Assembly (NCBI GenBank): GCA_965208675.1
Contig: OZ242351.1
Coordinates: 1,792,001-1,856,000, forward strand
Length of the DNA: 64,000 bases
Source of the DNA: Candidatus Poribacteria bacterium
GTDB taxonomy: Bacteria; Poribacteria; WGA-4E; PCPOR2b
Reading direction: 5' to 3'
The notes beneath the pieces are model-generated. The model saw only the letters and a program-made list of their open reading frames with translations, was not told the DNA's origin and did no database searches. Below, piece by piece: positions 1 to 64,000 of the stretch. The position numbers were made by a program, and so were the translations under genes. Every line of letters starts with the position of its first letter. Positions within the stretch are counted from its first letter, which is position 1.

Positions 1-1435
1 TTTCACGCGCTTCTAATAGGACAACCTCTGAAACCACGGCATTGGGGCCAGCCAAGCGGTTGAAACTGAGCGCAATTTTACCGTCGGCGTAGGCCTTAAC
101 CGGAATTGGGTAGGTGCGAGATTCTGCCGTCCCACGCGGGATTTCAATCGCGTCGTGCAGGATAAACCCGTCAACCGTTAGGTTTTGAATTCGCCGCCCG
201 TTGTTTTTTTGCAGGTAGGTTACCCTTACCCAATAAAAAAAGGACGGGTGTAATTCAGCATACCTGATTTTTACCGCGTCATAGTGGTAAGCGAAGCTTC
301 TCTGCTCGAACGTATTGCCCAAATCAACTTTGTCCGACTCGTTGCCCGCTGGCAAAAAATAGCGGTTTTCGTCTCCCGTGTCCCGATCAAACGCAAAACC
401 CTGTTCAAGGTGCGGCGCAAAGGCATTTTCATCGAATCCAAGATTTTCGTGGTGCATCTGAACTGCATTATAATCGCTCAGCGGTCGATTAACCGGGCGC
501 ACCGGTCGATAGTCATCGGTAAAAACTTCAAATTCTCGTATCTCCGGATAATCGCCGTACCAATCGCCGTGTTCGATGCGCATACGGATATACCGCGCTG
601 AAACGGTCGAACTAAACAGTTGAAAATCTGTTACGGTTTCATCGGGAAGACTTTCGGAGGTGTAGTGTTCTGTGTAACGCCGCCCGTCGACACTGGTTAA
701 AACCCGATAGCGCCTGACGTTGTTACCGGGACCATCGGTTGTTACACGAACCCCGTAGATTTTTTGCACTTCTCTCAAACTGCCCGTAACCACCACCGCA
801 CTAGCTGGCGGTTTGAATGAGATTTCTTTCCACGTGTTTTCGCCCTCCTCAACCGTTTTCTCTATCCGCTGTGCGCCGACCCATTTCGAGGCTTCATAGG
901 GGAGGAAATCTATGAGATTGTTGAGTTCGACGGAATTGTAGTTGCTGTCAATTTCCAGAAGTGGGCTGTGGGATTGGTAGCGCACGCCGACGCGGAAATC
1001 ATCGCCTCTCAATTCTGGTTTGTTACTGAACCAATCGTTAATGACTACTTGCACCCAACGCGCTTCGGCAGGAATAGAGAGGGAATGGAGCGGGTTGGTA
1101 TATTCTCGTGAACTGCCGATGTAGGAAAACGCACGTTCGAAACGCTCTTCTGTCCGCACGGTGTCAACGAGCAAATCGAACCGTTTAGGACCGCTCTCAT
1201 CAGCATCTTCGAACGGTATGTTTGCTCTATCGATTTTATAGACAAATCCTAAATCAAACGTCTCAACAATCGGATCCGCACGCAGAATATCCGTGTAGTG
1301 GAGTGGTTCATTTTCGAGTCGGCGCACGGGTTCGATGAACCGTTGGTTCCTATCAGTCGCGGCATCTTCGCGCGGATAAAAGAGGAATCCGAGCAACACA
1401 GCAGCGCCGCCGAGAAGGATGTATTTGATGTTCAT
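1..1435 (-). CDS. Membrane-anchored/secreted protein with discoidin (F5/8 type C)-like and malectin-like domains; runs off the left edge
   Basis: Not in the ORF track. Manual translation from ATG 1435 is open to the window edge: MNIKYILLGGAAVLLGFLFYP (hydrophobic N-terminus), YRVLTSVDGRRY...SARYIRMRI...EIREFEV (discoidin-like), RRIQNLTVDG...DGKIALSF...NAVVSEV (malectin-like). Confidence 0.7.
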   Translation of the reverse strand, partial: MNIKYILLGGAAVLLGFLFYPREDAATDRNQRFIEPVRRLENEPLHYTDILRADPIVETFDLGFVYKIDRANIPFEDADESGPKRFDLLVDTVRTEERFERAFSYIGSSREYTNPLHSLSIPAEARWVQVVINDWFSNKPELRGDDFRVGVRYQSHSPLLEIDSNYNSVELNNLIDFLPYEASKWVGAQRIEKTVEEGENTWKEISFKPPASAVVVTGSLREVQKIYGVRVTTDGPGNNVRRYRVLTSVDGRRYTEHYTSESLPDETVTDFQLFSSTVSARYIRMRIEHGDWYGDYPEIREFEVFTDDYRPVRPVNRPLSDYNAVQMHHENLGFDENAFAPHLEQGFAFDRDTGDENRYFLPAGNESDKVDLGNTFEQRSFAYHYDAVKIRYAELHPSFFYWVRVTYLQKNNGRRIQNLTVDGFILHDAIEIPRGTAESRTYPIPVKAYADGKIALSFNRLAGPNAVVSEVVLLEARE

Positions 1436-1523
1436 GAGGAGCTACACCTCATTAAAGAAACAGCGGTTAGTTGCCACTGGCCAGTGTAGTGCGCGTGCAT
1501 TAGTCTTAACCGGGCGCGCTCCA

Positions 1524-2012
1524 CTAATCATTCTCCACCGCTTTTTCACGGATTGACTTAATCAAATCTGTAGTCGATTTGCCCGGCACCTGCAATCCGA
1601 GGATTACCTCTCCGCCGTTCGCTTCGACAACTTGTCTTTCAACGACTTCCTCTATCGCATAGTTTCCACCCTTAACGTGAATGTTCGGTTTGAGTACGGC
1701 TAGCAGCGCGATCGGATTCAATTCCGAGAAAACCGTAACGTAATCGACGCATTCTAAGCCCGCCAAGATTTCAGCGCGTTCATCCTCGGGCTGAATCGGA
1801 CGATTCCTCCCTTTTAACGCCCGAACTGACGCATCGCTATTGATCCCCACAACAAGCAAATCCCCAAGTTCCCGTGCAACCTGCAAATAGCGCAGGTGAC
1901 CGACGTGCAATACGTCGAAACAGCCGTTCGTCGTTACGACGGTTTTTCCGCAAGCCTTTGCCTGATTAATAGTGCTTGCTAGTTGTTCTCGGGACTGGAT
2001 TTTCTTAGACAT
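1524..2012 (-). CDS. rfaE2: D-glycero-beta-D-manno-heptose 1-phosphate adenylyltransferase (HldE C-terminal domain / RfaE2)
   Basis: TNGCFDVLHVGHLRYL, VGINSDASVRALKG, KGGNY, GKSTT motifs; ATG 2012 preceded by GAGGG. Confidence 0.92.
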   Translation of the reverse strand: MSKKIQSREQLASTINQAKACGKTVVTTNGCFDVLHVGHLRYLQVARELGDLLVVGINSDASVRALKGRNRPIQPEDERAEILAGLECVDYVTVFSELNPIALLAVLKPNIHVKGGNYAIEEVVERQVVEANGGEVILGLQVPGKSTTDLIKSIREKAVEND

Positions 2013-2074
2013 GGCTGTGCCCTCAACCATTGGATAAACGCAAAATTAAATTATGTGAGGCGTTTGGCGCTGAT

Positions 2075-2863
2075 TTAGTATATCTCAAAGGCATCATTCT
2101 TTAACCAACCGGACTTACCATCCCGCCGTTGGATTTTTGACCACTCCTGTTGAAGCTCTTTCACGCGAATGACCGCCCCTTCGTGCAGTGTAAAATGTGA
2201 AGTGGCATCCCCGGACGGCTCAAATCTGATCGGGGCAACTTCAGAGATAATGACGGCTTTTCGTTGAAATTGGGTATCGTAGAGCTCAAGCGATAGTGAA
2301 ATTAAGGAAAAGAACAGAAGGCAACCAAGAACCGCAGCGCTATAGTAAAAACTTCTACGCAGCCGCTTTAAAGGCAAACTTAGGGTTAAAACCGCCATCA
2401 AACCGAGGTAGAGAAAAAAGACGGCAATTGTCAACTCATCCGTATTCAGGAGGCGCTTCAGTACGAAAACCTTATGCAGCAACCCTTCTTTAGATTTCGG
2501 CGTTGGATTGCTTTCGTCCAATGAAAGTGCATAGTTTAGATTGGACTTTATGTCCGCGTCGCGGGGCAATCGGTGCAACGCCCGCTCATAATTCAGAATC
2601 GCCTTCCCACGGTTCCCAACCTTAAAGTAGGCGTTCGCAAGGTTGTAATATAGATGCCCATCTTTAAACTCCATCGAAACCAACTGTTCATAGGCTTTGA
2701 TGGCTTCAGTATACCGCTCGTCCTTGAAATAACCATTACCTTGGAAAAAAAGCGTGTTCGGCTGGTTAACCTTCTCCGCTATACTTGCCTGGAGAACCAA
2801 GAGAAAAAAGGCAATGATGAAAAGAACGCAATTTAATTTTTGAATCTTAAGGCGATTGACCAT
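2075..2863 (-). CDS. batE: BatE-like TPR + transmembrane + C-terminal SH3b protein
   Basis: Signal peptide, TPR (YYNLANAYFK, AILNYERA), two TM helices, LHEG...EWSKI...GKSGWL SH3-like end; position in Bat operon. Confidence 0.8.
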   Translation of the reverse strand: MVNRLKIQKLNCVLFIIAFFLLVLQASIAEKVNQPNTLFFQGNGYFKDERYTEAIKAYEQLVSMEFKDGHLYYNLANAYFKVGNRGKAILNYERALHRLPRDADIKSNLNYALSLDESNPTPKSKEGLLHKVFVLKRLLNTDELTIAVFFLYLGLMAVLTLSLPLKRLRRSFYYSAAVLGCLLFFSLISLSLELYDTQFQRKAVIISEVAPIRFEPSGDATSHFTLHEGAVIRVKELQQEWSKIQRRDGKSGWLKNDAFEIY

Positions 2864-2956
2864 GAACTGTGCTTCGGCTTAATGATAAACAATTTTGAAA
2901 CGAGGAATGCTTTCAGTTTGATCCGTGGACAACGACTAAACGTTTGATGGGCGCTT

Positions 2957-4783
2957 CTAATTAGAACGATCTGAAAGGAGCTTCATGGATTCTTCGGTTA
3001 ACGTCAACAGGCGCTGCATTTGCTCCTGGCTGATTTCCTCGGGTGCAAACCTGACGCTGTCACAGGATTCAAAGAAGTCCCGTAGCTTCTCCTGAGCATC
3101 GTCCTTGACGCCGTGTTTGCCCAACTCCTCCACAACCTCGCTAGTAATGCCCGCCGATGGAAGCGCGAATTGATCGCCGATGTATTCCTGCATTGATCTG
3201 AAAATAACGTCGCAAAACGCGCCGGTTTGGCCAGCACCCGCGAGTTTTCTTGCAGCATCAAGCCCCTTCTTCGCTTTCCGCGGCGCCTGTCTCCGTCGAG
3301 CATAGATGATGTCGCCGGTCAGCTTGTCTTTGCGTTTCTGGTAGATGAGCACACCAAAAAATGCGATGAGCGGCAAGGTTTGCGCAAAGAGGAAAAGACC
3401 ATTTTGATAGAGATAGGTATTCCCCCGCTGAAGGCCTTTCATCGAATCCTTGATGTACAAGATGTCCCGACCCAATTTCTCTCGCTTAACCGTTTTTTCA
3501 GCTCCAGGCAAGTCGACAATCTTTAACCCCTCTTCACCTGCTATTGCTGTTACGCGTATCGGAATCTCTCCCTTTTTTATGGTATGATATTTTTCATGTT
3601 CGGGGTCAAAATAACTGAATCGAATCTCCGGTATGGCTTTGACGCTTGCATCTTCCGGAATGAGCACCTGCTCAAAACTTTTTCCGTGATCATCCGTCTT
3701 GATTTGCGGATCGTAAGTTTTGAATCGATCCAAACCGAATATCCTTGGCAAGGAGACAGTTTCAATGTTGCCTCTGCCTGTGACATGTATTGTCAGCGTA
3801 ATTGGTTCCCCGACTTTGACGTCCCTCGGTTTGGCTTCAACTTGAAGGGTGTACTGTCCTACAGCGCCTGAAAAGTCGCGCGGTTTACCATCTTGTGGAT
3901 GGGCTAGCACGTTAATTTTCAGCGGATCGGATTTCAAGACGATGCGGCGTTTTTCAGCTCGACCAAAGAAATTATCGAAGGGAGAATGATTAAAAACAAT
4001 TTCGTCGTCATATATCGAATTCCGTCTTCGACTCTGTTCCTTCAAAACTAGGTTACACTTTAGTTGTGCGGGACCAAAAGTCAATTGTCCGGTTGAGACC
4101 GGATAGACGACAGTTTCGAAGTTGAGGCAGTTATAACGGACACCATCAATGACTTCCTCTGTCCGGGACGGCTCGGTAAATTCCCTCACGGAAAACGCAC
4201 TGGCTAAAAAGGTAGGATACTCGATTTCGCGAACTTCGACTTTGCGATGATAGAGTTTAATGGTGATTGGGAACGCTTCGTTAAGGTAGACTCTCTCTTT
4301 TGCAGCAGTCAGCGTGAGATAGATGTGATCTTTCAACTCATCACCTTGTGGGTCTCCGTTTTTCCGCTCAGCCGCCCCGCGTTTGATTATGTCGACCGTT
4401 ATCGGCTCGGTCCGGTAACTCTTCCCTTTATACGTCACCTCAATTGAATTGATTGAATATTTGCCGACCTTCAGCGCCGTCAGCCCGTATCTATGCTTTA
4501 TTGACGCGGAAATCTGTCCGTTGACAATTGATATTTGCGAGTTCGGTCCCTGATAACGGGATTGAAATCCTTCCATATCGGGCAATTCCGGCGCGATTAT
4601 AGATTGTACGCCATCTACCTCCACGGTGAGTTGAATTCTACCCCCAACGGGAACAATTTTTCTATCCACAGATGCTGAAACTGCAACCTCATCTGCAATA
4701 GCCGTTGGGTTTTGTAGAAAGGGTGTTCCGATGAACAAAACGGTAAGAAACCGTAGCAATTTGTATTTGTAGTTTGTTTTCAT
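2957..4783 (-). CDS. batD: BatD family protein
   Basis: Signal peptide, repeated Ig-like BatD modules (FSGAVGQY, VKVGEPITL, GRGNI, FSYFDP), C-terminal TM. Confidence 0.88.
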   Translation of the reverse strand: MKTNYKYKLLRFLTVLFIGTPFLQNPTAIADEVAVSASVDRKIVPVGGRIQLTVEVDGVQSIIAPELPDMEGFQSRYQGPNSQISIVNGQISASIKHRYGLTALKVGKYSINSIEVTYKGKSYRTEPITVDIIKRGAAERKNGDPQGDELKDHIYLTLTAAKERVYLNEAFPITIKLYHRKVEVREIEYPTFLASAFSVREFTEPSRTEEVIDGVRYNCLNFETVVYPVSTGQLTFGPAQLKCNLVLKEQSRRRNSIYDDEIVFNHSPFDNFFGRAEKRRIVLKSDPLKINVLAHPQDGKPRDFSGAVGQYTLQVEAKPRDVKVGEPITLTIHVTGRGNIETVSLPRIFGLDRFKTYDPQIKTDDHGKSFEQVLIPEDASVKAIPEIRFSYFDPEHEKYHTIKKGEIPIRVTAIAGEEGLKIVDLPGAEKTVKREKLGRDILYIKDSMKGLQRGNTYLYQNGLFLFAQTLPLIAFFGVLIYQKRKDKLTGDIIYARRRQAPRKAKKGLDAARKLAGAGQTGAFCDVIFRSMQEYIGDQFALPSAGITSEVVEELGKHGVKDDAQEKLRDFFESCDSVRFAPEEISQEQMQRLLTLTEESMKLLSDRSN

Positions 4784-4849
4784 TGTCTAATCGTCAAATC
4801 GTTATCGAGCTAGTGCAAAAACTAAACGTGTATCTATGCACACTTCACA

Positions 4850-5656
4850 CTACCAATCTTTGAAATTTTCAGGATAACCGGTACCGGGCTTGCGGCGTCG
4901 GATGAGTTGCTGCTGTTCTTCATCTTTCAAAGCATCTAAGAGTTTTAACGCCTCCGCTTTTGTCATCTCGCCATTTTCTTCGGAGGATTGCGGGGAAGTG
5001 TTCTGTTCGCTATCCTTTTGTTCCGGAGTTTCTTGTTGGTTATCTTTTTTTTGTTTTTGTTCCTCCGGCGTCTTAGCGTCTTGCGGCTCATCCCGTTGAG
5101 AATTTTCCTTTTTCTCGTCTTGTTTCTCCTCATTCTGCCGATCGGAATCTTGGTTTTGCTGTTGGTTCTGACGCTGCTGCCTATCCTCAAGTTCTTTTAT
5201 CTTGCGCTGGACGACCTCATAGTTGAATTTGGCATCCATATTCTTGGGATTTAGGTCGATAGCGCGTCTATATGACTCCAATGCCTCTCGGTAAAGTGTG
5301 ATTGCCCCAGTTGCGCTGGAGCTTTCCATACGCTGTCCCTGTTTATATTTACAGTTGCCAATACTATATTGTCCCTTCTCCTCAAGCGCGGGATAATCGA
5401 TCGATAGAGATTTTGTATACGCTTTCATCGCGCGTTCATAATCGCCCTTTTTGTAAGCGGATGCGCCTAAGTTATAATGAACGTCAGGAGATTCCGGTAG
5501 TTCAATCAGAACATCGGTATAACGATCCATGGCTTCGTCGTACATGCCTTCTTTAAACAGACGATTTCCGGCTTTGATCTTGTCCGCATTTGGGTTAATC
5601 CAGGCGATACACAGGATTGAAAATGCAAACATAATGACAATCGGTCTTACTTTCAT
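4850..5656 (-). CDS. batC: BatC-like TPR protein with Q/E/K-rich linker
   Basis: TPRs (HYNLGASAYKKGDY), low-complexity linker, MTKAEALKLLDAL and terminal KDW typical of BatC. Confidence 0.85.
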   Translation of the reverse strand: MKVRPIVIMFAFSILCIAWINPNADKIKAGNRLFKEGMYDEAMDRYTDVLIELPESPDVHYNLGASAYKKGDYERAMKAYTKSLSIDYPALEEKGQYSIGNCKYKQGQRMESSSATGAITLYREALESYRRAIDLNPKNMDAKFNYEVVQRKIKELEDRQQRQNQQQNQDSDRQNEEKQDEKKENSQRDEPQDAKTPEEQKQKKDNQQETPEQKDSEQNTSPQSSEENGEMTKAEALKLLDALKDEEQQQLIRRRKPGTGYPENFKDW

Positions 5657-5734
5657 AACTGATTCTTACCTCTTCTCAGATGCAAAGACCTGCCGCATGA
5701 TCCAACAGATACACGACGGTTCATGTTTTTGCAC

Positions 5735-6751
5735 TCAAACAAGTTCATTCACTGACCTCCTCCTATCGCCGATGCACGCTTCGGTGACAATCAAAATGAA
5801 CGCCGCTATTAAAGGTATCTGAAATCGATCCTCATAGCGTTTCCGCATTTGACTTTCCAACTCTTTCTTGTCCATTTTAGCGATTTTCTCTTCGTAGATT
5901 ACATCTAGCCCAAAGTTAGCGCCCGCCGCTTTAACATAGCTGCCGCCGGTCGTCAGCGCAATATTCTGTAAGGTAACCTCATCAAGTTTTGATTTCACAA
6001 CCTGCCCACGCCGGTCTTTAAGGAAAGCTGGGCTTCCGCCGTCATCAGTAATCTTAATAAGTTCACCTGTTTTTGTACCGATGCCGACACAGAATATTTT
6101 GATGTTCGCGTCTTCTAATTCTTTGGCGGCTACTACTGCATCACCTTCATGGGATTCGCCATCGGTGATGATAATTAAGGCTTTGTCATTGTCCCCGCTC
6201 GTACCAAACGCCTCCATCGCTGTTTGAATCGCCTCAGCGATGTTCGTGCCGCCGCGCGGAATGACAGCGGTGTTGATACGGTTTAACGTCAGTGCGCATG
6301 CGCCGTAATCTAACGTCAGCGGGCACTGCACAAACGCAGTTCCGGCGAAGGCGATTAACCCGACTCTGTCGCCTTTCAACAGATTGAGAAGGTCTTTTAC
6401 CGCTAATTTAGCCCTTTCCAACCGGTTGGGTTTAACATCCGCTGTCAGCATACTTCTTGAGGTGTCAATAGCAACCAAAATATCAACCCCGCGCCGTTTG
6501 ACCTCCTGCCAACGGAATCCCCATTTCGGGCCAATTAACGCTAAGACTAAAAAGAAGACGGCTAGAACCGTGAGTAACGCTTTGAGCTTCTGCTTAAAAG
6601 CGCTGACAGAGGAAGTCAAAATCGGAATCAGATGGGCTTCTGCGAACGCTTCAAGCGCCCGCCGCTTACGGCGAAACACCCAGGCGTAAAACAGCACTAT
6701 AACCGGAATTGACCAGAATAGATGAATGAATTGCAGGTTGCCGAACTTCAT
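5735..6751 (-). CDS. batB: BatB VWA-domain protein
   Basis: MIDAS DTSRSM, DVKPNRLERAK, PLTLDY, ITDGE; likely start MKFG at 6751. Confidence 0.88.
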   Translation of the reverse strand: MKFGNLQFIHLFWSIPVIVLFYAWVFRRKRRALEAFAEAHLIPILTSSVSAFKQKLKALLTVLAVFFLVLALIGPKWGFRWQEVKRRGVDILVAIDTSRSMLTADVKPNRLERAKLAVKDLLNLLKGDRVGLIAFAGTAFVQCPLTLDYGACALTLNRINTAVIPRGGTNIAEAIQTAMEAFGTSGDNDKALIIITDGESHEGDAVVAAKELEDANIKIFCVGIGTKTGELIKITDDGGSPAFLKDRRGQVVKSKLDEVTLQNIALTTGGSYVKAAGANFGLDVIYEEKIAKMDKKELESQMRKRYEDRFQIPLIAAFILIVTEACIGDRRRSVNELV

Positions 6752-6825
6752 AGCCGATCGGATTGAACATCGTTTCCGCGCCAAGCAGGTGCAGAACATG
6801 TGACCATTCAATCCACGTTGTCTTT

Positions 6826-7821
6826 CTAGGGTAATCTCCTCAATCGTGTATTTGCCAGTCCAATTTCGGTTAGGAAACAGAGCAACGCCGGCATTAGAAA
6901 GAACGGGTAAAATTCTTTGTATTCGAGATATTGGGGCGTTTCAAACTCTGTTTTCTCCATCTCGTCAATTTCATCGTATACCTGAAGCAGGTTGGCGGTA
7001 TCCGTGGATCGGAAATATCTACCGCCCGTCTCCTGTGCAATTCGGGTCAAGGATTCATCGTCAATTTCTATCTTTACCGGCTGATAGGTCTCGTGACCGA
7101 ATCGGCCGCGAACCGGGAATGGCGCCATTCCCTTCGTGCCCGCACCGATTGTATAAATTTTGACCCCAAGGGTTTTCGCAAGATTCGCGGCGGTTTCAGG
7201 GGAGATTCGTCCCACATTGTTGCGTCCGTCGGTCAATAAGATAATCACTTTGCTGTCCGCTGACGATTCGCGCAGCCGGTTGGTTCCTGTGGCAATTGCC
7301 GTTCCTATAGCGGTACCATCCTCAAGCATTCCAATCTGTGCCCTGTCCAGGTTTTGAATCAGCCAACCGTAGTCAAGTGTTAATGGACATAGCGTGTATG
7401 GGCGTCCGGCGAAAACCACAATTCCAATCCTATCGTTACTCCGACCCAGGACAAAATCTTTGACAACTTCCTTGACGACATGGAGACGGTTGTATCTTTC
7501 CCCCGCAATCTGAAAATCCTCCGCCCGCATGCTCGTAGATACGTCAATAACAAGCACGATGTCAATTCCCTCTCCCGTTAATTTGCTTTCCTCCACCCCC
7601 TTCTGTGGACGGGCGAGTCCGAACGCAATTAGCAAAATAGCTATGCATCTCAAAAACAGCAGTCCTTCGCGCCCCCTAATCGTCCAACTCGGATGAATTG
7701 CCTGAATGCTCCCGATTGACGAGAAACTCAAGCTTCCGCGCCGCGCTCCCTTAAAATGGAAATAAATTAACATCGGGATTGCCGTGATAGTCAGAAAGGC
7801 TAACGGATCGTCAAAAGTCAT
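6826..7821 (-). CDS. batA: BatA VWA-domain protein
   Basis: LARPQ, GIDIVLVIDVSTSM, DGTAIG, LLTDGRNN, TGGRYFR. Confidence 0.9.
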   Translation of the reverse strand: MTFDDPLAFLTITAIPMLIYFHFKGARRGSLSFSSIGSIQAIHPSWTIRGREGLLFLRCIAILLIAFGLARPQKGVEESKLTGEGIDIVLVIDVSTSMRAEDFQIAGERYNRLHVVKEVVKDFVLGRSNDRIGIVVFAGRPYTLCPLTLDYGWLIQNLDRAQIGMLEDGTAIGTAIATGTNRLRESSADSKVIILLTDGRNNVGRISPETAANLAKTLGVKIYTIGAGTKGMAPFPVRGRFGHETYQPVKIEIDDESLTRIAQETGGRYFRSTDTANLLQVYDEIDEMEKTEFETPQYLEYKEFYPFFLMPALLCFLTEIGLANTRLRRLP

Positions 7822-7917
7822 CGATTACCATAAACATAGCGGTCAGGCTAGCGAAATTTGCGTGCGATAGTTCATTGTCTGGCGGCGTTGGCGGCTCAAC
7901 CCGACCTACAATACTTC

Positions 7918-8952
7918 CTAAAGTGCAGTTTCAACAGAAGCGCTTTCACGGACAAACTGGGTAGCGGATTCATGAGCGGATTTCATCTCCGCTACATTAG
8001 GCCCGTATCGAGCGAACTTTACAAGATCGCAGTGTGCGAGAAAGCGACTCAACAATTTTTTGTGTTCATCTCTTAGTACACTATCCTTTGCTGCCGCAAC
8101 GAAAAATTCCTCGGTCGTCATTTCCGACGCCCGCAACCCGAAACGGTTTTCCAGATATGTTCGAACCGTATTCGACAGCAAGACATAGTATTCTTCAATG
8201 CGTCCCGCCTCAATAAGCCCCGAAGCCATGAGTGATTCCAGTTGTTCGTAAGCAATAACGTGCGGAGGTTTTTTGACAGTTTCTTCTTGGATTGTTTTTC
8301 GCCTTCTCAACCACAAAAACGCCGCGGCACCGCCTGCGATAACCAACATCACCGCGACAATGCCGATAAGGATCGGTGTATTGTTAACTGGAAGTTCCAC
8401 GGGACCGGGAATGTCTTTTATGTCCTGCGGTTCTTCGTCATCCGGCAGTACGCTCTTGACTTCAACGGTTACCGACTCCGCCTCAATTTCAAGTTTTCTC
8501 CCTGCCGCGTCTGTATAGAACACAACCGTCGCGGGAATAGTGTGGCTTCCAATCGTAAAAGAATCTAACGTATAACGCCGCTGATATACCATCCGTCCTT
8601 CATGCTTCCGAGGTTCGGCTTCGGCAACGTCTACGATGTCGAAACCGCCTATATTTTCACTAAATTGCGGAATTTTCACCGTGAACTCCGGATCAGCATC
8701 AACGGTGATGGTATACACGAATTTATCGCCAATATACACCGTATTCTGACTGGCATGAGTCGTGACGGCGAAAGACTCTCCTTTACGCTCTTGGGCGAAA
8801 ACAGCCGCTCTGGGTGACAATATGTATAGTAAGAGCGCGATGGTCAAAACTATTTCAATTTGACGACAAAGTGGGTTACCATCACGAGACATTGCGGATT
8901 TCTGTTGTAGTATGTATTTTTTGGCGATGTATCCGTTCGTTGTCCTGTTCAA
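7918..8952 (-). CDS. Bat-operon membrane protein (Ig-like domain, TM, C-terminal helical domain); start uncertain
   Basis: DIKDI, TM helix then RRRK, YLENRF..EMTTEE, DLVKFA motifs typical of the gene between DUF58 and batA. Confidence 0.75.
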   Translation of the reverse strand: MNRTTNGYIAKKYILQQKSAMSRDGNPLCRQIEIVLTIALLLYILSPRAAVFAQERKGESFAVTTHASQNTVYIGDKFVYTITVDADPEFTVKIPQFSENIGGFDIVDVAEAEPRKHEGRMVYQRRYTLDSFTIGSHTIPATVVFYTDAAGRKLEIEAESVTVEVKSVLPDDEEPQDIKDIPGPVELPVNNTPILIGIVAVMLVIAGGAAAFLWLRRRKTIQEETVKKPPHVIAYEQLESLMASGLIEAGRIEEYYVLLSNTVRTYLENRFGLRASEMTTEEFFVAAAKDSVLRDEHKKLLSRFLAHCDLVKFARYGPNVAEMKSAHESATQFVRESASVETAL

Positions 8953-9139
8953 TGGGTGACTGACCGCGGTGATAAAATTTGGCTTTGACGAGGGCGAGTT
9001 GGCACGCTACTGCCGCCGATTCCACAACTGTCTGCCTTAATGTAAGGGCAGGTCTCGTGCCTGCTCAAAATTCGCCGAACTCGGATTCATTCAATTTGTC
9101 ATGAGTCAACAGAACCTAGTACGGTTCGCGGATTCTCGC

Positions 9140-10015
9140 TCAATGCCGGCGCTCGCGCATACGAAAGAATTTCAAAAGCGGTTCAATATAAGGTTTATCC
9201 GTAAAGACATTAATCGTATCGACATTCGCCGAACGCAGCATGCGCGATTTCTGTTGCGCTTTCTCTGACGCTAGGCGCTGGAACGCTTCCCTAACGCGCC
9301 GAACCTTTGTGTCAATTTGGATTTTCTCACCAGTTTCCGCATCTTCTAATTCAAGGATTCCTACGTTTGGCAATTCTAGCTCTCTCGGATCAGTGATTGT
9401 GAGCGCAATGATGTCGTGCCGCCTGTTTGCAATTTGTAAAGGCCGTTCGTAGTCCGCCGCCAAAAAGTCGGAGATGAGAAATGCGACCGTCCGGCGAATA
9501 GTGACGCGATTCAGGTATTCCAGTGCGGCGGCGATGTCCGTGCCTCGTCCGTGGGGTTCAAATGATAGCGCCTCGCTGATGACGCGCAACACGTGGCGCC
9601 GCCCTTTTTGAGGCGGCACATACTTTTCGATTCTGTCTGTGAAAATGATTAACCCGACTTTATCGTTGTTCTTAATTGCGGAGAACGCTATTACGGCGCA
9701 GAGTTCGGCGGAAAGTTCACCCTTGCGTTGCTTAACCGATCCGAATGTTGTCGATGCGCTCGCATCTAAAAGAAGCATCACGGTCAATTCACGTTCCTCG
9801 ACGTACTTTTTAAGGAACGGGCGGCCCATCCGAGCGGTTACGTTCCAATCAATCGCGCGTATCTCGTCGCCCGGCTGGTACTCACGCACCTCTTCAAACT
9901 CCATACCCTGCCCTTTAAATACGCTTTCATATTGCCCGCCTAGGACATCGTTCACCATGTGTCTGGTGCGAATATCAATCCGGCGAATCTTTTTGAGAAT
10001 ATCTTCAGGTATCAT
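9140..10015 (-). CDS. DUF58 (MoxR-associated VWA-like) protein
   Basis: GQGMEFEEVREYQPGDEIRAIDWNVTAR, EERELTV, ISDF. Confidence 0.92.
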   Translation of the reverse strand: MIPEDILKKIRRIDIRTRHMVNDVLGGQYESVFKGQGMEFEEVREYQPGDEIRAIDWNVTARMGRPFLKKYVEERELTVMLLLDASASTTFGSVKQRKGELSAELCAVIAFSAIKNNDKVGLIIFTDRIEKYVPPQKGRRHVLRVISEALSFEPHGRGTDIAAALEYLNRVTIRRTVAFLISDFLAADYERPLQIANRRHDIIALTITDPRELELPNVGILELEDAETGEKIQIDTKVRRVREAFQRLASEKAQQKSRMLRSANVDTINVFTDKPYIEPLLKFFRMRERRH

Positions 10016-10071
10016 ATCTACTATTTAACACAGGGAGTTTTGAAGACTACCGCCTATATTGACCTGACACC

Positions 10072-10935
10072 TTATGTTTCCTCCTGTCCTTGCAGCGCCC
10101 GAAAATAGATTACCGTCGCGGCAAGAACAATTCCCATCAGCAGGAAAGAGAGCGCGGAACCGAAAGGCCAATCGCGCGCGGTTTTGAACTGGCGTTCAAT
10201 CACATTGCCGATGTAATCAACCTTTCCGCCGCCGAGCAGATCGGGCGTAATAAACGCACCGACCGTTGGAATAAAAACTAACACCGAACCGGCGGCAATC
10301 CCAGGTATACTTAACGGCAACGTTACATTGACAAATGCCTTCCAGCGGTTTGCACCAAGGTCTTTTGCCGCATCAATCAACGTGCGGTCAAACTTCTCTA
10401 ATGAGGCATACAGCGGCAATATCATGAACGGCAGGTATCCATAAATCAGTCCAACCAGCACCGCGATAGGCGTATTGAGCAACTCTACCGTTGGAGCATT
10501 CGGAAAGACTGTCCCCAAAATAGCATTCAACACGCCTTCCGTGCGCAAAATCAATATCCAAGCGTAGGTACGAATGAGAAAGTTTGTCCAGAAGGGCACA
10601 ACAACGAGCAACAAAAGAAGATTGCGTCCTCGAGGCCGATAGCGTGCCAGATAGTAGGCAAACGGATAGCCGATGAGCAGGCAAGCCCCCGTCGATATGA
10701 TGCCCGTTAGGATTGAACGCCAGAGAATACCGAGGTACAGCGGATCAAGCGACTGCCCGTAATTTTTTAGGGTGAAGTGCCACTGGATGCCGCCATAGGT
10801 GCCGCGCTCTGCAAAACTATAGACGAATATTGCGGCGATGGGGATTAGAAAGAAGACAATGAGCCAAAATAGGGCGGGGAAAAGGAGAACAAGCCATTGA
10901 TGATTTCGAAAGGGTTGGGTGTGTTTAGAAAGCAT
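10072..10935 (-). CDS. potB: Spermidine/putrescine-type ABC transporter permease (PotB-like)
   Basis: PFWTNFLIRTYAW, YLPFMILPLYASLE, EAA loop DAAKDLGA, DWPFGSA. Confidence 0.85.
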   Translation of the reverse strand: MLSKHTQPFRNHQWLVLLFPALFWLIVFFLIPIAAIFVYSFAERGTYGGIQWHFTLKNYGQSLDPLYLGILWRSILTGIISTGACLLIGYPFAYYLARYRPRGRNLLLLLVVVPFWTNFLIRTYAWILILRTEGVLNAILGTVFPNAPTVELLNTPIAVLVGLIYGYLPFMILPLYASLEKFDRTLIDAAKDLGANRWKAFVNVTLPLSIPGIAAGSVLVFIPTVGAFITPDLLGGGKVDYIGNVIERQFKTARDWPFGSALSFLLMGIVLAATVIYFRALQGQEET

Positions 10936-11269
10936 CCCTTGCAGGCCGTGTTACATTTGGGATGGTTTATCTTCCCATATTTTATAAATTCTTGCGCCGG
11001 GACTACGATGGCCGCCTCCGGCACCGCCGCCGTGCTTGGATCGACATTTATCGGGTATTCTGTGCCGTTTGCAGCAACCAACTCATCAACGTTGCGTCAT
11101 CAACACGCTCAAATTCTTCCCGGGGCGATGCAGAACCACAACTCGACAACAGCCACAAATAAGAAGGTCAACTCCCGGCGGTTGAATTGGTAACTGTCTG
11201 AGCGGATTGTTACAATCCAGACGTGGAAGTATGACACCTATACGTTCAACGGGCTTGCGGCCTTTCATG

Positions 11270-12466
11270 TTAATCCGCAGCAGTTGCTAATTCCGGGGCG
11301 GCCGTATCCGTCTCACAGAAGGCAACGTAATCCGAAATGAGCTCAGTAATTTCTGGATTCTCGCTGCAGATCGGACAGTTCTCGTCCCGATTGACCTTCA
11401 ATTCTCGAAATTGCATGCTGAGCGCATCATAAAGCAGTAAACGGCCGATGAGTGGATCGCCCGTTCCGAGCAGAAGTTTTACGGCTTCGGTCGCCATCAC
11501 GACGCCAACGACGCCTGGGAGCACGCCCAGGACACCTGCTTCACTTCAGCTTGGAACCATGCCGGGCGGCGGCGGTGCCGGAAACATGCAGCGATAGCAA
11601 GGCCCGTCATGCGGCTTCAGGACGGTCGCCTGTCCCTCAAATTGGAAGATACTCCCGTGTACAACGGTTTTATCCGCCAATACCGCCGCATCATTAACAA
11701 GATAGCGTGTTGCGAAATTGTCGCACCCGTCGACAATCAAATCATAGTCTTGAATAATCTCCATGACGTTGTCTGATTCGAGGCGGACGTGGTACGGAAC
11801 CACCTCAGTGTCAGGGTTCAAGGCTTTGATTGTTGTCGTGGCGGATTGTACCTTTGGAGTGCCAACCGCTTCAGATCGGTGGAGAATCTGGCGTTGGAGG
11901 TTACTGAGTTCTACCGCATCGGAATCGACGATGCCAAGTGTGCCAACACCGGCAGCCGCGAGGTAAATTCCAGCCGGCGATCCCAATCCGCCTGCGCCTA
12001 TAAACACGACTTTTGAATCAAACAGCTTTGCTTGCCCTTTCTCCCCGATTTCGCGCAGCATAAAGTGGCGGCTGTAACGGTCTAACTGGTCCGAGGTCAT
12101 GGATTTTTCTTTGACCGTCGGGTATCCGCTGCTCGTCCACGCCCGATATCCGCCAGCCATGGAGACAGCGTCCGTGTACCCCATGCCTTTAAGGGATTTT
12201 GCGGCAAGCAATGACCTAACTCCGCCTGCGCAATAGACGACAATCTTTTCATCCCGATCGGGCACATAGTCCTCAATATCAAGCTCAAGCATCCCACGGC
12301 TCACATACAGCGCATCGGGGATATAGCCCGATCGATACTCGTCGTTATCGCGGACATCAAGCAAGACAAAGGAATCTCGATTATCCTTCTTCGCCTTGAC
12401 CTCATCAACGCTGACTTCTGAAATTTCCTGCTTTGTTTCTTCGATGATTTCCCTGTACGATTTCAT
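11270..12466 (-). CDS. moeB: Rhodanese-MoeB/ThiF adenylyltransferase fusion with in-frame UGA (11546-11548), probable selenocysteine; 398 aa with readthrough
   Basis: Rhodanese YCAGGVRS; RYSRH, GAGGLGS, SNLQRQ, CYRC; PPPPGMVPS-UGA-SEAGVLGVLPGVVG continues in frame to CPIC; joins ORFs 11546..12466 and 11270..11524. Confidence 0.85.
11510..11536 (-). promoter_or_regulatory. Putative bacterial SECIS hairpin downstream of the moeB UGA
   Basis: mRNA +10..+36 after UGA: GGUG-U-CCUGGG/CGUGCU/CCCAGG-CGUC; 6-bp Watson-Crick upper stem, bulged U, lower stem with G-U pairs, GU near the start of the apical loop. Confidence 0.7.
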
Positions 12467-12624
12467 ATTCGCTACCTAAAGAGACTCCGTGAATTGGATG
12501 CGTTACACCCATTTCAAATGAGGCTGCGGTGCTGCTAGTTTTGACTGTCAAAAACTCCGTTACATCGTCTAACCGAATCTAATCTAAACACGCCGCGCGA
12601 ATTGTCGGCAATCTAGGGAAACTT

Positions 12625-12653
12625 ATTATAATACATGCCGCCTTGCGAGTCAA
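12625..12653 (-). promoter_or_regulatory. sigma70 promoter upstream of moeB
   Basis: TTGACT-N17-TATAAT on the minus strand. Confidence 0.7.
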
Positions 12654-12703
12654 ATTTTTTCTACGTATCTTCGACCTGATTTAGCGCAACCCCTACTTTG
12701 ACG

Positions 12704-13984
12704 CTACTGTGGTTCTGCGCTTGTCAAATCCAGGCATACCAGCTCCTCATTATTCCGCAGGTACAGTTTGCCGCCAGACACGCTGGGTGCTGTCCAGCAG
12801 CGTCCATCGAAGATTTGTGTTTGGGCAACCTCAATATATTCAGTATGGGACGCTTTCACCAATGCGAGGTTTCCACTTTCGCCCAAGATAATGAGATGAC
12901 CGTCGGCATAAATTAGCGAGCCTTTGCGGAAACCGCGTTTCCTCCACTGTTCTTCGCCGGTATTCGCCTCAATACACTTTAACGTCCCGTCGTCGAAGCC
13001 GTACAGATAGCCTTCGTGGAGAATTGATGACGCAAAGTGATTCTTCATTACGCGGCTGCGCCACATCTCGGATACTGAAAACTTGCCGCCGCTTTCCTCG
13101 ACTTGGACCAAGGCAGCGCCCGTGTCGTAACCGGATGATATGAACACTTTGTCTGGCGGGATAAAAACGGGCGTCGCGGCATTGACGTCATAAGAGGTTC
13201 GCCACGCATATCTCCAATACACTTCTCCATCCCGCGGAGATACGGAGACAAGCCCCTCAGCAGTAAAGAATATAGCCTGCCGCACGTTGTGGATGGTGAC
13301 TGTGATTGGCGAGGAATAGGCCGGCGGGTCATCTTGGGTGTTCCATACGATGTCGCCGTTTTCCTTGTTGAATGCAATAATCGCTCTGTTTCCCTTTCCG
13401 CCAGCCTCCATGAGCAATAGATTACCCTCTACCACGGGAGATGCGGAAAATCCGTGCTGGGGTATGGGGCTTTCAAACGCCTTCGTAAAATCGTAATGCC
13501 ACAGTTCCTTTCCTGTAAGTGCGTTTATGGCGACCAACCTGCCGTAAGCGCTAAAGACGTAGACCGTATCGCAGTCAACGGTCGGCGTGGAGCGGGGGCC
13601 GTCACCCCCCTGACGGTTCTTGAAGCGGTAGTCGTCGAGATACCGCCATTTTTCCTCGCCCGTCTTCGCGTCGAAACACACAACGACTTCGTCCTCACCC
13701 TCTGCGTACATCGTATAGGCGCGTCCGCCGGAAATTGAGACGCTAGAATACCCATCACCAAGCGATGTTCGCCAGACCTCTTTTGGCCCTCCCTCCGGCC
13801 AATTCGTGAGGAGTCCCGTTTCATGGGAAACGCCGTCTCGGTTCGGCCCGCGCCATTGATGCCATTCCATCTCCGACGATTGGCTGGATTCGGCATACGT
13901 TACAGCAATGCCTGTCCATAGGCACGAAACTAGTATGAAAAAACCAATGTGTAGATATTTGAATTTCATCGTGTCACACCTCAT
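12704..13984 (-). CDS. Secreted PQQ-like beta-propeller repeat protein
   Basis: Signal peptide, WHQWRGPNRDG, GPRSTPTV, YSSP, WTAPSVSGGKLYLRN. Confidence 0.85.
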   Translation of the reverse strand: MRCDTMKFKYLHIGFFILVSCLWTGIAVTYAESSQSSEMEWHQWRGPNRDGVSHETGLLTNWPEGGPKEVWRTSLGDGYSSVSISGGRAYTMYAEGEDEVVVCFDAKTGEEKWRYLDDYRFKNRQGGDGPRSTPTVDCDTVYVFSAYGRLVAINALTGKELWHYDFTKAFESPIPQHGFSASPVVEGNLLLMEAGGKGNRAIIAFNKENGDIVWNTQDDPPAYSSPITVTIHNVRQAIFFTAEGLVSVSPRDGEVYWRYAWRTSYDVNAATPVFIPPDKVFISSGYDTGAALVQVEESGGKFSVSEMWRSRVMKNHFASSILHEGYLYGFDDGTLKCIEANTGEEQWRKRGFRKGSLIYADGHLIILGESGNLALVKASHTEYIEVAQTQIFDGRCWTAPSVSGGKLYLRNNEELVCLDLTSAEPQ

Positions 13985-14164
13985 TTTCTTTGTTTTTAAT
14001 GGTCACAGCGATAGTACACCCTGACGACAATTTCTCGCTTGGCCTACTCCCACCTAGCACCCCCTTTTGAAAGGGGAGAACTCTCTGATGAACGCACGAA
14101 GGCGCGTTAACCAACCCATTGCCGAATACAAAACCGCCAAACGCCCATTATTTTGTAAAAACTG

Positions 14165-16654
14165 TCAATCGTTCGGCTTCCCCGGCGTCATCGCTAACGG
14201 TTTAAAGTCGCCAATCCCATTGGGAAACCTACCGAGCGCAACATCCTTGTCCTGTGCGACGTATTCTACCGAAGATAGTATTTGATTCCGCCGGGCATCG
14301 GTATCAATAAGCATAACGATTTCCCCGTGCCGTGAGAGCTTGAAATTCGCGTGAAGCCCTGGACGGTCCTTGATATCTTCATCAGCCCAAACAATCATGT
14401 AGCCGTTAGGCGCTAGGACAGTGTTATCGGGAAATGCCCATTTTCTCGGATTGTTTGGGTTGTCACTCAAGTACATATTCGAAAGATCTACCTCATGACC
14501 GCTGAGGTTGTGCAATTCAATCCAGTCATCGTGCTCCCCTTGCGGGTCGGCGATACTCGCCGTGTTATTCGGCATCAATTCGTTAATGACAATCAGAGTG
14601 CTTTCGGCCAAAGGTGCGCGCACACGGTAGGACAACGCACCCAATTCCGCGTTCGCAGGCGAAAACACGGTAGTTCCGCTCGCTTCAAGCGTGCGCGCTT
14701 CAACATAATAACGCACTTCTGTCCCCGCACGCACGGCGGGGATTTCACCCGTGTAGCCGCTGCCGTGCCGAGACATCCGGACACTCTCAAACGGTTCCAA
14801 TCGACTCGCGGCGTAATACAGCATGACAGCGTCAATCTCGGTATCGGCGTCAATCTCCGCTGTAATTTGCACAGGCTCATTCGCCAGCGGCTTTTCGGGT
14901 TGGGAAACGAACTGGATGGATGCCGTCCATCTGTTTATTTCGGGATGATTGAGTAGGAACTCCCGACGCTCGTCGACAAACTGTTTGAAACTTGGAGCCG
15001 CTCTTGATCCTCTGCCGCTGCTCTGATTTCCAATGTGGCTAGTGGCAAACGCCTCGTAAGCATAGAGTTTCTTGTCGTCCGCCTTTACCTCGGCATCAAT
15101 GAGCACGCGGTATCCTTCGATGATTGGCGCAAGCACCTCCCAATCCAGCCATTCGCCCACAATGGTGCGGATATGTGCCAAATATCGCGCACGCAGATGC
15201 GGAATGGAGAACAAGCGGCTAATCACCGGCCGCATCGCATCGGACTCCTGTGCGACAGGAGACAGCATAGGACCGTCGTAATCCCAAGAGTTGGGTCCCC
15301 CGCCTCCGGCATAACGAAACGTCTCGTTATTGTCTTGCGGCAAGAAATGAAAGCGCCCCAACGGATCTTGGTAGATTGCGTAATCGCTCGCGCGGCTGAA
15401 ATAGCCGTCATTGTCAATGAACACATTCTCCAGCGCAAGATTCCACAGCGCACGGTCAATGTTGAACACCCGTGAAAGCTCGCCTTCAAGTTTTTCATCA
15501 GGTGTTTTATCCAGAATTTTGCACAGCGCAATTAAATCTACCCACGCATTCGGCGCGTCATTTGTTTTTAGTTGATAGGCTCGCCGATAGGAGTCAGGGT
15601 TTTCGCCATTATAGACAAGACCGCCCTCGCGGCTTGGCGGCACTTTCCAACGAACCCCACGTCTCGTTCCGAACCACTCGTTGAGGAAGTCTTTGTTGAA
15701 CTGCTGGGCGTTTATGTAGATTCCCCAGCTTTCTCCGTTAATCATTAGTTTAACAAAGTTAACCTTTGATGCGGGAATATAATTTTGTGCTATCCGTGAA
15801 TAAAGCACCTCACGGAGAAATGAGGAATCGGCATGGCCATTAAGTAGATTGAGCGTTTTGTAACCGTAGAGGCGCTGGGTGCCATCGCCGTAGTCAACGG
15901 CGATGTGGAACGACTTTTTCTCGGAGTCTCGTATCGTGAAATAGGACGAACTGCCGCGAAACCGGACGCCGACTGATGGATAGACTCTACCATCGACGAT
16001 TAAATCGGCAGGCAGATTGACATCCGTCTTATAAAAATCGCCGAGCTGTTCATACCAATTTTCGTCGTGAAATCGCAGGTATAGGGTGCGCAGCGTTTTT
16101 GCGTCATATAGATGGGGTTCGCCTTTCGGTGCCGCGGCGCGGCTCATCTGTAAATCCGTTTCGAGTGTTGTATTAGGCGAGGATCGGCCTGAGGGACGAG
16201 CACTGCCGCTTTCACCTCTACTGTTTCGGATATAGCTTTGTGCCGCTTTTCGTTCTTCGGCATTTAATTTTCCGTCGTTATCGCCGTCAAAACGGTCGAC
16301 AATCATCTCAGCTCGCCTCGGACCCATGCGGCCGCCGAATCCACCAAGACGCCCGAAACGCCGTTCACGGCGCATCTGTCTGACATCCTCAGCGTTTAAG
16401 TCTTGACCCGTGAATACCTCAAATGTAGTTGCCTGAAACATTAAATCGCGTTCTGCTTCGTTCAGTTTACCGTCGCCATCTGAGTCAAATAGCTCCAAAT
16501 CGGAATCAGGGACTTTGGGTTCGTCCGCGTGTATATTTAGGGCAAAGAGGAGTCCACCTAACAGCATGATGGCGAGTATCAGTGGGCTAATTGTTTTACG
16601 TGGCATATTCTTGTCCGGCGTTCCGTGTGTTTCGATATTTTTTTCCGTCGACAA
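14165..16654 (-). CDS. CotH kinase family protein with N-terminal EF-hand-like motifs and C-terminal lamin-tail domain; start uncertain
   Basis: VGVRFRGSSS, KKSF, LNLLN, GIYINAQQ, DNNETF; DSDGDGKLN and DGDNDGKLN; LTD VINELM..DWIELHN..TPGKPN. Confidence 0.82.
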   Translation of the reverse strand: MSTEKNIETHGTPDKNMPRKTISPLILAIMLLGGLLFALNIHADEPKVPDSDLELFDSDGDGKLNEAERDLMFQATTFEVFTGQDLNAEDVRQMRRERRFGRLGGFGGRMGPRRAEMIVDRFDGDNDGKLNAEERKAAQSYIRNSRGESGSARPSGRSSPNTTLETDLQMSRAAAPKGEPHLYDAKTLRTLYLRFHDENWYEQLGDFYKTDVNLPADLIVDGRVYPSVGVRFRGSSSYFTIRDSEKKSFHIAVDYGDGTQRLYGYKTLNLLNGHADSSFLREVLYSRIAQNYIPASKVNFVKLMINGESWGIYINAQQFNKDFLNEWFGTRRGVRWKVPPSREGGLVYNGENPDSYRRAYQLKTNDAPNAWVDLIALCKILDKTPDEKLEGELSRVFNIDRALWNLALENVFIDNDGYFSRASDYAIYQDPLGRFHFLPQDNNETFRYAGGGGPNSWDYDGPMLSPVAQESDAMRPVISRLFSIPHLRARYLAHIRTIVGEWLDWEVLAPIIEGYRVLIDAEVKADDKKLYAYEAFATSHIGNQSSGRGSRAAPSFKQFVDERREFLLNHPEINRWTASIQFVSQPEKPLANEPVQITAEIDADTEIDAVMLYYAASRLEPFESVRMSRHGSGYTGEIPAVRAGTEVRYYVEARTLEASGTTVFSPANAELGALSYRVRAPLAESTLIVINELMPNNTASIADPQGEHDDWIELHNLSGHEVDLSNMYLSDNPNNPRKWAFPDNTVLAPNGYMIVWADEDIKDRPGLHANFKLSRHGEIVMLIDTDARRNQILSSVEYVAQDKDVALGRFPNGIGDFKPLAMTPGKPND

Positions 16655-16924
16655 TAATATAGCCTAAGTGAGAAATGATATGCAATCCAAAACTCACTTA
16701 GACATAATGAAGACACCGGTTAAGTCAATTTATTTAGAAAAACGGAGAACATAAATTGTTCGCATTTTCCGCGTCTTGAGATGAAACCACGAGGTTCTCC
16801 AACGCTAACTGCCGCCACAACGGTTAATCACTTGCCTCAAGGTTATATTTTTGCAAAACTTCGATGACCATACCAAAAGGTTTATCCGGGAAAAGGACAG
16901 CCAGCTTCCGCGTATAATCCAACC

Positions 16925-18260
16925 TGGATAAACACGGAGACAAAGTCCAGAGTTTAATAGTTTACAAAAGTTTACAAAAATTAACAAAGTTTACACACTT
17001 TTTCTATCCTACACGATTCTTTCGTTCATTGCCGTCATGCGTAAACGTCTGAATCGCGGATTGCCGCGGATTATGCGGATGACACAGATTGAAAGAACTC
17101 CATCACGGTTGGGTCCATTTGCAAAATCGATTGCCGTGTTACTCATGAGTTCTTGTAGGTTGGGTTAAGCGGAATTTAAGAAAAATGGCATCTACGCTGT
17201 GTGCGCTTATAGGTTTGATTGCGTTAGAATTTTGTAATGGGTAGCGAACCCAACCTACAACGCGGTTGAATTTTGTGCGGATTTGGATAAACGCGGAGAC
17301 AAAAATCAGATTTCAGAAGTTGACAAAAGTTTACAAAATTTAACAAAGTTTACATATTTTTCCCTCTATCGCGCTAGAAGGCAAATGTCTGAATCGCGGA
17401 TTGCCGCGGATTGTGCGGATGACACAGATTGAAAGAACTCCATCACGGTTGGGTCCATTTGCAAAATCGATTGCCGCGTTACTCATGAGTTCTTGTAGGT
17501 TGGGTTAAGCGGAATTTAAAAAAAATGGCATCCACGCTGTGTGCGCTTATAGGTTTGATTGCGTTAGAATTTTGTAATGGGTAGCGAACCCAACGTTTTT
17601 CGGTATTTCGAGTGTGTTTCATTGAACGGCACCGGTTGGTACGTAGGAAAAGCGTTGGGTTACGTTGCATCTCAACTAGTTTGGGCGGAAATCCTTTCCC
17701 GAAACCGATGAGTTTTTAGTAGCATATTTCTAGAACCCGCTCAACCCAACCTACAAAAACTGTTACAGATTAGCACCGAGACAATACTCAGATACCAAAG
17801 GTTGACAAAAGTTTACAAAATTTAACAAAGTTTACACACTTATGTCTATCCCACGCAATTCTTGCTTCCACCGCCGTCATGTGTAAACGTCTGAATCGCG
17901 GATTGCCGCGGATTTTACAGAGAACACGGATTGCAAGAACACCATTAGGGTTAGGGTCGTTTTGAAAAATCGTTTACCGCGTTCGCCATACGTTCTTGTA
18001 GGTTGGGTTAAGCGGAGGCTACGAAAAATAGCATGTATGCCGTGTGCGTGTCTAGGTTTGATTGCGCGAAAAATTGTGTTACACGTAGCGAACCCAACCT
18101 TCAACGCTGTTGAATTTTCAGTGGATCCAGATAAACGCGGGGACATAACTCAGAAATCCAAATTTGACAAAAGTTTACAGAATTTGACAGATTTGAATTT
18201 AATCCTACACAATTCTTCTGTCCAACGCCATTGTCTGAATCGCGGATTGCCGCGGATTAA
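16925..18260. repeat. Tandem array of ~340 bp composite repeat units (three units plus a partial fourth)
   Basis: GTCTGAATCGCGGATTGCCGCGGATT at 17047, 17387, 17889 and 18233, each preceded by a TTNACAAAA direct-repeat block; the first three are followed by GTAGGTTGGGTTAAGCGG...GCGAACCCAAC. Confidence 0.92.
17495..17754. repeat. GTAG-type REP/REPIN-like nested inverted repeat
   Basis: GTAGGTTGGGTT...AACCCAACG...CGTTGGGTT...AACCCAACCTAC; simpler copy at 17155-17258. Confidence 0.8.
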
Positions 18261-18382
18261 AAACACTGGCGTTATCCGATTCATCTGTTGAATCCGTATG
18301 GCTATGTACCTGTATTTCGGTGATTTATCGCCGGAGCCGTGGTTCGCCTATTCAAATGGCAACAGAACCTCGCAACTGAAGG

Positions 18383-19585
18383 TTATGGTAATATAGTCTG
18401 ATGGAATTGTATCTTTCCATCTTTAACGGTATTGATGACTAGACTTTTGATCGCGCGCCGATTTTCATCAAAATGCGCTAGTATTGCCGCACCGTTGTAG
18501 TTCCGAGTCGCCTCAATCTGTTTGCGGATTGCTGCGGGGGTTATGTCAGCCGATCGACGCATGGCTTCAATGACAATAGAGGTAGAGTCATAGCCTAGTG
18601 CAGCGGGACCGTCGGGGGCGATACCAAATCGTGCAGTATAGGCGGCAACAAATTGACGCGCCGCTGCGCTTAACTCTGCGGTCGGGGCATCGGCGGAAAA
18701 ATGATTCGCAAAGTAACTCCCTTCAATGGCGGGACCGGCGATTTCAAATAAGTCCGGCCTGTCCCAACCATCGCCGCCCAGAAAGGTCGCCGCAATATCA
18801 ATTGCAGTGTCCTTCGCCTGTTTAACTGCCAGCGGGAATTCCGCACCCAAACCACCCAGAAACACCACATCAACAGCAGGTTCCACCGCGGCAATTGGAA
18901 TTAACTGCGCCGTAAAATCTGTCGTACCTGCCTCGTAAGGTTCATGAACTGCAATTGTGCCACCGAGCGCGGTAAACTGTTCAATGAAAGCGTCCGATAA
19001 GCCCTCCGAGTAGCTGTTACCTGTTTCCGTGAGGACCGCGGCAGTCGTTGCCGCCAACCCCTGCATAGCAAAATTCGCTATCATACTCGCCTGATACGGA
19101 TCTGTATAAGCGCCCATAAAAGAAAAATTCCCATTTCTAGTTACCTGTGGGTTTGTCGGATAGGTTGTCACCATCGGTATTCCGCGTTGTTGAACCACCG
19201 CTCCGACTTCCATAGCCACGGTGCTGTAGTCCGGTCCCACGATTGCCAATACACCTGCATCAATGAGTTCCTTTGCGAATTCAACACTGAGTGAGGGGTC
19301 TCTTTGATCTTCTCTAATCAGAAGTTCTATCGGTTGTCCGTTAATCCATCCCGCCTCGTTTGCAAGGAGGACAGCTACCTCAGCACCGCTCCGAGTCGTT
19401 CCGGGGTCGGGTGGACTATAAAGGAAACCGATTTTGATTGGACCCGCACTGTCAGGTTCATCAGGCACGACGAGTTCTTGAATAAAGTCGCACGCTAAAA
19501 AGCAAAGGGGCAATAAGAAAAATAACGCCAAAATACCGTAATCCGAGAAACATCTGGGTATGGTTCTATGCTGGTTGAATATCAT
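18383..19585 (-). CDS. Branched-chain amino acid (Liv-type) ABC substrate-binding lipoprotein
   Basis: Lipobox-like CFLAC, INGQPIEL..D, IVGP, FLGGDGWD, ALGYD. Confidence 0.85.
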   Translation of the reverse strand: MIFNQHRTIPRCFSDYGILALFFLLPLCFLACDFIQELVVPDEPDSAGPIKIGFLYSPPDPGTTRSGAEVAVLLANEAGWINGQPIELLIREDQRDPSLSVEFAKELIDAGVLAIVGPDYSTVAMEVGAVVQQRGIPMVTTYPTNPQVTRNGNFSFMGAYTDPYQASMIANFAMQGLAATTAAVLTETGNSYSEGLSDAFIEQFTALGGTIAVHEPYEAGTTDFTAQLIPIAAVEPAVDVVFLGGLGAEFPLAVKQAKDTAIDIAATFLGGDGWDRPDLFEIAGPAIEGSYFANHFSADAPTAELSAAARQFVAAYTARFGIAPDGPAALGYDSTSIVIEAMRRSADITPAAIRKQIEATRNYNGAAILAHFDENRRAIKSLVINTVKDGKIQFHQTILP

Positions 19586-19640
19586 AAAGATTCTCCTTTT
19601 GGTTCGAGGTAATATAATGGTGATGCCTTATCCCTATGCT

Positions 19641-20130
19641 TGTCTGAATTAGGATTCACTGGATTAAAGGATTGTCAGGATTTTGGGGACGCATCCTCTC
19701 TTTTCTCACTGTCTGAATCGCAGATTGGCGCGGATTAAAGGATTACACGGATTGAAAAAACTATCACGATTGGCTTCGTTTCGTAAAATCGGCTGCCGCG
19801 TTCTCCAGGTGGTAATTTCTCTTATTCATCGTCAACGAGGCACCTTAGCTTTTGTAGGCTGGGTAGAGCCAAAGGCGAAACCCAACGTTTCTAAAGCGTT
19901 ACGAACTCATCGACGGATCCGAACGGCAAACACACAATATTAGACGCATCACAACAGCATAGACAAGAAAAGCGTTGGGTTTCGCTTCATGGCAACAAAA
20001 ATGAAACAAACTCACCTTCCGATCGTCTTGCTCCCTATGTCGATTGTTTCTCAACCCCGCTCTACCCAACGTACAAAACTACTTGGTGATTTGGCTTCGT
20101 TTCGTAGAACTCGGTTACCACGTTCTCCAT
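19641..20130. repeat. Diverged further copy of the composite repeat, including a GTAG REPIN (19854-20074)
   Basis: TGTCTGAAT..GGATT modules at 19641 and 19710, TTGGCTTCGTTTCGTA twice, GTAGGCTGGGTAGAG...CTCTACCCAACGTAC. Confidence 0.8.
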
Positions 20131-20144
20131 TAGTAAGGTGTACG

Positions 20145-20258
20145 TCAAAGATTCTGTTTTACCTCGCCCCAACGCTTTATCCTTCCCGCTTTCAGTTTTT
20201 TCGTCGAGAGTTGTTTGATTAACTCAATTGCTTGCTGTTGTAGGTCTGCTTTCCGCAC
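20145..20258 (-). pseudogene. 37-aa antitoxin-like remnant
   Basis: AAGGAG RBS + GTG; MRKADLQQQAIELIKQLSTKKLKAGRIKRWGEVKQNL resembles the N- and C-termini of small type II antitoxins with the middle missing; no toxin follows. Confidence 0.4.
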
Positions 20259-20288
20259 GGTATTCTCCTTTCGTTCTGTTTGCTGTGC

Positions 20289-20382
20289 ATTGTCTGAATC
20301 ACGGTGTGGCGCGGATAAAAGGATTACAGGGATTAAAGGTGCTATATTCACCAACTGCGATTGGCTTCGCGATTCTGACAAT
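20289..20382. repeat. Short MITE-like element with terminal inverted repeats
   Basis: ATTGTCTGAATC ... GATTCTGACAAT (11/12 complementary) enclosing GGATT sub-repeats. Confidence 0.65.
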
Positions 20383-20390
20383 TTCAGTCC

Positions 20391-20807
20391 TCAGTTAAAC
20401 GGATCTAATGTCACCTCAAATGGTTCATGCGGCTGTCGCTGAATCCATGATTGCAAATGTTCGGCAATTATTTCCACATCGGTTATCGTCCCATCCGCAA
20501 TCTTGAAGCCAAGTTCAATAATCAAATCATCAATGTTGAGACTAGGGGCAGAACCGTTCAAAACTAAAAACCAGAGCGCGCAGGTCAGACCAATTCGCTT
20601 ATTCCCGTCTAAAAACATATGTCTAGTAATAATGTGATGGGCATATACAGCAGCCTTTCGGGGCAACGTCGGAAACAGTTCTGAATCACCTAATTTTTCA
20701 CCGACTATTTCAACCAAATAGTGTAACTGATTTTCATTCAACAACTGATAACTATCCACCTGCCCCTTAGCAACCCTCAGAATGTCCTCAATTGTCAAAT
20801 ACTTCAC
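20391..20807 (-). CDS. doc: Fic/Doc family toxin (death-on-curing type)
   Basis: HMFLDGNKRIG Doc motif, LFPTLPRKAAVY; GTG start (MKYLTIEDIL) overlaps the upstream TGA as GTGA. Confidence 0.88.
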   Translation of the reverse strand: MKYLTIEDILRVAKGQVDSYQLLNENQLHYLVEIVGEKLGDSELFPTLPRKAAVYAHHIITRHMFLDGNKRIGLTCALWFLVLNGSAPSLNIDDLIIELGFKIADGTITDVEIIAEHLQSWIQRQPHEPFEVTLDPFN

Positions 20808-22672
20808 GGTTTTGCTAGAGTTTTCCATGCTCGATCGTAGTTTCTTATTATCTCGTCCAAGTCGACTTCAGCATCGCTCACCGATTCGTGAGTGGCTTCT
20901 CCATTTCTTTCTTTTCGCATGGCAATTATCTGGGGTGTTAACATTGCGGCGATGTCGGCGGGTAATTGAATTCCTGTTATCTGCTCAAAACTTTCAACGC
21001 TTCCGTAATCGTTACGAAATGCAGCGATAATGTTTATCCCCATGTCTCTGGCATTCATTAGGTCTGATGTGGCTTTTTCCCACTCTCTTAGGTGTAGCCA
21101 TGCCTCACCACGATTGTAATAGGCCTCGGCATAATCAAGTTTGAGTGCTATCGCTTTGGTACAATCGTTGATGACGTGCTTATAATCGCCTTTTTTAAGG
21201 TATGCATTGCTGCGATTGTAATAGGCACTAGCATAATCGGGTTTGAGTTGTATCGCTTTGGCATACTCCGCTATCGCACGGTCAATATCACCTTTTGTCT
21301 CGTAAACAATACCGAGATTGGTATAGACTTCCACCAAATTTGGAGTCAATTGTATTGCCATATTCAAATCTTCAATCGCACGGTTAAAATTGCCCTTTAC
21401 GCAATAAACTATTCCACGCCCGCAATAGGCTTCAGCATGATTAGCGTTGAATTGTATAGCAGTGTCATAGTTTTCGATGGCGCGGTCAAGATTGCCCTTA
21501 TACATATAAGCATTACCGCGACTACTATAGGCTTTGGCAGAATCGGGTTTCAGTTCTATGGCTTTGTCGTGGTCTTGAATGGCACGGTTATAATTGCCCT
21601 TATACGCATAAGCATTACCACGATTGCTATAGGCTTCGACCGAATCGGGATTGAGTTCTATCGCTTTGTTAAAGTTATCAATCGCCTTGTCAAAATCACC
21701 TTGTTCCCCGTAAACTATACCACGACCATTGTAAGCATCAGCAAAATCCGGTTTCCAGTCTATCGCTTCGTTAAAATGATAGATGGCAGAGTCAAAATCT
21801 TCTAACATGGAATGAGCTCTACCACAGTTAATATGTGCCATGACAAGATTCGGCATTAGCTCTAGTGTAGCTCTATAATGATTAACAGCTTTTTTATAGG
21901 CATCATGCCTTCCTTGCAAGGTTTCTGCTGTGGATCCTTGCTCTTCATACTCACGTGCAATATAAAACTCGACAAAGGCACTCCGATATCGACTCTGCAT
22001 TGTGATAAAACCATGAAGATCGTTGTAGATTGTTTCTGTAGTTATAGGAGAATCTTGCCTCATCAGATACTTTAGAATAGGCACCTTGAGGGTTTTTGGA
22101 ATACAGATAACCTGGTCAGCATCTGGCTTAATAAAGCCATTAGGTGGTTGAACGAATACGCTCTTTTGAGCTTCAACGCGATGCTTAGGTTCGGTCGGCT
22201 CCCAAATTGTACCTGCTATTGCTCCGCGATCTTGTACGATAATTCTACCATCTTTGTTGTAGTGACCGTCACAAGCAAAGAAGAGGGCTACGCGATAGTC
22301 TGTTGTAAAGTCTATTAGGTTGGTTTCTCCACCCCAGTGTTGGATTTCGGCTAGAATTTCAAACTGTCTCTCTGTATACTCGAAGGGGTTGTAGTCACCA
22401 CTCCATAGGAAATAAGACCTCTGGCTTTGGCTGGGCCCGAGTCTATTGATATCGTACTCTTCAGCCTGAGTCAGTATCTGCTTTTGGATTCTCGTCATAC
22501 CGACTTTCGCAACTGGTTGGCATTCACGCCAGAGACTAGAGGAGACTTCCAGATAACATTCAGGTTCACCTCGGAAGATGTAGGTGCCATCTGCCGATTT
22601 CTCCTTTATATCGTCGATGACGTCCTGAACTGTGCGTGGCGTATCATTTGAGGTGTTGGATTGATTTGACAT
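20804..22672 (-). CDS. FRG domain + TPR repeat protein with antitoxin-like C-terminal tail
   Basis: YIFRGE, QHWGGETNLIDFT...ALFFAC, RVEAQKSVF (FRG); about 9 34-aa TPRs (AYxNRG); tail DLDEIIRNYDRAWKTLAKP; GGAGGAG RBS. Confidence 0.85.
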   Translation of the reverse strand: MSNQSNTSNDTPRTVQDVIDDIKEKSADGTYIFRGEPECYLEVSSSLWRECQPVAKVGMTRIQKQILTQAEEYDINRLGPSQSQRSYFLWSGDYNPFEYTERQFEILAEIQHWGGETNLIDFTTDYRVALFFACDGHYNKDGRIIVQDRGAIAGTIWEPTEPKHRVEAQKSVFVQPPNGFIKPDADQVICIPKTLKVPILKYLMRQDSPITTETIYNDLHGFITMQSRYRSAFVEFYIAREYEEQGSTAETLQGRHDAYKKAVNHYRATLELMPNLVMAHINCGRAHSMLEDFDSAIYHFNEAIDWKPDFADAYNGRGIVYGEQGDFDKAIDNFNKAIELNPDSVEAYSNRGNAYAYKGNYNRAIQDHDKAIELKPDSAKAYSSRGNAYMYKGNLDRAIENYDTAIQFNANHAEAYCGRGIVYCVKGNFNRAIEDLNMAIQLTPNLVEVYTNLGIVYETKGDIDRAIAEYAKAIQLKPDYASAYYNRSNAYLKKGDYKHVINDCTKAIALKLDYAEAYYNRGEAWLHLREWEKATSDLMNARDMGINIIAAFRNDYGSVESFEQITGIQLPADIAAMLTPQIIAMRKERNGEATHESVSDAEVDLDEIIRNYDRAWKTLAKP

Positions 22673-22709
22673 TTTTATTCATTCTCCTCCATTATTGTAA
22701 TTTTTTTAC

Positions 22710-22845
22710 TATCAGAATCGCAGATTATCGCGGATTCAGGGATTATACGGATTCAAAAATCCGCGCTATCTGCGTAATCCTCCCCGATTTTATCCCCGAT
22801 ACATCGGGACAGGCGGGATGTGCCACTTAATCCTTGATTCAGACA
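22710..22845. repeat. MITE-like palindromic element that supplies the stop codon of the methyltransferase gene
   Basis: TATCAGAATC...GATTCAGACA termini, internal GGATT/AATCC inverted arms; the TGA of the 22839 gene lies inside the terminus. Confidence 0.7.
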
Positions 22846-25800
22846 TTTTCCGTTCCTTCCACAATTTTAATTTCTTCAGGGGTAAGCCTGTATAATAAGT
22901 ATACTATCTGATCAATCTCATATTCAAGTTCGCTTACATCTGCCTCTGGGTTGGCGTGTTTGGTATCAAGGATTTGGTTGACACGTTTGGAAATCCCTTC
23001 ATCCTCTGGCTGGTCAGGGATTGCAATCGGCGAAATGTACATTGGTTTGAATTCCAAAAAGTCGCCCTGCCGTTCCGCGGCACTTTGCGATACCAAATAC
23101 TGAGTGATTCGAGAATTCATGAGGCCAAGTATATAAGCACTATTAGAAACCATCATTGTTGCTGGTGCGCTCAGATAGACATTGGGACACGAGAAAGCAA
23201 ACTTGGGGTTCTTTGCCAAATTTCCCCAAACTATCGTCGGTTCCTGAAATTCCTTCCAATACGCACACGCGCGCAACTCCCAGAAGTATTTCCCCTGATC
23301 ATACCGCTCAATTAGGCGGTCTCGAAAGGTTTGTAGGTGGGCGTAGATTGCGGGGTAGGTATCGGCGAAAATCGCCTCCGCTTCTACGGCAGATTCTACC
23401 GACCACGGATGTGACCGATTTTCCGACGATTCAATTTTTATGAGGTACTGCTCGGCGAAATTCACGCTCCAGCGTTTCACATCCCGTCCGCGCAAAAGCG
23501 GTTTCATCACTTCAGCCGAGGCGGTGTGTTCTGCAATGAGTTGATTCCGCGTCGCTTGGTCCACGACAAATGCTTCGTTCAAACCTGTCAGGACGCCTCG
23601 ATAAAAACGTCCTTTGACATATGCCCCCAACGGTTTACCCGCGTTGCGGAGTTTCTTCAGCAAATTCAACGTTGCTGGGGAAGTGAGTCGCCAACCATCA
23701 GCAGTAAGAGCATTTTGGGGCATGGTGAACCCCTTCGTTTGAAAAATCGTCCCGAATTCGTCAATGGAGGGCCCCGGCTCCCAATTCAAGGCACGGAGAT
23801 GGTTGTCTTGGGCATGGGTCTTGGACGCTGTGATAATACTCGGATACGCAATGGATGTAAAAACAGGAGCATCACCAAAGTCAATGAGTTGAGACAGGGT
23901 GTACTGACGGGCGAGGAAATCTCGAAGTTTCTTTCCGTAGGCGGACCGGAAGTATTTGTTTGAGGAGATGTAGGTTAAAACACCATTGTCCCGGAGCAAT
24001 TGGAAACCGCGCTCATAAAAGTAGACGTAGAGATCTGCTGTGCCGGTATAACAGTTATATTGATCTTTCAGCGTTGGCTTAAGTTCTTTAATTTTTTCTT
24101 GGCGGACATACGGCGGATTACCAATCACCACATCAAACCCATCTGTGACCCCAAACATCCATTCCGAATCAAACCAATCTGCACTTGCGTTCTGGTCGTA
24201 GGGGTCCCAATGGGCAATTTTCTCCGCATCATCGGGGGGCATCCCAATATCCTTTAATTCCTTCGCCAACCCCCGCCGCAACTTCTTGTCTTCTCGTTTA
24301 CACGCCAGTTTCTGCGGGCGCGTCGTTGCGTGGAAATGCCGCTCGCGGTTATCGCCCAATTCTCGCTCTAAATCCCTCGCTTTGGGACTGGTCAGGGTTC
24401 GCTCCTCTTCAAGACCGATGAGTGTGTTTACCGCGATAAAGCGTGTCTCCAGATTCGGCAGCGGCTTAATCCCAAAGTTGTCTGCATCTCTATCCGGCTC
24501 TTGCTCAATGGCAAGGGAGATAAAGAAGCGGAGTTTAGCGATTTGGCAGGCGATGGATTGAATGTCCACACCGAAGATACTGTTTTGGATTAGGTATAGT
24601 TTTCGCCCAAAGTTGCCCGAATAATTTTCAAAGATTCTGCTAATTTCTTTGAGCTCTTCGTCGCGTGTCTCTCTATCCTTTGTATCAAACGCATCCGCTG
24701 CCCGTTGGATGGCGCGTTCTTTCTGTAGCTGCTCCCACCGGGTATTATCCGGATCAAGCCGCCGCAGTGCGAGGGTCAGTTTGTGCAGAGCACCCATTGG
24801 AAACGCACCCGACCCCACCGCCGGATCCAGTATTTTCAACTCTGAAATGGTCCGCACAATCCGGTCCGTCTCATCGTCATCAAACCATTCGCTTGCATTG
24901 TCGCATACCTTTGCATAATCGAACAGATAACGTAATTCCTCCCACAACTCCGTATCGCCATCCGTGGGCTGCACCTCTCCTGCTAGTGCCGCCACCAATG
25001 CCTCCTCCACCATGTAGTCCACGATGGGGCGTGGGGTGTAATAAGAACCTGTCTGCCTCCGTGCCGTTGTGCCGGTTTCGGGGTTATAGGCGGCGAGCAG
25101 ATTTTCAAACACCTTGCCGAGCAGCTCTGGATCTAACGCAACCTCCTGCTCTATCGGTGTGTTTTCCTCAACGGTGAACTTGTAGTGTTCTAGGAGAGGA
25201 ATCAAACCACGGTCCCTATCAAAGAAGAGACGGTTGGGAACCGTCAACTTATTGTAATGCACATCAGAAAAGCAATCAATACGGTAACCACCATCCCCTG
25301 TTGCTTCCTCGCTGTCAAGACAGTCAAACAACCCGCCGTTGATGAACGGCGTTTGGGTGAATAATTCCAGCAGTTTATCGGGATGACTGATTTGGCTTTT
25401 GTAACGATAGCGTGAAAAGTTGCGGTGCGTAGTGTTTTTCTCTGTGCTAAACTGACGCTTCTCTATCTCAGTGTTCAGCGTAGCGAAAAACAGGTTCTGT
25501 AGCACCGTACGGTAGTAGGAATCGCCGGTATCCCGGCTGTAATCCTTCAACAGATAGGCAACTTCCGTTTCATCGAAAAGTTCGTCCGCAATCAACCCCT
25601 TCTCTTTAATGAACCATACGAAAAGCAAGCGCGTGATTAAGCGGATGATATGCTGTTCGGGTTGCAATACCCGCTTCTCTTTAAGGGGAAATCTTGACTC
25701 CTCGACCGCACAAACAAACCAGTTGAACAACTTCTGGTAAAACTGCTTGTTGAGCAATTCGGTATCAAGCGTGTTTTTCCACGCCTCATGCAGCGCCGGG

Positions 25801-26417
25801 AAATCCGTGAAACCATGCTGGCGGTGCAGTTCACCGAGCGAAAGGTCGAACAAGATGTCGATGTGGGCGCGGTGTGGGTTGGCGAAGACGATGTCTTTGA
25901 TGAGCGTCACTTTTTCGAGGACATCTTTGGATTCGTCGCGCTTGTGCAACCGACGGTCGATTACGGCGAACGTGAGCGCATCGCCATGTTGGAACATGAC
26001 CATAGCGGGTATCATGAGCAGATTGTTGATTTCGCGGACGATGTCGGATAGTTGGGTGCGGGTGTAGCCGCGATGTTGTAGCTTTAGAGCGAAGAAGAGG
26101 TAGGATTCATAGCGGTTCTGATCGACGCCACTGCCCTCGAAGCGAAAGGAAGTCTGAGCGCTCTGTATGATTTCGTCGTCTGTCAGTTGAAACAGGAAGT
26201 CGATGGACGCCCACTCACTCAACAGCCCGCGTTCCCGGTTCATCGTATTTTGCCGGTCGAAATGCTCAACAAATCCATCGGCGGTGTTTGGTTCGAGGGA
26301 TAGTGTCCTTTGGCTGCGGTAGCCGAGGGTGTTGAGGAGATGGAGGGCGTTTTCGGCAATATTCTCATCGGTGAAGCGTTGTAGGGCGCTCTTGATATCG
26401 TCTTTGGATAAGTTCAT
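22839..26417 (-). CDS. Type IIG/Eco57I-like N6-adenine restriction-modification enzyme with TaqI-C-like TRD
   Basis: GSYYTP, ILDPAVGSGAF, GVDIQ, FDVVIGNPPYV, ADLYVYFYE, PLLRGRDVKRW; start MNLSK chosen because the ORF-track extension runs through a REP. Confidence 0.88.
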   Translation of the reverse strand: MNLSKDDIKSALQRFTDENIAENALHLLNTLGYRSQRTLSLEPNTADGFVEHFDRQNTMNRERGLLSEWASIDFLFQLTDDEIIQSAQTSFRFEGSGVDQNRYESYLFFALKLQHRGYTRTQLSDIVREINNLLMIPAMVMFQHGDALTFAVIDRRLHKRDESKDVLEKVTLIKDIVFANPHRAHIDILFDLSLGELHRQHGFTDFPALHEAWKNTLDTELLNKQFYQKLFNWFVCAVEESRFPLKEKRVLQPEQHIIRLITRLLFVWFIKEKGLIADELFDETEVAYLLKDYSRDTGDSYYRTVLQNLFFATLNTEIEKRQFSTEKNTTHRNFSRYRYKSQISHPDKLLELFTQTPFINGGLFDCLDSEEATGDGGYRIDCFSDVHYNKLTVPNRLFFDRDRGLIPLLEHYKFTVEENTPIEQEVALDPELLGKVFENLLAAYNPETGTTARRQTGSYYTPRPIVDYMVEEALVAALAGEVQPTDGDTELWEELRYLFDYAKVCDNASEWFDDDETDRIVRTISELKILDPAVGSGAFPMGALHKLTLALRRLDPDNTRWEQLQKERAIQRAADAFDTKDRETRDEELKEISRIFENYSGNFGRKLYLIQNSIFGVDIQSIACQIAKLRFFISLAIEQEPDRDADNFGIKPLPNLETRFIAVNTLIGLEEERTLTSPKARDLERELGDNRERHFHATTRPQKLACKREDKKLRRGLAKELKDIGMPPDDAEKIAHWDPYDQNASADWFDSEWMFGVTDGFDVVIGNPPYVRQEKIKELKPTLKDQYNCYTGTADLYVYFYERGFQLLRDNGVLTYISSNKYFRSAYGKKLRDFLARQYTLSQLIDFGDAPVFTSIAYPSIITASKTHAQDNHLRALNWEPGPSIDEFGTIFQTKGFTMPQNALTADGWRLTSPATLNLLKKLRNAGKPLGAYVKGRFYRGVLTGLNEAFVVDQATRNQLIAEHTASAEVMKPLLRGRDVKRWSVNFAEQYLIKIESSENRSHPWSVESAVEAEAIFADTYPAIYAHLQTFRDRLIERYDQGKYFWELRACAYWKEFQEPTIVWGNLAKNPKFAFSCPNVYLSAPATMMVSNSAYILGLMNSRITQYLVSQSAAERQGDFLEFKPMYISPIAIPDQPEDEGISKRVNQILDTKHANPEADVSELEYEIDQIVYLLYRLTPEEIKIVEGTENV

Positions 26418-26437
26418 CCTTCTATTCTCGGAAGTGC

Positions 26438-26510
26438 TGTGGGGGCAGGTACAAGACCTGCCCCCACATTTGAACAATTCGTGTAGGGGCAACCCTTATG
26501 GTTGCCTTGT
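26438..26510. repeat. Pair of GTAG/GTGG REP-like palindromes
   Basis: GTGGGGGCAGGT-ACAAG-ACCTGCCCCCAC and GTAGGGGCAACC-CTTAT-GGTTGCC. Confidence 0.7.
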
Positions 26511-26555
26511 AATCTTTTTCGGGGTAATCGTCAGTAGGATTTTATCGGCGGGACG

Positions 26556-27911
26556 TTAGGGCAGCAGAGATTCAGGAGCTTCGATTAGGCTTCGTAAATC
26601 GCCGAGGAATCGGGCGCAGGGCGCGCCGTCTATTGCACGGTGATCAAAGGTGAGAACCAGCGTTGCGCGGTCCCGTGCTACGATTGACTCGCCCTCAAAC
26701 ACCGCAACGCGGCGAACACGGCCGACGCCCAGAATAGCGCACTGCGGCGGGTTGAGGACAGGCGTAAACCAATCGACGCCCAATCCGCCGAGATTCGTGA
26801 CGGTAAAGGTACCATCCGCAAAGTCATTGGGCGCCAGTTTTCCGGTTCTAGCGCGCTCTGCGAGTTCCCGGACGCTGCTCGCAATCTTTACGACGTCGAG
26901 GTTGCCAGCGCCGCGAATTACAGGTACAACCAATCCGGCTTCAACGTCAATGGCGACCCCCAAGTTGATGTCGTGGTATTGGTGTATCGCGCCGTCAATA
27001 AGTGCTGCGTTAAGCTGGGGATGGAGTTTCAACGCTTCGACAGTGGCTTTCAATACGAAGTCGTTGATTGTCAGGGCGGCGCCGTACGCGTCGCGCCACA
27101 CGTCCGAATGGGCTGCCCGTGCGGATTGGATGGCGCTGAAATCCACTTCGATGCCTTCGGTGACGTGGGGCGCTTCAGACCAGTTTTTACCTAACCGTTC
27201 GGCGGTGGTACGCCGGATGCCTGCCAGCGGAATAACATCAACGCCATGGGTCGGAGGTTCGTCGACCGGCTTAGCCGCCTTGGGAGCGCCCGCATCTATT
27301 GCGCGCTGCACGTCTTCCTTAGTCACTCGTCCACCCGGACCCGTTCCACCCAACGCTCCTGCGTCAATGCCGTGCCGGTCTGCCAGCCGCTGCGCGACCG
27401 GCGTAACGCGAGACCGCACAGGGCGGTCCGCATCCGTGGGCTTAACCGCAGTTTGATCGGCTGTTTCCTTCACAGTGGGCACGCCAGAATCAATCGCACG
27501 CTGCACGTCTTCCTTAGTCACTCGTCCGCCCGGACCCGTTCCACCCAACGCTCCTGCGTCAATGCCGTGCCGGTCTGCCAGCCGCTGCGCGACCGGTGTA
27601 ACGTTCGACGCAGCTTGCCGATCGGCGACGGGCGCCTTGGGTTGCTCGACGGATTCTTCCGGCACCTTCTCACCTGCCTCGCCAATCCAAGCCAAGGTAT
27701 CACCGACGTCATATTCACGCTCGACCTCACCGACGAGCCTCAACAACACACCGCTGACAGGGGATTCAACATCGACAACAGCTTTGTCGGTCTCAATTGA
27801 CACGAGCAACTGTCCTTCCTCAATTGCGGCGCCCTCTGTTGCATGCCACTCGACGATACGCCCGGTATCCATGGTGTGGCCGAGCGCTGCTAAACGGAAC
27901 TGTATCGCCAT
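26556..27911 (-). CDS. Dihydrolipoamide acyltransferase (E2) with two peripheral subunit-binding domains
   Basis: Lipoyl motif ETDKA, two GTGPGGRVTKEDV, catalytic TFDHRAIDGA. Confidence 0.92.
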   Translation of the reverse strand: MAIQFRLAALGHTMDTGRIVEWHATEGAAIEEGQLLVSIETDKAVVDVESPVSGVLLRLVGEVEREYDVGDTLAWIGEAGEKVPEESVEQPKAPVADRQAASNVTPVAQRLADRHGIDAGALGGTGPGGRVTKEDVQRAIDSGVPTVKETADQTAVKPTDADRPVRSRVTPVAQRLADRHGIDAGALGGTGPGGRVTKEDVQRAIDAGAPKAAKPVDEPPTHGVDVIPLAGIRRTTAERLGKNWSEAPHVTEGIEVDFSAIQSARAAHSDVWRDAYGAALTINDFVLKATVEALKLHPQLNAALIDGAIHQYHDINLGVAIDVEAGLVVPVIRGAGNLDVVKIASSVRELAERARTGKLAPNDFADGTFTVTNLGGLGVDWFTPVLNPPQCAILGVGRVRRVAVFEGESIVARDRATLVLTFDHRAIDGAPCARFLGDLRSLIEAPESLLP

Positions 27912-27927
27912 GAATCTCCCCTTCTCG

Positions 27928-28899
27928 CTAGGACATTACCTGCTCAACGGCTGCGGTGATATTCGGAACCTCAGGAACAACATGCTTGACAAGCGCGGCA
28001 CTGAACGGCATCGGTACGTGCGGGCTGCCAACCCGAACAACCGGCGCCTTTAAATCCCCGAAACAGTTTTCGCCAATCATCGCGGCAATCTCGGAAACTG
28101 AGCCCGCAAAGCTGGAATCCTCGCCGCAGACTACGGCTCGACCGGTCCGCCGCACCGACTCGCAAATCGTTTCGGTATCGAGCGGTGATAGGGTTCTCGG
28201 ATCAACGACCTCCACATCGTAGCCTTCATCTTCCAACAGCACCGCAGCTTCCAGCGACTTTTGTACCATTGGACCGACAGCGACGATGGTCGCGTCCTCG
28301 CCATCCCGCTTTATATCTGCCTGGCCGAACGGGATGGTGTACTCCCCCTCCGGCACCTCACCCTTAGAAGTGTACGTGCGCTTGTATTCGAAAAATAGCA
28401 CAGGATCCGGACTGCGCACGGCGGTCTTTAGCAAGCCCTTGCCGTCGCTCGGCGTTGACGGAACAGCAACCTGCACACCGGGAACGTGCATAAACCAGGA
28501 TTCCATAATTTGTGAGTGCTGCGCCGCTAGCAGCCGGCCGGCACCGCACGGTAGGCGAATGACCATCGGGACGTTTGCCTGACCGCCGGTCATGTAGCGC
28601 ATCTTGGCTGCTTGGTTGACTACTTCGTCCATAGCGCACGTAATGAAATCTAGGTACATAATCTCCACAACCGGGTGCATGCCAGCCATCGCTGCACCGA
28701 CGCCTACACCGACAATTCCTGCCTCTGCGATTGGAGTCTCGAAGATGCGCCCGGGAAATCGTTCTGCGATGCCTTGTGTAACCTTGTACGGACCGCCGTG
28801 CGTAATTACATCCTCGCCCATGACAAACACGGTGTCGTCACGTTCCATCTCCTCGTGCAGCGCCTCTCGCAACGCCTCGCCGAAAGTGATTGTTCTCAT
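27928..28899 (-). CDS. TPP-dependent 2-oxoacid/acetoin dehydrogenase E1 beta
   Basis: MGEDV, TPIAEAG, AAQHSQ, VVDPRTLSPLD. Confidence 0.92.
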   Translation of the reverse strand: MRTITFGEALREALHEEMERDDTVFVMGEDVITHGGPYKVTQGIAERFPGRIFETPIAEAGIVGVGVGAAMAGMHPVVEIMYLDFITCAMDEVVNQAAKMRYMTGGQANVPMVIRLPCGAGRLLAAQHSQIMESWFMHVPGVQVAVPSTPSDGKGLLKTAVRSPDPVLFFEYKRTYTSKGEVPEGEYTIPFGQADIKRDGEDATIVAVGPMVQKSLEAAVLLEDEGYDVEVVDPRTLSPLDTETICESVRRTGRAVVCGEDSSFAGSVSEIAAMIGENCFGDLKAPVVRVGSPHVPMPFSAALVKHVVPEVPNITAAVEQVMS

Positions 28900-29879
28900 T
28901 ATCCCGCCTCCTGTGCTGGCGCCAAGACATCCGTAGTAACCTCGGCGGCGTCCGGAAACGGACTTTCATCGGCGAACTTCACGGCGTTTGCAATCTCGTC
29001 CTTCACCTCGTCTTGAATCGCGGTGTCCTCTTGGTCGGTCAGCCACTGCCGATCCGCCATTAATGCGCGCAGCGTTTTTATTGGGTCATGGTCAGTTCTC
29101 CAGGCTTCAACTTCCTCCAGCGTACGGTATTGTTGTTCGTCACCTAAACTGTGTCCATAGAACCGGTAGGTTCGCGCCTCGATTAACGTTGGCCCGCCGC
29201 TGCTGCGGGCACGATCGATTGCCTCGCGAGCGACTTCGTAAACTTCAATGGGGTCCTGTCCATTGACCGACACGCCCGGAATCGCATAGGCGCCAGCCAT
29301 ATCGGAAACCGAATCGAGCACAGCCACATTCATACGCGGCACCCACTGTTGGTATTGGTTGTTCTCGCAAACGTATACGACGGGAAGCTTCCACAAAGAT
29401 CCGAGCCCGATGCCCTCATGGAAAGTGCCGCGTGCAGCGGCACCGTCACCGAAAAAGCATACGGCTACCTGATCTGTCCCGCGCATCTTGCTGGCAAGCG
29501 CTGCGCCGGTGGCTGGTGCGATGCCGGCGCCGACAATGCCGTTGGCGCCGAGCATGTTAAGCGAGAAGTCCGCAATGTGCATTGAACCGCCTTTGCCGGC
29601 GCAGGTCCCCGTAGCTTTGCCATAGAGTTCAGCCATCATCTGCCGAGAATCAGCACCTTTAGCCAAACAGTGCCCGTGACTGCGGTGTGTGCCCAAGACG
29701 TAGTCATCCTTTCGCAAATTGGAACAAACGCCGACAGCGACAGCTTCCTCGCCGCAGTACATGTGAAGCGCACCCATCACGTTACCGAGATTAGTCTGGC
29801 GGTTTGCTTCCTCTTCGAAAAGCCGAATGCGCCACATATCTTTGTACATGGTCCGGCACAATTCCGCTGAAAGACTCAT
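28899..29879 (-). CDS. TPP-dependent 2-oxoacid/acetoin dehydrogenase E1 alpha (AcoA-like)
   Basis: THRSHGHCLAKG, GKGGSMHIAD, FFGDGA...ENN, TYRFYGHS. Confidence 0.92.
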   Translation of the reverse strand: MSLSAELCRTMYKDMWRIRLFEEEANRQTNLGNVMGALHMYCGEEAVAVGVCSNLRKDDYVLGTHRSHGHCLAKGADSRQMMAELYGKATGTCAGKGGSMHIADFSLNMLGANGIVGAGIAPATGAALASKMRGTDQVAVCFFGDGAAARGTFHEGIGLGSLWKLPVVYVCENNQYQQWVPRMNVAVLDSVSDMAGAYAIPGVSVNGQDPIEVYEVAREAIDRARSSGGPTLIEARTYRFYGHSLGDEQQYRTLEEVEAWRTDHDPIKTLRALMADRQWLTDQEDTAIQDEVKDEIANAVKFADESPFPDAAEVTTDVLAPAQEAG

Positions 29880-29979
29880 AAATTAATCTCCTGGAGTCAA
29901 TATTGTAAAATAATTCTTCAAGCAACAAGGAGGAGCGGAAAAATTCTTCCCCTCCCCCCCTTATAACCCCGCATTCAAT

Positions 29980-30363
29980 TTACTCTGGAGCGCACCCTAC
30001 TGAAGCGTGGATTTGTACAAATCTCCAGCTTCCCTGCTCCTTCTCCAGCACGCCCGTCATACGCATCGAAAGTTTTTCAAATACGCCCTGCCAAGTCAAA
30101 CGCCACACCTGCCGTGTATAAAACCATGCGACGTTGCCGCGCTCTTGAACATCAAGATGTTCAAGAGCGATTGTGAAATCGGCCGCGCACGCGACGAGGT
30201 GTTTATAGTAATCAGCCGTGTTTTCGCCGCCTTCAACAAACTCGCCGGCTTCCGTCCCGATTTTCACATAGTAACTCGCGGAAGACATCATCTCTATAAG
30301 CCGAGGTGCATCTCTCGCGGTAAGCGCATTAAAGTAGCTTTTGACAGTGGCGTGTGCATCCAT
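29980..30363 (-). CDS. SnoaL/NTF2-like protein
   Basis: RMTGVLEK..GSWRFVQIHAS C-terminus. Confidence 0.8.
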   Translation of the reverse strand: MDAHATVKSYFNALTARDAPRLIEMMSSASYYVKIGTEAGEFVEGGENTADYYKHLVACAADFTIALEHLDVQERGNVAWFYTRQVWRLTWQGVFEKLSMRMTGVLEKEQGSWRFVQIHASVGCAPE

Positions 30364-30505
30364 CTTGGCGCAGGAGGCTTAAGTCATCTCGCAGGCATTC
30401 GCGCACGTACGCCGCGGCAAATCAGGCAAAATTCGGCTGACACGGCATCCTGAACTTAGCGGCGAACACAGTGGAAATATCCGCCTCACACTGCAACACG
30501 TTTCG

Positions 30506-31912
30506 CTACGGGTTGTATCCCCGCTCGTTATGCTGCGTGAGGTCGAGACCTTCAAGTTCTTCGTCAAGATCGACACGCAACCCAATTGTAGCATCGATAA
30601 TCTTGAGGATGACGAAAGAGAGCACGCCCGAATAGATTAACGTAAACACAATGCTGATGAGTTGAGCCAAGATTTGCTTTCCGACGGTCACGCCTTCAGC
30701 AAGTCCGACGCCGCCCAATCCTTTTACGACAAACACGCCTGTCAACAAGCAACCGACAATCCCGCCGATGCCGTGGACGCCAAACGCATCCAGCGAATCA
30801 TCGTACCCAAGCGATTGCTTGAGGCTGGTAGCAGCCCAGAAACAGATTGCGCCTGATGCTATACCGATGACGAGTGCGCCAATTGGGCCAACGCTGCCGG
30901 AAGCGGGGGTAATCGCCACAAGGCCGGCTACGGCGCCGGTAACGATACCGAGTACGCTGGGTCTGCCGTGCCTTGCCCATTCGACGAACATCCAAGCTAG
31001 CGCCGCTGCCGCCGTCGAAATCTGAGTTACAAGCATGGCATTACCAGCCCCACCGTCAGCAGCTAACTGGCTGCCCGCGTTGAATCCAAACCAACCGACC
31101 CAGAGCATCGAAGCGCCAACCACCGTTAATGTTAAGCTGTGCGGCGGCATTGGCCTATCCGGATAACCGCGCCGTTTGCCGATTACAATCGCCGCAACGA
31201 GTGCGGCAATTCCGGCGTTGATGTGCACCACCGTTCCGCCGGCGAAATCGAGCGCGCCCAATATACCCCCGAAGAAAGAACCGGGACCGCTCCAAGCCAT
31301 GTGGCACAGCGGCGCATATACGATGATTGACCATATTCCCATAAACCAGAGCATCGCAGAAAACTTCATCCGTTCTGCAAATGCCCCCGCAATAAGTGCG
31401 GGCGTGATTATGGCAAAGGTCATCTGGAACATAACAAAGACATTTTCCGGAATACTGCCGGATAGGGTGTCCGGCAATACGCCTTGGAGAAAAACCTTGC
31501 TAAAGCCTCCCACAAATGAATGGAGGTTGACTGTTCCTTCTTTCATACCCGTGGTGTCAAATGCCAAACTGTAGTTACACACCAGCCATAAAATGGTCAT
31601 CAGTCCGGTCAACGAAAAACACTGCATCAATACCGACAGGACATTTTTCGTGCGCACTAGGCCTCCGTAGAAAAGCGCAAGACCGGGAATCGTCATGAAC
31701 AGTACGAGTGCAGTTGAAGTGAGCATCCAGGCTGTGTCGCCCGAATCGAGGCCATCGTCTGCCAACGCAATCGTCGGCATAGCTAGCAAGGTTAGTGCAA
31801 ATAGCACCGCCAAGCCGATTCTATGTTTGCCTAGACCTGAAAGCCTTTCTTGTTTATTTTGGAATTTCATAAATTCTGATGCATCCTGTTGCATCGTAGA
31901 CCTCCATTTCAA
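30506..31912 (-). CDS. amtB: Ammonium transporter
   Basis: GDTAWMLTSTALV, FQMTFAIIT, DFAGGTVVHINAG, WFGFNAGS, DDSLDAFGVHG. Confidence 0.96.
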   Translation of the reverse strand: MKWRSTMQQDASEFMKFQNKQERLSGLGKHRIGLAVLFALTLLAMPTIALADDGLDSGDTAWMLTSTALVLFMTIPGLALFYGGLVRTKNVLSVLMQCFSLTGLMTILWLVCNYSLAFDTTGMKEGTVNLHSFVGGFSKVFLQGVLPDTLSGSIPENVFVMFQMTFAIITPALIAGAFAERMKFSAMLWFMGIWSIIVYAPLCHMAWSGPGSFFGGILGALDFAGGTVVHINAGIAALVAAIVIGKRRGYPDRPMPPHSLTLTVVGASMLWVGWFGFNAGSQLAADGGAGNAMLVTQISTAAAALAWMFVEWARHGRPSVLGIVTGAVAGLVAITPASGSVGPIGALVIGIASGAICFWAATSLKQSLGYDDSLDAFGVHGIGGIVGCLLTGVFVVKGLGGVGLAEGVTVGKQILAQLISIVFTLIYSGVLSFVILKIIDATIGLRVDLDEELEGLDLTQHNERGYNP

Positions 31913-32250
31913 ATTGGATGTTGGGTGTACTGAAAAACTGAATACGGCAATAGAATAGCGTGATTCTGGAATGCGTTCGGCGCAAAGGAATTATGTTAAC
32001 ATCGCTATTTTCAATCGTATGCCTCAAAAACTATCCGTTCAGTCGCTGGGAGTTGAACTTGCTACACATTCTAGCACAATACCGAAATCTAATCAACCAC
32101 AAAACTCTCAGTTGCAAACCACCATGCAGTAACAAAGCTATCCTGACAAATCAACCGGCGATCCGTAATTGATTGGCGTCGGTTAAGCCGCGCCAAATCA
32201 CCGTAAACACTCATACACAGCCCTTTAAATTTCGGTCTTTGCGCTGAACA

Positions 32251-34092
32251 TCACCGAACCACAGCGAATTTACCGCTCGATGAAATCTTCCCTCTCCCCG
32301 ATAATATTGGCGCTTCAACGTGGTAGACATAAATCCCTGGGGCGATTAGCTCGCCTTCGTTATTTCGCCCATCCCAATGTTCAACCGGCCCCTCTTTGGC
32401 GCGGTCAATCAACTTGACGAGGTTTCCGGTACTGTTGTAGATGCGGATTGTTGCGTGCCGCGTCAAGTTGTGAAATTCAATAGAGTTGGCATCCGCACTG
32501 GGACGATACGGGTTCGGAACAACAATCACATTTTCCAAGTCTAATGGGGCAGCGGCGGAAACGCCTTCCGGAATTACGATGCTTGCCGAGGAGGAGAAGT
32601 TACTTCGTCCATCGAATTCATTTGTCGCATTAATTGCGTAGAAATACCTTAATCCCGGATACACATCGACATCGACAAATCTAGTAGGTTCCGCGGGGAC
32701 AGATGCTATCGGTGTCCATGGAGATTCTCCTGTGTGATTACGGTTGATAATATACCCCGCAATCGGCTCGGCAGATTGCTTCCATTCGAGTATGACGCGA
32801 TTCCCGCTAAGCGTTGCTGTTAAGCCTTCCGGCGCGCCCGGCATGAGATTTGGAATGACACGAACTTCAGGTGAGTCAAATTCAAACGGCCGTCCATTTA
32901 AATCAATAGGGCGAAGTTTATAAATGTGTTCCACCCCAAATTGATTGATTTCTGTATCATCTGACGAAATTCCGCTTACGGTTTTGAGTTGTTGAAAATT
33001 CTGTTCTTCGGCGGTTCGCCTCAAGAGCGCGTATCCGGCTACACTTGGGTTGATTGATGCCTCCCAATTTAACGCAACACCATCAGGGGTGACTTCTGCG
33101 CTTAGCCCCTGCGGCGCAAAACTGATGCGCCGCGCCGCATCAATGTTCTTTTGGAGATCTGCAAGATTTTCGCCTCCAACGAGTGCGAAGGTGACCGTAA
33201 CGAACTTTTTCGCTCGAATGTCGTATGGTCCTGCTGAGATTACCGACATGTAATCCCAAGCTGGAAACCCAAGCTCCTGTATATCCTGTCGGCTCGAGGC
33301 AAAAAAGGTGGGAGGCGCCAACAACACCGATCGGTTGGCATCAACGAAGATGGAGCTGAAAAGCTGACCGCTCGGGTCAAAAAATGGGACGATTTGTTGA
33401 ACGCTGAATTTACCGTCAAGCAGAGCCAAACCCATGTGCGCCGGATTGATTCCGTCTGTATCGTCCCCATCGTAAGTCAATAACGTCTGGCGGCTTTCGT
33501 CCCAATCCACCCAATCCAGGCTCAACTGTCCAGCGCCGAGGTCTGTTCCATCCACATCCCAATTTGTCATCATGGCGACGTAGATACCGCTGAGATTAAC
33601 GTTGCTGTCATTCGTAATAATGAGCTTAATCACTATGAAATCGTCTGCATTAGGAAACGCGTTCGTGCTCCAAGAATAACTCTGCTGATCGACTAAAATA
33701 TCGAGCGGGAAGTCCGGATTGCGTGACGAACTGTATTGAGAGGTCGCGATTTCCCTGCCATCCGCCTCTACGACCTTATTAATTGCGCCGGTTTGGGTGG
33801 TCGCCCATTCACCTAAAAGAAATCGGTCGGTGAACTCCCATACATTTGCAACGTTTCCGTTCAAATCGCCAACCCAGATTTCAGATTGAGCCTGCAAATA
33901 ATAAATATCCTCGGTTTTTGGAAATCTGAAATTCGGGGCAAGGCTCCCATCTCTAACTGCCCCCAATGAACCAAAGTCTGATACGGAAACCTGGACATTC
34001 CCTGATGTATGGGACAGAAACGCATCGGCGTGCGCATGCATCTGAATCGTCAACAACCAGACAAAACTCAACGCTATTTTTCGAATTTTCAT
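32251..34092 (-). CDS. Secreted protein with fibronectin III repeats and C-terminal FlgD-Ig/T9SS-like domain
   Basis: Signal peptide, APQGLSA/APEGLTA Fn3 motifs, VPNPY...IYNSTGNLV...WDGRNNEG...GIYVY. Confidence 0.75.
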   Translation of the reverse strand: MKIRKIALSFVWLLTIQMHAHADAFLSHTSGNVQVSVSDFGSLGAVRDGSLAPNFRFPKTEDIYYLQAQSEIWVGDLNGNVANVWEFTDRFLLGEWATTQTGAINKVVEADGREIATSQYSSSRNPDFPLDILVDQQSYSWSTNAFPNADDFIVIKLIITNDSNVNLSGIYVAMMTNWDVDGTDLGAGQLSLDWVDWDESRQTLLTYDGDDTDGINPAHMGLALLDGKFSVQQIVPFFDPSGQLFSSIFVDANRSVLLAPPTFFASSRQDIQELGFPAWDYMSVISAGPYDIRAKKFVTVTFALVGGENLADLQKNIDAARRISFAPQGLSAEVTPDGVALNWEASINPSVAGYALLRRTAEEQNFQQLKTVSGISSDDTEINQFGVEHIYKLRPIDLNGRPFEFDSPEVRVIPNLMPGAPEGLTATLSGNRVILEWKQSAEPIAGYIINRNHTGESPWTPIASVPAEPTRFVDVDVYPGLRYFYAINATNEFDGRSNFSSSASIVIPEGVSAAAPLDLENVIVVPNPYRPSADANSIEFHNLTRHATIRIYNSTGNLVKLIDRAKEGPVEHWDGRNNEGELIAPGIYVYHVEAPILSGRGKISSSGKFAVVR

Positions 34093-34156
34093 ATCTCTCC
34101 CGGCTTATTCCAAAACAAAGCCGCACCTTCATCGCTCGGCAGCAGAAAACTAGCCT

Positions 34157-34185
34157 ATCATAGCAAAAGCCAAAATGCCTGTCAA
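34157..34185 (-). promoter_or_regulatory. sigma70 promoter for the Fn3 gene
   Basis: TTGACA-N17-TATGAT with extended TGn. Confidence 0.6.
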
Positions 34186-34319
34186 GGTAAAGATTGCCAA
34201 CGGGCGGCTCGCAAAACAGGCCGTGCACACCGCCGGTCTGCCTCTTGGTCAGCCCTTCTTTCTTAAGTGCGGGGACCGCAAAATTGGCGATTGCGCAGGG
34301 AGGATGGAAACGCTGCATC

Positions 34320-34348
34320 TTGACATAACTTCTGGTTCGATGTATAAT
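34320..34348 (+). promoter_or_regulatory. Consensus sigma70 promoter for SDR/GH116
   Basis: TTGACA-N17-TATAAT exact match. Confidence 0.75.
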
Positions 34349-34508
34349 TCCGATTCGAGGAGGATTCCGCAGATGGCGCAGAATGTGACCGGAATGTGTT
34401 TTCCTCCCGCCCAAATTTTGGAATGTATGTAGATTACTGGCATGGGTGCGCAGGAGGAGTGGGAAAGCCACGGTTCACACCTCTTCTGACGAACTAAGGG
34501 AGTAGCGA

Positions 34509-35333
34509 ATGAAAATAGACGGAATATCGGCGATTGTCACCGGCGGCAGCATGGGAATCGGTCGTGCAATTGCCGTCGAATTAGCCGGCCGCGGCGCACA
34601 GGTAGTTTGTACAGCGCGTAGCGAGGCGCGGCTCCGTGATACGGTTGACGCAATCAAGTCGGAGGGCGGGGTTGCGCTTGCCGTGCCAACTGATGTTACT
34701 GACACGAGTCAGGTGGAGCGGATGGCGGCGCAGACACTGAACGCTTTCGGCAAGATAGATGTGCTCATAAACAACGCCGCAGTTTTCCACGGCATCGGCG
34801 GATTGTGGGAGGTTGAACCTGACGCTTGGTTGGCGGATGTCAAGACGAAGTTGTTTGGCGGGTTTCTCTGCTGCCGCGCCGTGCTTCCCCACATGATGAA
34901 GCAAAACAGGGGAATCATCATGAATATGGCTGGCGGCGGGTACGACCAACCCAACGTAGGGGGGACGGGTTATGCGAGCGCCAGTGCCGGACTCATGCGG
35001 CTGACCGATACCTTGGCGTCAGAACTAGGCGATGCGAACAACATTCAGGTATACGGCCTGTGGCCTGGGTTCGTCCGTTCCGAAATGACTGAAATCTTGG
35101 CGACCGCCAAACAGGGGCAACGCTGGTTGCCGCACGTTAAAAAAGGGCTTTCTCTCGGTCAAGATCACGCGGCTGAAGATGTCGCTCTTGCTGTCGTGAA
35201 AATCATTGAGCACACCTGTTCCGCCTTGTCCGGCCGCATTGTCTCGTATGAAGAAGATTTTGAAAAAATTGTCGAACGTGCGGAGGCGATTCGGGAAAAA
35301 GACCTGTACCAACTGCGACTGCGCTCCGAGTAA
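34509..35333 (+). CDS. SDR family oxidoreductase
   Basis: TGGSMGIG, NNAA; catalytic YxxxK appears as YASAS (atypical). Confidence 0.85.
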   Translation: MKIDGISAIVTGGSMGIGRAIAVELAGRGAQVVCTARSEARLRDTVDAIKSEGGVALAVPTDVTDTSQVERMAAQTLNAFGKIDVLINNAAVFHGIGGLWEVEPDAWLADVKTKLFGGFLCCRAVLPHMMKQNRGIIMNMAGGGYDQPNVGGTGYASASAGLMRLTDTLASELGDANNIQVYGLWPGFVRSEMTEILATAKQGQRWLPHVKKGLSLGQDHAAEDVALAVVKIIEHTCSALSGRIVSYEEDFEKIVERAEAIREKDLYQLRLRSE

Positions 35334-35479
35334 GGGAACAAGCATTAATTTTCAATTTCTTATCGTATGAATCCAGTCTCAATGCTATCGTATGTTTTCA
35401 ATTATTTTGCTCTCGTTAGTTTAGACGAAACCTTAAAAACTCTTGCTCTTTTTTTTCAATACTAAAATGAGGTGATTCA

Positions 35480-37891
35480 ATGACGCAAAGCCAGACAGAT
35501 GGTTCCCAAAGCGCGATCAATTCCGGGAATCGGTTGTTTCCGCCCCACCTGCTTCACGCCAGGTGGCACGAGTTTCAAGCTGAAGGGTATGCCGAACCCG
35601 TGACCGGCGTAATTTATCGGGGCAATCCCCGTCCGACGTGCGGCATGCCGCTGGGCGGTCTCGATACCGGTTGTATTGATATCGAACCCAACGGTATGCT
35701 GGGTTACAGTACAATTTTTAATCATTTGGTAAATCCCCGCCTGCTGCTAAACCTCCCCTTTTTGGGGTTGCATTGCGACGAAAAATCCTGGGTGCTGGTT
35801 TCGGATACACTGGGTAAGGACTATACACCGAAGGACAGCGAGTACGTAGCGACCTTCCCGCCAATCGACTACACCCCCCGATTCACCGATATTGAACTGG
35901 AGGGAGTGGAAACCGCTGATTCCATCGACTATTGGGGGCATTACCCAATTGTTGACATGGAATTCAACACGAGCGCCGCCGTGGAAGTTGGACTGCGTGC
36001 ATGGTCGCCTTTCATCCCCGGTGATACAGCGATTTCCATGGCGCCCGGCGCAGTATTTGAACTCACGGTGCGGAATCCTGGAAACGCGGGAAAAAATGGC
36101 ACGCTCGCCTTCAGTTTCCCCGGTTTTGAACTATCCGACGAAGAGAACTCCAAAGACTCAGTCCGCCGCGAAGCGCTGAAAGGCGAGTTGAACGGCTTGC
36201 ATGTTAACAGCGGTGCAAAGGACGATGCCTGGGAGATGGCGTATGTTTTGGCAGCAATTGATGATGCAGTTCGCTGCGGCGGACCGCTGAATACAGAAGG
36301 CGCCGCATGGGCAAAAATTGCCGACCAGCTTCCCAATGCCGGAGCGGGTGAAACCGGCGCGTCTCTGGCGTTCGATTTTAATCTCGATGCAGGCGAATCC
36401 AAAACCTACCGCTTCGTCCTTGCGTGGCACGCGCCGCACTGGAGAGCAGGAGGAGCGCCGTCGCATACGAATTCGAACCTGCTCACGCACATGTATGCCA
36501 AACACCACCCGGACGCAAAATCCACAGCAAATCTGTTAGCAAGCGACCCTGACTCGCTGCTAAAAAGAGTTATCTCTTGGCAAGAAGTCATCTACCAAGA
36601 CCCTGCGATTCCAGGCTGGCTTGCAGATTCGTTGATTAACAACCTTTACTTGATTCCCGAATGCAGCATCTGGGGTCAAGCCAAAGCGCCGATTGGCGAC
36701 TGGTGCGATTCCGACGACGGCGTTTTCGGATTAAACGAATGTCCACGAGGCTGTCCGCAAATTGAGTGCCTTCCCTGCAGTTTTTACGGGAATATACCGT
36801 TGGTCTACTTCTTCCCCGAAGCCGCCTTATCGACCTTACGCGGACAGAAGGCATACCAATACGAGGACGGACGGCCGCCCTGGATATTTGGCGGCGTCAC
36901 CGCCATTGAGGAAGGAAACCGGCCGCCGTATGAACTAAGCAAACCCGATGTCGGCTACCAGACCGTACTGAACGGAGCATGCTACATTATTATGGCGGAC
37001 CGGATTTGGCGCGCCTCCGGAGATGATGGTATGCTCGAGGAATTCTGGGATTCCCTTAAGCGTTGCAACGATTTCTCAATGAATTTGCGGCCAGCCTACG
37101 GACTGTCGCAGGTCATTTCAATGCCTACCCCCGGTACCGACTCACACGGCCTGGGGGACACGGAATGGTTTGAAGCGCCCGAACCCGGCTGGAAAGGGTA
37201 TGTGACTCATGCCGGCGCCGTTCGGCTAGCTCAAGTGCAAATCATGTACCGTATGGCGGAGGCAATGAACGATCATGAATATCTCAAGAAGTGCGGCGAT
37301 TGGATTGAAGCTGGGGAAGCGGCGCTAGAAGAGCACCTCTGGGCAGGCGAGTATTATCTGAACTTCAATGAGCCGGAAACCGGTCAGAAGTCCGATTTAA
37401 TCTTCGGCTATCAGCTTGACGGCCAGTGGATTACGGACTGGCACGGGGTACCCGGTGCGTTTCCCAAGGATCGGGTGGATCAAACGCTTGAGACGCTCCG
37501 GAAATATAACTGTGCGCTCAGCCAGTCAGGCGCGCTAAACTACGCGAGTGCAGATGGGCAGCTTGCCAATGTGGGCGGTTATGGGACTTACAGCTATTTC
37601 CCGCCGGAATTATACATGCTTGCCATGACCTACATGTACGGCGGGCAGCAAGATTTTGGTCTGGAACTGCTTCACAAATGTATGAACAACATCATCTGTC
37701 GATGGGGTTATACTTGGGATATGCCGAACACGGTACGCGGCGATGCCGACACCGGGCAAATGGCGTTTGGCGCCGATTACTATCAGAATATGATGCTCTG
37801 GGGTGCGCCGGCGGCGATTGCAGGGTCAGATCTCACGGGACCGTGTCAGTCCGGCGGGCTCGTGGACCGCGTCATCCAAGCTGGCAAGTAA
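35480..37891 (+). CDS. GH116-like glycoside hydrolase (non-lysosomal glucosylceramidase family)
   Basis: GMPLGGLDTG, WSPFIPGD, LWAGEYY, YQLDGQW. Confidence 0.75.
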   Translation: MTQSQTDGSQSAINSGNRLFPPHLLHARWHEFQAEGYAEPVTGVIYRGNPRPTCGMPLGGLDTGCIDIEPNGMLGYSTIFNHLVNPRLLLNLPFLGLHCDEKSWVLVSDTLGKDYTPKDSEYVATFPPIDYTPRFTDIELEGVETADSIDYWGHYPIVDMEFNTSAAVEVGLRAWSPFIPGDTAISMAPGAVFELTVRNPGNAGKNGTLAFSFPGFELSDEENSKDSVRREALKGELNGLHVNSGAKDDAWEMAYVLAAIDDAVRCGGPLNTEGAAWAKIADQLPNAGAGETGASLAFDFNLDAGESKTYRFVLAWHAPHWRAGGAPSHTNSNLLTHMYAKHHPDAKSTANLLASDPDSLLKRVISWQEVIYQDPAIPGWLADSLINNLYLIPECSIWGQAKAPIGDWCDSDDGVFGLNECPRGCPQIECLPCSFYGNIPLVYFFPEAALSTLRGQKAYQYEDGRPPWIFGGVTAIEEGNRPPYELSKPDVGYQTVLNGACYIIMADRIWRASGDDGMLEEFWDSLKRCNDFSMNLRPAYGLSQVISMPTPGTDSHGLGDTEWFEAPEPGWKGYVTHAGAVRLAQVQIMYRMAEAMNDHEYLKKCGDWIEAGEAALEEHLWAGEYYLNFNEPETGQKSDLIFGYQLDGQWITDWHGVPGAFPKDRVDQTLETLRKYNCALSQSGALNYASADGQLANVGGYGTYSYFPPELYMLAMTYMYGGQQDFGLELLHKCMNNIICRWGYTWDMPNTVRGDADTGQMAFGADYYQNMMLWGAPAAIAGSDLTGPCQSGGLVDRVIQAGK

Positions 37892-37990
37892 TGTCTGCAA
37901 CGGGCGAGAATTTCTACATCGACACTTGACCGTGAACGATGTTCCATAAGATCAGGCGCCCTAACCCTTCACTGTTACACATGAAAACGA

Positions 37991-38023
37991 AAAACCCTCG
38001 ACGTTACTCATGTCGAGGGTTTT
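37991..38023. terminator. Bidirectional intrinsic terminator between convergent genes
   Basis: AAAACCCTCGAC-9 nt loop-GTCGAGGGTTTT. Confidence 0.7.
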
Positions 38024-38090
38024 CATGTTCAAGGCCTGTTACGACATCCGTATTAAACGTTTCCCGTTATTAGATTGTATCGTTATCGCA

Positions 38091-38318
38091 CTAAGTTATG
38101 TTTTTGCGATAGTCTTTCTCGGTCTGGTTCAATTTCCATAATTTCTTTTGATATTTTTCGATCTCCTGCTCAATCTGCTCAATGTGTTCACGGACTCCTA
38201 ATGAATAAAATTCAAAATCCTCTGGCCGGGGATGCTGCCCCCGCAATTCTAAGTATACCTGACGGAATTCCTTTAATCTTTGCTGCGATATTTTAAGTTG
38301 GTGTTCATTTTCAATCAT
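38091..38318 (-). CDS. Small helical hypothetical protein (antitoxin/regulator N-terminus-like)
   Basis: MIENEHQL...EQIEQEIEKY; the ORF-track extension runs through a REP at ~38339. Confidence 0.55.
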   Translation of the reverse strand: MIENEHQLKISQQRLKEFRQVYLELRGQHPRPEDFEFYSLGVREHIEQIEQEIEKYQKKLWKLNQTEKDYRKNIT

Positions 38319-38661
38319 AAAATCCGTTACAAGTCCTCGTAGGTTGGGTTTAGCGTACCTGCGTAATTCTACCATCAGAAACTTAGATCGTACCACCGCT
38401 TTGCATCAAAAATATCATAACGATACGCGGTTGTCAATGAATGTTACATAATTTTTGATTTTGGAATAAGACGATTCAACTGCGAGTTCATCATAAACTT
38501 TGTGCATGTGTTTTCGGTATGATTAGGGAGACATGTCATACTAAGCTAGTCCCTTGTATTTCGCTGTTACGGTACAATACCGTGAAGTCGACTGGTGTGA
38601 TTGTGAGTCTAGGCATCGTCTTTCGGTTGAGATTATCTGACATAAAGATTCAGAACACAAA

Positions 38662-39570
38662 ATGAATCAGTCAAGCGTCGAAAAACTAAACACACACAAT
38701 CGAGACGCGGCGCTGTCCTTGATAAACGATGCTTACGCCACTGTGCGCGGATTTCAGCCGTTCACGATAGCTGATATAATCTCGCTCGCGCAGACGGGTT
38801 TATTCGCTCTTGGTTATATGAATGGTAAGCCGGTCAGTTTCGCATGCGGTTCTATGGCAGAGGAAGGTGAGGCAAAAATTCACTGGGTGGGCGTCCCCGA
38901 AGATTACCGGGGCGAATGCCACAGCCTTCCGCCGATGCAGGCATGCATCAATTTCCTAAGAGATAAAGGCGCAAAGCGGATTGGGGTGGAAAACTGGTTG
39001 GATGCCCCTTACCGCCAGATGTTGAGCCATTTTGATCACGAGGGGATTAAAGTTGAACATGTGCATTCTACCCTTCGGCTTGACATGGGGGACTATGCGC
39101 CGCAGCCGCCCCTGATTAAGGCGGGGTATAACCTGCGAACTTTTCGAGACGGCGATGAGCAAACTTGGGCGGAAATCCGAAATGCGGCGTTTGACGATTC
39201 ATCGAAAGCGGACGAGTTTTGGTCACAAACCTTCTTGGGTGTCAACAAGAAAACAGACTTTGACCCGCAGGGGTTTTTCTTCGCTGAAACGGGAGGAGAA
39301 CCTGTCGGCATGAGCGCAGGCATCGTGCTGCATGATCGAAAAAAGATTGGCGGAACGCTCCCCGGCGGGATTGGTTGGACAGGCGTCCATAATAACCACA
39401 GAGGTATCGGGCTCGGTAGGGCTTTGGTAGTTAGTTCCCTAAATTATCTGCACGGCCGCGGCGTCGCTGTAACGGAAGTTGGCACCGAGTTTTATCGAAC
39501 TGCAGCGGTGAATCTATACGAAAGTCTCGGTTTTCGTATTTACATTGCATGGTTTACTATTGTGTGTTAA
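38662..39570 (+). CDS. Tandem-GNAT acetyltransferase (MshD-like architecture)
   Basis: GVPEDYRG and GVHNNHRGIGLGRAL, AVNLYESLGF. Confidence 0.8.
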   Translation: MNQSSVEKLNTHNRDAALSLINDAYATVRGFQPFTIADIISLAQTGLFALGYMNGKPVSFACGSMAEEGEAKIHWVGVPEDYRGECHSLPPMQACINFLRDKGAKRIGVENWLDAPYRQMLSHFDHEGIKVEHVHSTLRLDMGDYAPQPPLIKAGYNLRTFRDGDEQTWAEIRNAAFDDSSKADEFWSQTFLGVNKKTDFDPQGFFFAETGGEPVGMSAGIVLHDRKKIGGTLPGGIGWTGVHNNHRGIGLGRALVVSSLNYLHGRGVAVTEVGTEFYRTAAVNLYESLGFRIYIAWFTIVC

Positions 39571-39659
39571 CAGGTGTAGTCCCTGTACAAGTCGGTCTGT
39601 CGTCGTAGGTTGGATTACGCAAAACGCTTTAAGCCAACCCGCCTAAGCTAAGAGAACAA

Positions 39660-42600
39660 CTACTTCACGATGACCATCCGCTTCACCGAGACATAGTCGC
39701 CGGCCCGAAGTTGATAGAAATACAGTCCGCTCGCAACCCGCTCTCCAGCCTCGGATCTCCCGTCCCAAAACGCCGCACGCTGCCTATCAATGTAATAACC
39801 CGCCCTCTGATGTCCCAATCTCAATTGGCGAACTATTGCGCCGTCGAAGTCATAAATTGAAATTTCTACCGATGCATCGGACGCCAATTGATAAGGGATC
39901 CACGTTTCCGGATTGAACGGATTCGGGTAGTTAGGCAAGAGTTTGGTTTCCACGGCGGCACTTTGGCGTTGTGTCAACCATGCGCGCAGAAGATTCCGCG
40001 CGGTTATTGCCGCTGGCGCTGGATTGGTCAGCGCTTCCAATTCGGCGAGTGCGTGCTGAATCGCAGCAATCCCGCCTTCCGGCAGCAGTTCTGGCTGTCG
40101 AATGTTTGGAAGGTTAGAAAGGACGCCGTGCATCTTGCTCGGCGCAGACGGCGCCGTTGTGTTTTCGCCGAGCCGTTCGCTGATTTGAATTAGGTCATCG
40201 ACATTAACGGTACCATCCCTGTTGACATCGGCAGCGGGGTTTTCGGGAGGCGTCTGCCCGTATTGCATACCGGCAATAACCAAGTCAGCGACATCAATGA
40301 CACCGTCCAAATTGACATCTTCAGGATTGGCCGAATCCTGAGGTACCGTTTGTGTCCGTTCTATGAAGTCGGAGTATGACATCGCGCATCGAAAACCGCC
40401 GAGATGTATGCGAAAATCCGGGGTGCTGACGTGGTTGTCACGATGGGCGCATCGGGTCACGTGTCTTTTATTCATCCAACATGCCCCGCGGAACGCGCGG
40501 TGTATCCCGATCGCTGGCCCCTGTGGGTTATTCCACTCCGTTAGCGAAGAATAATAGGCGTGATTATACCAATCTGAAACCGATTCCCAGACATTGCCGA
40601 CCATATCGAGCGCCCCGTACGGACTTGCGCCGTCGGGGAAACTTCCGACAGGCGTGGTTGTCCGGGGCCCAAGTTCCAAGGAATTCAAGCGTGTGGGGTC
40701 CCATTCATTCCCCCAAGGGAATATCCGGGCGTCCGTGCCCCTTGAGGCTTTTTCCCATTCGGCTTCTGTCGGCAATCGTTTCCCCGCCCATTTTGTGTAT
40801 GCGACTGCATCATTGTAGCTCACTTGGACTACCGGGTGATTCATCTTATCCTTAATCGTGCTTCCGTGCCCAAGCGGCGCCCTCCAGTTTGCGCCCTGGA
40901 TTTGAGGCCAAACGTTGCCGCCCTCCCATACAAATCCCCAGTTTTCCCTTTCAGCGTCGGTGATGTAACCCGTCGCATTCACAAATTTTTCAAACTGTGC
41001 GTTCGTCACCTCATATTTGTCGATGTAAAACGCGTCCAAAAATACCGTATGCTGCGGCTGTTCATGCTTGAAAAGCTCTCGGAGTGCGGGATTACGCCGC
41101 GTAATCTCATCAAGCTGCGAGTCACTGGTACCCATGATAAACTCGCCTTCGGGCACGAGCACCATGGTTGAATCGTCCTTCTGGTGGGTGATTTCAGTCA
41201 GCGGACCTTCGTGAATAACAGTGTCAAGTGCGGGAAGATGCATAGATGCTCCCGTTCCGCTGTAGAACGGAATCTCTGCATTAACCGGACCGTTGTTAAA
41301 GTTTGCGACTATCAAACGATCAGATTCCTCGGTCACCAATTTTACCGCTTTGACGAGACTATCGCTCGTAACTAACCACTGAAGTTTGCTCACCATGCTT
41401 CGTGTCACATCCCTGTCTCCGCTGATAAAGAGATAACTGCCTTCTCGAACAATATCGCCTTGTTCGTATTCCCCCGCCCCGAAATGTGGTTGCGACGTCG
41501 GGACATAGTCGATCCGTTCAGTAATCTGTCCGTTCCAAATGTTTCTCCTTCCCGGTCGAATCCTAAATGCGCCATCGTTGCGCACGTTGATGATGCCTAG
41601 TTTATCATCGATATTGATCCACGCGGAATCAATTGTGATATCCTCGCCGGGGCTGCTCCCAGCCGACAAAAATACTGCGTCACCTGCAGAATATATTTGC
41701 CTCTGGTTATCGTTGAAGATGCCGTTCGGCAAATGGTAAGTCAAACCGGCTTGTGCGGACACTGCAATTGCCTCTCGCGCAACTAGATATTCCATCATTA
41801 ACGCGGTTCCGTCTTCGGGCATCGCCGTAAAACTTATGTAGTGGTCTAAACCGTCTGTGTTGTCCCGCCTCCCCTCTCTTAACTGCCCCGTTGCGACGAA
41901 GCCACCTTCAATGAAGCGCTCATTATGGTGCATGAGCGTAGGGGGCGTGTCCGTATCTTTAATGAATACATTTCCGATGAAATTTCCCTTAGCCCATTCC
42001 ACCATGTTGTCGTCTCCAGGCACGAAGAGAGCCATCGGATAGTGTCCGGACAGATGCTGCCAACTGAATGACACAAACAGGTTTTCTGTGCGTGTGAAGA
42101 GATACTGGCAAAATTCGCTGTGAAAGCTGCCTTCCAGCTTTTTCTGAAAAGTATATACGTTTTCGGCGCCTATTGACGGCGAGAATTGGTGAAGTAGGTA
42201 AGCTAACCCCATATTTGCGTAGCTGTCCGTTTCGTAGATAAGGGGCCATCCTTGACGTTGATTTGCGAACCGCGCCCCGAAAATACTTCCGCCGCTGTTC
42301 TGTTGCTGCTCCCAAGCGAGCGCGCGAAAGCGGAGTTGTTCGATGAGGCGTGCGTCGGAGTCGCCGAGTTCATTTTCCAACATTACTAAGGCAGGAATGA
42401 TAAAGTAAGGCCCGTAGACGTGCCGCCCCCAATCCTTGCCCTGAAAATAGGCAAAACGTCCGGAAAAAAGATGTGTGCGCTTTAGCGTATCCCAAACATC
42501 GGTGAGATGATGAAAAAGAGTTTGAGGCACTGGCTGTCCGTTGCTAACAAACGCGTAGTATGCCCAAGCGAGCGAGTGCAACGGAACTGCAATATAGTCA

Positions 42601-43481
42601 AACTGGTAGGCGCCGTGTCCTTCCAGCGTGAAATCCGGATGCGCGTTTGTCGTATTTACCCATTCATTAACCGGTTTTCCATCGACTACGGTGGTGTCGT
42701 TGGAATCCGCCTCAACCGAAAAGGTGTTCATGAACAACTCTTGCGCTTTCGATAGCCACCTTTCTGCATTGGGGTGGTTTGGATACAAGCTGGTTGCCCA
42801 AGCGAGTACCTCAGCGTTCAAGGCGTTGAGTTCAGCTTGGGTGTCTTCATATTCACGGGAAAACACCCGGTTTCCTAACTGGAAGTCCGCTTCATGAACA
42901 ACAACGCGCCGAATGGCATCAGTTTCCTCTTGGGTTAACTCATCCCAAATCAGGCGCGCCCCAGCCACAGCTTTAGAAATAACCCATGGCGACAACCACT
43001 GATGCGGCTGCGCCCCCCACTTTTCGCCGTCCGTACAGACGATGCCGCCGGTGACATGGGTCGCCGTAAAGTATCGAAGCGCCGCCCGCACACGATTCAA
43101 AAGCGTCTCTCGACTGATTTGCGGTGCAGTACGATTTCCTCCCGTTTCCGCCGCCAAAAGGCCGTATACGAAGATAAAATTAGCCAGTACGCGCATCTGA
43201 TTGTGGTCATGTACGCCGTTGCTGAAATATCCGAACTGGGAATCGCCCTGATAGCCGCTATGCCATTCTGATTCTGCGTAGGTCGGAAACCGTTCTAGAA
43301 ATGCAATGTAATCCGCATGATTGGGAAAGTCTGCACTTGGGTAAAAATGCTGAATTGGCGGGATAGCCCAAAGATTGAAAGGAGAGCCAAGTAGAGATGC
43401 TAGTAGAACAACTAAGATGGTAGGTAGTTTAGCATGAGACGATTTACAGCAGGTGGTGCCGGTTCTCTTCAAGGATTGCAT
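39660..43481 (-). CDS. Secreted multidomain protein: lyase-like N-terminus + FGE-sulfatase (SUMF1) domain + dockerin-like + FlgD-Ig domain
   Basis: FIMG, EVTNAQF, HPVVQVS, RLPTEAEWE, DMVGNVWE, GFRC; DVNLDG/DVNRDG; LPNYPNPFNPETWIPYQL...WDGR...SGLYFYQL. Confidence 0.8.
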   Translation of the reverse strand: MQSLKRTGTTCCKSSHAKLPTILVVLLASLLGSPFNLWAIPPIQHFYPSADFPNHADYIAFLERFPTYAESEWHSGYQGDSQFGYFSNGVHDHNQMRVLANFIFVYGLLAAETGGNRTAPQISRETLLNRVRAALRYFTATHVTGGIVCTDGEKWGAQPHQWLSPWVISKAVAGARLIWDELTQEETDAIRRVVVHEADFQLGNRVFSREYEDTQAELNALNAEVLAWATSLYPNHPNAERWLSKAQELFMNTFSVEADSNDTTVVDGKPVNEWVNTTNAHPDFTLEGHGAYQFDYIAVPLHSLAWAYYAFVSNGQPVPQTLFHHLTDVWDTLKRTHLFSGRFAYFQGKDWGRHVYGPYFIIPALVMLENELGDSDARLIEQLRFRALAWEQQQNSGGSIFGARFANQRQGWPLIYETDSYANMGLAYLLHQFSPSIGAENVYTFQKKLEGSFHSEFCQYLFTRTENLFVSFSWQHLSGHYPMALFVPGDDNMVEWAKGNFIGNVFIKDTDTPPTLMHHNERFIEGGFVATGQLREGRRDNTDGLDHYISFTAMPEDGTALMMEYLVAREAIAVSAQAGLTYHLPNGIFNDNQRQIYSAGDAVFLSAGSSPGEDITIDSAWINIDDKLGIINVRNDGAFRIRPGRRNIWNGQITERIDYVPTSQPHFGAGEYEQGDIVREGSYLFISGDRDVTRSMVSKLQWLVTSDSLVKAVKLVTEESDRLIVANFNNGPVNAEIPFYSGTGASMHLPALDTVIHEGPLTEITHQKDDSTMVLVPEGEFIMGTSDSQLDEITRRNPALRELFKHEQPQHTVFLDAFYIDKYEVTNAQFEKFVNATGYITDAERENWGFVWEGGNVWPQIQGANWRAPLGHGSTIKDKMNHPVVQVSYNDAVAYTKWAGKRLPTEAEWEKASRGTDARIFPWGNEWDPTRLNSLELGPRTTTPVGSFPDGASPYGALDMVGNVWESVSDWYNHAYYSSLTEWNNPQGPAIGIHRAFRGACWMNKRHVTRCAHRDNHVSTPDFRIHLGGFRCAMSYSDFIERTQTVPQDSANPEDVNLDGVIDVADLVIAGMQYGQTPPENPAADVNRDGTVNVDDLIQISERLGENTTAPSAPSKMHGVLSNLPNIRQPELLPEGGIAAIQHALAELEALTNPAPAAITARNLLRAWLTQRQSAAVETKLLPNYPNPFNPETWIPYQLASDASVEISIYDFDGAIVRQLRLGHQRAGYYIDRQRAAFWDGRSEAGERVASGLYFYQLRAGDYVSVKRMVIVK

Positions 43482-43654
43482 CAAGTGCTCCAAGATTTTA
43501 TGCGCTATTCGGATTATTTTTGCATATAAGCCCAGTAAAGTCAAGAATGGAATTCGGCTCTGTAGATTTGCGCAGCGTAATCATGGACGATATTACTTAA
43601 TAGTGATCGTGCACTCATAGGATTTGCCGCAATTCCCGATTCGCCAATCCCAAC

Positions 43655-43684
43655 TTGCCAAGCTAAACGCCTTCATGCTATAAT
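43655..43684 (+). promoter_or_regulatory. sigma70 promoter of argH
   Basis: TTGCCA-N18-TATAAT with extended TGn. Confidence 0.55.
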
Positions 43685-43782
43685 ACTTTGCGCATTTTTC
43701 GCCAAGAAATTTTAGCCGGAATAGACCAAACTAAAATGCGTGCGCCGAATAAAGTCATTGATGGCTCCGCCATATCGGAAGA

Positions 43783-45297
43783 ATGAAAAGTTCGAATAAA
43801 CTGTGGGGCGGGCGGTTCCGCTCAGACCTCGCCGCTAAAACCGAAGACTTTACGCAATCAATTGAAGTTGATTCTCGCTTAGTTGCGCACGACATCTGGG
43901 GGAGCCAAGCCCATGCAATCATGCTGGCGTATCAGGGCATCATATCTGATGTAGACCTTCAACATATCTTAACCGGGTTGCACAAAGCCGAAACAGATTT
44001 CCGCAAAGGGACGTTCCGCCTCGAACCTGAAAAGGAAGATGTCCACTTGAACGTAGAGGGGTACCTTATCAGTCAAACTGGACCCGAATTTGGCGGAAAA
44101 CTGCATACGGCGCGCTCCCGGAATGATCAGATACTTGCCGATGCCCGCCTATACATTCGGGAGCAGCTCCTCCAGTGCCAAGGCGGTTTGTCTCGTCTAT
44201 GCCGCCGATTCTTAGCAGTTGCAAAAGCGCACCCCGATACAGTGATGCCGGGCTACACCCATACGCAGCATGCCCAGCCAATCAGCCTCGGTTTTTGGGC
44301 AACCGCCTACGTCAGCATGTTTCTGCGCGATTGCAAACGCTTGAACACAGCTTATGAAATCGTGAATGTTAATCCGCTCGGCGCATGTGCGCTAGCCGGT
44401 ACGTCTTTCCCAATCGATCGCTGCTTGACAGCGGAGTTACTCGGTTTTGATTCCGTGCAGGAACACGCTCTGGATGTCATCAGCTCCCGCGATTTCATCG
44501 CCGAGCCGCTCTGTGCTTTGGCGGTGCTAATGGCAAACCTCTCTCGATTCAGCGAGGAACTTGTATATTGGACATCTTACGAATTCGGCATGGCTGTGCT
44601 AAATGATGCTTATGCGTCCGGCAGCTCGATTATGCCTCAGAAAAAAAACCCTGACCTCGCCGAACTCATACGCGGGCGCACCGGCCGCATCTACGGTGCG
44701 CTTATGGATCACCTGACTAACCTCAAGGGGTTGCCGATGGGTTATAACCGCGACCTGCAAGAAGACAAACCGCCGTTGTGGGATGCCTTTGACATCGTCC
44801 AATCTTGCTTGGGAATACTGCCTGACATTCTGAACACGCTTGATTACCAAACAGACCGAATGGAAGCGTTGGCAAACGCCAACTTTGCAACTGCGACAGA
44901 ACTGGCAAATTATCTTGTTCGTGAATGCGGCATTGCGTTTCGCGAGTGCCACGAAATTGTTGGCGGCGTCGTTGGCGATCTGGTGAAGATGGACAAGCCT
45001 TTTCAAGACTGGGAGGAAACCCAAAGACTGTTGCAACAACGAGGCGTCACACTGTCGATTCCAAAACTCCAAGCTATTCTCGATCCAAAGCGCGCTCTTC
45101 GTAATTACCAGAGCCTTGGGAGCACATCGCCCGATGAAGTCAAGCGGATGACCGGTGAATTTGAGGAAAAGTTGGACGAAATTGACGCGCAGATTGAAAC
45201 TCGGCAAGCTGCGATTCAGGCGGTGCACGAACGCACCCGCCAAATCGTCGAACGGGTGCTGGCAGGCGAACCGATTGGGGAGGTCTTGCCCGAATAA
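43783..45297 (+). CDS. argH: Argininosuccinate lyase
   Basis: LWGGRF, LHTARSRNDQ, GSSIMPQKKNPD, YNRDLQEDK. Confidence 0.97.
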   Translation: MKSSNKLWGGRFRSDLAAKTEDFTQSIEVDSRLVAHDIWGSQAHAIMLAYQGIISDVDLQHILTGLHKAETDFRKGTFRLEPEKEDVHLNVEGYLISQTGPEFGGKLHTARSRNDQILADARLYIREQLLQCQGGLSRLCRRFLAVAKAHPDTVMPGYTHTQHAQPISLGFWATAYVSMFLRDCKRLNTAYEIVNVNPLGACALAGTSFPIDRCLTAELLGFDSVQEHALDVISSRDFIAEPLCALAVLMANLSRFSEELVYWTSYEFGMAVLNDAYASGSSIMPQKKNPDLAELIRGRTGRIYGALMDHLTNLKGLPMGYNRDLQEDKPPLWDAFDIVQSCLGILPDILNTLDYQTDRMEALANANFATATELANYLVRECGIAFRECHEIVGGVVGDLVKMDKPFQDWEETQRLLQQRGVTLSIPKLQAILDPKRALRNYQSLGSTSPDEVKRMTGEFEEKLDEIDAQIETRQAAIQAVHERTRQIVERVLAGEPIGEVLPE

Positions 45298-45354
45298 CGA
45301 ATCGACATTCCCGGGCGAGGTGAACGCCTTTCAAACACTAACGCAAATCAATTG

Positions 45355-46092
45355 ATGAAACCGGATATTCCTGAAAATAGACTCATCGTCCCGTTAGATG
45401 TCGATAGTTTGGCGGATGCGAATCGAATTGCCGCACAGCTATTCGATCGTGTGAAAACGTTCAAGGTTGGCAAACAACTTTTCACGGCTGCCGGTCCCGC
45501 TGCTGTCAAGAGATTGATTGAGGAGAAAAAGGCGGTTTTTTTAGACCTTAAATTCCACGACATCCCCAACACCGTTGCGGGGGCAGTTGCATCGGCAACA
45601 AAAATTGGCGCGGAGATGATTAACATGCACGCTTCAGGCGGGTTTCAAATGATGCGCGCCGCAAGGGAAACCGCCGAAAGAACAGCATCGGAACTGGATA
45701 TTCCTCCTCCGACGCTCTTGGGGGTGACTATCCTCACGAGCGTTGATGAGGCAACTTTCCAGTGCGACTTTGGAACGAATCGCAGGCTGAAGGATCAGGT
45801 CGCTTATCTCGCGGAAATCTCTCAATCCGCCGGCTTGCATGGCGTGGTTGCCTCGCCGTTAGAAATTAGACGGGTTCGCGAGGTTTGCGGCGGCGATTTT
45901 GTCATTGTTACGCCCGGTATTCGCCCAAAATGGGCACGGCGCGGAGATCAGCGGCGCATCATGACGCCCGTAGAAGCCATTGCGGAGGGCGCGAACTATA
46001 TCGTTGTTGGGCGCCCAATTACTGCGTCCAATCGACCACTTGAGGCAGCAAACGCAATTATTGGTGAAATTAAGCAGGCTGAAGAAGGATGA
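45355..46092 (+). CDS. pyrF: Orotidine-5'-phosphate decarboxylase
   Basis: FLDLKFHDIPNTV, VTPGIRP, DQRR, VVGRPIT. Confidence 0.97.
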   Translation: MKPDIPENRLIVPLDVDSLADANRIAAQLFDRVKTFKVGKQLFTAAGPAAVKRLIEEKKAVFLDLKFHDIPNTVAGAVASATKIGAEMINMHASGGFQMMRAARETAERTASELDIPPPTLLGVTILTSVDEATFQCDFGTNRRLKDQVAYLAEISQSAGLHGVVASPLEIRRVREVCGGDFVIVTPGIRPKWARRGDQRRIMTPVEAIAEGANYIVVGRPITASNRPLEAANAIIGEIKQAEEG

Positions 46093-46213
46093 AAGAGACG
46101 TGGATGTGAGATTCCCTTCCGTCTAATCTAATCATAATCCTCCACGCCTTTCGTCAATCGGAGGTAAAGTCCGGGAATACGTGCCTTATTCAGCTCAATT
46201 ACACTGGACAACT

Positions 46214-46774
46214 ATGCTCAATCAAGACCAAGTTTTAGAAATCTTTCAATTTTCGGGTGCATTACTAGCCGGGCATTTCCAACTTAGATCTGGACTGCAT
46301 AGCGATCGTTTTTTACAAACTGCCGTTGTCCTGCAACATCCGGCGTATACTTCAGCAATTGGCACCGAGATTGCGGAGCGAGTAAGGGCGTACAGCGCTA
46401 ATATTGTGATCGGTCCCGCAATCGGCGGGGTGATTTTGGCGTACGACGTGGCGCGGGTATTGGGTGCCCGCGCCATGTTCGGCGAGAAGAACGGCGATCA
46501 GATGACGCTTCGGCCGGGGTTTAATATTGAACCCCGCGATCGGATTGTCGTCGTAGATGATGTTCTGACAACGGGCGGGTCGGTGTTCAAATTAGTAAAT
46601 CTTTGCCGCCGATACGGCGCGCAGGTCGTCGTGACAGCATTTATCGTTGACCGCAGCACAACGCCAATTGACTTTGGCGTTCCGACAATTTCCCTCGCGG
46701 CAATCGATATTGCCACATATGCGTCCGATGAATGCCCTATGTGCCGGCAAGGCATTCCCCTAGTTGAACCCTAA
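46214..46774 (+). CDS. pyrE: Orotate phosphoribosyltransferase
   Basis: GHFQLRSGLHS, VVDDVLTTGGS, CPMC. Confidence 0.95.
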   Translation: MLNQDQVLEIFQFSGALLAGHFQLRSGLHSDRFLQTAVVLQHPAYTSAIGTEIAERVRAYSANIVIGPAIGGVILAYDVARVLGARAMFGEKNGDQMTLRPGFNIEPRDRIVVVDDVLTTGGSVFKLVNLCRRYGAQVVVTAFIVDRSTTPIDFGVPTISLAAIDIATYASDECPMCRQGIPLVEP

Positions 46775-46785
46775 TTCCGGGAATG

Positions 46786-46806
46786 ACCCCGCTGCACGGG
46801 GTTTTG
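46786..46806 (+). terminator. Possible terminator after pyrE
   Basis: ACCCCG-CTGCA-CGGGGT followed by a short T tract. Confidence 0.4.
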
Positions 46807-46891
46807 TGGAAAGGTGCAATAACAGTATGAAGAAACGATTTCACCGCGGCCGCTATATCTTTGACATTAGCAATGCACGCAAATCCAAAAC

Positions 46892-48685
46892 ATGAAGCAG
46901 AGAATACGAAACTTTTGTATTTTGGGGCACATAGATCACGGGAAAAGTACTCTGAGTGATCGCCTTTTGGAATACACCGGTACCTTGACGCAGCGCCAGA
47001 TGCGGGATCAGGTGCTCGATTTGATGGACCTGGAACGCGAACGCGGGATTACGATTAAGGCAACGGTTGTCAGACTGGAGTATCGCGCCGCAGATGGCGA
47101 AGTTTACGAACTAAATCTGATTGATACTCCCGGTCACGTGGATTTTACCTACGAGGTCTCAAGGAGTTTAGCCGCGTGCGACGGCGCACTCTTGATTGTC
47201 GATGCCGCCCAAGGGGTTGAAGCTCAGACCTTGGCAAATGCATATCTTGCTATAGATCAAAACCTTGAAATTGTGCCCGTTATCAACAAAATCGATCTTC
47301 CGATTGCACGGCCCGATGCCGTGAAACGTGAGATTGAGGAAATCATCGGGCTGCCCGCTGAAGATGCAATTTTAGTCAGCGCAAAACAGGGTGTTGGGAC
47401 ACACGAGGTATTGGAGGCAATCGTTAGTCACATTCCGCCGCCCCAAGGAGATACTAATGCGCCCTTAAAGGCGTTGGTGATAGACTCGCTATACGATAGC
47501 TACCGGGGTGTTGTTATGTATGTCCGCGTCTTTGACGGCACGGTCAAGACGGGGGACGGCATTCGGTTGATGGCGACCGGAAAATCTTACGAAGTTGAAG
47601 AAGTCGGCGTATTTCTGCCAACTATGGAACCGGTTAGTCAGCTCTCGACCGGCTCCGTCGGTTATGTAATCGCTTCAGTTCGGGAGATTGCGGATGCAAA
47701 GATTGGGGATACAATCACCCATCAGGACAGAGCGGCGCCGAAAGCGTTGCCCGGCTATCGTGAACTCAACCCCCTAGTGTTTTGCGGGCTTTATCCGGCG
47801 GATGCCGGTGAATTTGTCCAGCTCCGGGAAGCGCTGGAAAAGCTAAGGCTAAACGATGCATCATTCACTTTTGAGCCCGAAAGTTCCGTTGCGCTCGGCT
47901 TTGGTTTTCGATGCGGTTTCTTGGGGCTGTTGCACATGGAGATTATCCAGGAACGCCTCGAACGCGAATTTGATTTGTCTCTTATCCGCACTTCCCCCAG
48001 CGTCCGCTATCATGTCTTCCAAACGAATGGAAAACGCCTTGTGGTCGATAACCCCGCCCAAATGCCGCCTCCGGACAAAATTGACCACATTGATGAACCG
48101 CACATCACTGCCGACATTATCGTTTGGAAGGACTATATCGGATCAGTAATGGATTTGTGCCAGAAACGGCGAGGACGTTTTATTCAAATGAATCAGCTCG
48201 ATCAATCCCGCGTACAGGTGATTTACGATCTGCCGTTAGGCGAGATTCTCATTGATTTCTACGATAAACTTAAATCTGCAACGCGCGGCTACGGTTCGCT
48301 AGAATATGACATCGGCGAATATCAGCCTGCGGATTTGGTGAAATTGGAAATTCTGCTCCACGGTAAAGCGGTCGATGCCCTATCGACAATCCTTCATCGT
48401 GACATGGCATACGCCCGTGGCAGAGCTTTGGTCGAGAAGTTGCATGAGTTGATTCCGCGCCAGATGTTTGAGGCGCCAATTCAAGCGGCAATTGGCAACC
48501 GAGTGATTGCGCGAGAAACCATTCGTGCTCTACGCAAAAATGTCACTGCTAAGCTCTATGGCGGCGATGTGACGCGCAAGCGTAAGTTATTGGAACGGCA
48601 GAAGGAAGGCAAAAAACGCATGAAACAGGTTGGCAGTGTCGAAGTGCCTCAAGAAGCGTTCATGGCGATTCTTTCAATTGAGTAG
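46892..48685 (+). CDS. lepA: Elongation factor 4
   Basis: [39 protein letters not shown]. Confidence 0.98.
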
Positions 48686-48869
48686 TAAAGAAGCGGAGAG
48701 GAATGCTAGCACGCCGCTGAATCAGTTTAGAATGGAAACGTGCAGGCCTGAGAGATTTAAGTTTCTCCCGCAATTCTCACGGTTCACATTCCGCATCTTT
48801 CATAAACGCCGGTTTCTTGTATTAATTTTTTTTGCACTGATATTGCTTATTATTGGAGGAATTTTATTG

Positions 48870-49709
48870 ATGAATACAGATACAAAAGACACAAAGGAAA
48901 ACCTTTCGCGATGGCAGCGATTCCAGCAGACCGTGGTAAGAGAGTATCTTCAGGTCATCATCGTTGCCTTCGTTCTGGTTTTTGGGTTTATTCGCCCCTT
49001 TGTCGTCGAAGCATTCAAAATCCCATCGGGTTCCATGGAGGACACTCTGCTCGTTGGCGATCATCTCCTCGTCTGTAAGTTCATCTACGGAATAAAAATT
49101 CCATGTACAGAGATGGAGTTCCTTAACTTCCATAAACCGGCGCGGGGAGATGTTTTCGTTTTTATCCCGCCCCACGAGCGGACAAAGAATTTCATCAAGC
49201 GAATTGTTGCTGTTGAAGGCGATGAGGTTGAAACGAAGGGAGATCAGCTCTACGTCAATGGGCGGGCAATTGACGATGCAAATTACACCAAGCACGTTCC
49301 ATTTCCCGCGCAGGACTTTCCACCCTTCAATGCAAACGGAGTGAAAAGCGGTATGCTATCTATGGATAAGTTTCCATCCTTCAGCGCCCAAGAAGAATTT
49401 GACAGCGCCTTTTCAGATTACAAGCTGTCACGCAACCAGTTCCACATGAAATTTCCGATAGGTAAACCGTATGTCGTCCCGAAAGGGTACGTTTTTGCGA
49501 TGGGAGACAATCGGAACCAGAGCCAAGATAGCCGCACCTGGGGACCTGTGTCGGTGAAGGACATAAAAGGACAGGCATTCATGGTCTTCTGGTCACACGA
49601 AATTAGGAGCCGCGCAAAGCCTTGGGAGGTCTGGAAGATTTTCGGAGACGTCAGATTCGGCAGAATCGGTAAATTAATCCGGTCGGAATTTGATGGCAGT
49701 GAAGAGTAA
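48870..49709 (+). CDS. lepB: Signal peptidase I, copy 1 (alternative start 48732)
   Basis: IPSGSMEDTL (Ser), FIKRIV (Lys), MGDNRNQSQDSRTWG; GGAGG RBS. Confidence 0.93.
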   Translation: MNTDTKDTKENLSRWQRFQQTVVREYLQVIIVAFVLVFGFIRPFVVEAFKIPSGSMEDTLLVGDHLLVCKFIYGIKIPCTEMEFLNFHKPARGDVFVFIPPHERTKNFIKRIVAVEGDEVETKGDQLYVNGRAIDDANYTKHVPFPAQDFPPFNANGVKSGMLSMDKFPSFSAQEEFDSAFSDYKLSRNQFHMKFPIGKPYVVPKGYVFAMGDNRNQSQDSRTWGPVSVKDIKGQAFMVFWSHEIRSRAKPWEVWKIFGDVRFGRIGKLIRSEFDGSEE

Positions 49710-49867
49710 GGAGCGAACACGAGCAAGCAATGGAAGCGCGGAGACGTGAGAGGCTAAAGCTCGTCCTTCAATTCTCACGGTTTACATTCCGCTTCTTTCA
49801 TAAACGCCGGTTTCTTGTATTAATTTTTTTTGCACTGATATTGCTTATTATTGGAGGAATTTTATTG

Positions 49868-50707
49868 ATGAATACAGATACAAACGACACAAAGGAAAAC
49901 CTTTCGCGATGGCAGCGATTCCAGCAGACCGTGGTATGGGAGTATCTACAAGTCATCATTGTCGCTTTCGTTCTCGTTTTTGGGTTTATTCGCCCCTTTG
50001 TTGTCGAAGCATTCAAAATCCCTTCGGGTTCAATGGAGAACACACTGCTTGTCGGCGATCGTATCCTCGTCTGCAAGTTCATCTACGGAATTAAAGTCCC
50101 CGGTACGGACATTGAACTCCTTAACTTTCATAAACCGGCGCGGGGAGATGTCTTTGTCTTTATTCCGCCCCACGAGCGCGCAAAGAATTTCATCAAGCGC
50201 ATTGTCGCTGTCGAAGGTGATGAGATTGAAACCAGGGGTGATAGGCTTTACGTCAACGGCCGCGCAATCGACGATAGCAGTTACACCAAGCACGTTCCGT
50301 TTCCCACGCCCGACTTTCCACCGTTCCACGCAAAAGGGGTGAGAAGCGGTATGCTATCCGTGGATAAATTTCCAACCTTCGACGCCCAAGAAGATTTTGA
50401 AGGTTTATTTTCAGACTACAAGCTTTCACCGAATCAGTTCCGCCTGAAATTTCCAATGGGCAAACCGTTTAAAGTCCCGAAGGGTTATGTCTTTGCGATG
50501 GGTGACAATCGAGATCAGAGTCAAGATAGCCGTACGTGGGGACCGGTTTCTGTAAGGGACATCAAGGGCCAGGCGTTCTTGGTCTACTGGTCGCACGATA
50601 GCAGAAATCGTACAAAGCCTTGGCAGATTTGGAAGATTATCGGAGATATACGATTTAGCAGAATCGGCAAATTAATTCGGTCGGAATTCGAAGCGAGCAA
50701 AGAGTGA
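49868..50707 (+). CDS. lepB: Signal peptidase I, copy 2 (alternative start 49730)
   Basis: IPSGSMENTL, FIKRIV, MGDNRDQSQDSRTWG; same length as copy 1. Confidence 0.93.
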   Translation: MNTDTNDTKENLSRWQRFQQTVVWEYLQVIIVAFVLVFGFIRPFVVEAFKIPSGSMENTLLVGDRILVCKFIYGIKVPGTDIELLNFHKPARGDVFVFIPPHERAKNFIKRIVAVEGDEIETRGDRLYVNGRAIDDSSYTKHVPFPTPDFPPFHAKGVRSGMLSVDKFPTFDAQEDFEGLFSDYKLSPNQFRLKFPMGKPFKVPKGYVFAMGDNRDQSQDSRTWGPVSVRDIKGQAFLVYWSHDSRNRTKPWQIWKIIGDIRFSRIGKLIRSEFEASKE

Positions 50708-50799
50708 CGCGTGAAGACTAAAGTAGTTGGATTCAAGAGTTTTACGGCATTTCATGTTCAATTCAGCTCCGTTTCGTTCAAATTGGAGGCAAACTCCCA

Positions 50800-51897
50800 T
50801 TGTCCGTTGCAGTCTGTCTAGAACGTGTTGTTAAAGCCTTCGATACCACCGTCGCTGTAAACGATGTCAGCCTTGAGATTCGGGAAGGCGAGCTGTTTTT
50901 TCTGCTGGGACCGTCAGGCTGCGGCAAGACAACCTGTTTGCGGGTTATCGCCGGATTCTATGAACCTGACGTTGGAGAATTGCGGTTCGGCGATCGGGTC
51001 ATGAATAGAGTGCCGCCTCATAAGCGAAACACCGGGATGGTATTTCAAAACTATGCGCTTTGGCCGCACATGAATGTTTATGAAAATGTTGAATACGGTT
51101 TGACAATCCGTAAGGTCGATAAGGAAGCCCGCAAGGATAAGGTGGCGGAGGTGCTTGATGTCGTACGTATGCCGGAGTATGCCGACCGCCCCGTCAATAA
51201 ACTCTCTGGCGGACAGCAACAGCGGATTGCCTTGGCGCGTGCGTTGGTGGTTGAGCCAGACGTGTTGCTGCTGGATGAGCCGCTCAGCAACCTCGATGCA
51301 AAACTTCGCCTTGAGATGCGGCACGAAATTAAGCGGATACATTCACAAGCGAACATTACGGCAATCTACGTCACGCACGATCAGCACGAAGCCCTCTCCC
51401 TGGCCGATCGGATGGCAATCATGAATGACGGGGCAATCGTACAAATTGGCGCGCCGCGCGAGGTCTATCGCGCGCCTGCAAACGCTTTTGTCGCTAGCTT
51501 CATTGGCGAGACGAATTTCATTGAAGGCCGGATTAGCGCACTGTTGAACGGAGCCGCCGAAATTGAAACGGCGGTGGGGATTCTTCACACGACAACAATC
51601 TATCACGAATTTGCCAACGGGGAAAACGTGACCTGTTCTATCCGTCCCGAATCCATCCATATCCACGATGAAATGCCGTCGGGTGTTCCGAATGGTCTGA
51701 GCGCAAAGGTCGTTGAGGCAACCTATCTCGGCCGTATTGAGGAATACCAGCTTGCGCTCAACGGCAAATTTAAAGCCAAGGCAAGTCTTTACAATCCTGG
51801 GCGGCAAGGCAAGGCGGTCGGCGAGACAATCCATTGTTGCATCCATCCGGAAGATGTAATCCCGCTGCCGGTAGACGAACGGTTAAGCGATACTTAA
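50800..51897 (+). CDS. ABC transporter ATP-binding protein (PotA/FbpC type, TOBE domain)
   Basis: GPSGCGKTT, LSGGQQQR, LLLDEPLSNLDA, YVTHDQ. Confidence 0.92.
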   Translation: MSVAVCLERVVKAFDTTVAVNDVSLEIREGELFFLLGPSGCGKTTCLRVIAGFYEPDVGELRFGDRVMNRVPPHKRNTGMVFQNYALWPHMNVYENVEYGLTIRKVDKEARKDKVAEVLDVVRMPEYADRPVNKLSGGQQQRIALARALVVEPDVLLLDEPLSNLDAKLRLEMRHEIKRIHSQANITAIYVTHDQHEALSLADRMAIMNDGAIVQIGAPREVYRAPANAFVASFIGETNFIEGRISALLNGAAEIETAVGILHTTTIYHEFANGENVTCSIRPESIHIHDEMPSGVPNGLSAKVVEATYLGRIEEYQLALNGKFKAKASLYNPGRQGKAVGETIHCCIHPEDVIPLPVDERLSDT

Positions 51898-52138
51898 CCA
51901 TGGATCTGCGAAATTCCAGAAACCGTTAGACTTTGCAATCGCCAACTTGCATACAGAAACTCGCAATGCTTTACTCCCGCTCACTAGCAGAGCAGAATGC
52001 AACTTGAAACCGAGATTTTTCTTGAGGACTCGGTTTATTTTACGGAGCGGCGTACGCAAACCACTTCTTTATGACCGTCGACTTGCATTTCCATGCCCTA
52101 ATTGATACCAGGCGATTGTATACTTCGGGCAAGATTAT

Positions 52139-52168
52139 TTGACACGTTGCTCAAGTACAAGTTATAAT
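52139..52168 (+). promoter_or_regulatory. sigma70 promoter
   Basis: TTGACA-N18-TATAAT just upstream of the 52191 ORF. Confidence 0.6.
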
Positions 52169-52190
52169 TCCATTGGGCGGCAATAACAAA

Positions 52191-52448
52191 ATGGACCAAT
52201 CAACGCTACAAACAATTGGGATATTCTTATCGCCGAGTCTGCTGTTGTTTATTGCATTAATCATCAACAAACGTATTGATGATTTGAGGGAAGATATAAA
52301 AGGATTTCGATCGGAGATAAACAACAATATAAAAGACCTTCGATCGGAGATGAAAATGGAACACGCCGCACTCTCTAACAAAGTTGATTCACTGAGTCAG
52401 GATTTTACCAAGCACCTAATCGAATTGCATGGAAAACAAGAAAGTTAG
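52191..52448 (+). CDS. Small TM + coiled-coil hypothetical protein
   Basis: Hydrophobic helix then RIDDLREDIKGFRSEI...KDLRSEM repeats; own promoter. Confidence 0.65.
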   Translation: MDQSTLQTIGIFLSPSLLLFIALIINKRIDDLREDIKGFRSEINNNIKDLRSEMKMEHAALSNKVDSLSQDFTKHLIELHGKQES

Positions 52449-52871
52449 ATAAGCACTTCCCATACGAACACATCAACGAAATTTTCGTTTTTTCTGCACT
52501 CATTAAATTTTCCCCGTGCCCGATTGCGAAAATTCGCAGACTACCTCACGCCCGCAAATACCAATTCATTTTCTAGCCCTTCGCTACGCATTGAATAATT
52601 TAGGATGGATGACTGCCGCGTCATGTGTAGTCGAACTCTTGATTATATAGCGATCCCCTTTTTCTGGCAAACTCCGTCCCAAAGCGTTTTACTTCAAGAG
52701 CAAATTCCTAGAGTGTGAACGCCCATCGCACACGCACACTAGCGAGGAGCAATATCCCCCAGAACCTGCTGTAAGACCGCCAAATCTCCCGGGCGCCATA
52801 CCTAATACGCCTAGCAAAAACCACGGACTTTCACCAATGTCTTGCACCACGCCCCCAAGGAGGTTGAGGAG

Positions 52872-53162
52872 ATGAATTATAGAGACATTATTACCATCGA
52901 ACCGGGCAAACGCAGCGGGGAACCGTGCATCCGCGGAATGCGCATCACCGTGTATGATGTTCTTGAATATCTTGCAGCTGCAATGACGAACGCGCAAATT
53001 CTCTGCGAATTTCCCGAACTGGCTGAAACAGACATCCGCGCTTGTCTGGCGTATGCCGCTGACCGAGAAAAATCGCAGATGGTTGTTTACACACATGAAA
53101 CTGCTATTCGATCAGAACCTGTCGGCCCAGTTAGCGACTCGGCTGGCGAATCTGTATCCTGA
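52872..53162 (+). CDS. DUF433 antitoxin, with C-terminal read-through into the toxin gene
   Basis: GKRSGEPCIRGMRITVYDVL...FPEL...DIRACLAYAADRE; GAGGAG RBS. Confidence 0.88.
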   Translation: MNYRDIITIEPGKRSGEPCIRGMRITVYDVLEYLAAAMTNAQILCEFPELAETDIRACLAYAADREKSQMVVYTHETAIRSEPVGPVSDSAGESVS

Positions 53163-53250
53163 TTCCACCCACGTTAAAACCGTTGGGTTAACTACGGCCT
53201 CAGATACGGTATTAGCAATGTTGTCGGTACCACGATCGTTTGCGAAGTAA
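53095..53250 (+). pseudogene. Truncated DUF5615/PIN-like toxin
   Basis: MKLLFDQNLS...STHV...ASD then unrelated sequence and a stop at 51 aa; the TKDxDF half is missing. Confidence 0.75.
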
Positions 53251-53463
53251 CCAGAAATTCCTGATTGCGAAGATGTGGATTTCGGCATTAGTATTTCGTT
53301 CTTAATGCTAGATCTCGTGGTAAGTATTCTGAGGTCGTATCATAGACGTGAAATTCATCAGTGATAAGCGTTAATCCATTAGGCGTGATAGTATTTTGAA
53401 ACAATTTATTGAAAGGGGACATCAAACTTGAATGCTAGTGGAGTGTGGTATTCCGCTGAAACT

Positions 53464-54459
53464 TCAACGAAGTACCGCCTTAAATAGTTGTCCTATGGCA
53501 CGGTAGTGCGATAAATCAACAGTAGAAACTCCTGTTAGATTCGATTGGAAACGGACCCTGCTAACAGCGGAAGGTACATCAGGCCGGACGGAAGGGATGG
53601 CTGATGTTGCATAAAATGCGAGCGACTCATTCCCCAATTTAGGGTCATATCGTGATTCAGATGCTCCGCGCCAATTGCTGCCGAGGGTAAGTGCAATGAT
53701 TGAGTCAACATGCAAGAGTGAATTGAGTTGATTTCCAAGACGATTTTGTATTTTTCCTCTCAAATCAACTATGGATTCTCCAGCTTGTGATTGCTCAACT
53801 AGCATAGAACTTACCAGAGCAATTACGCCTTTTGATGGGTGCAATTGCTCAAGCGAAAAATGGTGACATCTTAGGTCTCCAGAAAAACTCTTAACTTCGA
53901 CTCGCTGATTGTCCATCGCGAAATCGTACCGGTCTTCTATCATTGTGTGCCATGCATCTATAAGAACTGAAGGGCGAGACGAACGCGAGATTAAAAACAG
54001 TTCGGCCCACAGACCACGAACCGACTTACGAGGTGGCTCTGTCATGGCTTGAAATAACTCGATCAATCGGTTCATGGTATGGACCACATTAGAATGGGTA
54101 GGGCGATTGTCGAGTGATGTGATGATGGCGGAGGCGACCCTCAGAAAGTAACTATACAACGTCGTGTCCTCTTTTGTACAATGGACGACCGTGAACTGCT
54201 TTTCTTCAGTTGACCCATTTTGAAGAGAAACTCGACACTTTTGGTCATGAAGGACCGTAAGATGTTCGAGGACAATCGGAGCAGGTTGCTTTTGGCCGGG
54301 ATCATCAACAACCGAGATTAGGAGTATTGGTCTCCCTTGATAATCCTTAGCGAGCCGATGCTGCTCATATTCAGGTATTGGGAGCGCCGAAAATTGATTG
54401 GCGTTGTGGACTGTAGTAGTTGATCCTAGTGATTGAAAAATGTCGGTTAGATTAATCAT
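53464..54459 (-). CDS. PD-(D/E)XK motif protein (DUF4420-like)
   Basis: RGLWAELFLI...W...YDF...RVEVKS...HHFSLEQL. Confidence 0.82.
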   Translation of the reverse strand: MINLTDIFQSLGSTTTVHNANQFSALPIPEYEQHRLAKDYQGRPILLISVVDDPGQKQPAPIVLEHLTVLHDQKCRVSLQNGSTEEKQFTVVHCTKEDTTLYSYFLRVASAIITSLDNRPTHSNVVHTMNRLIELFQAMTEPPRKSVRGLWAELFLISRSSRPSVLIDAWHTMIEDRYDFAMDNQRVEVKSFSGDLRCHHFSLEQLHPSKGVIALVSSMLVEQSQAGESIVDLRGKIQNRLGNQLNSLLHVDSIIALTLGSNWRGASESRYDPKLGNESLAFYATSAIPSVRPDVPSAVSRVRFQSNLTGVSTVDLSHYRAIGQLFKAVLR

Positions 54460-54473
54460 TGCCAACTGTCAAA

Positions 54474-56696
54474 CTAAATTTCACCTTGGTCCTGCACAAG
54501 CCAATCGTGCGATATATATTTCGGAAGCCAGACTGCTATGGCTGGTACATTTACAATAACGTCCCCGTTTTCTCGTATGACTTCAAGATTGTGAATTTGT
54601 ACAGTCGTATAGTTACTCTTGATTCTTCGGTCGCCCGGATAAATTACTGGCCCTGTTTTTGGATTTTTCCCTTGAAAAAGCGTTGGAATCTCGTCCTTTT
54701 CTAAGGTTCTCTTACGTGAAACCCCCTTGCTCATATAGTAAATTGTACACAACTCATTAGGATGAGAATCAAGATAAGCACCAATTTGAAGACGTAAGCC
54801 CGTAAATCTCTGCGAGTCAACAGACCGCCCGACTCTAAACGGCACAAGTAACTGTTCGTAAACACATTTGAGATTACTGTCCGACACATGATGTATCTGC
54901 GATTCCGTGCGATCCGGACTCCCGTTATCTTCTTGAAACGACAGCGTTCCTAAGAAATTATTGACAATACCGCGATTGGCATCAATTGCCTCCATTGACG
55001 TGTGTGGCGCTTTAGGCGTGTACCACTGATTGCCCAAATTACCCCGAATGTAATCCAAGCCGAGCACATTGTCACGGGTCGGTTTAAGCCTTCTATCAAG
55101 GAAAAATGCTCGTCGCCACACATCAAGAGGTTTGCCGGTTGCATCGTGCGCAATTAGACTCTCCCTAACATCCTCCTCATGAATCACGTAGTCGCGATAA
55201 GCCGCTCGAACGCGGTCTTCCAAAAAAACCCGACAATATCCAAGGTAAGGAAGCTTATAACCGAAAAACCTCGCTCGCTGTTGGATCGTATCGGCGTTAC
55301 CTATCCCAGCCCCTCTCGGCATGTATGTGACCGTTATTCCCTCCACAGTAAAACCTCTGTCCATTGCTTGTCCGCCCACCAGAATGTGCGAATATTGTCG
55401 TTCCCATGGAATGCTTGGTGTTCTACCACTCGTTGAGTTCACTTCGTGCAATTCTGTTTTACGAATAGCGTGGAGAAGACGTGATGAGAGTGATTCAAAG
55501 GCTGGGAGCGATGTCACGGTTTGCTGAAGGATTCGATAACTATGCGCAAATTCCTCAAGAAGATCTAAACGATCTGATGAATCTGATTTGGGATCGAGTA
55601 TCTCCTGCCAGTGATTCTTTACTTGCTCAACCCAATAGTAATACTGTTTGTGTCCAATCGTCTTATGTGACGGATGTACCATCATCGATCGATTGCCCTT
55701 ACTGTTATCCAAAATCATCCCCGCGGCAACACCTAAAAAGAAAATCCGCATCGCGTGAAGCAGACTCTCAGGCGGGGCGCTGAGCGGCTGGCTTTTTGTT
55801 GGTATTTCGTTTTCAGGAATTGTGCAAATCAGGCGGTTGGTATCATCTTTAAAAAATACTTTCCCTCCGGTATAATTTGCACCTGGCGTAAGAACCTTTA
55901 CAAACTTCGGAGACAACACATCAATTAAGTTTATGAGCAGTGGCGCTTGCGGCGTTGCTGTGTATTGCAGAAATGTGTGATAGGGCAGGTATTCTTTGAG
56001 AGATAGGATGCGTTGATAAGTGGTACTCGTGTCGCCTTTTTTTACCTTCGTATTGAGACTTGCTTGGTCGGCCTCATCATCTATAATTAACGCCGGCACG
56101 TTTAAAGTTTCGATGTCGGAGAGGATATCAGCCAAGGCTTTCAAATGTTGGTGATGTTTCATGATTGTGATAAGCACCGTTTGACAATCCTGTTTGCGAA
56201 CTGTTGGGTCCTGCCAGTCGTCTAACACGTTCTTAATCCTTATGCAATCACCTTCATCGAATTCAGAACTTTTGAAATGCTGCCACCGGCGATCTGACTT
56301 TGTAAGCAAACTGAGGTCTTCCTCGAGTCTGTTTGTCGATTGGCTTAGCAAATTTAATGATGTGCCTGCAATCACGATGACCATCTGGTATCCATTATCT
56401 CTGGCTAGAGCAGCAACGGTTGTGAATGACATAGTCTTGCCACTCTGTACATATCCCACAGCCAATCCCGTCTCTTGTCTAGCCGATGCGGTAGGGGGAA
56501 CACATTTCGACAACACCGCGACGGCTTCATCTTTTATATTTTCGCACTCTGTCGAATTGATGCCAGATTCCTTAAATTGATTTAGTAACTTAATGGTCAC
56601 ATCACCAACAATGGGTTGCCAAATGCTATCGTTGTTGCACTGCGTAGGTGAAATGATTTCAACGATCTCTTGTAGCAAAGTTTCTTGGCGATTCAC
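54474..56696 (-). CDS. Z1 domain protein with N-terminal SF2 helicase-like motifs
   Basis: GYVQSGKT, LIIDDEADQAS, YTATPQA, SMMVH, GGQAMDRGFTVEG, DTIQQRARFFGY. Confidence 0.9.
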   Translation of the reverse strand: MNRQETLLQEIVEIISPTQCNNDSIWQPIVGDVTIKLLNQFKESGINSTECENIKDEAVAVLSKCVPPTASARQETGLAVGYVQSGKTMSFTTVAALARDNGYQMVIVIAGTSLNLLSQSTNRLEEDLSLLTKSDRRWQHFKSSEFDEGDCIRIKNVLDDWQDPTVRKQDCQTVLITIMKHHQHLKALADILSDIETLNVPALIIDDEADQASLNTKVKKGDTSTTYQRILSLKEYLPYHTFLQYTATPQAPLLINLIDVLSPKFVKVLTPGANYTGGKVFFKDDTNRLICTIPENEIPTKSQPLSAPPESLLHAMRIFFLGVAAGMILDNSKGNRSMMVHPSHKTIGHKQYYYWVEQVKNHWQEILDPKSDSSDRLDLLEEFAHSYRILQQTVTSLPAFESLSSRLLHAIRKTELHEVNSTSGRTPSIPWERQYSHILVGGQAMDRGFTVEGITVTYMPRGAGIGNADTIQQRARFFGYKLPYLGYCRVFLEDRVRAAYRDYVIHEEDVRESLIAHDATGKPLDVWRRAFFLDRRLKPTRDNVLGLDYIRGNLGNQWYTPKAPHTSMEAIDANRGIVNNFLGTLSFQEDNGSPDRTESQIHHVSDSNLKCVYEQLLVPFRVGRSVDSQRFTGLRLQIGAYLDSHPNELCTIYYMSKGVSRKRTLEKDEIPTLFQGKNPKTGPVIYPGDRRIKSNYTTVQIHNLEVIRENGDVIVNVPAIAVWLPKYISHDWLVQDQGEI

Positions 56697-56716
56697 AGTA
56701 GTAAGTCCTAAGACAA

Positions 56717-58252
56717 TTAAGGTTTTGATAAAGCGTCTCGAAGAAGTTTGTTTATATTCCGTATGAACGTTTTAGTTTTTCGTACGCCACTATCGCGCGC
56801 CGTGATTTCAGCGAGGGCGATTGCAATTGCCATTCGTTGGAGAGGTTCGATTTGGGATGTGTCGGTACCACCATACCGTAGCATAAATGGATGAGCAAGC
56901 GACATTCGAATTTTGACTCGTCGAAGGTTCCCATCCCACGGGTCGTCACTAACATCCAGCCAATCACCTACTGCCGGATCATTTGACAACTCTATTGAGA
57001 TTTCCCATAATCTGCCGTCGATTTCCACTGGTACGGTTTTATTGGCAACTGATACTTTTGCCTTGGGTAAATTGTGAGGTAGTGGTGTATTCTCCGTTCC
57101 TTCCTCAAGTTGTTTCTCAACAACTGGGGGCACGTCATTCTTTACTGTTTTAGACGTACGATGCGTTGAATTCTCAGCGCCCTTTTTCAAGTCTTGAGTT
57201 TTTGACCTTACACGATATCCTTCTGCTTGACTGAGTAATGCAATAGGTTTTTTTTCAAGTTCTTCCTTCAGGAGTTCTAAGAATGGACCTTCGTTTTCAT
57301 CCCACTGAAATCCATCCTTGGTGTGGCTGACATTGAATCCGTCAAGATGAAGTTCTCCAAAAAGCCGTTGGTAAGTGTAACTATTCGGCGACCCAAAAGG
57401 CCGATAACCCTCATCTGCACTCCCCTGAATCAATCGTTTTCTACGAAACAACGCAAATCCAGCTCTTGACGTACTTGCTTTCTCGCGTAGAGCCGCAAAC
57501 CCGCGTGCGCGTAATCCTGTTCCGAAGTCGAAGTCAATCTCTTTTCTCCACAATCGCGGTGCTTCCGATTGGATTTTGTGGAACGGTGCACGCAATATTT
57601 CCGGATTTGAGTACGACAAACCTTCTCCGCGGAAGTGAAGTTCTAGCAATTCCTCTCTGATGAACACCCGGTAGATACTTGCCAAATGATCCTGGATTTT
57701 GGAGATGGTTCTCCCTTGAGGGGGCCTGTGAAGGTTCGACAGTATAACTTCGGTGAAATGTGTGCTAGGTTCAATCGGCCTCGTTTCAATGATTAATTCC
57801 TCTAAGTTATCTTCTACGATTTTAGCAATGTCAAAGTGAACTGTTCTTTCCACCGATTCACCAAGTGCTGTCGTCCGTACGGCCCAGTTTGGTGAAAACC
57901 AACACGCAGCACTTTTCATTCCCATCCCAAATTCGGATAATCCGCTTGTGTCAGACGGTATGTCCGCGGGACGGAAAGCGCGGGGGTAGTCTGATTCGCG
58001 AATGCCCGCTGCGTTATCACGCACAGTTAAATACCCATCCTCGGCGGGATCTAGTTCAATTTCGACTTTTAGCCGCGTTTTGTCTCCATCCCACCGTTTG
58101 ATTTCCTCCCCGTTATCAAGAAAACTTTGAAGGGAATTATCGACAAATTCTGCAATTGCGAACCAAGGCCTATAGTTGAGGCGACTGAGGACAGATAAGA
58201 TGCCAACGCCGGGACGGATATGAATCTTTTCCCGTTTATTCATGATGCTCAA
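56717..58252 (-). CDS. GHKL/MORC-type ATPase
   Basis: AIAEFVDNS, VRDNAAGI, LSEFGMGMKSA, HFTEV. Confidence 0.88.
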   Translation of the reverse strand: MSIMNKREKIHIRPGVGILSVLSRLNYRPWFAIAEFVDNSLQSFLDNGEEIKRWDGDKTRLKVEIELDPAEDGYLTVRDNAAGIRESDYPRAFRPADIPSDTSGLSEFGMGMKSAACWFSPNWAVRTTALGESVERTVHFDIAKIVEDNLEELIIETRPIEPSTHFTEVILSNLHRPPQGRTISKIQDHLASIYRVFIREELLELHFRGEGLSYSNPEILRAPFHKIQSEAPRLWRKEIDFDFGTGLRARGFAALREKASTSRAGFALFRRKRLIQGSADEGYRPFGSPNSYTYQRLFGELHLDGFNVSHTKDGFQWDENEGPFLELLKEELEKKPIALLSQAEGYRVRSKTQDLKKGAENSTHRTSKTVKNDVPPVVEKQLEEGTENTPLPHNLPKAKVSVANKTVPVEIDGRLWEISIELSNDPAVGDWLDVSDDPWDGNLRRVKIRMSLAHPFMLRYGGTDTSQIEPLQRMAIAIALAEITARDSGVRKTKTFIRNINKLLRDALSKP

Positions 58253-59661
58253 TCTTGGTATTCACAAGAAGATCTAAATTCGCTCGCTACAACACTCGGA
58301 AGCACAATCGGGGAGAAAGTACCCGATGTTTCTCTCGCCGGCAACTCGACCAAACTTGTCGAGGTCTGGGTTTGCTGAAGGCAATCTTCAGAATGGTAAG
58401 TAAGCGCTTTGACAATTTCTTTAACCAGTTCTACATTCACCGCATTTCCTAAAGCTGTGAATGCGCGGGTTTGGGCTTTAGGTAACACTAAATTTTTGTC
58501 AATGCTCTGCAAACGAGCACATTCTCGTGGTGTCATGTACCGTTTTTGCCAACCGACAATTGGAACTTGCGTGTTTGACATCGCCACGAGTGAAGGCGCA
58601 GTCGTCCGTTTTTTGACCCGGACGCCTGAAGGCCTAAGTTGAATTAAAAGTTTCCATATGTCCCGTTCTTCATCTTGACAGTTCCACTCAAATTTTTGGT
58701 AACTCTGAGGAAAAGTTTTAATCTTTTGCATCCAGCCATCAATCCAACTCTTATGGTCCTGATAAAGTTTGCGGTTCTTTTGTATGAATCGGATTTTCCA
58801 CGTCGGGAATTGCTTCTGTTTCCTTCGCGCATAAGAAGGTAGATTGAGCCACACATTTTCATCGGATAATCCTGTTAGCGGCGTGGCGTGGTTCCCTAGA
58901 CATCCAAGTTCACGCAATTTGTCTGCTCCTAACACATGTGGTGTTGTTTTATCAAAAGGATAGTTTGCCCCAAATTCCATTGACCAGATTGGGAAAGATG
59001 GAAGTGGAGTATTTTCCGGAAACCGCTCAATGAATTCTTGCCAAACATGCAAGCATTCCTGAACAAGATTGGGCAATTTCTGATAGCTGGGTGGATCTGT
59101 GTCAAGTATCTTTCTAATATCCGGCTTTTCAATTTCACGCGGCGGTATAGGGAGACAAGCATCAACAGAGCGACTCCCAACAATGAACATCCGTCGGCGA
59201 ATCTGCGGAATTCCAAATTGATGAGGAGATAAACATGCCTCGTTAATTTGATAACTCGCTCCAAGAAGATCTTTTTTGACTTTTTGCCATGTACGTCCGC
59301 CATCATGCCGTTTGAGATGCGGGACATTTTCCAGAATAAAGTAGTTTGGCTTTTTCGCGCGGAGGATCTTTATAACATAGTCAAACAAGTCGCCCTTATC
59401 TGGACATTCAAATCCTCTCCGATGGCCTGCTTGAGAAAAAGGTTGACACGGGAATCCAGCGCATAGAATATCATGGCTGGGAATGTTTGCACTGTCAATT
59501 TTTTTGATATCGCCGTGTGGTTTGAACCCAAAATTTCGCGCGTAAAGTGCGTTGAGTTGCGGCTCAATTTCACACGCAAAAACGCACTGATGGCCGAGTT
59601 CCCTAAGTGCCAAATGGAAACCCCCAAGACCTGCGAAGAGATCTATGAATTTTAAACCCAT
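58249..59661 (-). CDS. dcm: DNA (cytosine-5)-methyltransferase
   Basis: DLFAGLGG, AGFPCQPFS, ILENV, PQIRRR, RECARLQ, LGNAV. Confidence 0.95.
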   Translation of the reverse strand: MGLKFIDLFAGLGGFHLALRELGHQCVFACEIEPQLNALYARNFGFKPHGDIKKIDSANIPSHDILCAGFPCQPFSQAGHRRGFECPDKGDLFDYVIKILRAKKPNYFILENVPHLKRHDGGRTWQKVKKDLLGASYQINEACLSPHQFGIPQIRRRMFIVGSRSVDACLPIPPREIEKPDIRKILDTDPPSYQKLPNLVQECLHVWQEFIERFPENTPLPSFPIWSMEFGANYPFDKTTPHVLGADKLRELGCLGNHATPLTGLSDENVWLNLPSYARRKQKQFPTWKIRFIQKNRKLYQDHKSWIDGWMQKIKTFPQSYQKFEWNCQDEERDIWKLLIQLRPSGVRVKKRTTAPSLVAMSNTQVPIVGWQKRYMTPRECARLQSIDKNLVLPKAQTRAFTALGNAVNVELVKEIVKALTYHSEDCLQQTQTSTSLVELPARETSGTFSPIVLPSVVASEFRSSCEYQD

Positions 59662-59682
59662 CGTATTTTCAACGTTTGTCCT

Positions 59683-60621
59683 TTAGTTGCGTGGTAATTT
59701 TTCGATTCTAGGCATTGCCCATTTGATGATTCGATCTTTCAATGACGATGATTCCCATTGTTCACGATATCTCGCTGCCGCTAGTAGTCTATGCCGGTCT
59801 AGCAACAATCCTTCTACTAGAACGCAATGGTCCCTAAAATTATCGTCGCTGAGGGCGAACGGAATCGCCAAACCCTTTTGAGGCGGAACCACGAAATCAA
59901 TCAACTTTCGCCACAGACCGATGCTCGGTTGCTGTATCTTCTTGACCCAGTCTCGCCCACTTGCGCACTGCATGAGATATACCGGAAAACCTCCTCGATG
60001 GTCCGAAAACGGACGGTAAAGCAAGAGGTCAAGACCGCCGTCTTTACGTCTTGTATTTGCCCGAGTGCGATTGTCATGTCTGGCGTCTTCGCCAAGCCAG
60101 TCGGCGGTTTGATTCACAATCTCTTGAAATCCCGTTGGATTCACGGGCGACCAACCAGTTCGTCTTACTTGCCAATCTGAAAACTGCTCTCTGAGGGATT
60201 CTTGTGTTACTAACTCGAACAGTTCTCCCTGTTCGTTGCGATCTCTACCAGTTACGCAATCCCACCAGTTTCTATAGCATTGGGATAACGACAGCAATAC
60301 GCAAAAACTGTGAGCGGGCATTGTCTGCCATGAATTAATCCGCTTTACTTCTGGATAGGTAACAGTGAACGGCATTTTAGGTCGAACATATTCAACCCTA
60401 CGCGTGAGTTCGGTCCAAGCGTGAACAAGAATTTCTTCAGCGAAGTCACGTCCATCATAGATATTTTCATTGATTAACACATCAACAACATCCATCACGG
60501 AGAAGTCGTCCTCACTTTCGTCGAACAGGATGCTAGCTTCTATCCAATCGCACAATATTTCAAGTTTGATATTGTGACGATTGACTGACCTGGCCATGCC
60601 ACTATCTGGAAGAGCAAGCAT
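59683..60621 (-). CDS. Putative restriction-endonuclease-fold protein
   Basis: GELFE...KDGGLDL...MQCASGRDW..K resembles an Mrr-like D..D...QC active site; LLDRHRL. Confidence 0.55.
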   Translation of the reverse strand: MLALPDSGMARSVNRHNIKLEILCDWIEASILFDESEDDFSVMDVVDVLINENIYDGRDFAEEILVHAWTELTRRVEYVRPKMPFTVTYPEVKRINSWQTMPAHSFCVLLSLSQCYRNWWDCVTGRDRNEQGELFELVTQESLREQFSDWQVRRTGWSPVNPTGFQEIVNQTADWLGEDARHDNRTRANTRRKDGGLDLLLYRPFSDHRGGFPVYLMQCASGRDWVKKIQQPSIGLWRKLIDFVVPPQKGLAIPFALSDDNFRDHCVLVEGLLLDRHRLLAAARYREQWESSSLKDRIIKWAMPRIEKLPRN

Positions 60622-61736
60622 TAGTTTTCCTTCTCACCCTGTTGGATTTCTTTGTGAACGCCAGGGAAGACATCCAGCAACTGGTAAACATCAATTCCCA
60701 ATCTATTTATCGCTTGCTGAATATCTTCAGAATCCTTATGATGATGGACGCGGCTCAGTGCTAATTGCACATTGTTTGCCGCCTCGTTGATGAGTTGCGC
60801 AATTTGGGATTCATCACCACCTGCTAACTGAAACGCGTAGTCAAAGTTCGGTTTCCTGTTTTCTTGGAGATACTGAACAGCCTTAGGGCTCTCAAGAATC
60901 CTCCCGAAATCATCAACCCGTCGCGAATCGGTGAAGATTGGAGGCTTCTCACTTGTGCCAAATAACCACTGCGCAAAGTAGCTGAGCGCTTCCAAGTGAG
61001 TTCTGGGTACCGGTGCCATGGTCACTTTTGGATCTGCAAAAATGTCTATATTAAGATACTGCTGCACGCCATGCGTCCGAAGCGAAAGATACATAACGCT
61101 AAATCTTCCTTCAGTCTTCAGATTCGTGAAGTCCTCTAAGGTGTCCTCCATTTGCAAGATTAACCGGTGAGAAATATAGTGTTGTCGAACAGTTGGGGTC
61201 TTGCTTCCAATTTTTCGCATCACATCTTCATAAGTCATGTTTCCTTCATCAATCAAATTTGCGATGAATTGTGCTTTCTGTGCCGGCTGCCATTGTTTGA
61301 TACCTGTAACATGACGAAACCCCAGAAAAGACTCAATGTCCTGTCGAGAATCAACCTGTAGATACGGAATCTCATTGAAAAGGCTTACGGATACTGTTCG
61401 ATTTTGGACAAGCAACATCCATTTTTTTGATGTCTCTTCTCGATTTACAGCCCGACGAAGCAATATTAGGGCCGCAAGGCGCCGATTTCCTTCGACAACA
61501 ACTAGTCGGTTTTCTCCATATAATTCTTCTTCGGTAACCAATAACGCTTCATGTGTCCAAAAACCGCTTTCCAAATATGACACAGCGAGTTCATCAAGCA
61601 CCCATGTGCGCATTATATCAAGGATTTCGTCTTGCGAGAGAGATGTGCTATCTTGATGTCGGCCAAGTCGCGGGTTCTTTGTATCAAGATAAAGGTCATC
61701 CAACGTGGCGTATTGAAGTCTTTCGCAAATTCCCAT
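60621..61736 (-). CDS. ParB/Srx-like N-terminal domain protein
   Basis: LDTKNPRL, VVVEGNRRLAAL, GFRHVTGIKQW; TAATG overlap with the next gene. Confidence 0.75.
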   Translation of the reverse strand: MGICERLQYATLDDLYLDTKNPRLGRHQDSTSLSQDEILDIMRTWVLDELAVSYLESGFWTHEALLVTEEELYGENRLVVVEGNRRLAALILLRRAVNREETSKKWMLLVQNRTVSVSLFNEIPYLQVDSRQDIESFLGFRHVTGIKQWQPAQKAQFIANLIDEGNMTYEDVMRKIGSKTPTVRQHYISHRLILQMEDTLEDFTNLKTEGRFSVMYLSLRTHGVQQYLNIDIFADPKVTMAPVPRTHLEALSYFAQWLFGTSEKPPIFTDSRRVDDFGRILESPKAVQYLQENRKPNFDYAFQLAGGDESQIAQLINEAANNVQLALSRVHHHKDSEDIQQAINRLGIDVYQLLDVFPGVHKEIQQGEKEN

Positions 61737-61832
61737 GTTTCACCTTCGCTTCTTACAGGTTTCGCATTCTTCGGTTTCACTGAAAAAAGAACACCTCGCG
61801 GCACCTTAAACTGAAAGCATTTGACGTGGAAC

Positions 61833-61861
61833 ATTTTACCATGATAGGCCTTTCTTGTCAA
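61833..61861 (-). promoter_or_regulatory. sigma70 promoter of the six-gene defence operon
   Basis: TTGACA-N17-TAAAAT with extended TGn. Confidence 0.65.
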
Positions 61862-62038
61862 CGCGCGTTGGACAATCAGAAAGAGATTTTCGTCACTAAA
61901 TTATTGATTAGGGTGTGTGCCTGGCACGTTTTCAATATTGACTCCTATCCAGCATTTTATCTAGATAAAAGGTACCCGCTCCGCAATTTTTCATTCATTG
62001 ACAAGAACTTGGACTCTTCAAATGAGAATAACCCTCTC

Positions 62039-62260
62039 TCACCTACGCCCCCAAACGAACCTAACCACCACGCCGATGAGAATCAAGCAGACGACCAGTC
62101 CAATCAAGCCGAGTATGAAACCCAAAATGTTGAACATCCAGTGTCCGGCAGAAGAATGGCTAACTTCCCACAACAGCCATAACGAGCCGTATCCCACGAC
62201 AAGGACGAATCCCGCGGCAATCAAACTGGCTAACAGTTTGAGAAGGCAACCGAGATTCAT
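62039..62260 (-). CDS. Small two-TM membrane protein
   Basis: GGAGG RBS, two hydrophobic helices. Confidence 0.6.
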   Translation of the reverse strand: MNLGCLLKLLASLIAAGFVLVVGYGSLWLLWEVSHSSAGHWMFNILGFILGLIGLVVCLILIGVVVRFVWGRR

Positions 62261-62317
62261 ACCAACCCTCCATTTAGCTAAACCAATCCCTAGGTAACGA
62301 GTTTGAACGTCATTTTT

Positions 62318-63214
62318 TCACGAAGTTCTGATGAAAAACGGCTGTGTCCACGCCATGCGTCCGCCAGCGCCGTAGCATTCGGCGCGGATATACCCCAACC
62401 GCGCGGCATCGTCCGGGCTTTCCGGTAGTGTGAATGTAGCTTCAGGGGCATCGACTGTGGAACGGATGACGCCGGCGTTACTGATGAAACGGATTCGCTG
62501 CGCATCTTCAGTAGCTACATGCACCGTTTTACCTTCCGCACCGACGCGGGTGACTGTGACACCAGTAGAGCCGTAGAAACTGCCGGCTTTGAGCGCTGAT
62601 GTTATGCCTTCAACTGTACAGTCTTCTGTTTGTACCATGTTCCAAGCGAGTTCAACGTCGACCGGGAGATGTGAATCGTCGTGCGCAAACCCCCAGATTT
62701 CCAGTCCCGTTGTCAGCAAGCGATCCCACCGATCTGTCGCTAACGCGACGCCGGGCAGGCGTTCAATGACGCCGTTGTAGATTTCGATGCCGTGGTAGCG
62801 ATTGAGGGATTCCATCTGTTCCTGTGGAAAATGATTAAAGTGCGCTTCAAAGTTCGGGTGGTTCAGCACACTCACGCCGCCCTGTTTGTTGATTTCGTCG
62901 ATAACCCACTGTCGATTCGGGTGCGGCTCAATCCAGGCTTCCGCGTTGACCTGCAAAATATGGGGACCTCGCGCCGTCACTTCAACCGCCGGGATGAGCG
63001 TCATGGAGGTCTCTTTCTGATAGCCATCGAGTTTAACCAACACGTCGTGATCCGAGATAGCCAAGAAATCGTAACCCCGGCTATCGTAGTCGGCAATTAC
63101 CGCTTCGGGCGGAAGAGAGCCGTCGCTGCGGGTTGTATGGGTATGCAGGTTGCCGCGGAACCAGTTTGAAGCCCCTGTGTAGCTGCTCTTTAGCTGGATA
63201 CCGTTATTTGACAT
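62318..63214 (-). CDS. PHP-domain metallohydrolase (CehA/McbA-like)
   Basis: GNLHTHTTRSDG, ISDHD, LNHP, IEIYN, DDSH; AAGGAG RBS before ATG 63214. Confidence 0.85.
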   Translation of the reverse strand: MSNNGIQLKSSYTGASNWFRGNLHTHTTRSDGSLPPEAVIADYDSRGYDFLAISDHDVLVKLDGYQKETSMTLIPAVEVTARGPHILQVNAEAWIEPHPNRQWVIDEINKQGGVSVLNHPNFEAHFNHFPQEQMESLNRYHGIEIYNGVIERLPGVALATDRWDRLLTTGLEIWGFAHDDSHLPVDVELAWNMVQTEDCTVEGITSALKAGSFYGSTGVTVTRVGAEGKTVHVATEDAQRIRFISNAGVIRSTVDAPEATFTLPESPDDAARLGYIRAECYGAGGRMAWTQPFFIRTS

Positions 63215-63310
63215 TTTTGACTCCTTCTTCGCAAGATATACAGACATGTCCGCGATTAGTTCAAACAAACCTTCTAAACTTACTGGCCACTGGCTGCTGC
63301 CTCTGCGGTT

Positions 63311-64000
63311 TCAATCTAAGGAAGCGTAATATTCAACGATGACTTGCCACGCCTTCTCGCTCATGAATCCGTCGGGCGGGGATTCGCCGCTACGCGCGTA
63401 TTCACGCATCTGCGAACCTGAAACGAAAAGAAAATCCGGGGCGCGGTCGGGTTCAAAAAAGCCCATACTGCCCGCGGCTTTGTCATAAGCCGCGACGCGG
63501 AACGGGACGATTTTCAGGCGTTCTAGTCCAACCGCGGTTTGTAACGCCTTCACGCCGTGCCAAGGATCATATAACGGGGCAGACTTGCCGCCGGAGTCGA
63601 GCCGCTCCGGATGCGGCATGCCTGCCGGGTCCCGCCCGACGATGTAGTAATCCGCGCCAGCGTTCATCCGCGCCTTCGCATGCCACTGCACCTCGGTTGG
63701 ACCGGCGTAAAGCATCGGGCTAGGAAAAATCGAGACGACTGTCGTGTCCGCATCCAGTACACCGTCTTCGAGAACTGCGTCGTGTTGGCGCATCCGCACC
63801 GGCAACGGCACATCATCGGCTTTTGTCCAACCGCCCAGTGGATGGAGCAGGAGCATCGGGTTTTGATATCCCTGTTTTTTTAGCTCGTCCCGGGTCTCGT
63901 TCATCAACAGCGCATGACCGTTGTGAATGGGGTTGCGCAGTTGAAACGCATAGACGACATCAGCGCCGCGCCGTTTGAATTCTGCGCGAAGTTCCGCAGG
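63311..64000 (-). CDS. sat: Sulfate adenylyltransferase (ATP sulfurylase), 3' part, plant/animal-like
   Basis: Open from the right edge: [48 protein letters not shown]. Confidence 0.93.

Follow-up and report, generated by a model that had tools for sequence, protein, structure and literature searches.

What keeps a Doc toxin in check when no small antitoxin gene stands beside it? This question is raised by a 64,000-nucleotide stretch from the genome of a sponge symbiont, a Candidatus Poribacteria bacterium (contig OZ242351.1, positions 1,792,001 to 1,856,000; hereafter the window), in which a doc gene follows a 622-residue open reading frame (ORF) that combines an FRG domain with an array of TPR repeats. 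The two genes lie on the same strand and overlap by 25 or 4 nt, and the absence of a separate antitoxin gene, pointed out in the initial annotation, is borne out by comparison of related loci, with no ORF between the two in the window (Table 1). The locus is probably a type II Doc toxin–antitoxin module in which the FRG-TPR protein itself carries the antitoxin as its C-terminal tail, in place of a separate small protein.

Table 1. Features of the FRG-TPR–doc locus and its surroundings (window coordinates).
Feature	Position	Strand	Basis or remark
Type IIG restriction-modification gene, upstream	22839..26492	-	Pfam Eco57I 142.7 bits, TaqI_C; PADLOC REase_MTase_IIG E 1.4e-106
Intergenic stretch, two copies of TCTGAATCGCGGATT-like short repeat	22712..22843	.	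Repeat family D5
622-aa ORF: FRG domain, TPR array, conserved C-module, antitoxin-like tail	20804..22672	-	ORF listing and Pfam; stop codon counted
FRG domain, residues 30-139, FRG motif within YIFRGEPE	22256..22585	-	PF08867 43.3 bits, cut-off 25
TPR array, about residues 230-545, about nine repeats	21038..21985	-	Pfam TPR families, AF2, Foldseek
C-module NIIAAFRNDYGSVESFEQITGIQLPADIAAMLTPQ, residues 547-581	20930..21034	-	C-terminus of many TPR paralogues falls on its last residues
Variable linker, residues 582-604, begins IIAMRKERNGEATHES	20861..20929	-	MRK start and EATHES joint of stand-alone antitoxin kept
Tail core LDEIIRNYDRAWKTLAKP, residues 605-622, presumed Doc-neutralising helix	20807..20860	-	Predicted helix, invariant residues
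doc toxin gene, 145 aa from ATG 20828, 138 aa from GTG 20806	20391..20828	-	Pfam Fic, TIGR01550, PDB 9vzc
Doc catalytic motif HMFLDGNKR, residues 70-78	20595..20621	-	Intact in sequence
Degenerate 37-aa antitoxin-like ORF VRKADLQQQAIELIKQLSTKKLKAGRIKRWGEVKQNL, downstream of doc	20145..20258	-	Compared with P0123, P0140

The ORF listing and the Pfam matches to FRG and TPR families confirm the annotated FRG-TPR protein and its C-terminal end, MRKERNGEATHESVSDAEVDLDEIIRNYDRAWKTLAKP, which closes in ...YDRAWKTLAKP; homology searches return full-length relatives. FRG membership is indicated by the PF08867 match, above its cut-off, together with the conserved motif, and the columns R34, G35, Q111, H112, G114, D121, and S171 are invariant in the 11 sequences aligned. 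The AF2 model of this domain is of low confidence (pLDDT 54.8 alone, <50 in the full-length model). Among 13 PADLOC PDC-S15 models, the best match to the FRG part reaches an E value of 3.4e-13 over residues 13-146, and such matches are partial (e.g., residues 13-146 to positions 10-122 of 286). The rest of the protein is modelled with far more confidence: many Pfam TPR families match (209.8 bits for TPR_1), pLDDT exceeds 90 across residues 230-580, and Foldseek with the full model returns TPR proteins only, the best being consensus TPR and OGT TPR superhelices. The C-module that follows the array is predicted to form three short helices (pLDDT 86-90, AF2), has pairwise dN/dS values of 0.10-0.35, and contains the string LPAD.AAMLTP, invariant in alignment A1.

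The Doc-type motif is defined as HxFx(D/N)(A/G)NKR. The corresponding HMFLDGNKR of the window aligns with HIFNDANKR of P1 Doc, and all 18 sequences compared share H70, F72, D74, G75, N76, K77, and R78. The protein scores 36.2 bits against PF02661 (Fic; cut-off 24) and 41.5 bits against TIGR01550 DOC_P1 (cut-off 38.65), and matches PDB 9vzc, a “Death-on-curing family protein”, with an E value of 4.6e-6. The overlap of the FRG-TPR stop codon with a doc GTG start, read as GTGA in the initial annotation, is present as sequence (letters ccGTGAag), and doc could equally well start from an ATG at 20828, which lies 25 nt within the TPR ORF. Of 30 related Doc loci, 22 have an open upstream ATG and 7 have a stop that blocks it; at the GTG position, 24 loci have ATG, GTG, or TTG and 6 have TTC or CTC. 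The Doc family thus uses both starts, and the window permits either. Among 17 loci, the overlap between the tail ORF and doc is 25 nt long at 11, 34 nt at 4, and 4 nt at 1. At locus L031, a 76-nt gap separates the two genes, and the tail is still kept.

Whether the tail truly belongs to the large ORF depends on the junction, which the initial annotation had placed at LTPQ and M585 while raising an accidental fusion as an alternative. The placement is supported, since LTPQ(Q) is the end of TPR paralogues, and the fused tail starts with the MRK of the stand-alone gene; the string CAG ATA ATT GCC ATG, the out-of-frame TAA, and the internal ATG are all there in the window. That many paralogues stop exactly at LTPQ(Q) would suit a recent accident or an assembly error in this genome, a reading that is nonetheless hardly credible. 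Contigs from four runs in four studies span the junction without a gap and carry no indels in 20800-21100; over 20300-21131, one contig (X1) shows 0 differences and another (X5) 67 differences and 0 gaps. Fused relatives occur at loci of at least nine other species, with tail identities of 55-88%. The frame is therefore kept across species, in four sequencing studies, and in relatives without the internal Met, and a recent accident or assembly error is contradicted by the gap-free contigs and by the fused relatives.

A second way in which the fusion could be only apparent is separate production of the tail, starting at Met585, as a 38-residue antitoxin. The codon for residue 585 is ATG, the next two residues are RK as in the opening of the stand-alone antitoxin, and the out-of-frame TAA lies just before this ATG. 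However, this Met is missing in four relatives (L003, L005, L006, and L007), the short-tail forms are all without such a start, and the frame remains open through a linker of varying length. Internal initiation is thus unsupported as a general rule and very improbable as the explanation of the arrangement. Taken together, the sequence comparisons indicate that the fusion is old and under selection.

In the AF2 models, the tail appears as a disordered linker (residues 582-604) followed by one conserved 15-residue amphipathic helix (residues 605-619, LDEIIRNYDRAWKTL). The linker has pLDDT values <50 and no predicted secondary structure, and its length and sequence differ between relatives. Six residues of the predicted helix (Y612, R614, A615, W616, K617, and L619) are the same in all 18 sequences. 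Because the final 25 nt of the tail double as coding sequence for the Doc N-terminus, part of this conservation could stem from the overlap. Two observations argue against the overlap as its source: the tail is kept at L031 despite the gap, and changes in the last eight codons are synonymous in the tail frame (Sd 0-5, Nd 0-1). Profile searches place the tail in no established family. Pfam finds nothing beyond the TPR edge in the last 38, 76, or 110 residues at E values up to 10; the tail profile gives no match among PDB sequences apart from a chance hit at E 0.39; and hhalign against P1 Phd yields a probability of 0.2%, with no profile relation to Phd/YefM.

The origin of the tail is instead suggested by stand-alone proteins of 69 residues that have the same Doc-type tail. 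They belong to a family of 243 antitoxin proteins that has no Pfam family and no names, in which one common 45-residue head is joined to three alternative tails, each paired with a different toxin: Doc, ParE (PF05016), or PIN (PF01850). The ParE and PIN toxins are each encoded behind a tail type of their own. Stand-alone members of this “MRKADLQQQ” family of sponge symbionts include P0033, P0062, and L012-L015. The window tail carries the family's Doc-type tail, ...EATHES...LDEI.R.YDRAWKTL (alignments A1 and A3), and of the 45-residue head it retains only MRK and EATHES; the head profile matches none of the fused long-tail ORFs. An ESM Atlas search with the stand-alone antitoxin gives a best score of 0.84 and has DUF2281 at rank 16 (0.83), which is a lead only. 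The literature consulted, mostly outside subscription journals and supplements, contained neither an antitoxin tail on a TPR protein nor this antitoxin family.

The unfused order is retained at L012, where a TPR gene ending in LTPQQ-stop is followed by the antitoxin and then by Doc, and stand-alone antitoxins occupy the same syntenic site at L013-L015. Head-type antitoxin genes also lie 100-600 nt after tail-less TPR genes at L012, L017, L032, L033, and L041. Alignment and gene order together show that the tail derives from a small modular antitoxin family with a 45-residue head and exchangeable toxin-specific tails, and that the antitoxin gene shed most of its head as it was joined, at ...LTPQ, to the 3' end of the TPR gene before it. 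Such fusions are not confined to one tail: TPR C-ends are joined to at least four antitoxin kinds, namely (i) the Doc long tail, (ii) the Doc short tail, (iii) a ParE-type antitoxin (P0026, P0032, and L029), and (iv) UPF0175 (P0054 and L043; PF03683 49.5 and 56.9 bits). The degenerate ORF VRKADLQQQAIELIKQLSTKKLKAGRIKRWGEVKQNL on the other side of doc joins a head of the modular family to the end of a ParE-type tail through an internal deletion. Its intact type at L035 is followed by a ParE toxin, and a search for a toxin remnant after the degenerate ORF (window 19899-20172) gave no family match.

If the tail is the antitoxin, it should travel with Doc, and the locus comparison supports the initial annotation on this point. 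The tail motif is followed by Doc at 18 of 22 motif-bearing related loci and at 0 of 27 motif-less ones, and a Y-x-R/K-A-W-K tail ORF lies directly upstream of doc at 30 of the 30 best Doc loci of the phylum, the two sets being drawn from one species collection, overlapping, and containing kin that are not independent. The association exceeds chance. The four motif-bearing loci without Doc are L004, L011, L015, and L040, and most of the 27 among 49 loci that lack the motif end a few residues past LTP. The genome of the window contains exactly one such Doc, one full tail, and five tail-less C-module matches, and the Doc clade is present in 101 of 176 Poribacteria genomes. Many Poribacteria have proteins that end in this tail, be they TIR-TPR, FRG-TPR, or plain TPR proteins; among the tail-bearing proteins, 8 have TIR heads and 5 have FRG heads. 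Of the 30 tail ORFs at the best Doc loci, 27 are fused to TPR repeats, and the other 3 encode stand-alone 69-residue proteins, partner classes having been assigned by regular expressions and by eye, with one row (L043) mislabelled. The fused arrangement is conserved, and most members of this Doc clade in Poribacteria have it.

These observations bear on how the toxin would be controlled. As regards the type II definition, a protein antitoxin gene adjoining the toxin gene in one operon, the tail gene and doc share a strand, overlap, and are linked at all 30 loci, and the last stretch of the FRG-TPR protein most likely keeps Doc in check. Translation of doc would be coupled to the end of the large ORF, and the tail helix would lie in the Doc groove and block the kinase site, as the Phd C-terminal helix does in P1 and Salmonella. 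According to PMC9207808, a C-terminal Phd peptide of 22 residues is enough to bind and inhibit Doc, and the P1 and Salmonella Doc proteins phosphorylate EF-Tu and arrest translation. By analogy, the window Doc, a Fic-fold kinase, would be expected to phosphorylate EF-Tu and halt translation. Free Doc would arise once the full-length FRG-TPR protein is unmade, truncated, or degraded. Since the DNA-binding or dimerising head is gone, control would act on the protein and not through antitoxin autorepression. The cell would thereby be tied to the continued making of an intact FRG-TPR protein, encoded in a variable island that adjoins a restriction gene.

The role of the TPR part admits further readings. 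It is possible, if somewhat unlikely, that the locus is a plain addiction module in which the TPR part merely serves as a folded N-domain of the antitoxin and senses nothing; with the antitoxin at the very end of the ORF, any nonsense mutation or frameshift in the large gene, or loss of the island, would free Doc, and the gene or the island would be stabilised. The long FRG and TIR versions may, with similarly limited likelihood, have come from recombination among neighbouring TPR paralogues. The repeated fusion of at least four antitoxin kinds to TPR C-ends fits this simple reading, as do the five loci at which head-type antitoxin genes stand behind tail-less TPR genes. The window tail shares 90% identity with the tails of TIR-TPR proteins despite their different heads, which fits 3' cassette exchange, and one clade of the Doc tree mixes long-tail and stand-alone forms. 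On the other hand, the reading is purely inferential and leaves the choice of TPR as the particular partner unexplained, and toxin–antitoxin genes are very common in sponge symbionts, so that adjacency may be partly due to chance.

Alternatively, the TPR array could bind a phage or other foreign protein, whereupon Doc would be freed or exposed in an abortive response to infection. Such gating by a sensor, suggested in the initial annotation, is unlikely, and it is no more probable that an NAD-directed FRG (or TIR) head is switched on as well, one polypeptide then being sensor, first effector, and leash. In PMC9503650, FRG is placed in the ART superfamily, NAD-directed activity is proposed for it, and it is regarded as a likely NADase-type immune effector. 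The match to PDC-S15, a PADLOC candidate system, and the interchangeability of FRG and TIR heads on one TPR-tail body point the same way. The neighbourhood is also consistent with defence: a type IIG restriction gene adjoins, an Eco57I-type gene lies upstream at six other loci as well (L001, L002, L003, L004, L007, and L015), the G+C content of the locus is 42-43% compared with 50-60% in its neighbours, and several FRG-TPR and TIR-TPR paralogues occur in tandem.

A sensor, however, does not appear to be a necessary part of the system. Most partners of the Doc clade are small TPR-only proteins without an FRG or TIR head; 18 of the 30 are short-tail TPR proteins, many of them with an open frame of about 100-165 residues and no effector head. 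The stand-alone antitoxins at the shared syntenic site likewise speak against sensing, as do the low-confidence FRG model and the Pfam TPR-S score of the FRG-TPR protein (20.3 bits, under the cut-off of 27.6). Poribacteria TPR proteins are, moreover, usually discussed as eukaryote-like host-interaction proteins in the available part of PMC3909097. The boldest proposal is that FRG/TIR-TPR-tail proteins serve as single-chain immune sensors armed with two weapons, a TPR ligand both activating the NAD-directed head and releasing the helix-held Doc, and that the repeated Doc-, ParE-, and PIN/UPF0175-type fusions reflect a general wiring of toxin–antitoxin modules to sensors in Poribacteria; as a whole it must be considered quite unlikely.

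The surroundings contain a further element. The TCTGAATCGCGGATT-like repeat matches seven times in the window against 0.25 expected, always within 17048-22843, and it also flanks the island on its downstream side. A scan for promoters and terminators found sites no commoner than in shuffled sequence.

A type II antitoxin is normally a small protein whose head binds DNA. The module with the tail as antitoxin would mean a transfer of the toxin-binding tail to TPR proteins, some of which bear TIR or FRG heads of the kind known from bacterial immunity, and for one Doc clade the fused form is the rule. It would provide a natural, sequence-defined case of how a toxin–antitoxin pair is coupled to a large scaffold or sensor protein. 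The comparison also defines a modular antitoxin family without a prior name, in which one head goes with a Doc-, a ParE-, or a PIN-type tail, and it ties part of the much-discussed “eukaryote-like” TPR gene load of sponge symbionts to toxin–antitoxin biology inside the bacterium.

Doc with its TPR-fused tail is probably a variant of the type II Doc toxin–antitoxin systems. Like the Phd-Doc systems of phage P1 and Salmonella (type II; PDB 3K33; PMC9207808), it has a Doc with the HxFx(D/N)(A/G)NKR motif and an antitoxin gene directly upstream that overlaps doc. Phd neutralises Doc by a short C-terminal helix that is disordered alone, and in the window the corresponding feature is a predicted shape. 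By eye, L605, I608, Y612, W616, and L619 of the tail share the 3-4-4-3 hydrophobic spacing of the Phd hot spots F56, I59, H63, L67, and L70, and either sequence continues for three residues past its final Leu. The tail has no detectable sequence relation to Phd and no YefM/Phd fold domain; it is carried on a 580-residue FRG-TPR protein and, in relatives, on a small TPR protein or the novel 45-residue head. The alignment of the window Doc with P1 Doc is restricted to the motif, 23 residues.

Four plasmid Doc partners were also compared (E. faecium CP142861, Pseudonocardia NZ_CP011869, B. cereus NZ_CP113430, and L. plantarum NZ_CP094382). These proteins, of AbrB/MazE/SpoVT type or small and unnamed, are encoded upstream of the Doc gene, as the window tail is, and their C-ends share its pattern of aromatic, A, L/F/W, and L (YTVALEGL, YGPAFRRL, YEALERL); Y-x-x-A-[LFW]-x-x-L is exact in two of the four and nearly so in the other two. 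The Y....LA ending pointed out in the initial annotation resembles the C-ends of these Doc partners on unrelated plasmids. In contrast to AbrB-type partners, the FRG-TPR protein contains no AbrB-like domain detectable with Pfam, the C-terminal pattern alone being alike, and the plasmid Docs are at most 35% identical to the window Doc. The single FRG-domain proteins of PADLOC PDC-S15, a candidate and not a proven system, have a similar FRG domain; their matches lie within the first 140-220 residues, and the models span 254-487 positions without a TPR-tail-Doc context.

FICD and FIC-1 have TPR repeats on the enzyme chain and the inhibitory motif (S/T)xxxE(G/N). In these TPR-Fic proteins, as in other Fic proteins with an inhibitory helix, a helix obstructs the Fic-fold site, as proposed for the window, and TPR repeats are part of the system; in the window, by contrast, the TPR array is on the inhibitor chain, and (S/T)xxxE(G/N) is not seen in the tail. 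The fused CapRel SJ46 is an antitoxin that doubles as a phage sensor, and Panacea is a promiscuous antitoxin domain. As in the window, a toxin-neutralising element is joined to a larger, possibly signal-receiving domain in these systems, and antitoxin parts are swapped. The window differs in that its toxin is a separate gene, the attached body combines a TPR array with either an FRG or a TIR head, and the sensing role of this body is putative.

The FRG-TPR protein and the Doc toxin encoded beside it probably constitute a toxin-antitoxin pair, with the terminal helix of the former acting as antitoxin. The observations that support this pairing are (i) linkage, (ii) conservation, (iii) origin, (iv) predicted shape, and (v) an intact toxin motif (HMFLDGNKR). 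The 622-aa ORF contains an FRG domain (PF08867, residues 30-139; 43.3 bits against a Pfam cut-off of 25) and a long TPR array (Pfam TPR_1, 209.8 bits), followed by a C-module (residues 547-581) and the tail, i.e., a variable linker (residues 582-604) and a core (residues 605-622). The Doc ORF scores 36.2 bits against Pfam Fic (cut-off 24) and 41.5 bits against NCBIfam TIGR01550 DOC_P1 (cut-off 38.65). G+C is lower in both genes (43.4% and 41.6%, respectively) than in the window (49.3%) or the neighboring genes (50-60%). The initial annotation described a GTGA at the stop of the large ORF, an out-of-frame TAA after LTPQ, and an internal ATG, all of which are present; its claim that a separate antitoxin gene is lacking also holds, with no ORF between the two genes.

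Features of the FRG-TPR/doc locus
Feature	Position	Strand	Basis
622-aa ORF, FRG + TPR, C-terminal end ...LTPQIIAMRKERNGEATHESVSDAEVDLDEIIRNYDRAWKTLAKP	20804-22672	-	ORF and sequence reading
Doc toxin ORF, adjoining the 622-aa ORF	20391-20828	-	Pfam Fic and NCBIfam TIGR01550
Type IIG restriction-modification gene	upstream of FRG-TPR ORF	- (same strand)	Eco57I 142.7 bits; PADLOC E 1.4e-106
Degenerate 37-aa ORF VRKADLQQQAIELIKQLSTKKLKAGRIKRWGEVKQNL, downstream of doc	20145-20258	-	antitoxin family head plus last residues of ParE-type tail

The GTG at 20806, earlier taken as the doc start, is a possible start and not the sole candidate, as an ATG at 20828, which falls in the tail's Ala-Trp codons, is equally open; the overlap with the FRG-TPR ORF is 4 or 25 nt, respectively. 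Of 30 related Doc loci, 22 have an open upstream ATG and 7 a stop that blocks it; at the GTG position, 24 carry ATG, GTG, or TTG and 6 carry TTC or CTC. Judged by these codons, the family uses both starts, and either is possible for the window doc.

The tail is genuinely fused to the FRG-TPR protein, and the fusion is old. With residues 540-622 as query, 24 proteins were retrieved among 53 candidates; the whole tail is present in 13 (the window's own counted; 40-100% identity), with TIR heads in 8 and FRG heads in 5 according to precomputed Pfam lists, and the other 11 terminate immediately past ...LPADIAAMLTPQ(Q). A tail-alignment scan of species genomes gave 49 loci, nearly all labelled Candidatus Poribacteria. 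Further TPR-tail loci with doc, whose existence the initial annotation had proposed to check, do occur. In fused relatives, the linker from LTPQ to the conserved end differs in both length and sequence but remains in frame, and four loci (L003, L005, L006, L007) are without an internal Met. An accidental fusion, for which reads near 20920-20935 were to be inspected, is contradicted by the contigs of four public sequencing runs, each from a different study, which span the junction gap-free with 0 indels in 20800-21100. Contig X1 differs from the window nowhere across 20836-22013, and contig X5 differs at 67 positions, without gaps, across 20300-21131. The best-share run may be the source sample and is therefore not independent evidence; the other three represent relatives.

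The tail derives from a modular antitoxin family. Members that stand alone as Doc partners have 69 aa and the pattern MRKADLQQQAVELIKQLSTEKLKAG...EATHES...LDEIVRKYDRAWKTLAKP, and the family comprises 243 members of 37-121 aa in a large protein collection, none of which has a Pfam family or name. A single head is combined with three alternative tails: (i) the Doc type, (ii) a type ending ...AEADIKAGRLKRW.DV..DV, followed by a ParE toxin in locus L035 (PF05016, 32.7 bits), and (iii) a longer type, followed by a PIN toxin in L041 (PF01850, 43.5 bits). Of such a gene, the window tail retains the initial MRK and the EATHES joint; about 32 intervening residues are gone. Locus L012 has the unfused order, in which a TPR gene ending LTPQQ-TAA is followed after about 300 nt by the antitoxin and Doc. 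Fusion occurred at LTPQ via stop loss, the head being lost later. Because L012 keeps this order, the proposed LTPQ junction is right historically, although the fusion is old and in frame in relatives rather than accidental. Tail-less TPR genes with a head-type antitoxin gene just 3′ occur in L012, L017, L032, L033, and L041. Other antitoxins captured at TPR C-termini include ParE-type ones (proteins P0026 and P0032, locus L029) and UPF0175 (PF03683), the latter in a TIR-TPR protein (P0054, 49.5 bits) and a TPR protein (L043:3674-4318, 56.9 bits) that share the window's C-module. This variety of captured antitoxins, the commonness of small TPR-only partners, and the intermixing of fused and free forms in the tree favor a stabilizing role, in which the module would be a "frame guard".

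The degenerate 37-aa ORF has the look of a sequence that lost the segment between two KAG strings, and the window shows no toxin family match downstream of it. Separately, L004:2873-4636, P0025, P0052, and P0180-P0188 have no stop behind the Doc-type tail and continue into a conserved domain of ~135 aa (...NGEICLEWRE.QKIFTLSFGGDGHIVFAGIFG...) without a Pfam family, perhaps another partner or a substitute for Doc.

Tail and toxin are tightly linked. The motif Y-[DEA]-R-A-W-K-[TA]-L is present in 22 of the 49 loci, and a Doc gene directly follows it in 18 of these (that of L001 being only partial, at a contig end); Doc is absent from all 27 motif-less loci. The four exceptions are L004, where the tail frame continues into the other domain with no Doc after it, L015, which has a doc remnant, L011, and L040. 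The window's own genome (4.89 Mb) holds one Doc of this kind, one full tail, and five tail-less C-module matches. Across the phylum, the Doc profile matches in 101 of 176 genomes (77 of 133 of good quality). A tail ORF lies immediately upstream in all 30 best-scoring Doc loci (the window's included), which overlap the 49 and include non-independent kin: 9 have long tails via the C-module, as in the window, 18 have short tails directly behind the last TPR helix, and 3 are stand-alone small proteins.

Modeled at full length by AF2 (10 sequences; mean pLDDT 71.5), the 622-aa protein shows a confident TPR superhelix (pLDDT >90, residues 230-580), a C-module with three short helices, a structureless stretch at 582-604 (pLDDT <50), and a single predicted tail helix at 605-619 (pLDDT 53-67), which holds the invariant Y612, R614, A615, W616, K617, and L619. 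The C-module is strongly constrained (dN/dS 0.10-0.35) and the linker loosely so (0.3-1.1, residues 582-614); in the final eight codons, where the tail overlaps doc, pairwise changes are synonymous in the tail frame (Sd 0-5, Nd 0-1). The terminal helix would occupy the Doc groove, and Doc would be freed to act on EF-Tu, its putative target, once production of the full-length protein ceases or the protein is cleaved.

Loci L001, L002, L003, L004, L007, and L015 likewise have an Eco57I-type gene upstream of their TPR-Doc block, and the window, L002, and L006 share a downstream gene for a periplasmic binding protein; these recurring neighbors indicate a single syntenic, variable island. By species, it contains FRG-TPR-tail, TIR-TPR-tail, TPR-tail, or a stand-alone antitoxin, often with extra FRG-TPR or TIR-TPR genes in tandem. 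Side by side with the frame-guard reading stands that of a sensor-gated defense, favored by the FRG and TIR heads, a PDC-S15 match, and the neighboring restriction gene. The short-tail group occupies a second site flanked by LolA-like and cupin genes. A short TCTGAATCGCGGATT-like repeat occurs in 7 copies (0.25 expected), all within 17048-22843, and copies of it flank the island. It belongs to longer repeat families (89-212 nt, at 16927-18278); in L012-L015, L017, L033, and L041 this element, with the reading ...IRDSDN..., lies ahead of stand-alone antitoxin genes.

Islands of three species (L002, L013, L015) contain a eukaryotic-type carbonic anhydrase gene (PF00194) that is absent from the window. 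PD-(D/E)XK nuclease (PDDEXK_3) genes, some with two or three fused TPR repeats, recurrently adjoin TPR and toxin-antitoxin genes in these islands (L011:1020-1808, L015:3092-3877, L013:4617-5060, L032:4234-4635). In L005:3-2945, a single long open frame holds TIR, TPR repeats, and the specificity domain TaqI_C; a TIR-TPR gene may have fused there with restriction-gene remains, or may be read through into them.

The Doc toxin and neutralization by a C-terminal helix are known; new, against the literature searched, are the TPR carrier, the modular antitoxin family, and the preference for fusion across the phylum. That literature, mostly from outside subscription journals and without supplements, yielded neither a Doc antitoxin tail on a TPR protein nor the modular family. 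The tail has no match in Pfam or PDB sequence searches, and hhalign against P1 Phd gives 0.2%. Excerpts of PMC9207808 place Doc binding in the C-terminal helical part of Phd, with peptide 52-73 sufficient and F56, I59, H63, L67, and L70 as hot spots. By eye, L605, I608, Y612, W616, and L619 of the tail repeat the 3-4-4-3 spacing of the hot spots in these excerpts, and in both window tail and P1 Phd three residues follow the last Leu; at the sequence level, this likeness is one of pattern, not homology. The Y....LA ending that the initial annotation compared with AbrB-type Doc partners finds some support in the C-termini of four plasmid partners (...YTVALEGL..., ...YGPAFRRLADL, ...NYEALERLSRT, and ...QEALDFLKDK), whose toxins are the closest plasmid relatives of the window Doc, with 35% identity or less.

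What the first reader, a model, noticed from the sequence alone, without database searches (positions are those of the whole stretch)
63311..64000. Plant/animal-type ATP sulfurylase in a bacterial gene context
Seen: [102 protein letters not shown]. Established: these match land-plant APS and the metazoan PAPSS sulfurylase domain, whereas typical bacterial and fungal Sat reads QTRNP.H..H, HPLVG, AGPREA..HA, GRDHAG. The visible part has no introns and lies among bacterial genes. Inference: eukaryote-to-bacterium transfer (e.g. from a host), or a bacterial sister lineage relevant to the origin of the plant/animal enzyme.
Basis: partly seen in the sequence, partly recalled or inferred. Interest (0 to 1): 0.75.

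Follow-up and report, generated by a model that had tools for sequence, protein, structure and literature searches.

The report
Plant-type ATP sulfurylase in Poribacteria
A sponge-associated bacterium uses, as its only sulfate-activating enzyme, an ATP sulfurylase of the kind otherwise known only from plants, algae and animals, which points to an old gene exchange between eukaryotes and bacteria whose direction is not yet proven.

Summary
Window 63311-64000 (minus strand) is the C-terminal 229 residues of an uninterrupted 408-aa gene that runs on to window-equivalent 64537. It has PUA_2 and ATP-sulfurylase domains and no fused APS kinase. It scores 558 bits to soybean ATPS and about 500 to human PAPSS1/2, against 151 bits or less to ordinary bacterial, archaeal and fungal Sat. 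It is 62-67% identical to glaucophyte and plant ATPS.

The host is a single-contig genome of Candidatus Poribacteria, found in sponge metagenomes. This gene is its only sulfate-activating gene. The type occurs in 12 of 176 genomes of the phylum; 157 others carry one ordinary sat. It sits exactly where ordinary sat sits in three conserved gene neighbourhoods, and its divergence tracks RpoB (r=0.97).

In trees the bacterial copies form one clade inside the eukaryote-type clade (100/100), nearest to glaucophytes (72/88 in the careful tree, 95 in a quick tree). The root is unresolved: a tree with all eukaryotes together is not rejected (AU p=0.49).

Best reading: an ancient transfer from a eukaryote, with an Archaeplastida-like donor rather than the sponge host, followed by in-place replacement of the native sat. 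A bacterial sister or donor lineage remains possible.

The parts
63311..64000 (-). C-terminal 229 codons plus stop of the plant/glaucophyte-type ATP sulfurylase gene. The whole gene has 408 codons and continues to window-equivalent 64537 (L002 2311-3537, G000:C1:1855314-1856537).
   Evidence: ORF and translation. Pfam PUA_2 at residues 4-165 and ATP-sulfurylase at 174-403. TIGR00339 scores 373 bits against a cut-off of 323. PDB 4maf scores 558 bits. It is the only PF01747 match in the genome.
62318..63268 (-). Downstream gene on the same strand: a PHP-domain metallohydrolase of the CehA/McbA family. The likely start is the ATG at 63214 (298 aa). It is probably co-transcribed with the ATPS.
   Evidence: ORF. 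NF038032 scores 110.9 bits against a cut-off of 80, with a weak Pfam PHP hit. The sat-PHP adjacency is kept in 4 of 4 genomes of the genus, in G061 and G063 of another family and in metagenome loci L068 and L070. In G032 the same PHP gene follows an ordinary sat, with a 4-base gap between the called ORFs. No terminator-like site was found on the minus strand in the scanned stretch that includes the ATPS-PHP gap.

Best explanation
The gene encodes a working, stand-alone ATP sulfurylase (sulfate adenylyltransferase: ATP + sulfate -> APS + PPi) of the plant/glaucophyte/PAPSS type. It is the only sulfate-activating enzyme of this sponge-associated Candidatus Poribacteria genome. It should feed APS to the genome's separate APS kinase, its CysH-like APS/PAPS reductase and its sulfite reductase. 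It is expressed from bacterial signals, probably in an operon with a PHP-family metallohydrolase. Evolutionary reading (inferred): an ancestor of part of the phylum, the lineage leading to family f9 and the order holding f1-f4, acquired the gene long ago from a eukaryote related to Archaeplastida. Glaucophytes are the nearest sampled eukaryotes. The sponge host was not the source. The gene replaced the native sat in place, inside the conserved sat-phosphodiesterase-cysC operon, and was then inherited mostly vertically. In many descendant lineages a second, divergent bacterial sat (called ordB here) now sits at the same positions. Shown: the identity of the gene, its type, its genomic integration, its distribution and the in-place swaps. 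Inferred: enzymatic activity, the direction of transfer and the donor.
For: Type. The protein has PUA_2 and ATP-sulfurylase domains. It carries the HNGH (HXXH) motif and the PP-loop [14 protein letters not shown] (motif definitions and soybean residues Arg248, Asn249, His255, Arg349 from passages of PMC9578213). It scores 558 bits to soybean ATPS and 498-509 to human PAPSS, against 151 bits or less to ordinary Sat. It is 62-67% identical to glaucophytes and plants over the full length.

Tree. In the careful tree (47 rows, 403 columns, LG+C20 PMSF) the eukaryote-type clade including the bacteria has 100/100 support, the bacteria are monophyletic at 82/87, and bacteria plus glaucophytes have 72/88. 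The quick 76-row tree gives 95 for bacteria plus glaucophytes. In 3 conserved columns the SAR fusion proteins keep the outgroup residue while bacteria, glaucophytes, streptophytes and metazoa share a derived one. In 0 columns do the bacteria alone keep the outgroup state.

Polarity inside the bacteria. Of 176 genomes of the phylum, 12 have this type, 157 have one ordinary sat, and none shows both. The deepest families f10, f11, f5, f6 and f7 carry ordinary sat. The sat-PF01663-cysC operon holds ordinary sat in G005, G001 and G003 but the plant type in G017. LarN-ADH-sat holds ordB in G025, G161 and G085 but the plant type in G030. sat-PHP holds the plant type in 6 genomes but ordB in G032.

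Age and integration. ATPS and RpoB tree distances correlate at r=0.97 over 28 non-independent pairs from 8 genomes. GC is 0.547 (91st percentile) and GC3 is 0.581 (81st percentile) among 1565 long ORFs. A GAGGAG Shine-Dalgarno sequence and a TG-TATAAT element lie upstream.

Sole enzyme. PF01747 gives 1 match and CysD gives 0. An APS kinase, a CysH-like reductase and a sulfite reductase are present elsewhere in the genome.

Not a chimera.

Literature. Patron et al. 2008 describe this clade as containing only eukaryotes (passages of PMC2275785).
Against: The direction of transfer rests on weak rooting. The outgroup branch is very long (about 3.4 changes per column), and the AU test does not reject a tree with all 25 eukaryote rows together and the bacteria outside (p=0.494, lnL difference 0.09). 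Bacteria plus glaucophytes have only 72/88 support in the careful tree, where the relations among the five in-group lineages are drawn open. The column count of 3 to 0 is small. A metazoan affinity is not formally rejected (p-AU 0.089), and no sponge, choanoflagellate, cryptophyte or haptophyte row was included. Only one red alga was included. A metagenomic branch (P0020, P0023, P0024, P0025) sits at the base of the bacterial clade and comes from unknown organisms. Bacteria with a copy less than about 62% identical to the query would have been hidden below the plants in the top 120. The RpoB tree is a quick tree of one marker, and G017 contributes only 31% of its columns. G017 also carries a second rpoB-like set, so its binning is not beyond doubt. 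Activity and expression were not measured.
Confidence: 0.6

Rival explanations
1. The Poribacteria clade is a surviving bacterial sister lineage of the eukaryotic ATPS/PAPSS sulfurylase, or its donor. Either eukaryotes as a whole or the glaucophyte lineage took the gene from such bacteria.
For: The AU test does not reject all eukaryotes as one clade with the bacteria outside (p=0.494). The bacterial gene is old within the phylum, since its distances track RpoB at r=0.97. The bacterial proteins begin exactly where the conserved core begins, with no presequence. The prokaryotic source of this eukaryotic clade is unknown according to passages of PMC2275785 and PMC4220642.
Against: Within the phylum the type is derived. 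The deep families carry ordinary sat, and in f9 the plant type sits in the operon slot that ordinary sat fills in f5, f10 and f11. Among the bacterial-length hits found, the type is confined to this phylum's relatives plus one unplaced branch. The best tree places the bacteria next to glaucophytes, not at a plausible eukaryote root. Three conserved columns unite the bacteria with Archaeplastida and metazoa against SAR and the outgroup. A transfer from bacteria to glaucophytes would need two transfers instead of one.
Confidence: 0.27
2. The gene was taken from the animal (sponge) host's PAPS synthase, with loss of the APS kinase half.
For: The organism lives in sponges: the stretch is held by runs labelled sponge metagenome from 11 coded studies. 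The constraint bacteria plus metazoa is not formally rejected (p-AU 0.089). No sponge sequence could be included.
Against: Metazoan PAPSS rows form their own clade at 100/98, apart from the bacteria. Identity is 49% to the nematode row against 62-67% to Archaeplastida, and the PDB scores are 498-509 against 558 bits. The constrained tree is 14.35 lnL worse. Metazoan proteins are N-terminally fused to APS kinase, whereas the bacterial ones, like those of Archaeplastida, are not.
Confidence: 0.04
3. The finding is an artefact: eukaryotic contamination or a chimeric join in the assembly.
For: None found. GC of the last 2 kb of the window (0.545) is somewhat above the window average.
Against: The contig is a single 4.89-Mb sequence. 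The same gene with the same neighbours lies in three other complete chromosomes of the genus. Contigs from four other runs cover all 30 bins and bridge both gene junctions. A bacterial ribosome-binding site is present and there are no introns. GC and GC3 lie within the genome's own range.
Confidence: 0.01

Closest known systems
Plant plastidic/cytosolic ATP sulfurylase (soybean ATPS, PDB 4maf; Arabidopsis APS1-4)
   Same: Same two-domain build and full-length alignment of residues 3-407, scoring 558 bits. The HNGH and GRDPAG motifs are identical, and the surrounding segments [14 protein letters not shown] and Y.VGRDPAGM differ at two positions from the Arabidopsis row. Identity is 62-65%. It is not fused to APS kinase.
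   Different: It has no N-terminal transit peptide; plant proteins carry 50-150 extra residues. It is encoded in a bacterial chromosome with a Shine-Dalgarno sequence, next to a PHP hydrolase. Streptophytes have a one-residue insertion and a FMCPGGW C-terminus that the bacterial protein lacks.
Glaucophyte ATP sulfurylase (Cyanoptyche gloeocystis P0026, Gloeochaete P0027, eukprot tig00000042 P0028)
   Same: These are the nearest eukaryotic relatives: 64-67% identity and sister group in all three trees. They share the FMG..AWQV C-terminal motif.
   Different: The glaucophyte proteins are 482-486 aa with presequences of about 80 residues. Support for the sister relation is moderate, 72/88 in the careful tree. 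The name of the organism for P0028 is not given by any search.
Sulfurylase domain of metazoan PAPS synthase (human PAPSS1/2, PDB 1x6v, 2qjf, 7fh3)
   Same: It belongs to the same clade, with 498-509 bits, and has the same FQLRNP.HNGH and GRDPAG motifs.
   Different: PAPSS is fused to an N-terminal APS kinase. Here the kinase is a separate gene 0.67 Mb away. Identity is lower, and the metazoan rows form a separate clade at 100/98.
Ordinary bacterial Sat (NCBIfam NF003166), including the two kinds in the same phylum (called ordA and ordB here)
   Same: Same reaction and domain build, the same length of about 396-399 aa, and the same genomic slots in sister lineages.
   Different: Identity is only 27-35%. 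The window protein scores 218 bits on NF003166, below the cut-off of 387, where ordA scores 573 and ordB 412-415. The motifs differ: QTRNP.HRAHE, HPLVG, GRDHAG.
Eukaryote-to-cyanobacteria transfer of the other ATPS clade proposed by Patron et al. 2008
   Same: It is a precedent for an ATP sulfurylase moving from eukaryotes to bacteria (abstract and passages of PMC2275785).
   Different: It concerns a different ATPS clade (chlorophyte and marine cyanobacterial) and different recipients. That paper describes the plant/metazoan clade as containing only eukaryotes.

Membership tests
Plant/metazoan-type ATP sulfurylase clade (ATPS and the PAPSS sulfurylase domain) | PUA-like N-terminal domain followed by the ATP-sulfurylase catalytic domain | tested here: met
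   PF14306 at residues 4-165 (158.5 bits) and PF01747 at 174-403 (219.8 bits).
Plant/metazoan-type ATP sulfurylase clade (ATPS and the PAPSS sulfurylase domain) | HXXH motif read HNGH within FQLRNP.HNGH, and PP-loop read G...Y.VGRDPAGM | tested here: met
   [16 protein letters not shown] and [14 protein letters not shown] are present. Motif definitions come from passages of PMC9578213.
Plant/metazoan-type ATP sulfurylase clade (ATPS and the PAPSS sulfurylase domain) | Groups with plant and animal enzymes, apart from ordinary Sat, in a phylogeny | tested here: met
   The clade has 100/100 support on a long branch. PDB scores are 558 and about 500 bits against 151 or less.
Plant/metazoan-type ATP sulfurylase clade (ATPS and the PAPSS sulfurylase domain) | Eukaryotic host (the clade is described as containing only eukaryotes) | tested here: not met
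   The gene lies in a bacterial chromosome that has an rRNA gene, RpoB and bacterial operons. This is the point of the finding.
Plant/metazoan-type ATP sulfurylase clade (ATPS and the PAPSS sulfurylase domain) | Catalyses ATP + sulfate -> APS + PPi | not testable with these tools
   Inferred from conserved motifs and from its being the only candidate gene in the genome.
Bifunctional PAPS synthase (APS kinase fused to ATP sulfurylase) | APS kinase domain in the same polypeptide | tested here: not met
   The ORF has 408 aa and only two domains. The single APS kinase is at G000 1188238-1188684. All 12 bacterial copies lie in open frames of 405-417 aa.
Bacterial sulfate adenylyltransferase subfamily NF003166 (PRK04149) | Score above the curated cut-off of 387 bits | tested here: not met
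   The score is 218 bits. The phylum's ordinary sat genes score 412-573 bits.
TIGR00339 (sopT) sulfate adenylyltransferase equivalog domain | Score above the curated cut-off of 322.95 bits | tested here: met
   The score is 373.3 bits over residues 6-402.
CysD/CysN heterodimeric ATP sulfurylase | CysD subunit present | tested here: not met
   TIGR02039 gives 0 matches in G000, which is 96.4% complete and a single contig.

The most novel reading that the evidence does not exclude
The Poribacteria clade is not a recipient. It is the only surviving bacterial sister or source lineage of the ATP sulfurylase that plants, glaucophytes, red algae, animals and SAR protists share. This would give the long-missing prokaryotic origin of the eukaryotic sulfate-activation enzyme. 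A second, separate possibility is that the sat slot of this phylum behaves as a swappable cassette, exchanged repeatedly by homologous recombination between lineages.
Probability: 0.2. Interest if true: 0.85.

Novelty: new member of a known kind. Interest (0 to 1): 0.66.

Why it matters
Published trees describe the plant/animal ATP sulfurylase clade as purely eukaryotic and of unknown origin (passages of PMC2275785, PMC4220642 and PMC11350084). A bacterial clade inside or beside it is one of two things. It may be a rare, ancient, functionally fixed transfer of a core metabolic enzyme from a eukaryote to bacteria. Or it may be the first bacterial relative that could root the eukaryotic clade. 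Both readings can now be tested with the 12 genomes and the three swap loci identified here.

The finding also shows orthologous replacement caught in place. Three different sat types occupy the same operon positions in sister lineages of one phylum. In addition, it offers a bacterial, intron-free, presequence-free version of the plant enzyme for biochemistry.

I found no report of this in five full-text searches.

Tried and rejected
Rooting by outgroup did not settle the direction of transfer. The AU test of eukaryote monophyly gave p=0.494.

The host-origin test gave p-AU 0.089, which disfavours that origin without rejecting it.

I considered that the downstream PHP gene might be a 3',5'-bisphosphate (pAp) phosphatase. 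It reaches only 36.3 bits on NF041577 against a cut-off of 400, and its PDB hits are weak. It fits the CehA/McbA family instead, so the pAp idea stays speculative.

I asked whether the APS kinase is also eukaryote-like. Its best PDB match is Arabidopsis APK1 (248 bits), but it passes bacterial NCBIfam models at 303 bits, so the result is not diagnostic and I did not pursue it.

P0008, from a Cocos nucifera scaffold, holds two tandem C-terminal halves. I left it out of the trees.

Rows dropped before the trees. Sixteen of the 22 bacterial-length metagenome proteins were dropped as 90% or more identical to a kept row. For the careful tree I used 47 of the 100 rows collected by then (the 92 without P0008, plus 8 new metazoan rows). 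The rows left out included the long-branch unnamed rows P0132, P0134, P0140 and P0183, as well as P0127, P0128, P0133, P0139, P0142 and P0145, several plants, and other ordinary Sat rows.

The promoter and terminator scan found no more sites than shuffled sequence gives, 3 against a mean of 2.8.

No RNA holder was listed among the sequencing runs, so nothing can be said about expression.

The metagenome scan found nothing closer than 66% identity to the unplaced branch P0020/P0023/P0024/P0025, so its organism stays unknown. I examined only 11 of the 80 loci kept by that scan.

The genome-contig scan with one protein finds only near relatives; it returned 3 loci. It therefore does not show that the type is absent from other phyla.

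Full report
1. WHAT IS THERE

All quoted peptide motifs are present. The window is G000:C1:1792001-1856000, in a single-contig genome of 4,892,038 bases. After fetching the continuation, the gene proves to be one uninterrupted ORF of 408 codons. It is L002 2311-3537 (-), which equals window 63311-64537.

Pfam finds PUA_2 (residues 4-165) and ATP-sulfurylase (174-403) and nothing else. There is no fused APS kinase. NCBIfam TIGR00339 is passed, at 373 bits against a cut-off of 323. The bacterial Sat subfamily NF003166 is not passed, at 218 bits against 387.

2. IS IT REALLY OF THE PLANT/ANIMAL TYPE?

Yes. Against all PDB chains the order is as follows:
- soybean ATPS 4maf: 558 bits
- human PAPSS2 and PAPSS1 sulfurylase domains: 498-509 bits
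- Aquifex, yeast, Penicillium, Methanothermococcus, Allochromatium, the Riftia symbiont and Thermus: 93-151 bits

In the 5.8-billion-protein collection, 22 proteins of 401-419 aa from metagenomes and genomes come first, at 66-97% identity. After them come three glaucophytes and then land plants, at 62-67% over the full length.

The exhaustive HMMER search of 1.84 billion representatives shows the same gap. Plant, red-algal and PAPSS-like representatives score 270-544 bits, and ordinary Sat scores about 140-190 bits.

The alignment shows the diagnostic residues directly. The window protein has [39 protein letters not shown] and [10 protein letters not shown]. Ordinary Sat has FQTRNP.HRAHE, HPLVG, AGPREA..HA and GRDHAG.

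The HXXH motif and the PP-loop are the catalytic motifs of the plant enzyme. This rests on passages of PMC9578213, which cite the soybean structure and its residues Arg248, Asn249, His255 and Arg349.

3. WHOSE GENE IS IT?

Three complete chromosomes titled 'MAG: Candidatus Poribacteria bacterium' carry the gene at 96, 86 and 85% protein identity. The genome tool places them in the same genus as G000.

All sampled words of the 3.5-kb stretch are held by four runs of one sample, which may be the source. Between 28 and 47% of the words are held by 19 other runs from 13 other coded studies, and 16 of those runs are labelled sponge metagenome.

I laid contigs from four of these runs, each from a different study, on the stretch. 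They cover all 30 bins. Single contigs bridge the PHP/ATPS junction (X5 record 11, X6 record 19) and the junction between the ATPS and its upstream neighbour (X9 record 31). Together with identical neighbours in the four genomes of the genus, this excludes a chimeric join.

The gene's GC is 0.547 and its GC3 is 0.581. These are the 91st and 81st percentiles of 1565 long ORFs of the genome, so they are not outliers. GAGGAG lies 7 bases before the ATG, and a TG-TATAAT element lies further upstream.

4. ROLE IN THE CELL

G000 has exactly one PF01747 gene and no CysD. It also has:
- one APS kinase, 206 aa, at 1.188 Mb;
- one CysH-like APS/PAPS reductase, scoring 191 bits on NF002537 against a cut-off of 154;
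- one sulfite reductase.

The plant-type enzyme is therefore the only entry of sulfate into both the reductive pathway and the PAPS pathway. That it is active is an inference from motif conservation and from this necessity.

The next gene downstream on the same strand is a PHP-domain metallohydrolase of the CehA/McbA family. No terminator-like site was found on the minus strand in the scanned stretch that includes the gap between them. The pair is conserved across two families of the phylum and in metagenome loci L068 and L070. What this hydrolase does is unknown. Removal of PPi or of a nucleotide by-product is a guess.

5. DISTRIBUTION IN THE PHYLUM

I searched 176 species genomes.
- Twelve have the plant type at 66-100% identity. 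They are all 4 genomes of genus g1, G030 (f1, g3), 6 of the 7 genomes of family f3, and G017 (f9).
- 157 have one ordinary sat at 27-35% identity.
- Seven have no match. These genomes are 61-96% complete.
- None of the 12 plant-type genomes has a second match.

Ordinary sat is of two kinds. I call them ordA (families f5-f8, f10, f11) and ordB, a long-branch kind (f2, f4 and most of f1). Both pass NF003166.

A quick RpoB tree of 30 genomes places f10 and f11 as the chosen outgroup. Then come f5, f6 and f7. Then comes a group holding f9, f8 and the order f1-f4. In that order f3 has the plant type, f4 has ordB, and f1 plus f2 are mixed. G030 (plant type) is sister to G032 (ordB).

The plant-type gene tree is (unplaced metagenome branch, (f9, (f3, (g3, g1)))). 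This matches the RpoB order. Patristic distances in the two trees correlate with r=0.97 over 28 pairs of 8 genomes. The pairs are not independent.

6. IN-PLACE REPLACEMENT

The different sat types occupy the same slot at three loci.

(a) sat, PF01663 phosphodiesterase, cysC. The slot holds ordA in G005, G001 and G003 and the plant type in G017.

(b) Lar_N gene, zinc ADH, sat. The slot holds ordB in G025, G161 and G085 and the plant type in G030.

(c) sat, PHP hydrolase. The slot holds the plant type in G000, G033, G034, G035, G061 and G063. It holds ordB in G032, where the PHP protein is 72% identical to that of G000 and a 4-base gap separates the two called ORFs.

The plant-type enzyme is therefore used interchangeably with native sat. 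Because the deep families carry ordA in operon (a), the plant type is the derived state in this phylum.

7. PHYLOGENY AND DIRECTION

Three trees were built under LG+C20+F+G4 by PMSF. They were a quick tree of 76 rows, a quick tree of 47 rows and a careful tree of 47 rows and 403 columns.

In all of them the bacterial copies are one clade. Support is 89 in the first quick tree and 82/87 in the careful tree. This clade lies inside the clade of plant, glaucophyte, red-algal, metazoan and SAR-fusion enzymes, which has 100/100 support. The best position for the bacteria is sister to the three glaucophytes, with support of 95, 88 and 72/88 in the three trees.

In the careful tree the relations among the five in-group lineages fall below the drawing threshold. 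The outgroup branch is about 3.4 changes per column long.

Two AU tests were run.
- Holding all 25 eukaryote rows together is not rejected (p=0.494).
- Holding bacteria together with metazoa costs 14.35 lnL (p=0.089).

A simple count of conserved columns gives 3 columns in which SAR keeps the outgroup residue while bacteria, glaucophytes, streptophytes and metazoa share a derived one. One of them is the T-to-L change in Q(T/L)RNP. No column has the bacteria alone keeping the outgroup state.

The tree alone therefore does not give the direction. Four observations taken together favour a transfer from a eukaryote into bacteria:
- the nearest-neighbour position of the bacteria beside glaucophytes;
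- the column count;
- the narrow bacterial distribution of the type;
- the derived state of the type inside the phylum.

The donor would be of Archaeplastida-like affinity, and the transfer would predate the split of f9 from the order f1-f4. I put this at about 0.6-0.65. The sister or donor reading gets about 0.25, and host (metazoan) origin a few per cent.

8. BREADTH OUTSIDE THE PHYLUM

Of the 22 bacterial-length proteins, 13 are 90% or more identical to a copy in a genome of the phylum. Five more (P0005, P0006, P0007, P0010, P0015) fall inside those clades. Four (P0020, P0023, P0024, P0025) form an unplaced basal branch.

A scan of JGI metagenomes returned 80 loci, of which I examined 11. 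Four (L068, L070, L073, L102) have neighbours matching G000 genes at 35-79% identity and so resemble Poribacteria. The other seven have longer, fused or isolated genes and no such neighbours.

Bacterial copies less than about 62% identical to the query would not have surfaced. Absence of the type from other phyla is therefore not shown.

9. COMPARISON WITH WHAT IS KNOWN

Patron et al. 2008 found plant ATPS related to the metazoan and stramenopile enzymes, in a clade 'containing only eukaryotes' and 'likely of eukaryotic origin'. They proposed a transfer from eukaryotes to cyanobacteria for a different ATPS clade (abstract and passages).

Prioretti et al. 2014 and a 2024 review repeat that the phylogeny and origin remain to be elucidated (passages).

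Five full-text searches found no paper linking Poribacteria with a plant-type ATP sulfurylase. For the hits I saw only the search listings.

10. VERDICT

This is a real, integrated and apparently essential plant/glaucophyte-type ATP sulfurylase in a sponge-associated Poribacteria genome. As an enzyme it is a new member of a known family. As an evolutionary case it is unusual: a bacterial clade inside an otherwise eukaryotic enzyme clade, with in-place replacement of the native gene. The direction of transfer is probable but not proven.

Noticed in passing
L023 (G005), L025 (G001), L026 (G003), L031 (G017): A conserved operon, sat followed by a PF01663 type I phosphodiesterase/nucleotide pyrophosphatase (445-480 aa) and then cysC, is present in deep families of the phylum. 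A nucleotide pyrophosphatase between the two sulfate-activation genes is unexplained.
   Followed up: partly
window 62318-63268 (-): A PHP-domain CehA/McbA-family metallohydrolase is kept directly downstream of sat, whichever sat type occupies the slot. At E<=1e-40 it is found in only 19 of the 176 genomes of the phylum. Its function is unknown.
   Followed up: partly
window 56717-61736 (-): Four consecutive minus-strand ORFs of 511, 470, 312 and 371 aa lie upstream of the finding. The 470-aa ORF begins with FAGLGG and PCQ-type motifs, which I recall from cytosine-5 DNA methyltransferases. This may be a restriction-modification or defence island. None of them was annotated with any tool.
   Followed up: no
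P0139 (929 aa, unnamed, on a 19-kb contig): An MFS transporter domain is fused N-terminally to a eukaryote-type PUA_2 plus ATP-sulfurylase. This may be a transporter-sulfurylase fusion. The organism is unknown.
   Followed up: no
P0008 (Cocos nucifera scaffold protein, 595 aa): This protein holds two tandem copies of the C-terminal two thirds of an ATP sulfurylase (query residues 122-400 and 121-407). It is probably a gene-model or assembly oddity.
   Followed up: no
G017, G007, G003, G008, G032: These metagenome-assembled genomes show a second set of rpoB-like pieces on other contigs. This suggests mixed bins. It matters for G017, the only f9 genome with the plant-type gene.
   Followed up: no
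G005:C108:9818-10696: The PHP homologue of G005 carries one in-frame TAG.
   Followed up: no
window 26001-30000: GC rises to 0.56-0.58 here, against about 0.45-0.52 in the rest of the window.
   Followed up: no
G000:C1:3673210-3674193 and homologous places in G034, G035, G048, G044, G025, G029, G036: ORFs of about 1020-1100 aa match only parts of the RpoB model (positions 450-660 and 1010-1144). They may be a conserved RpoB-like paralogue or domain protein of the phylum.
   Followed up: no
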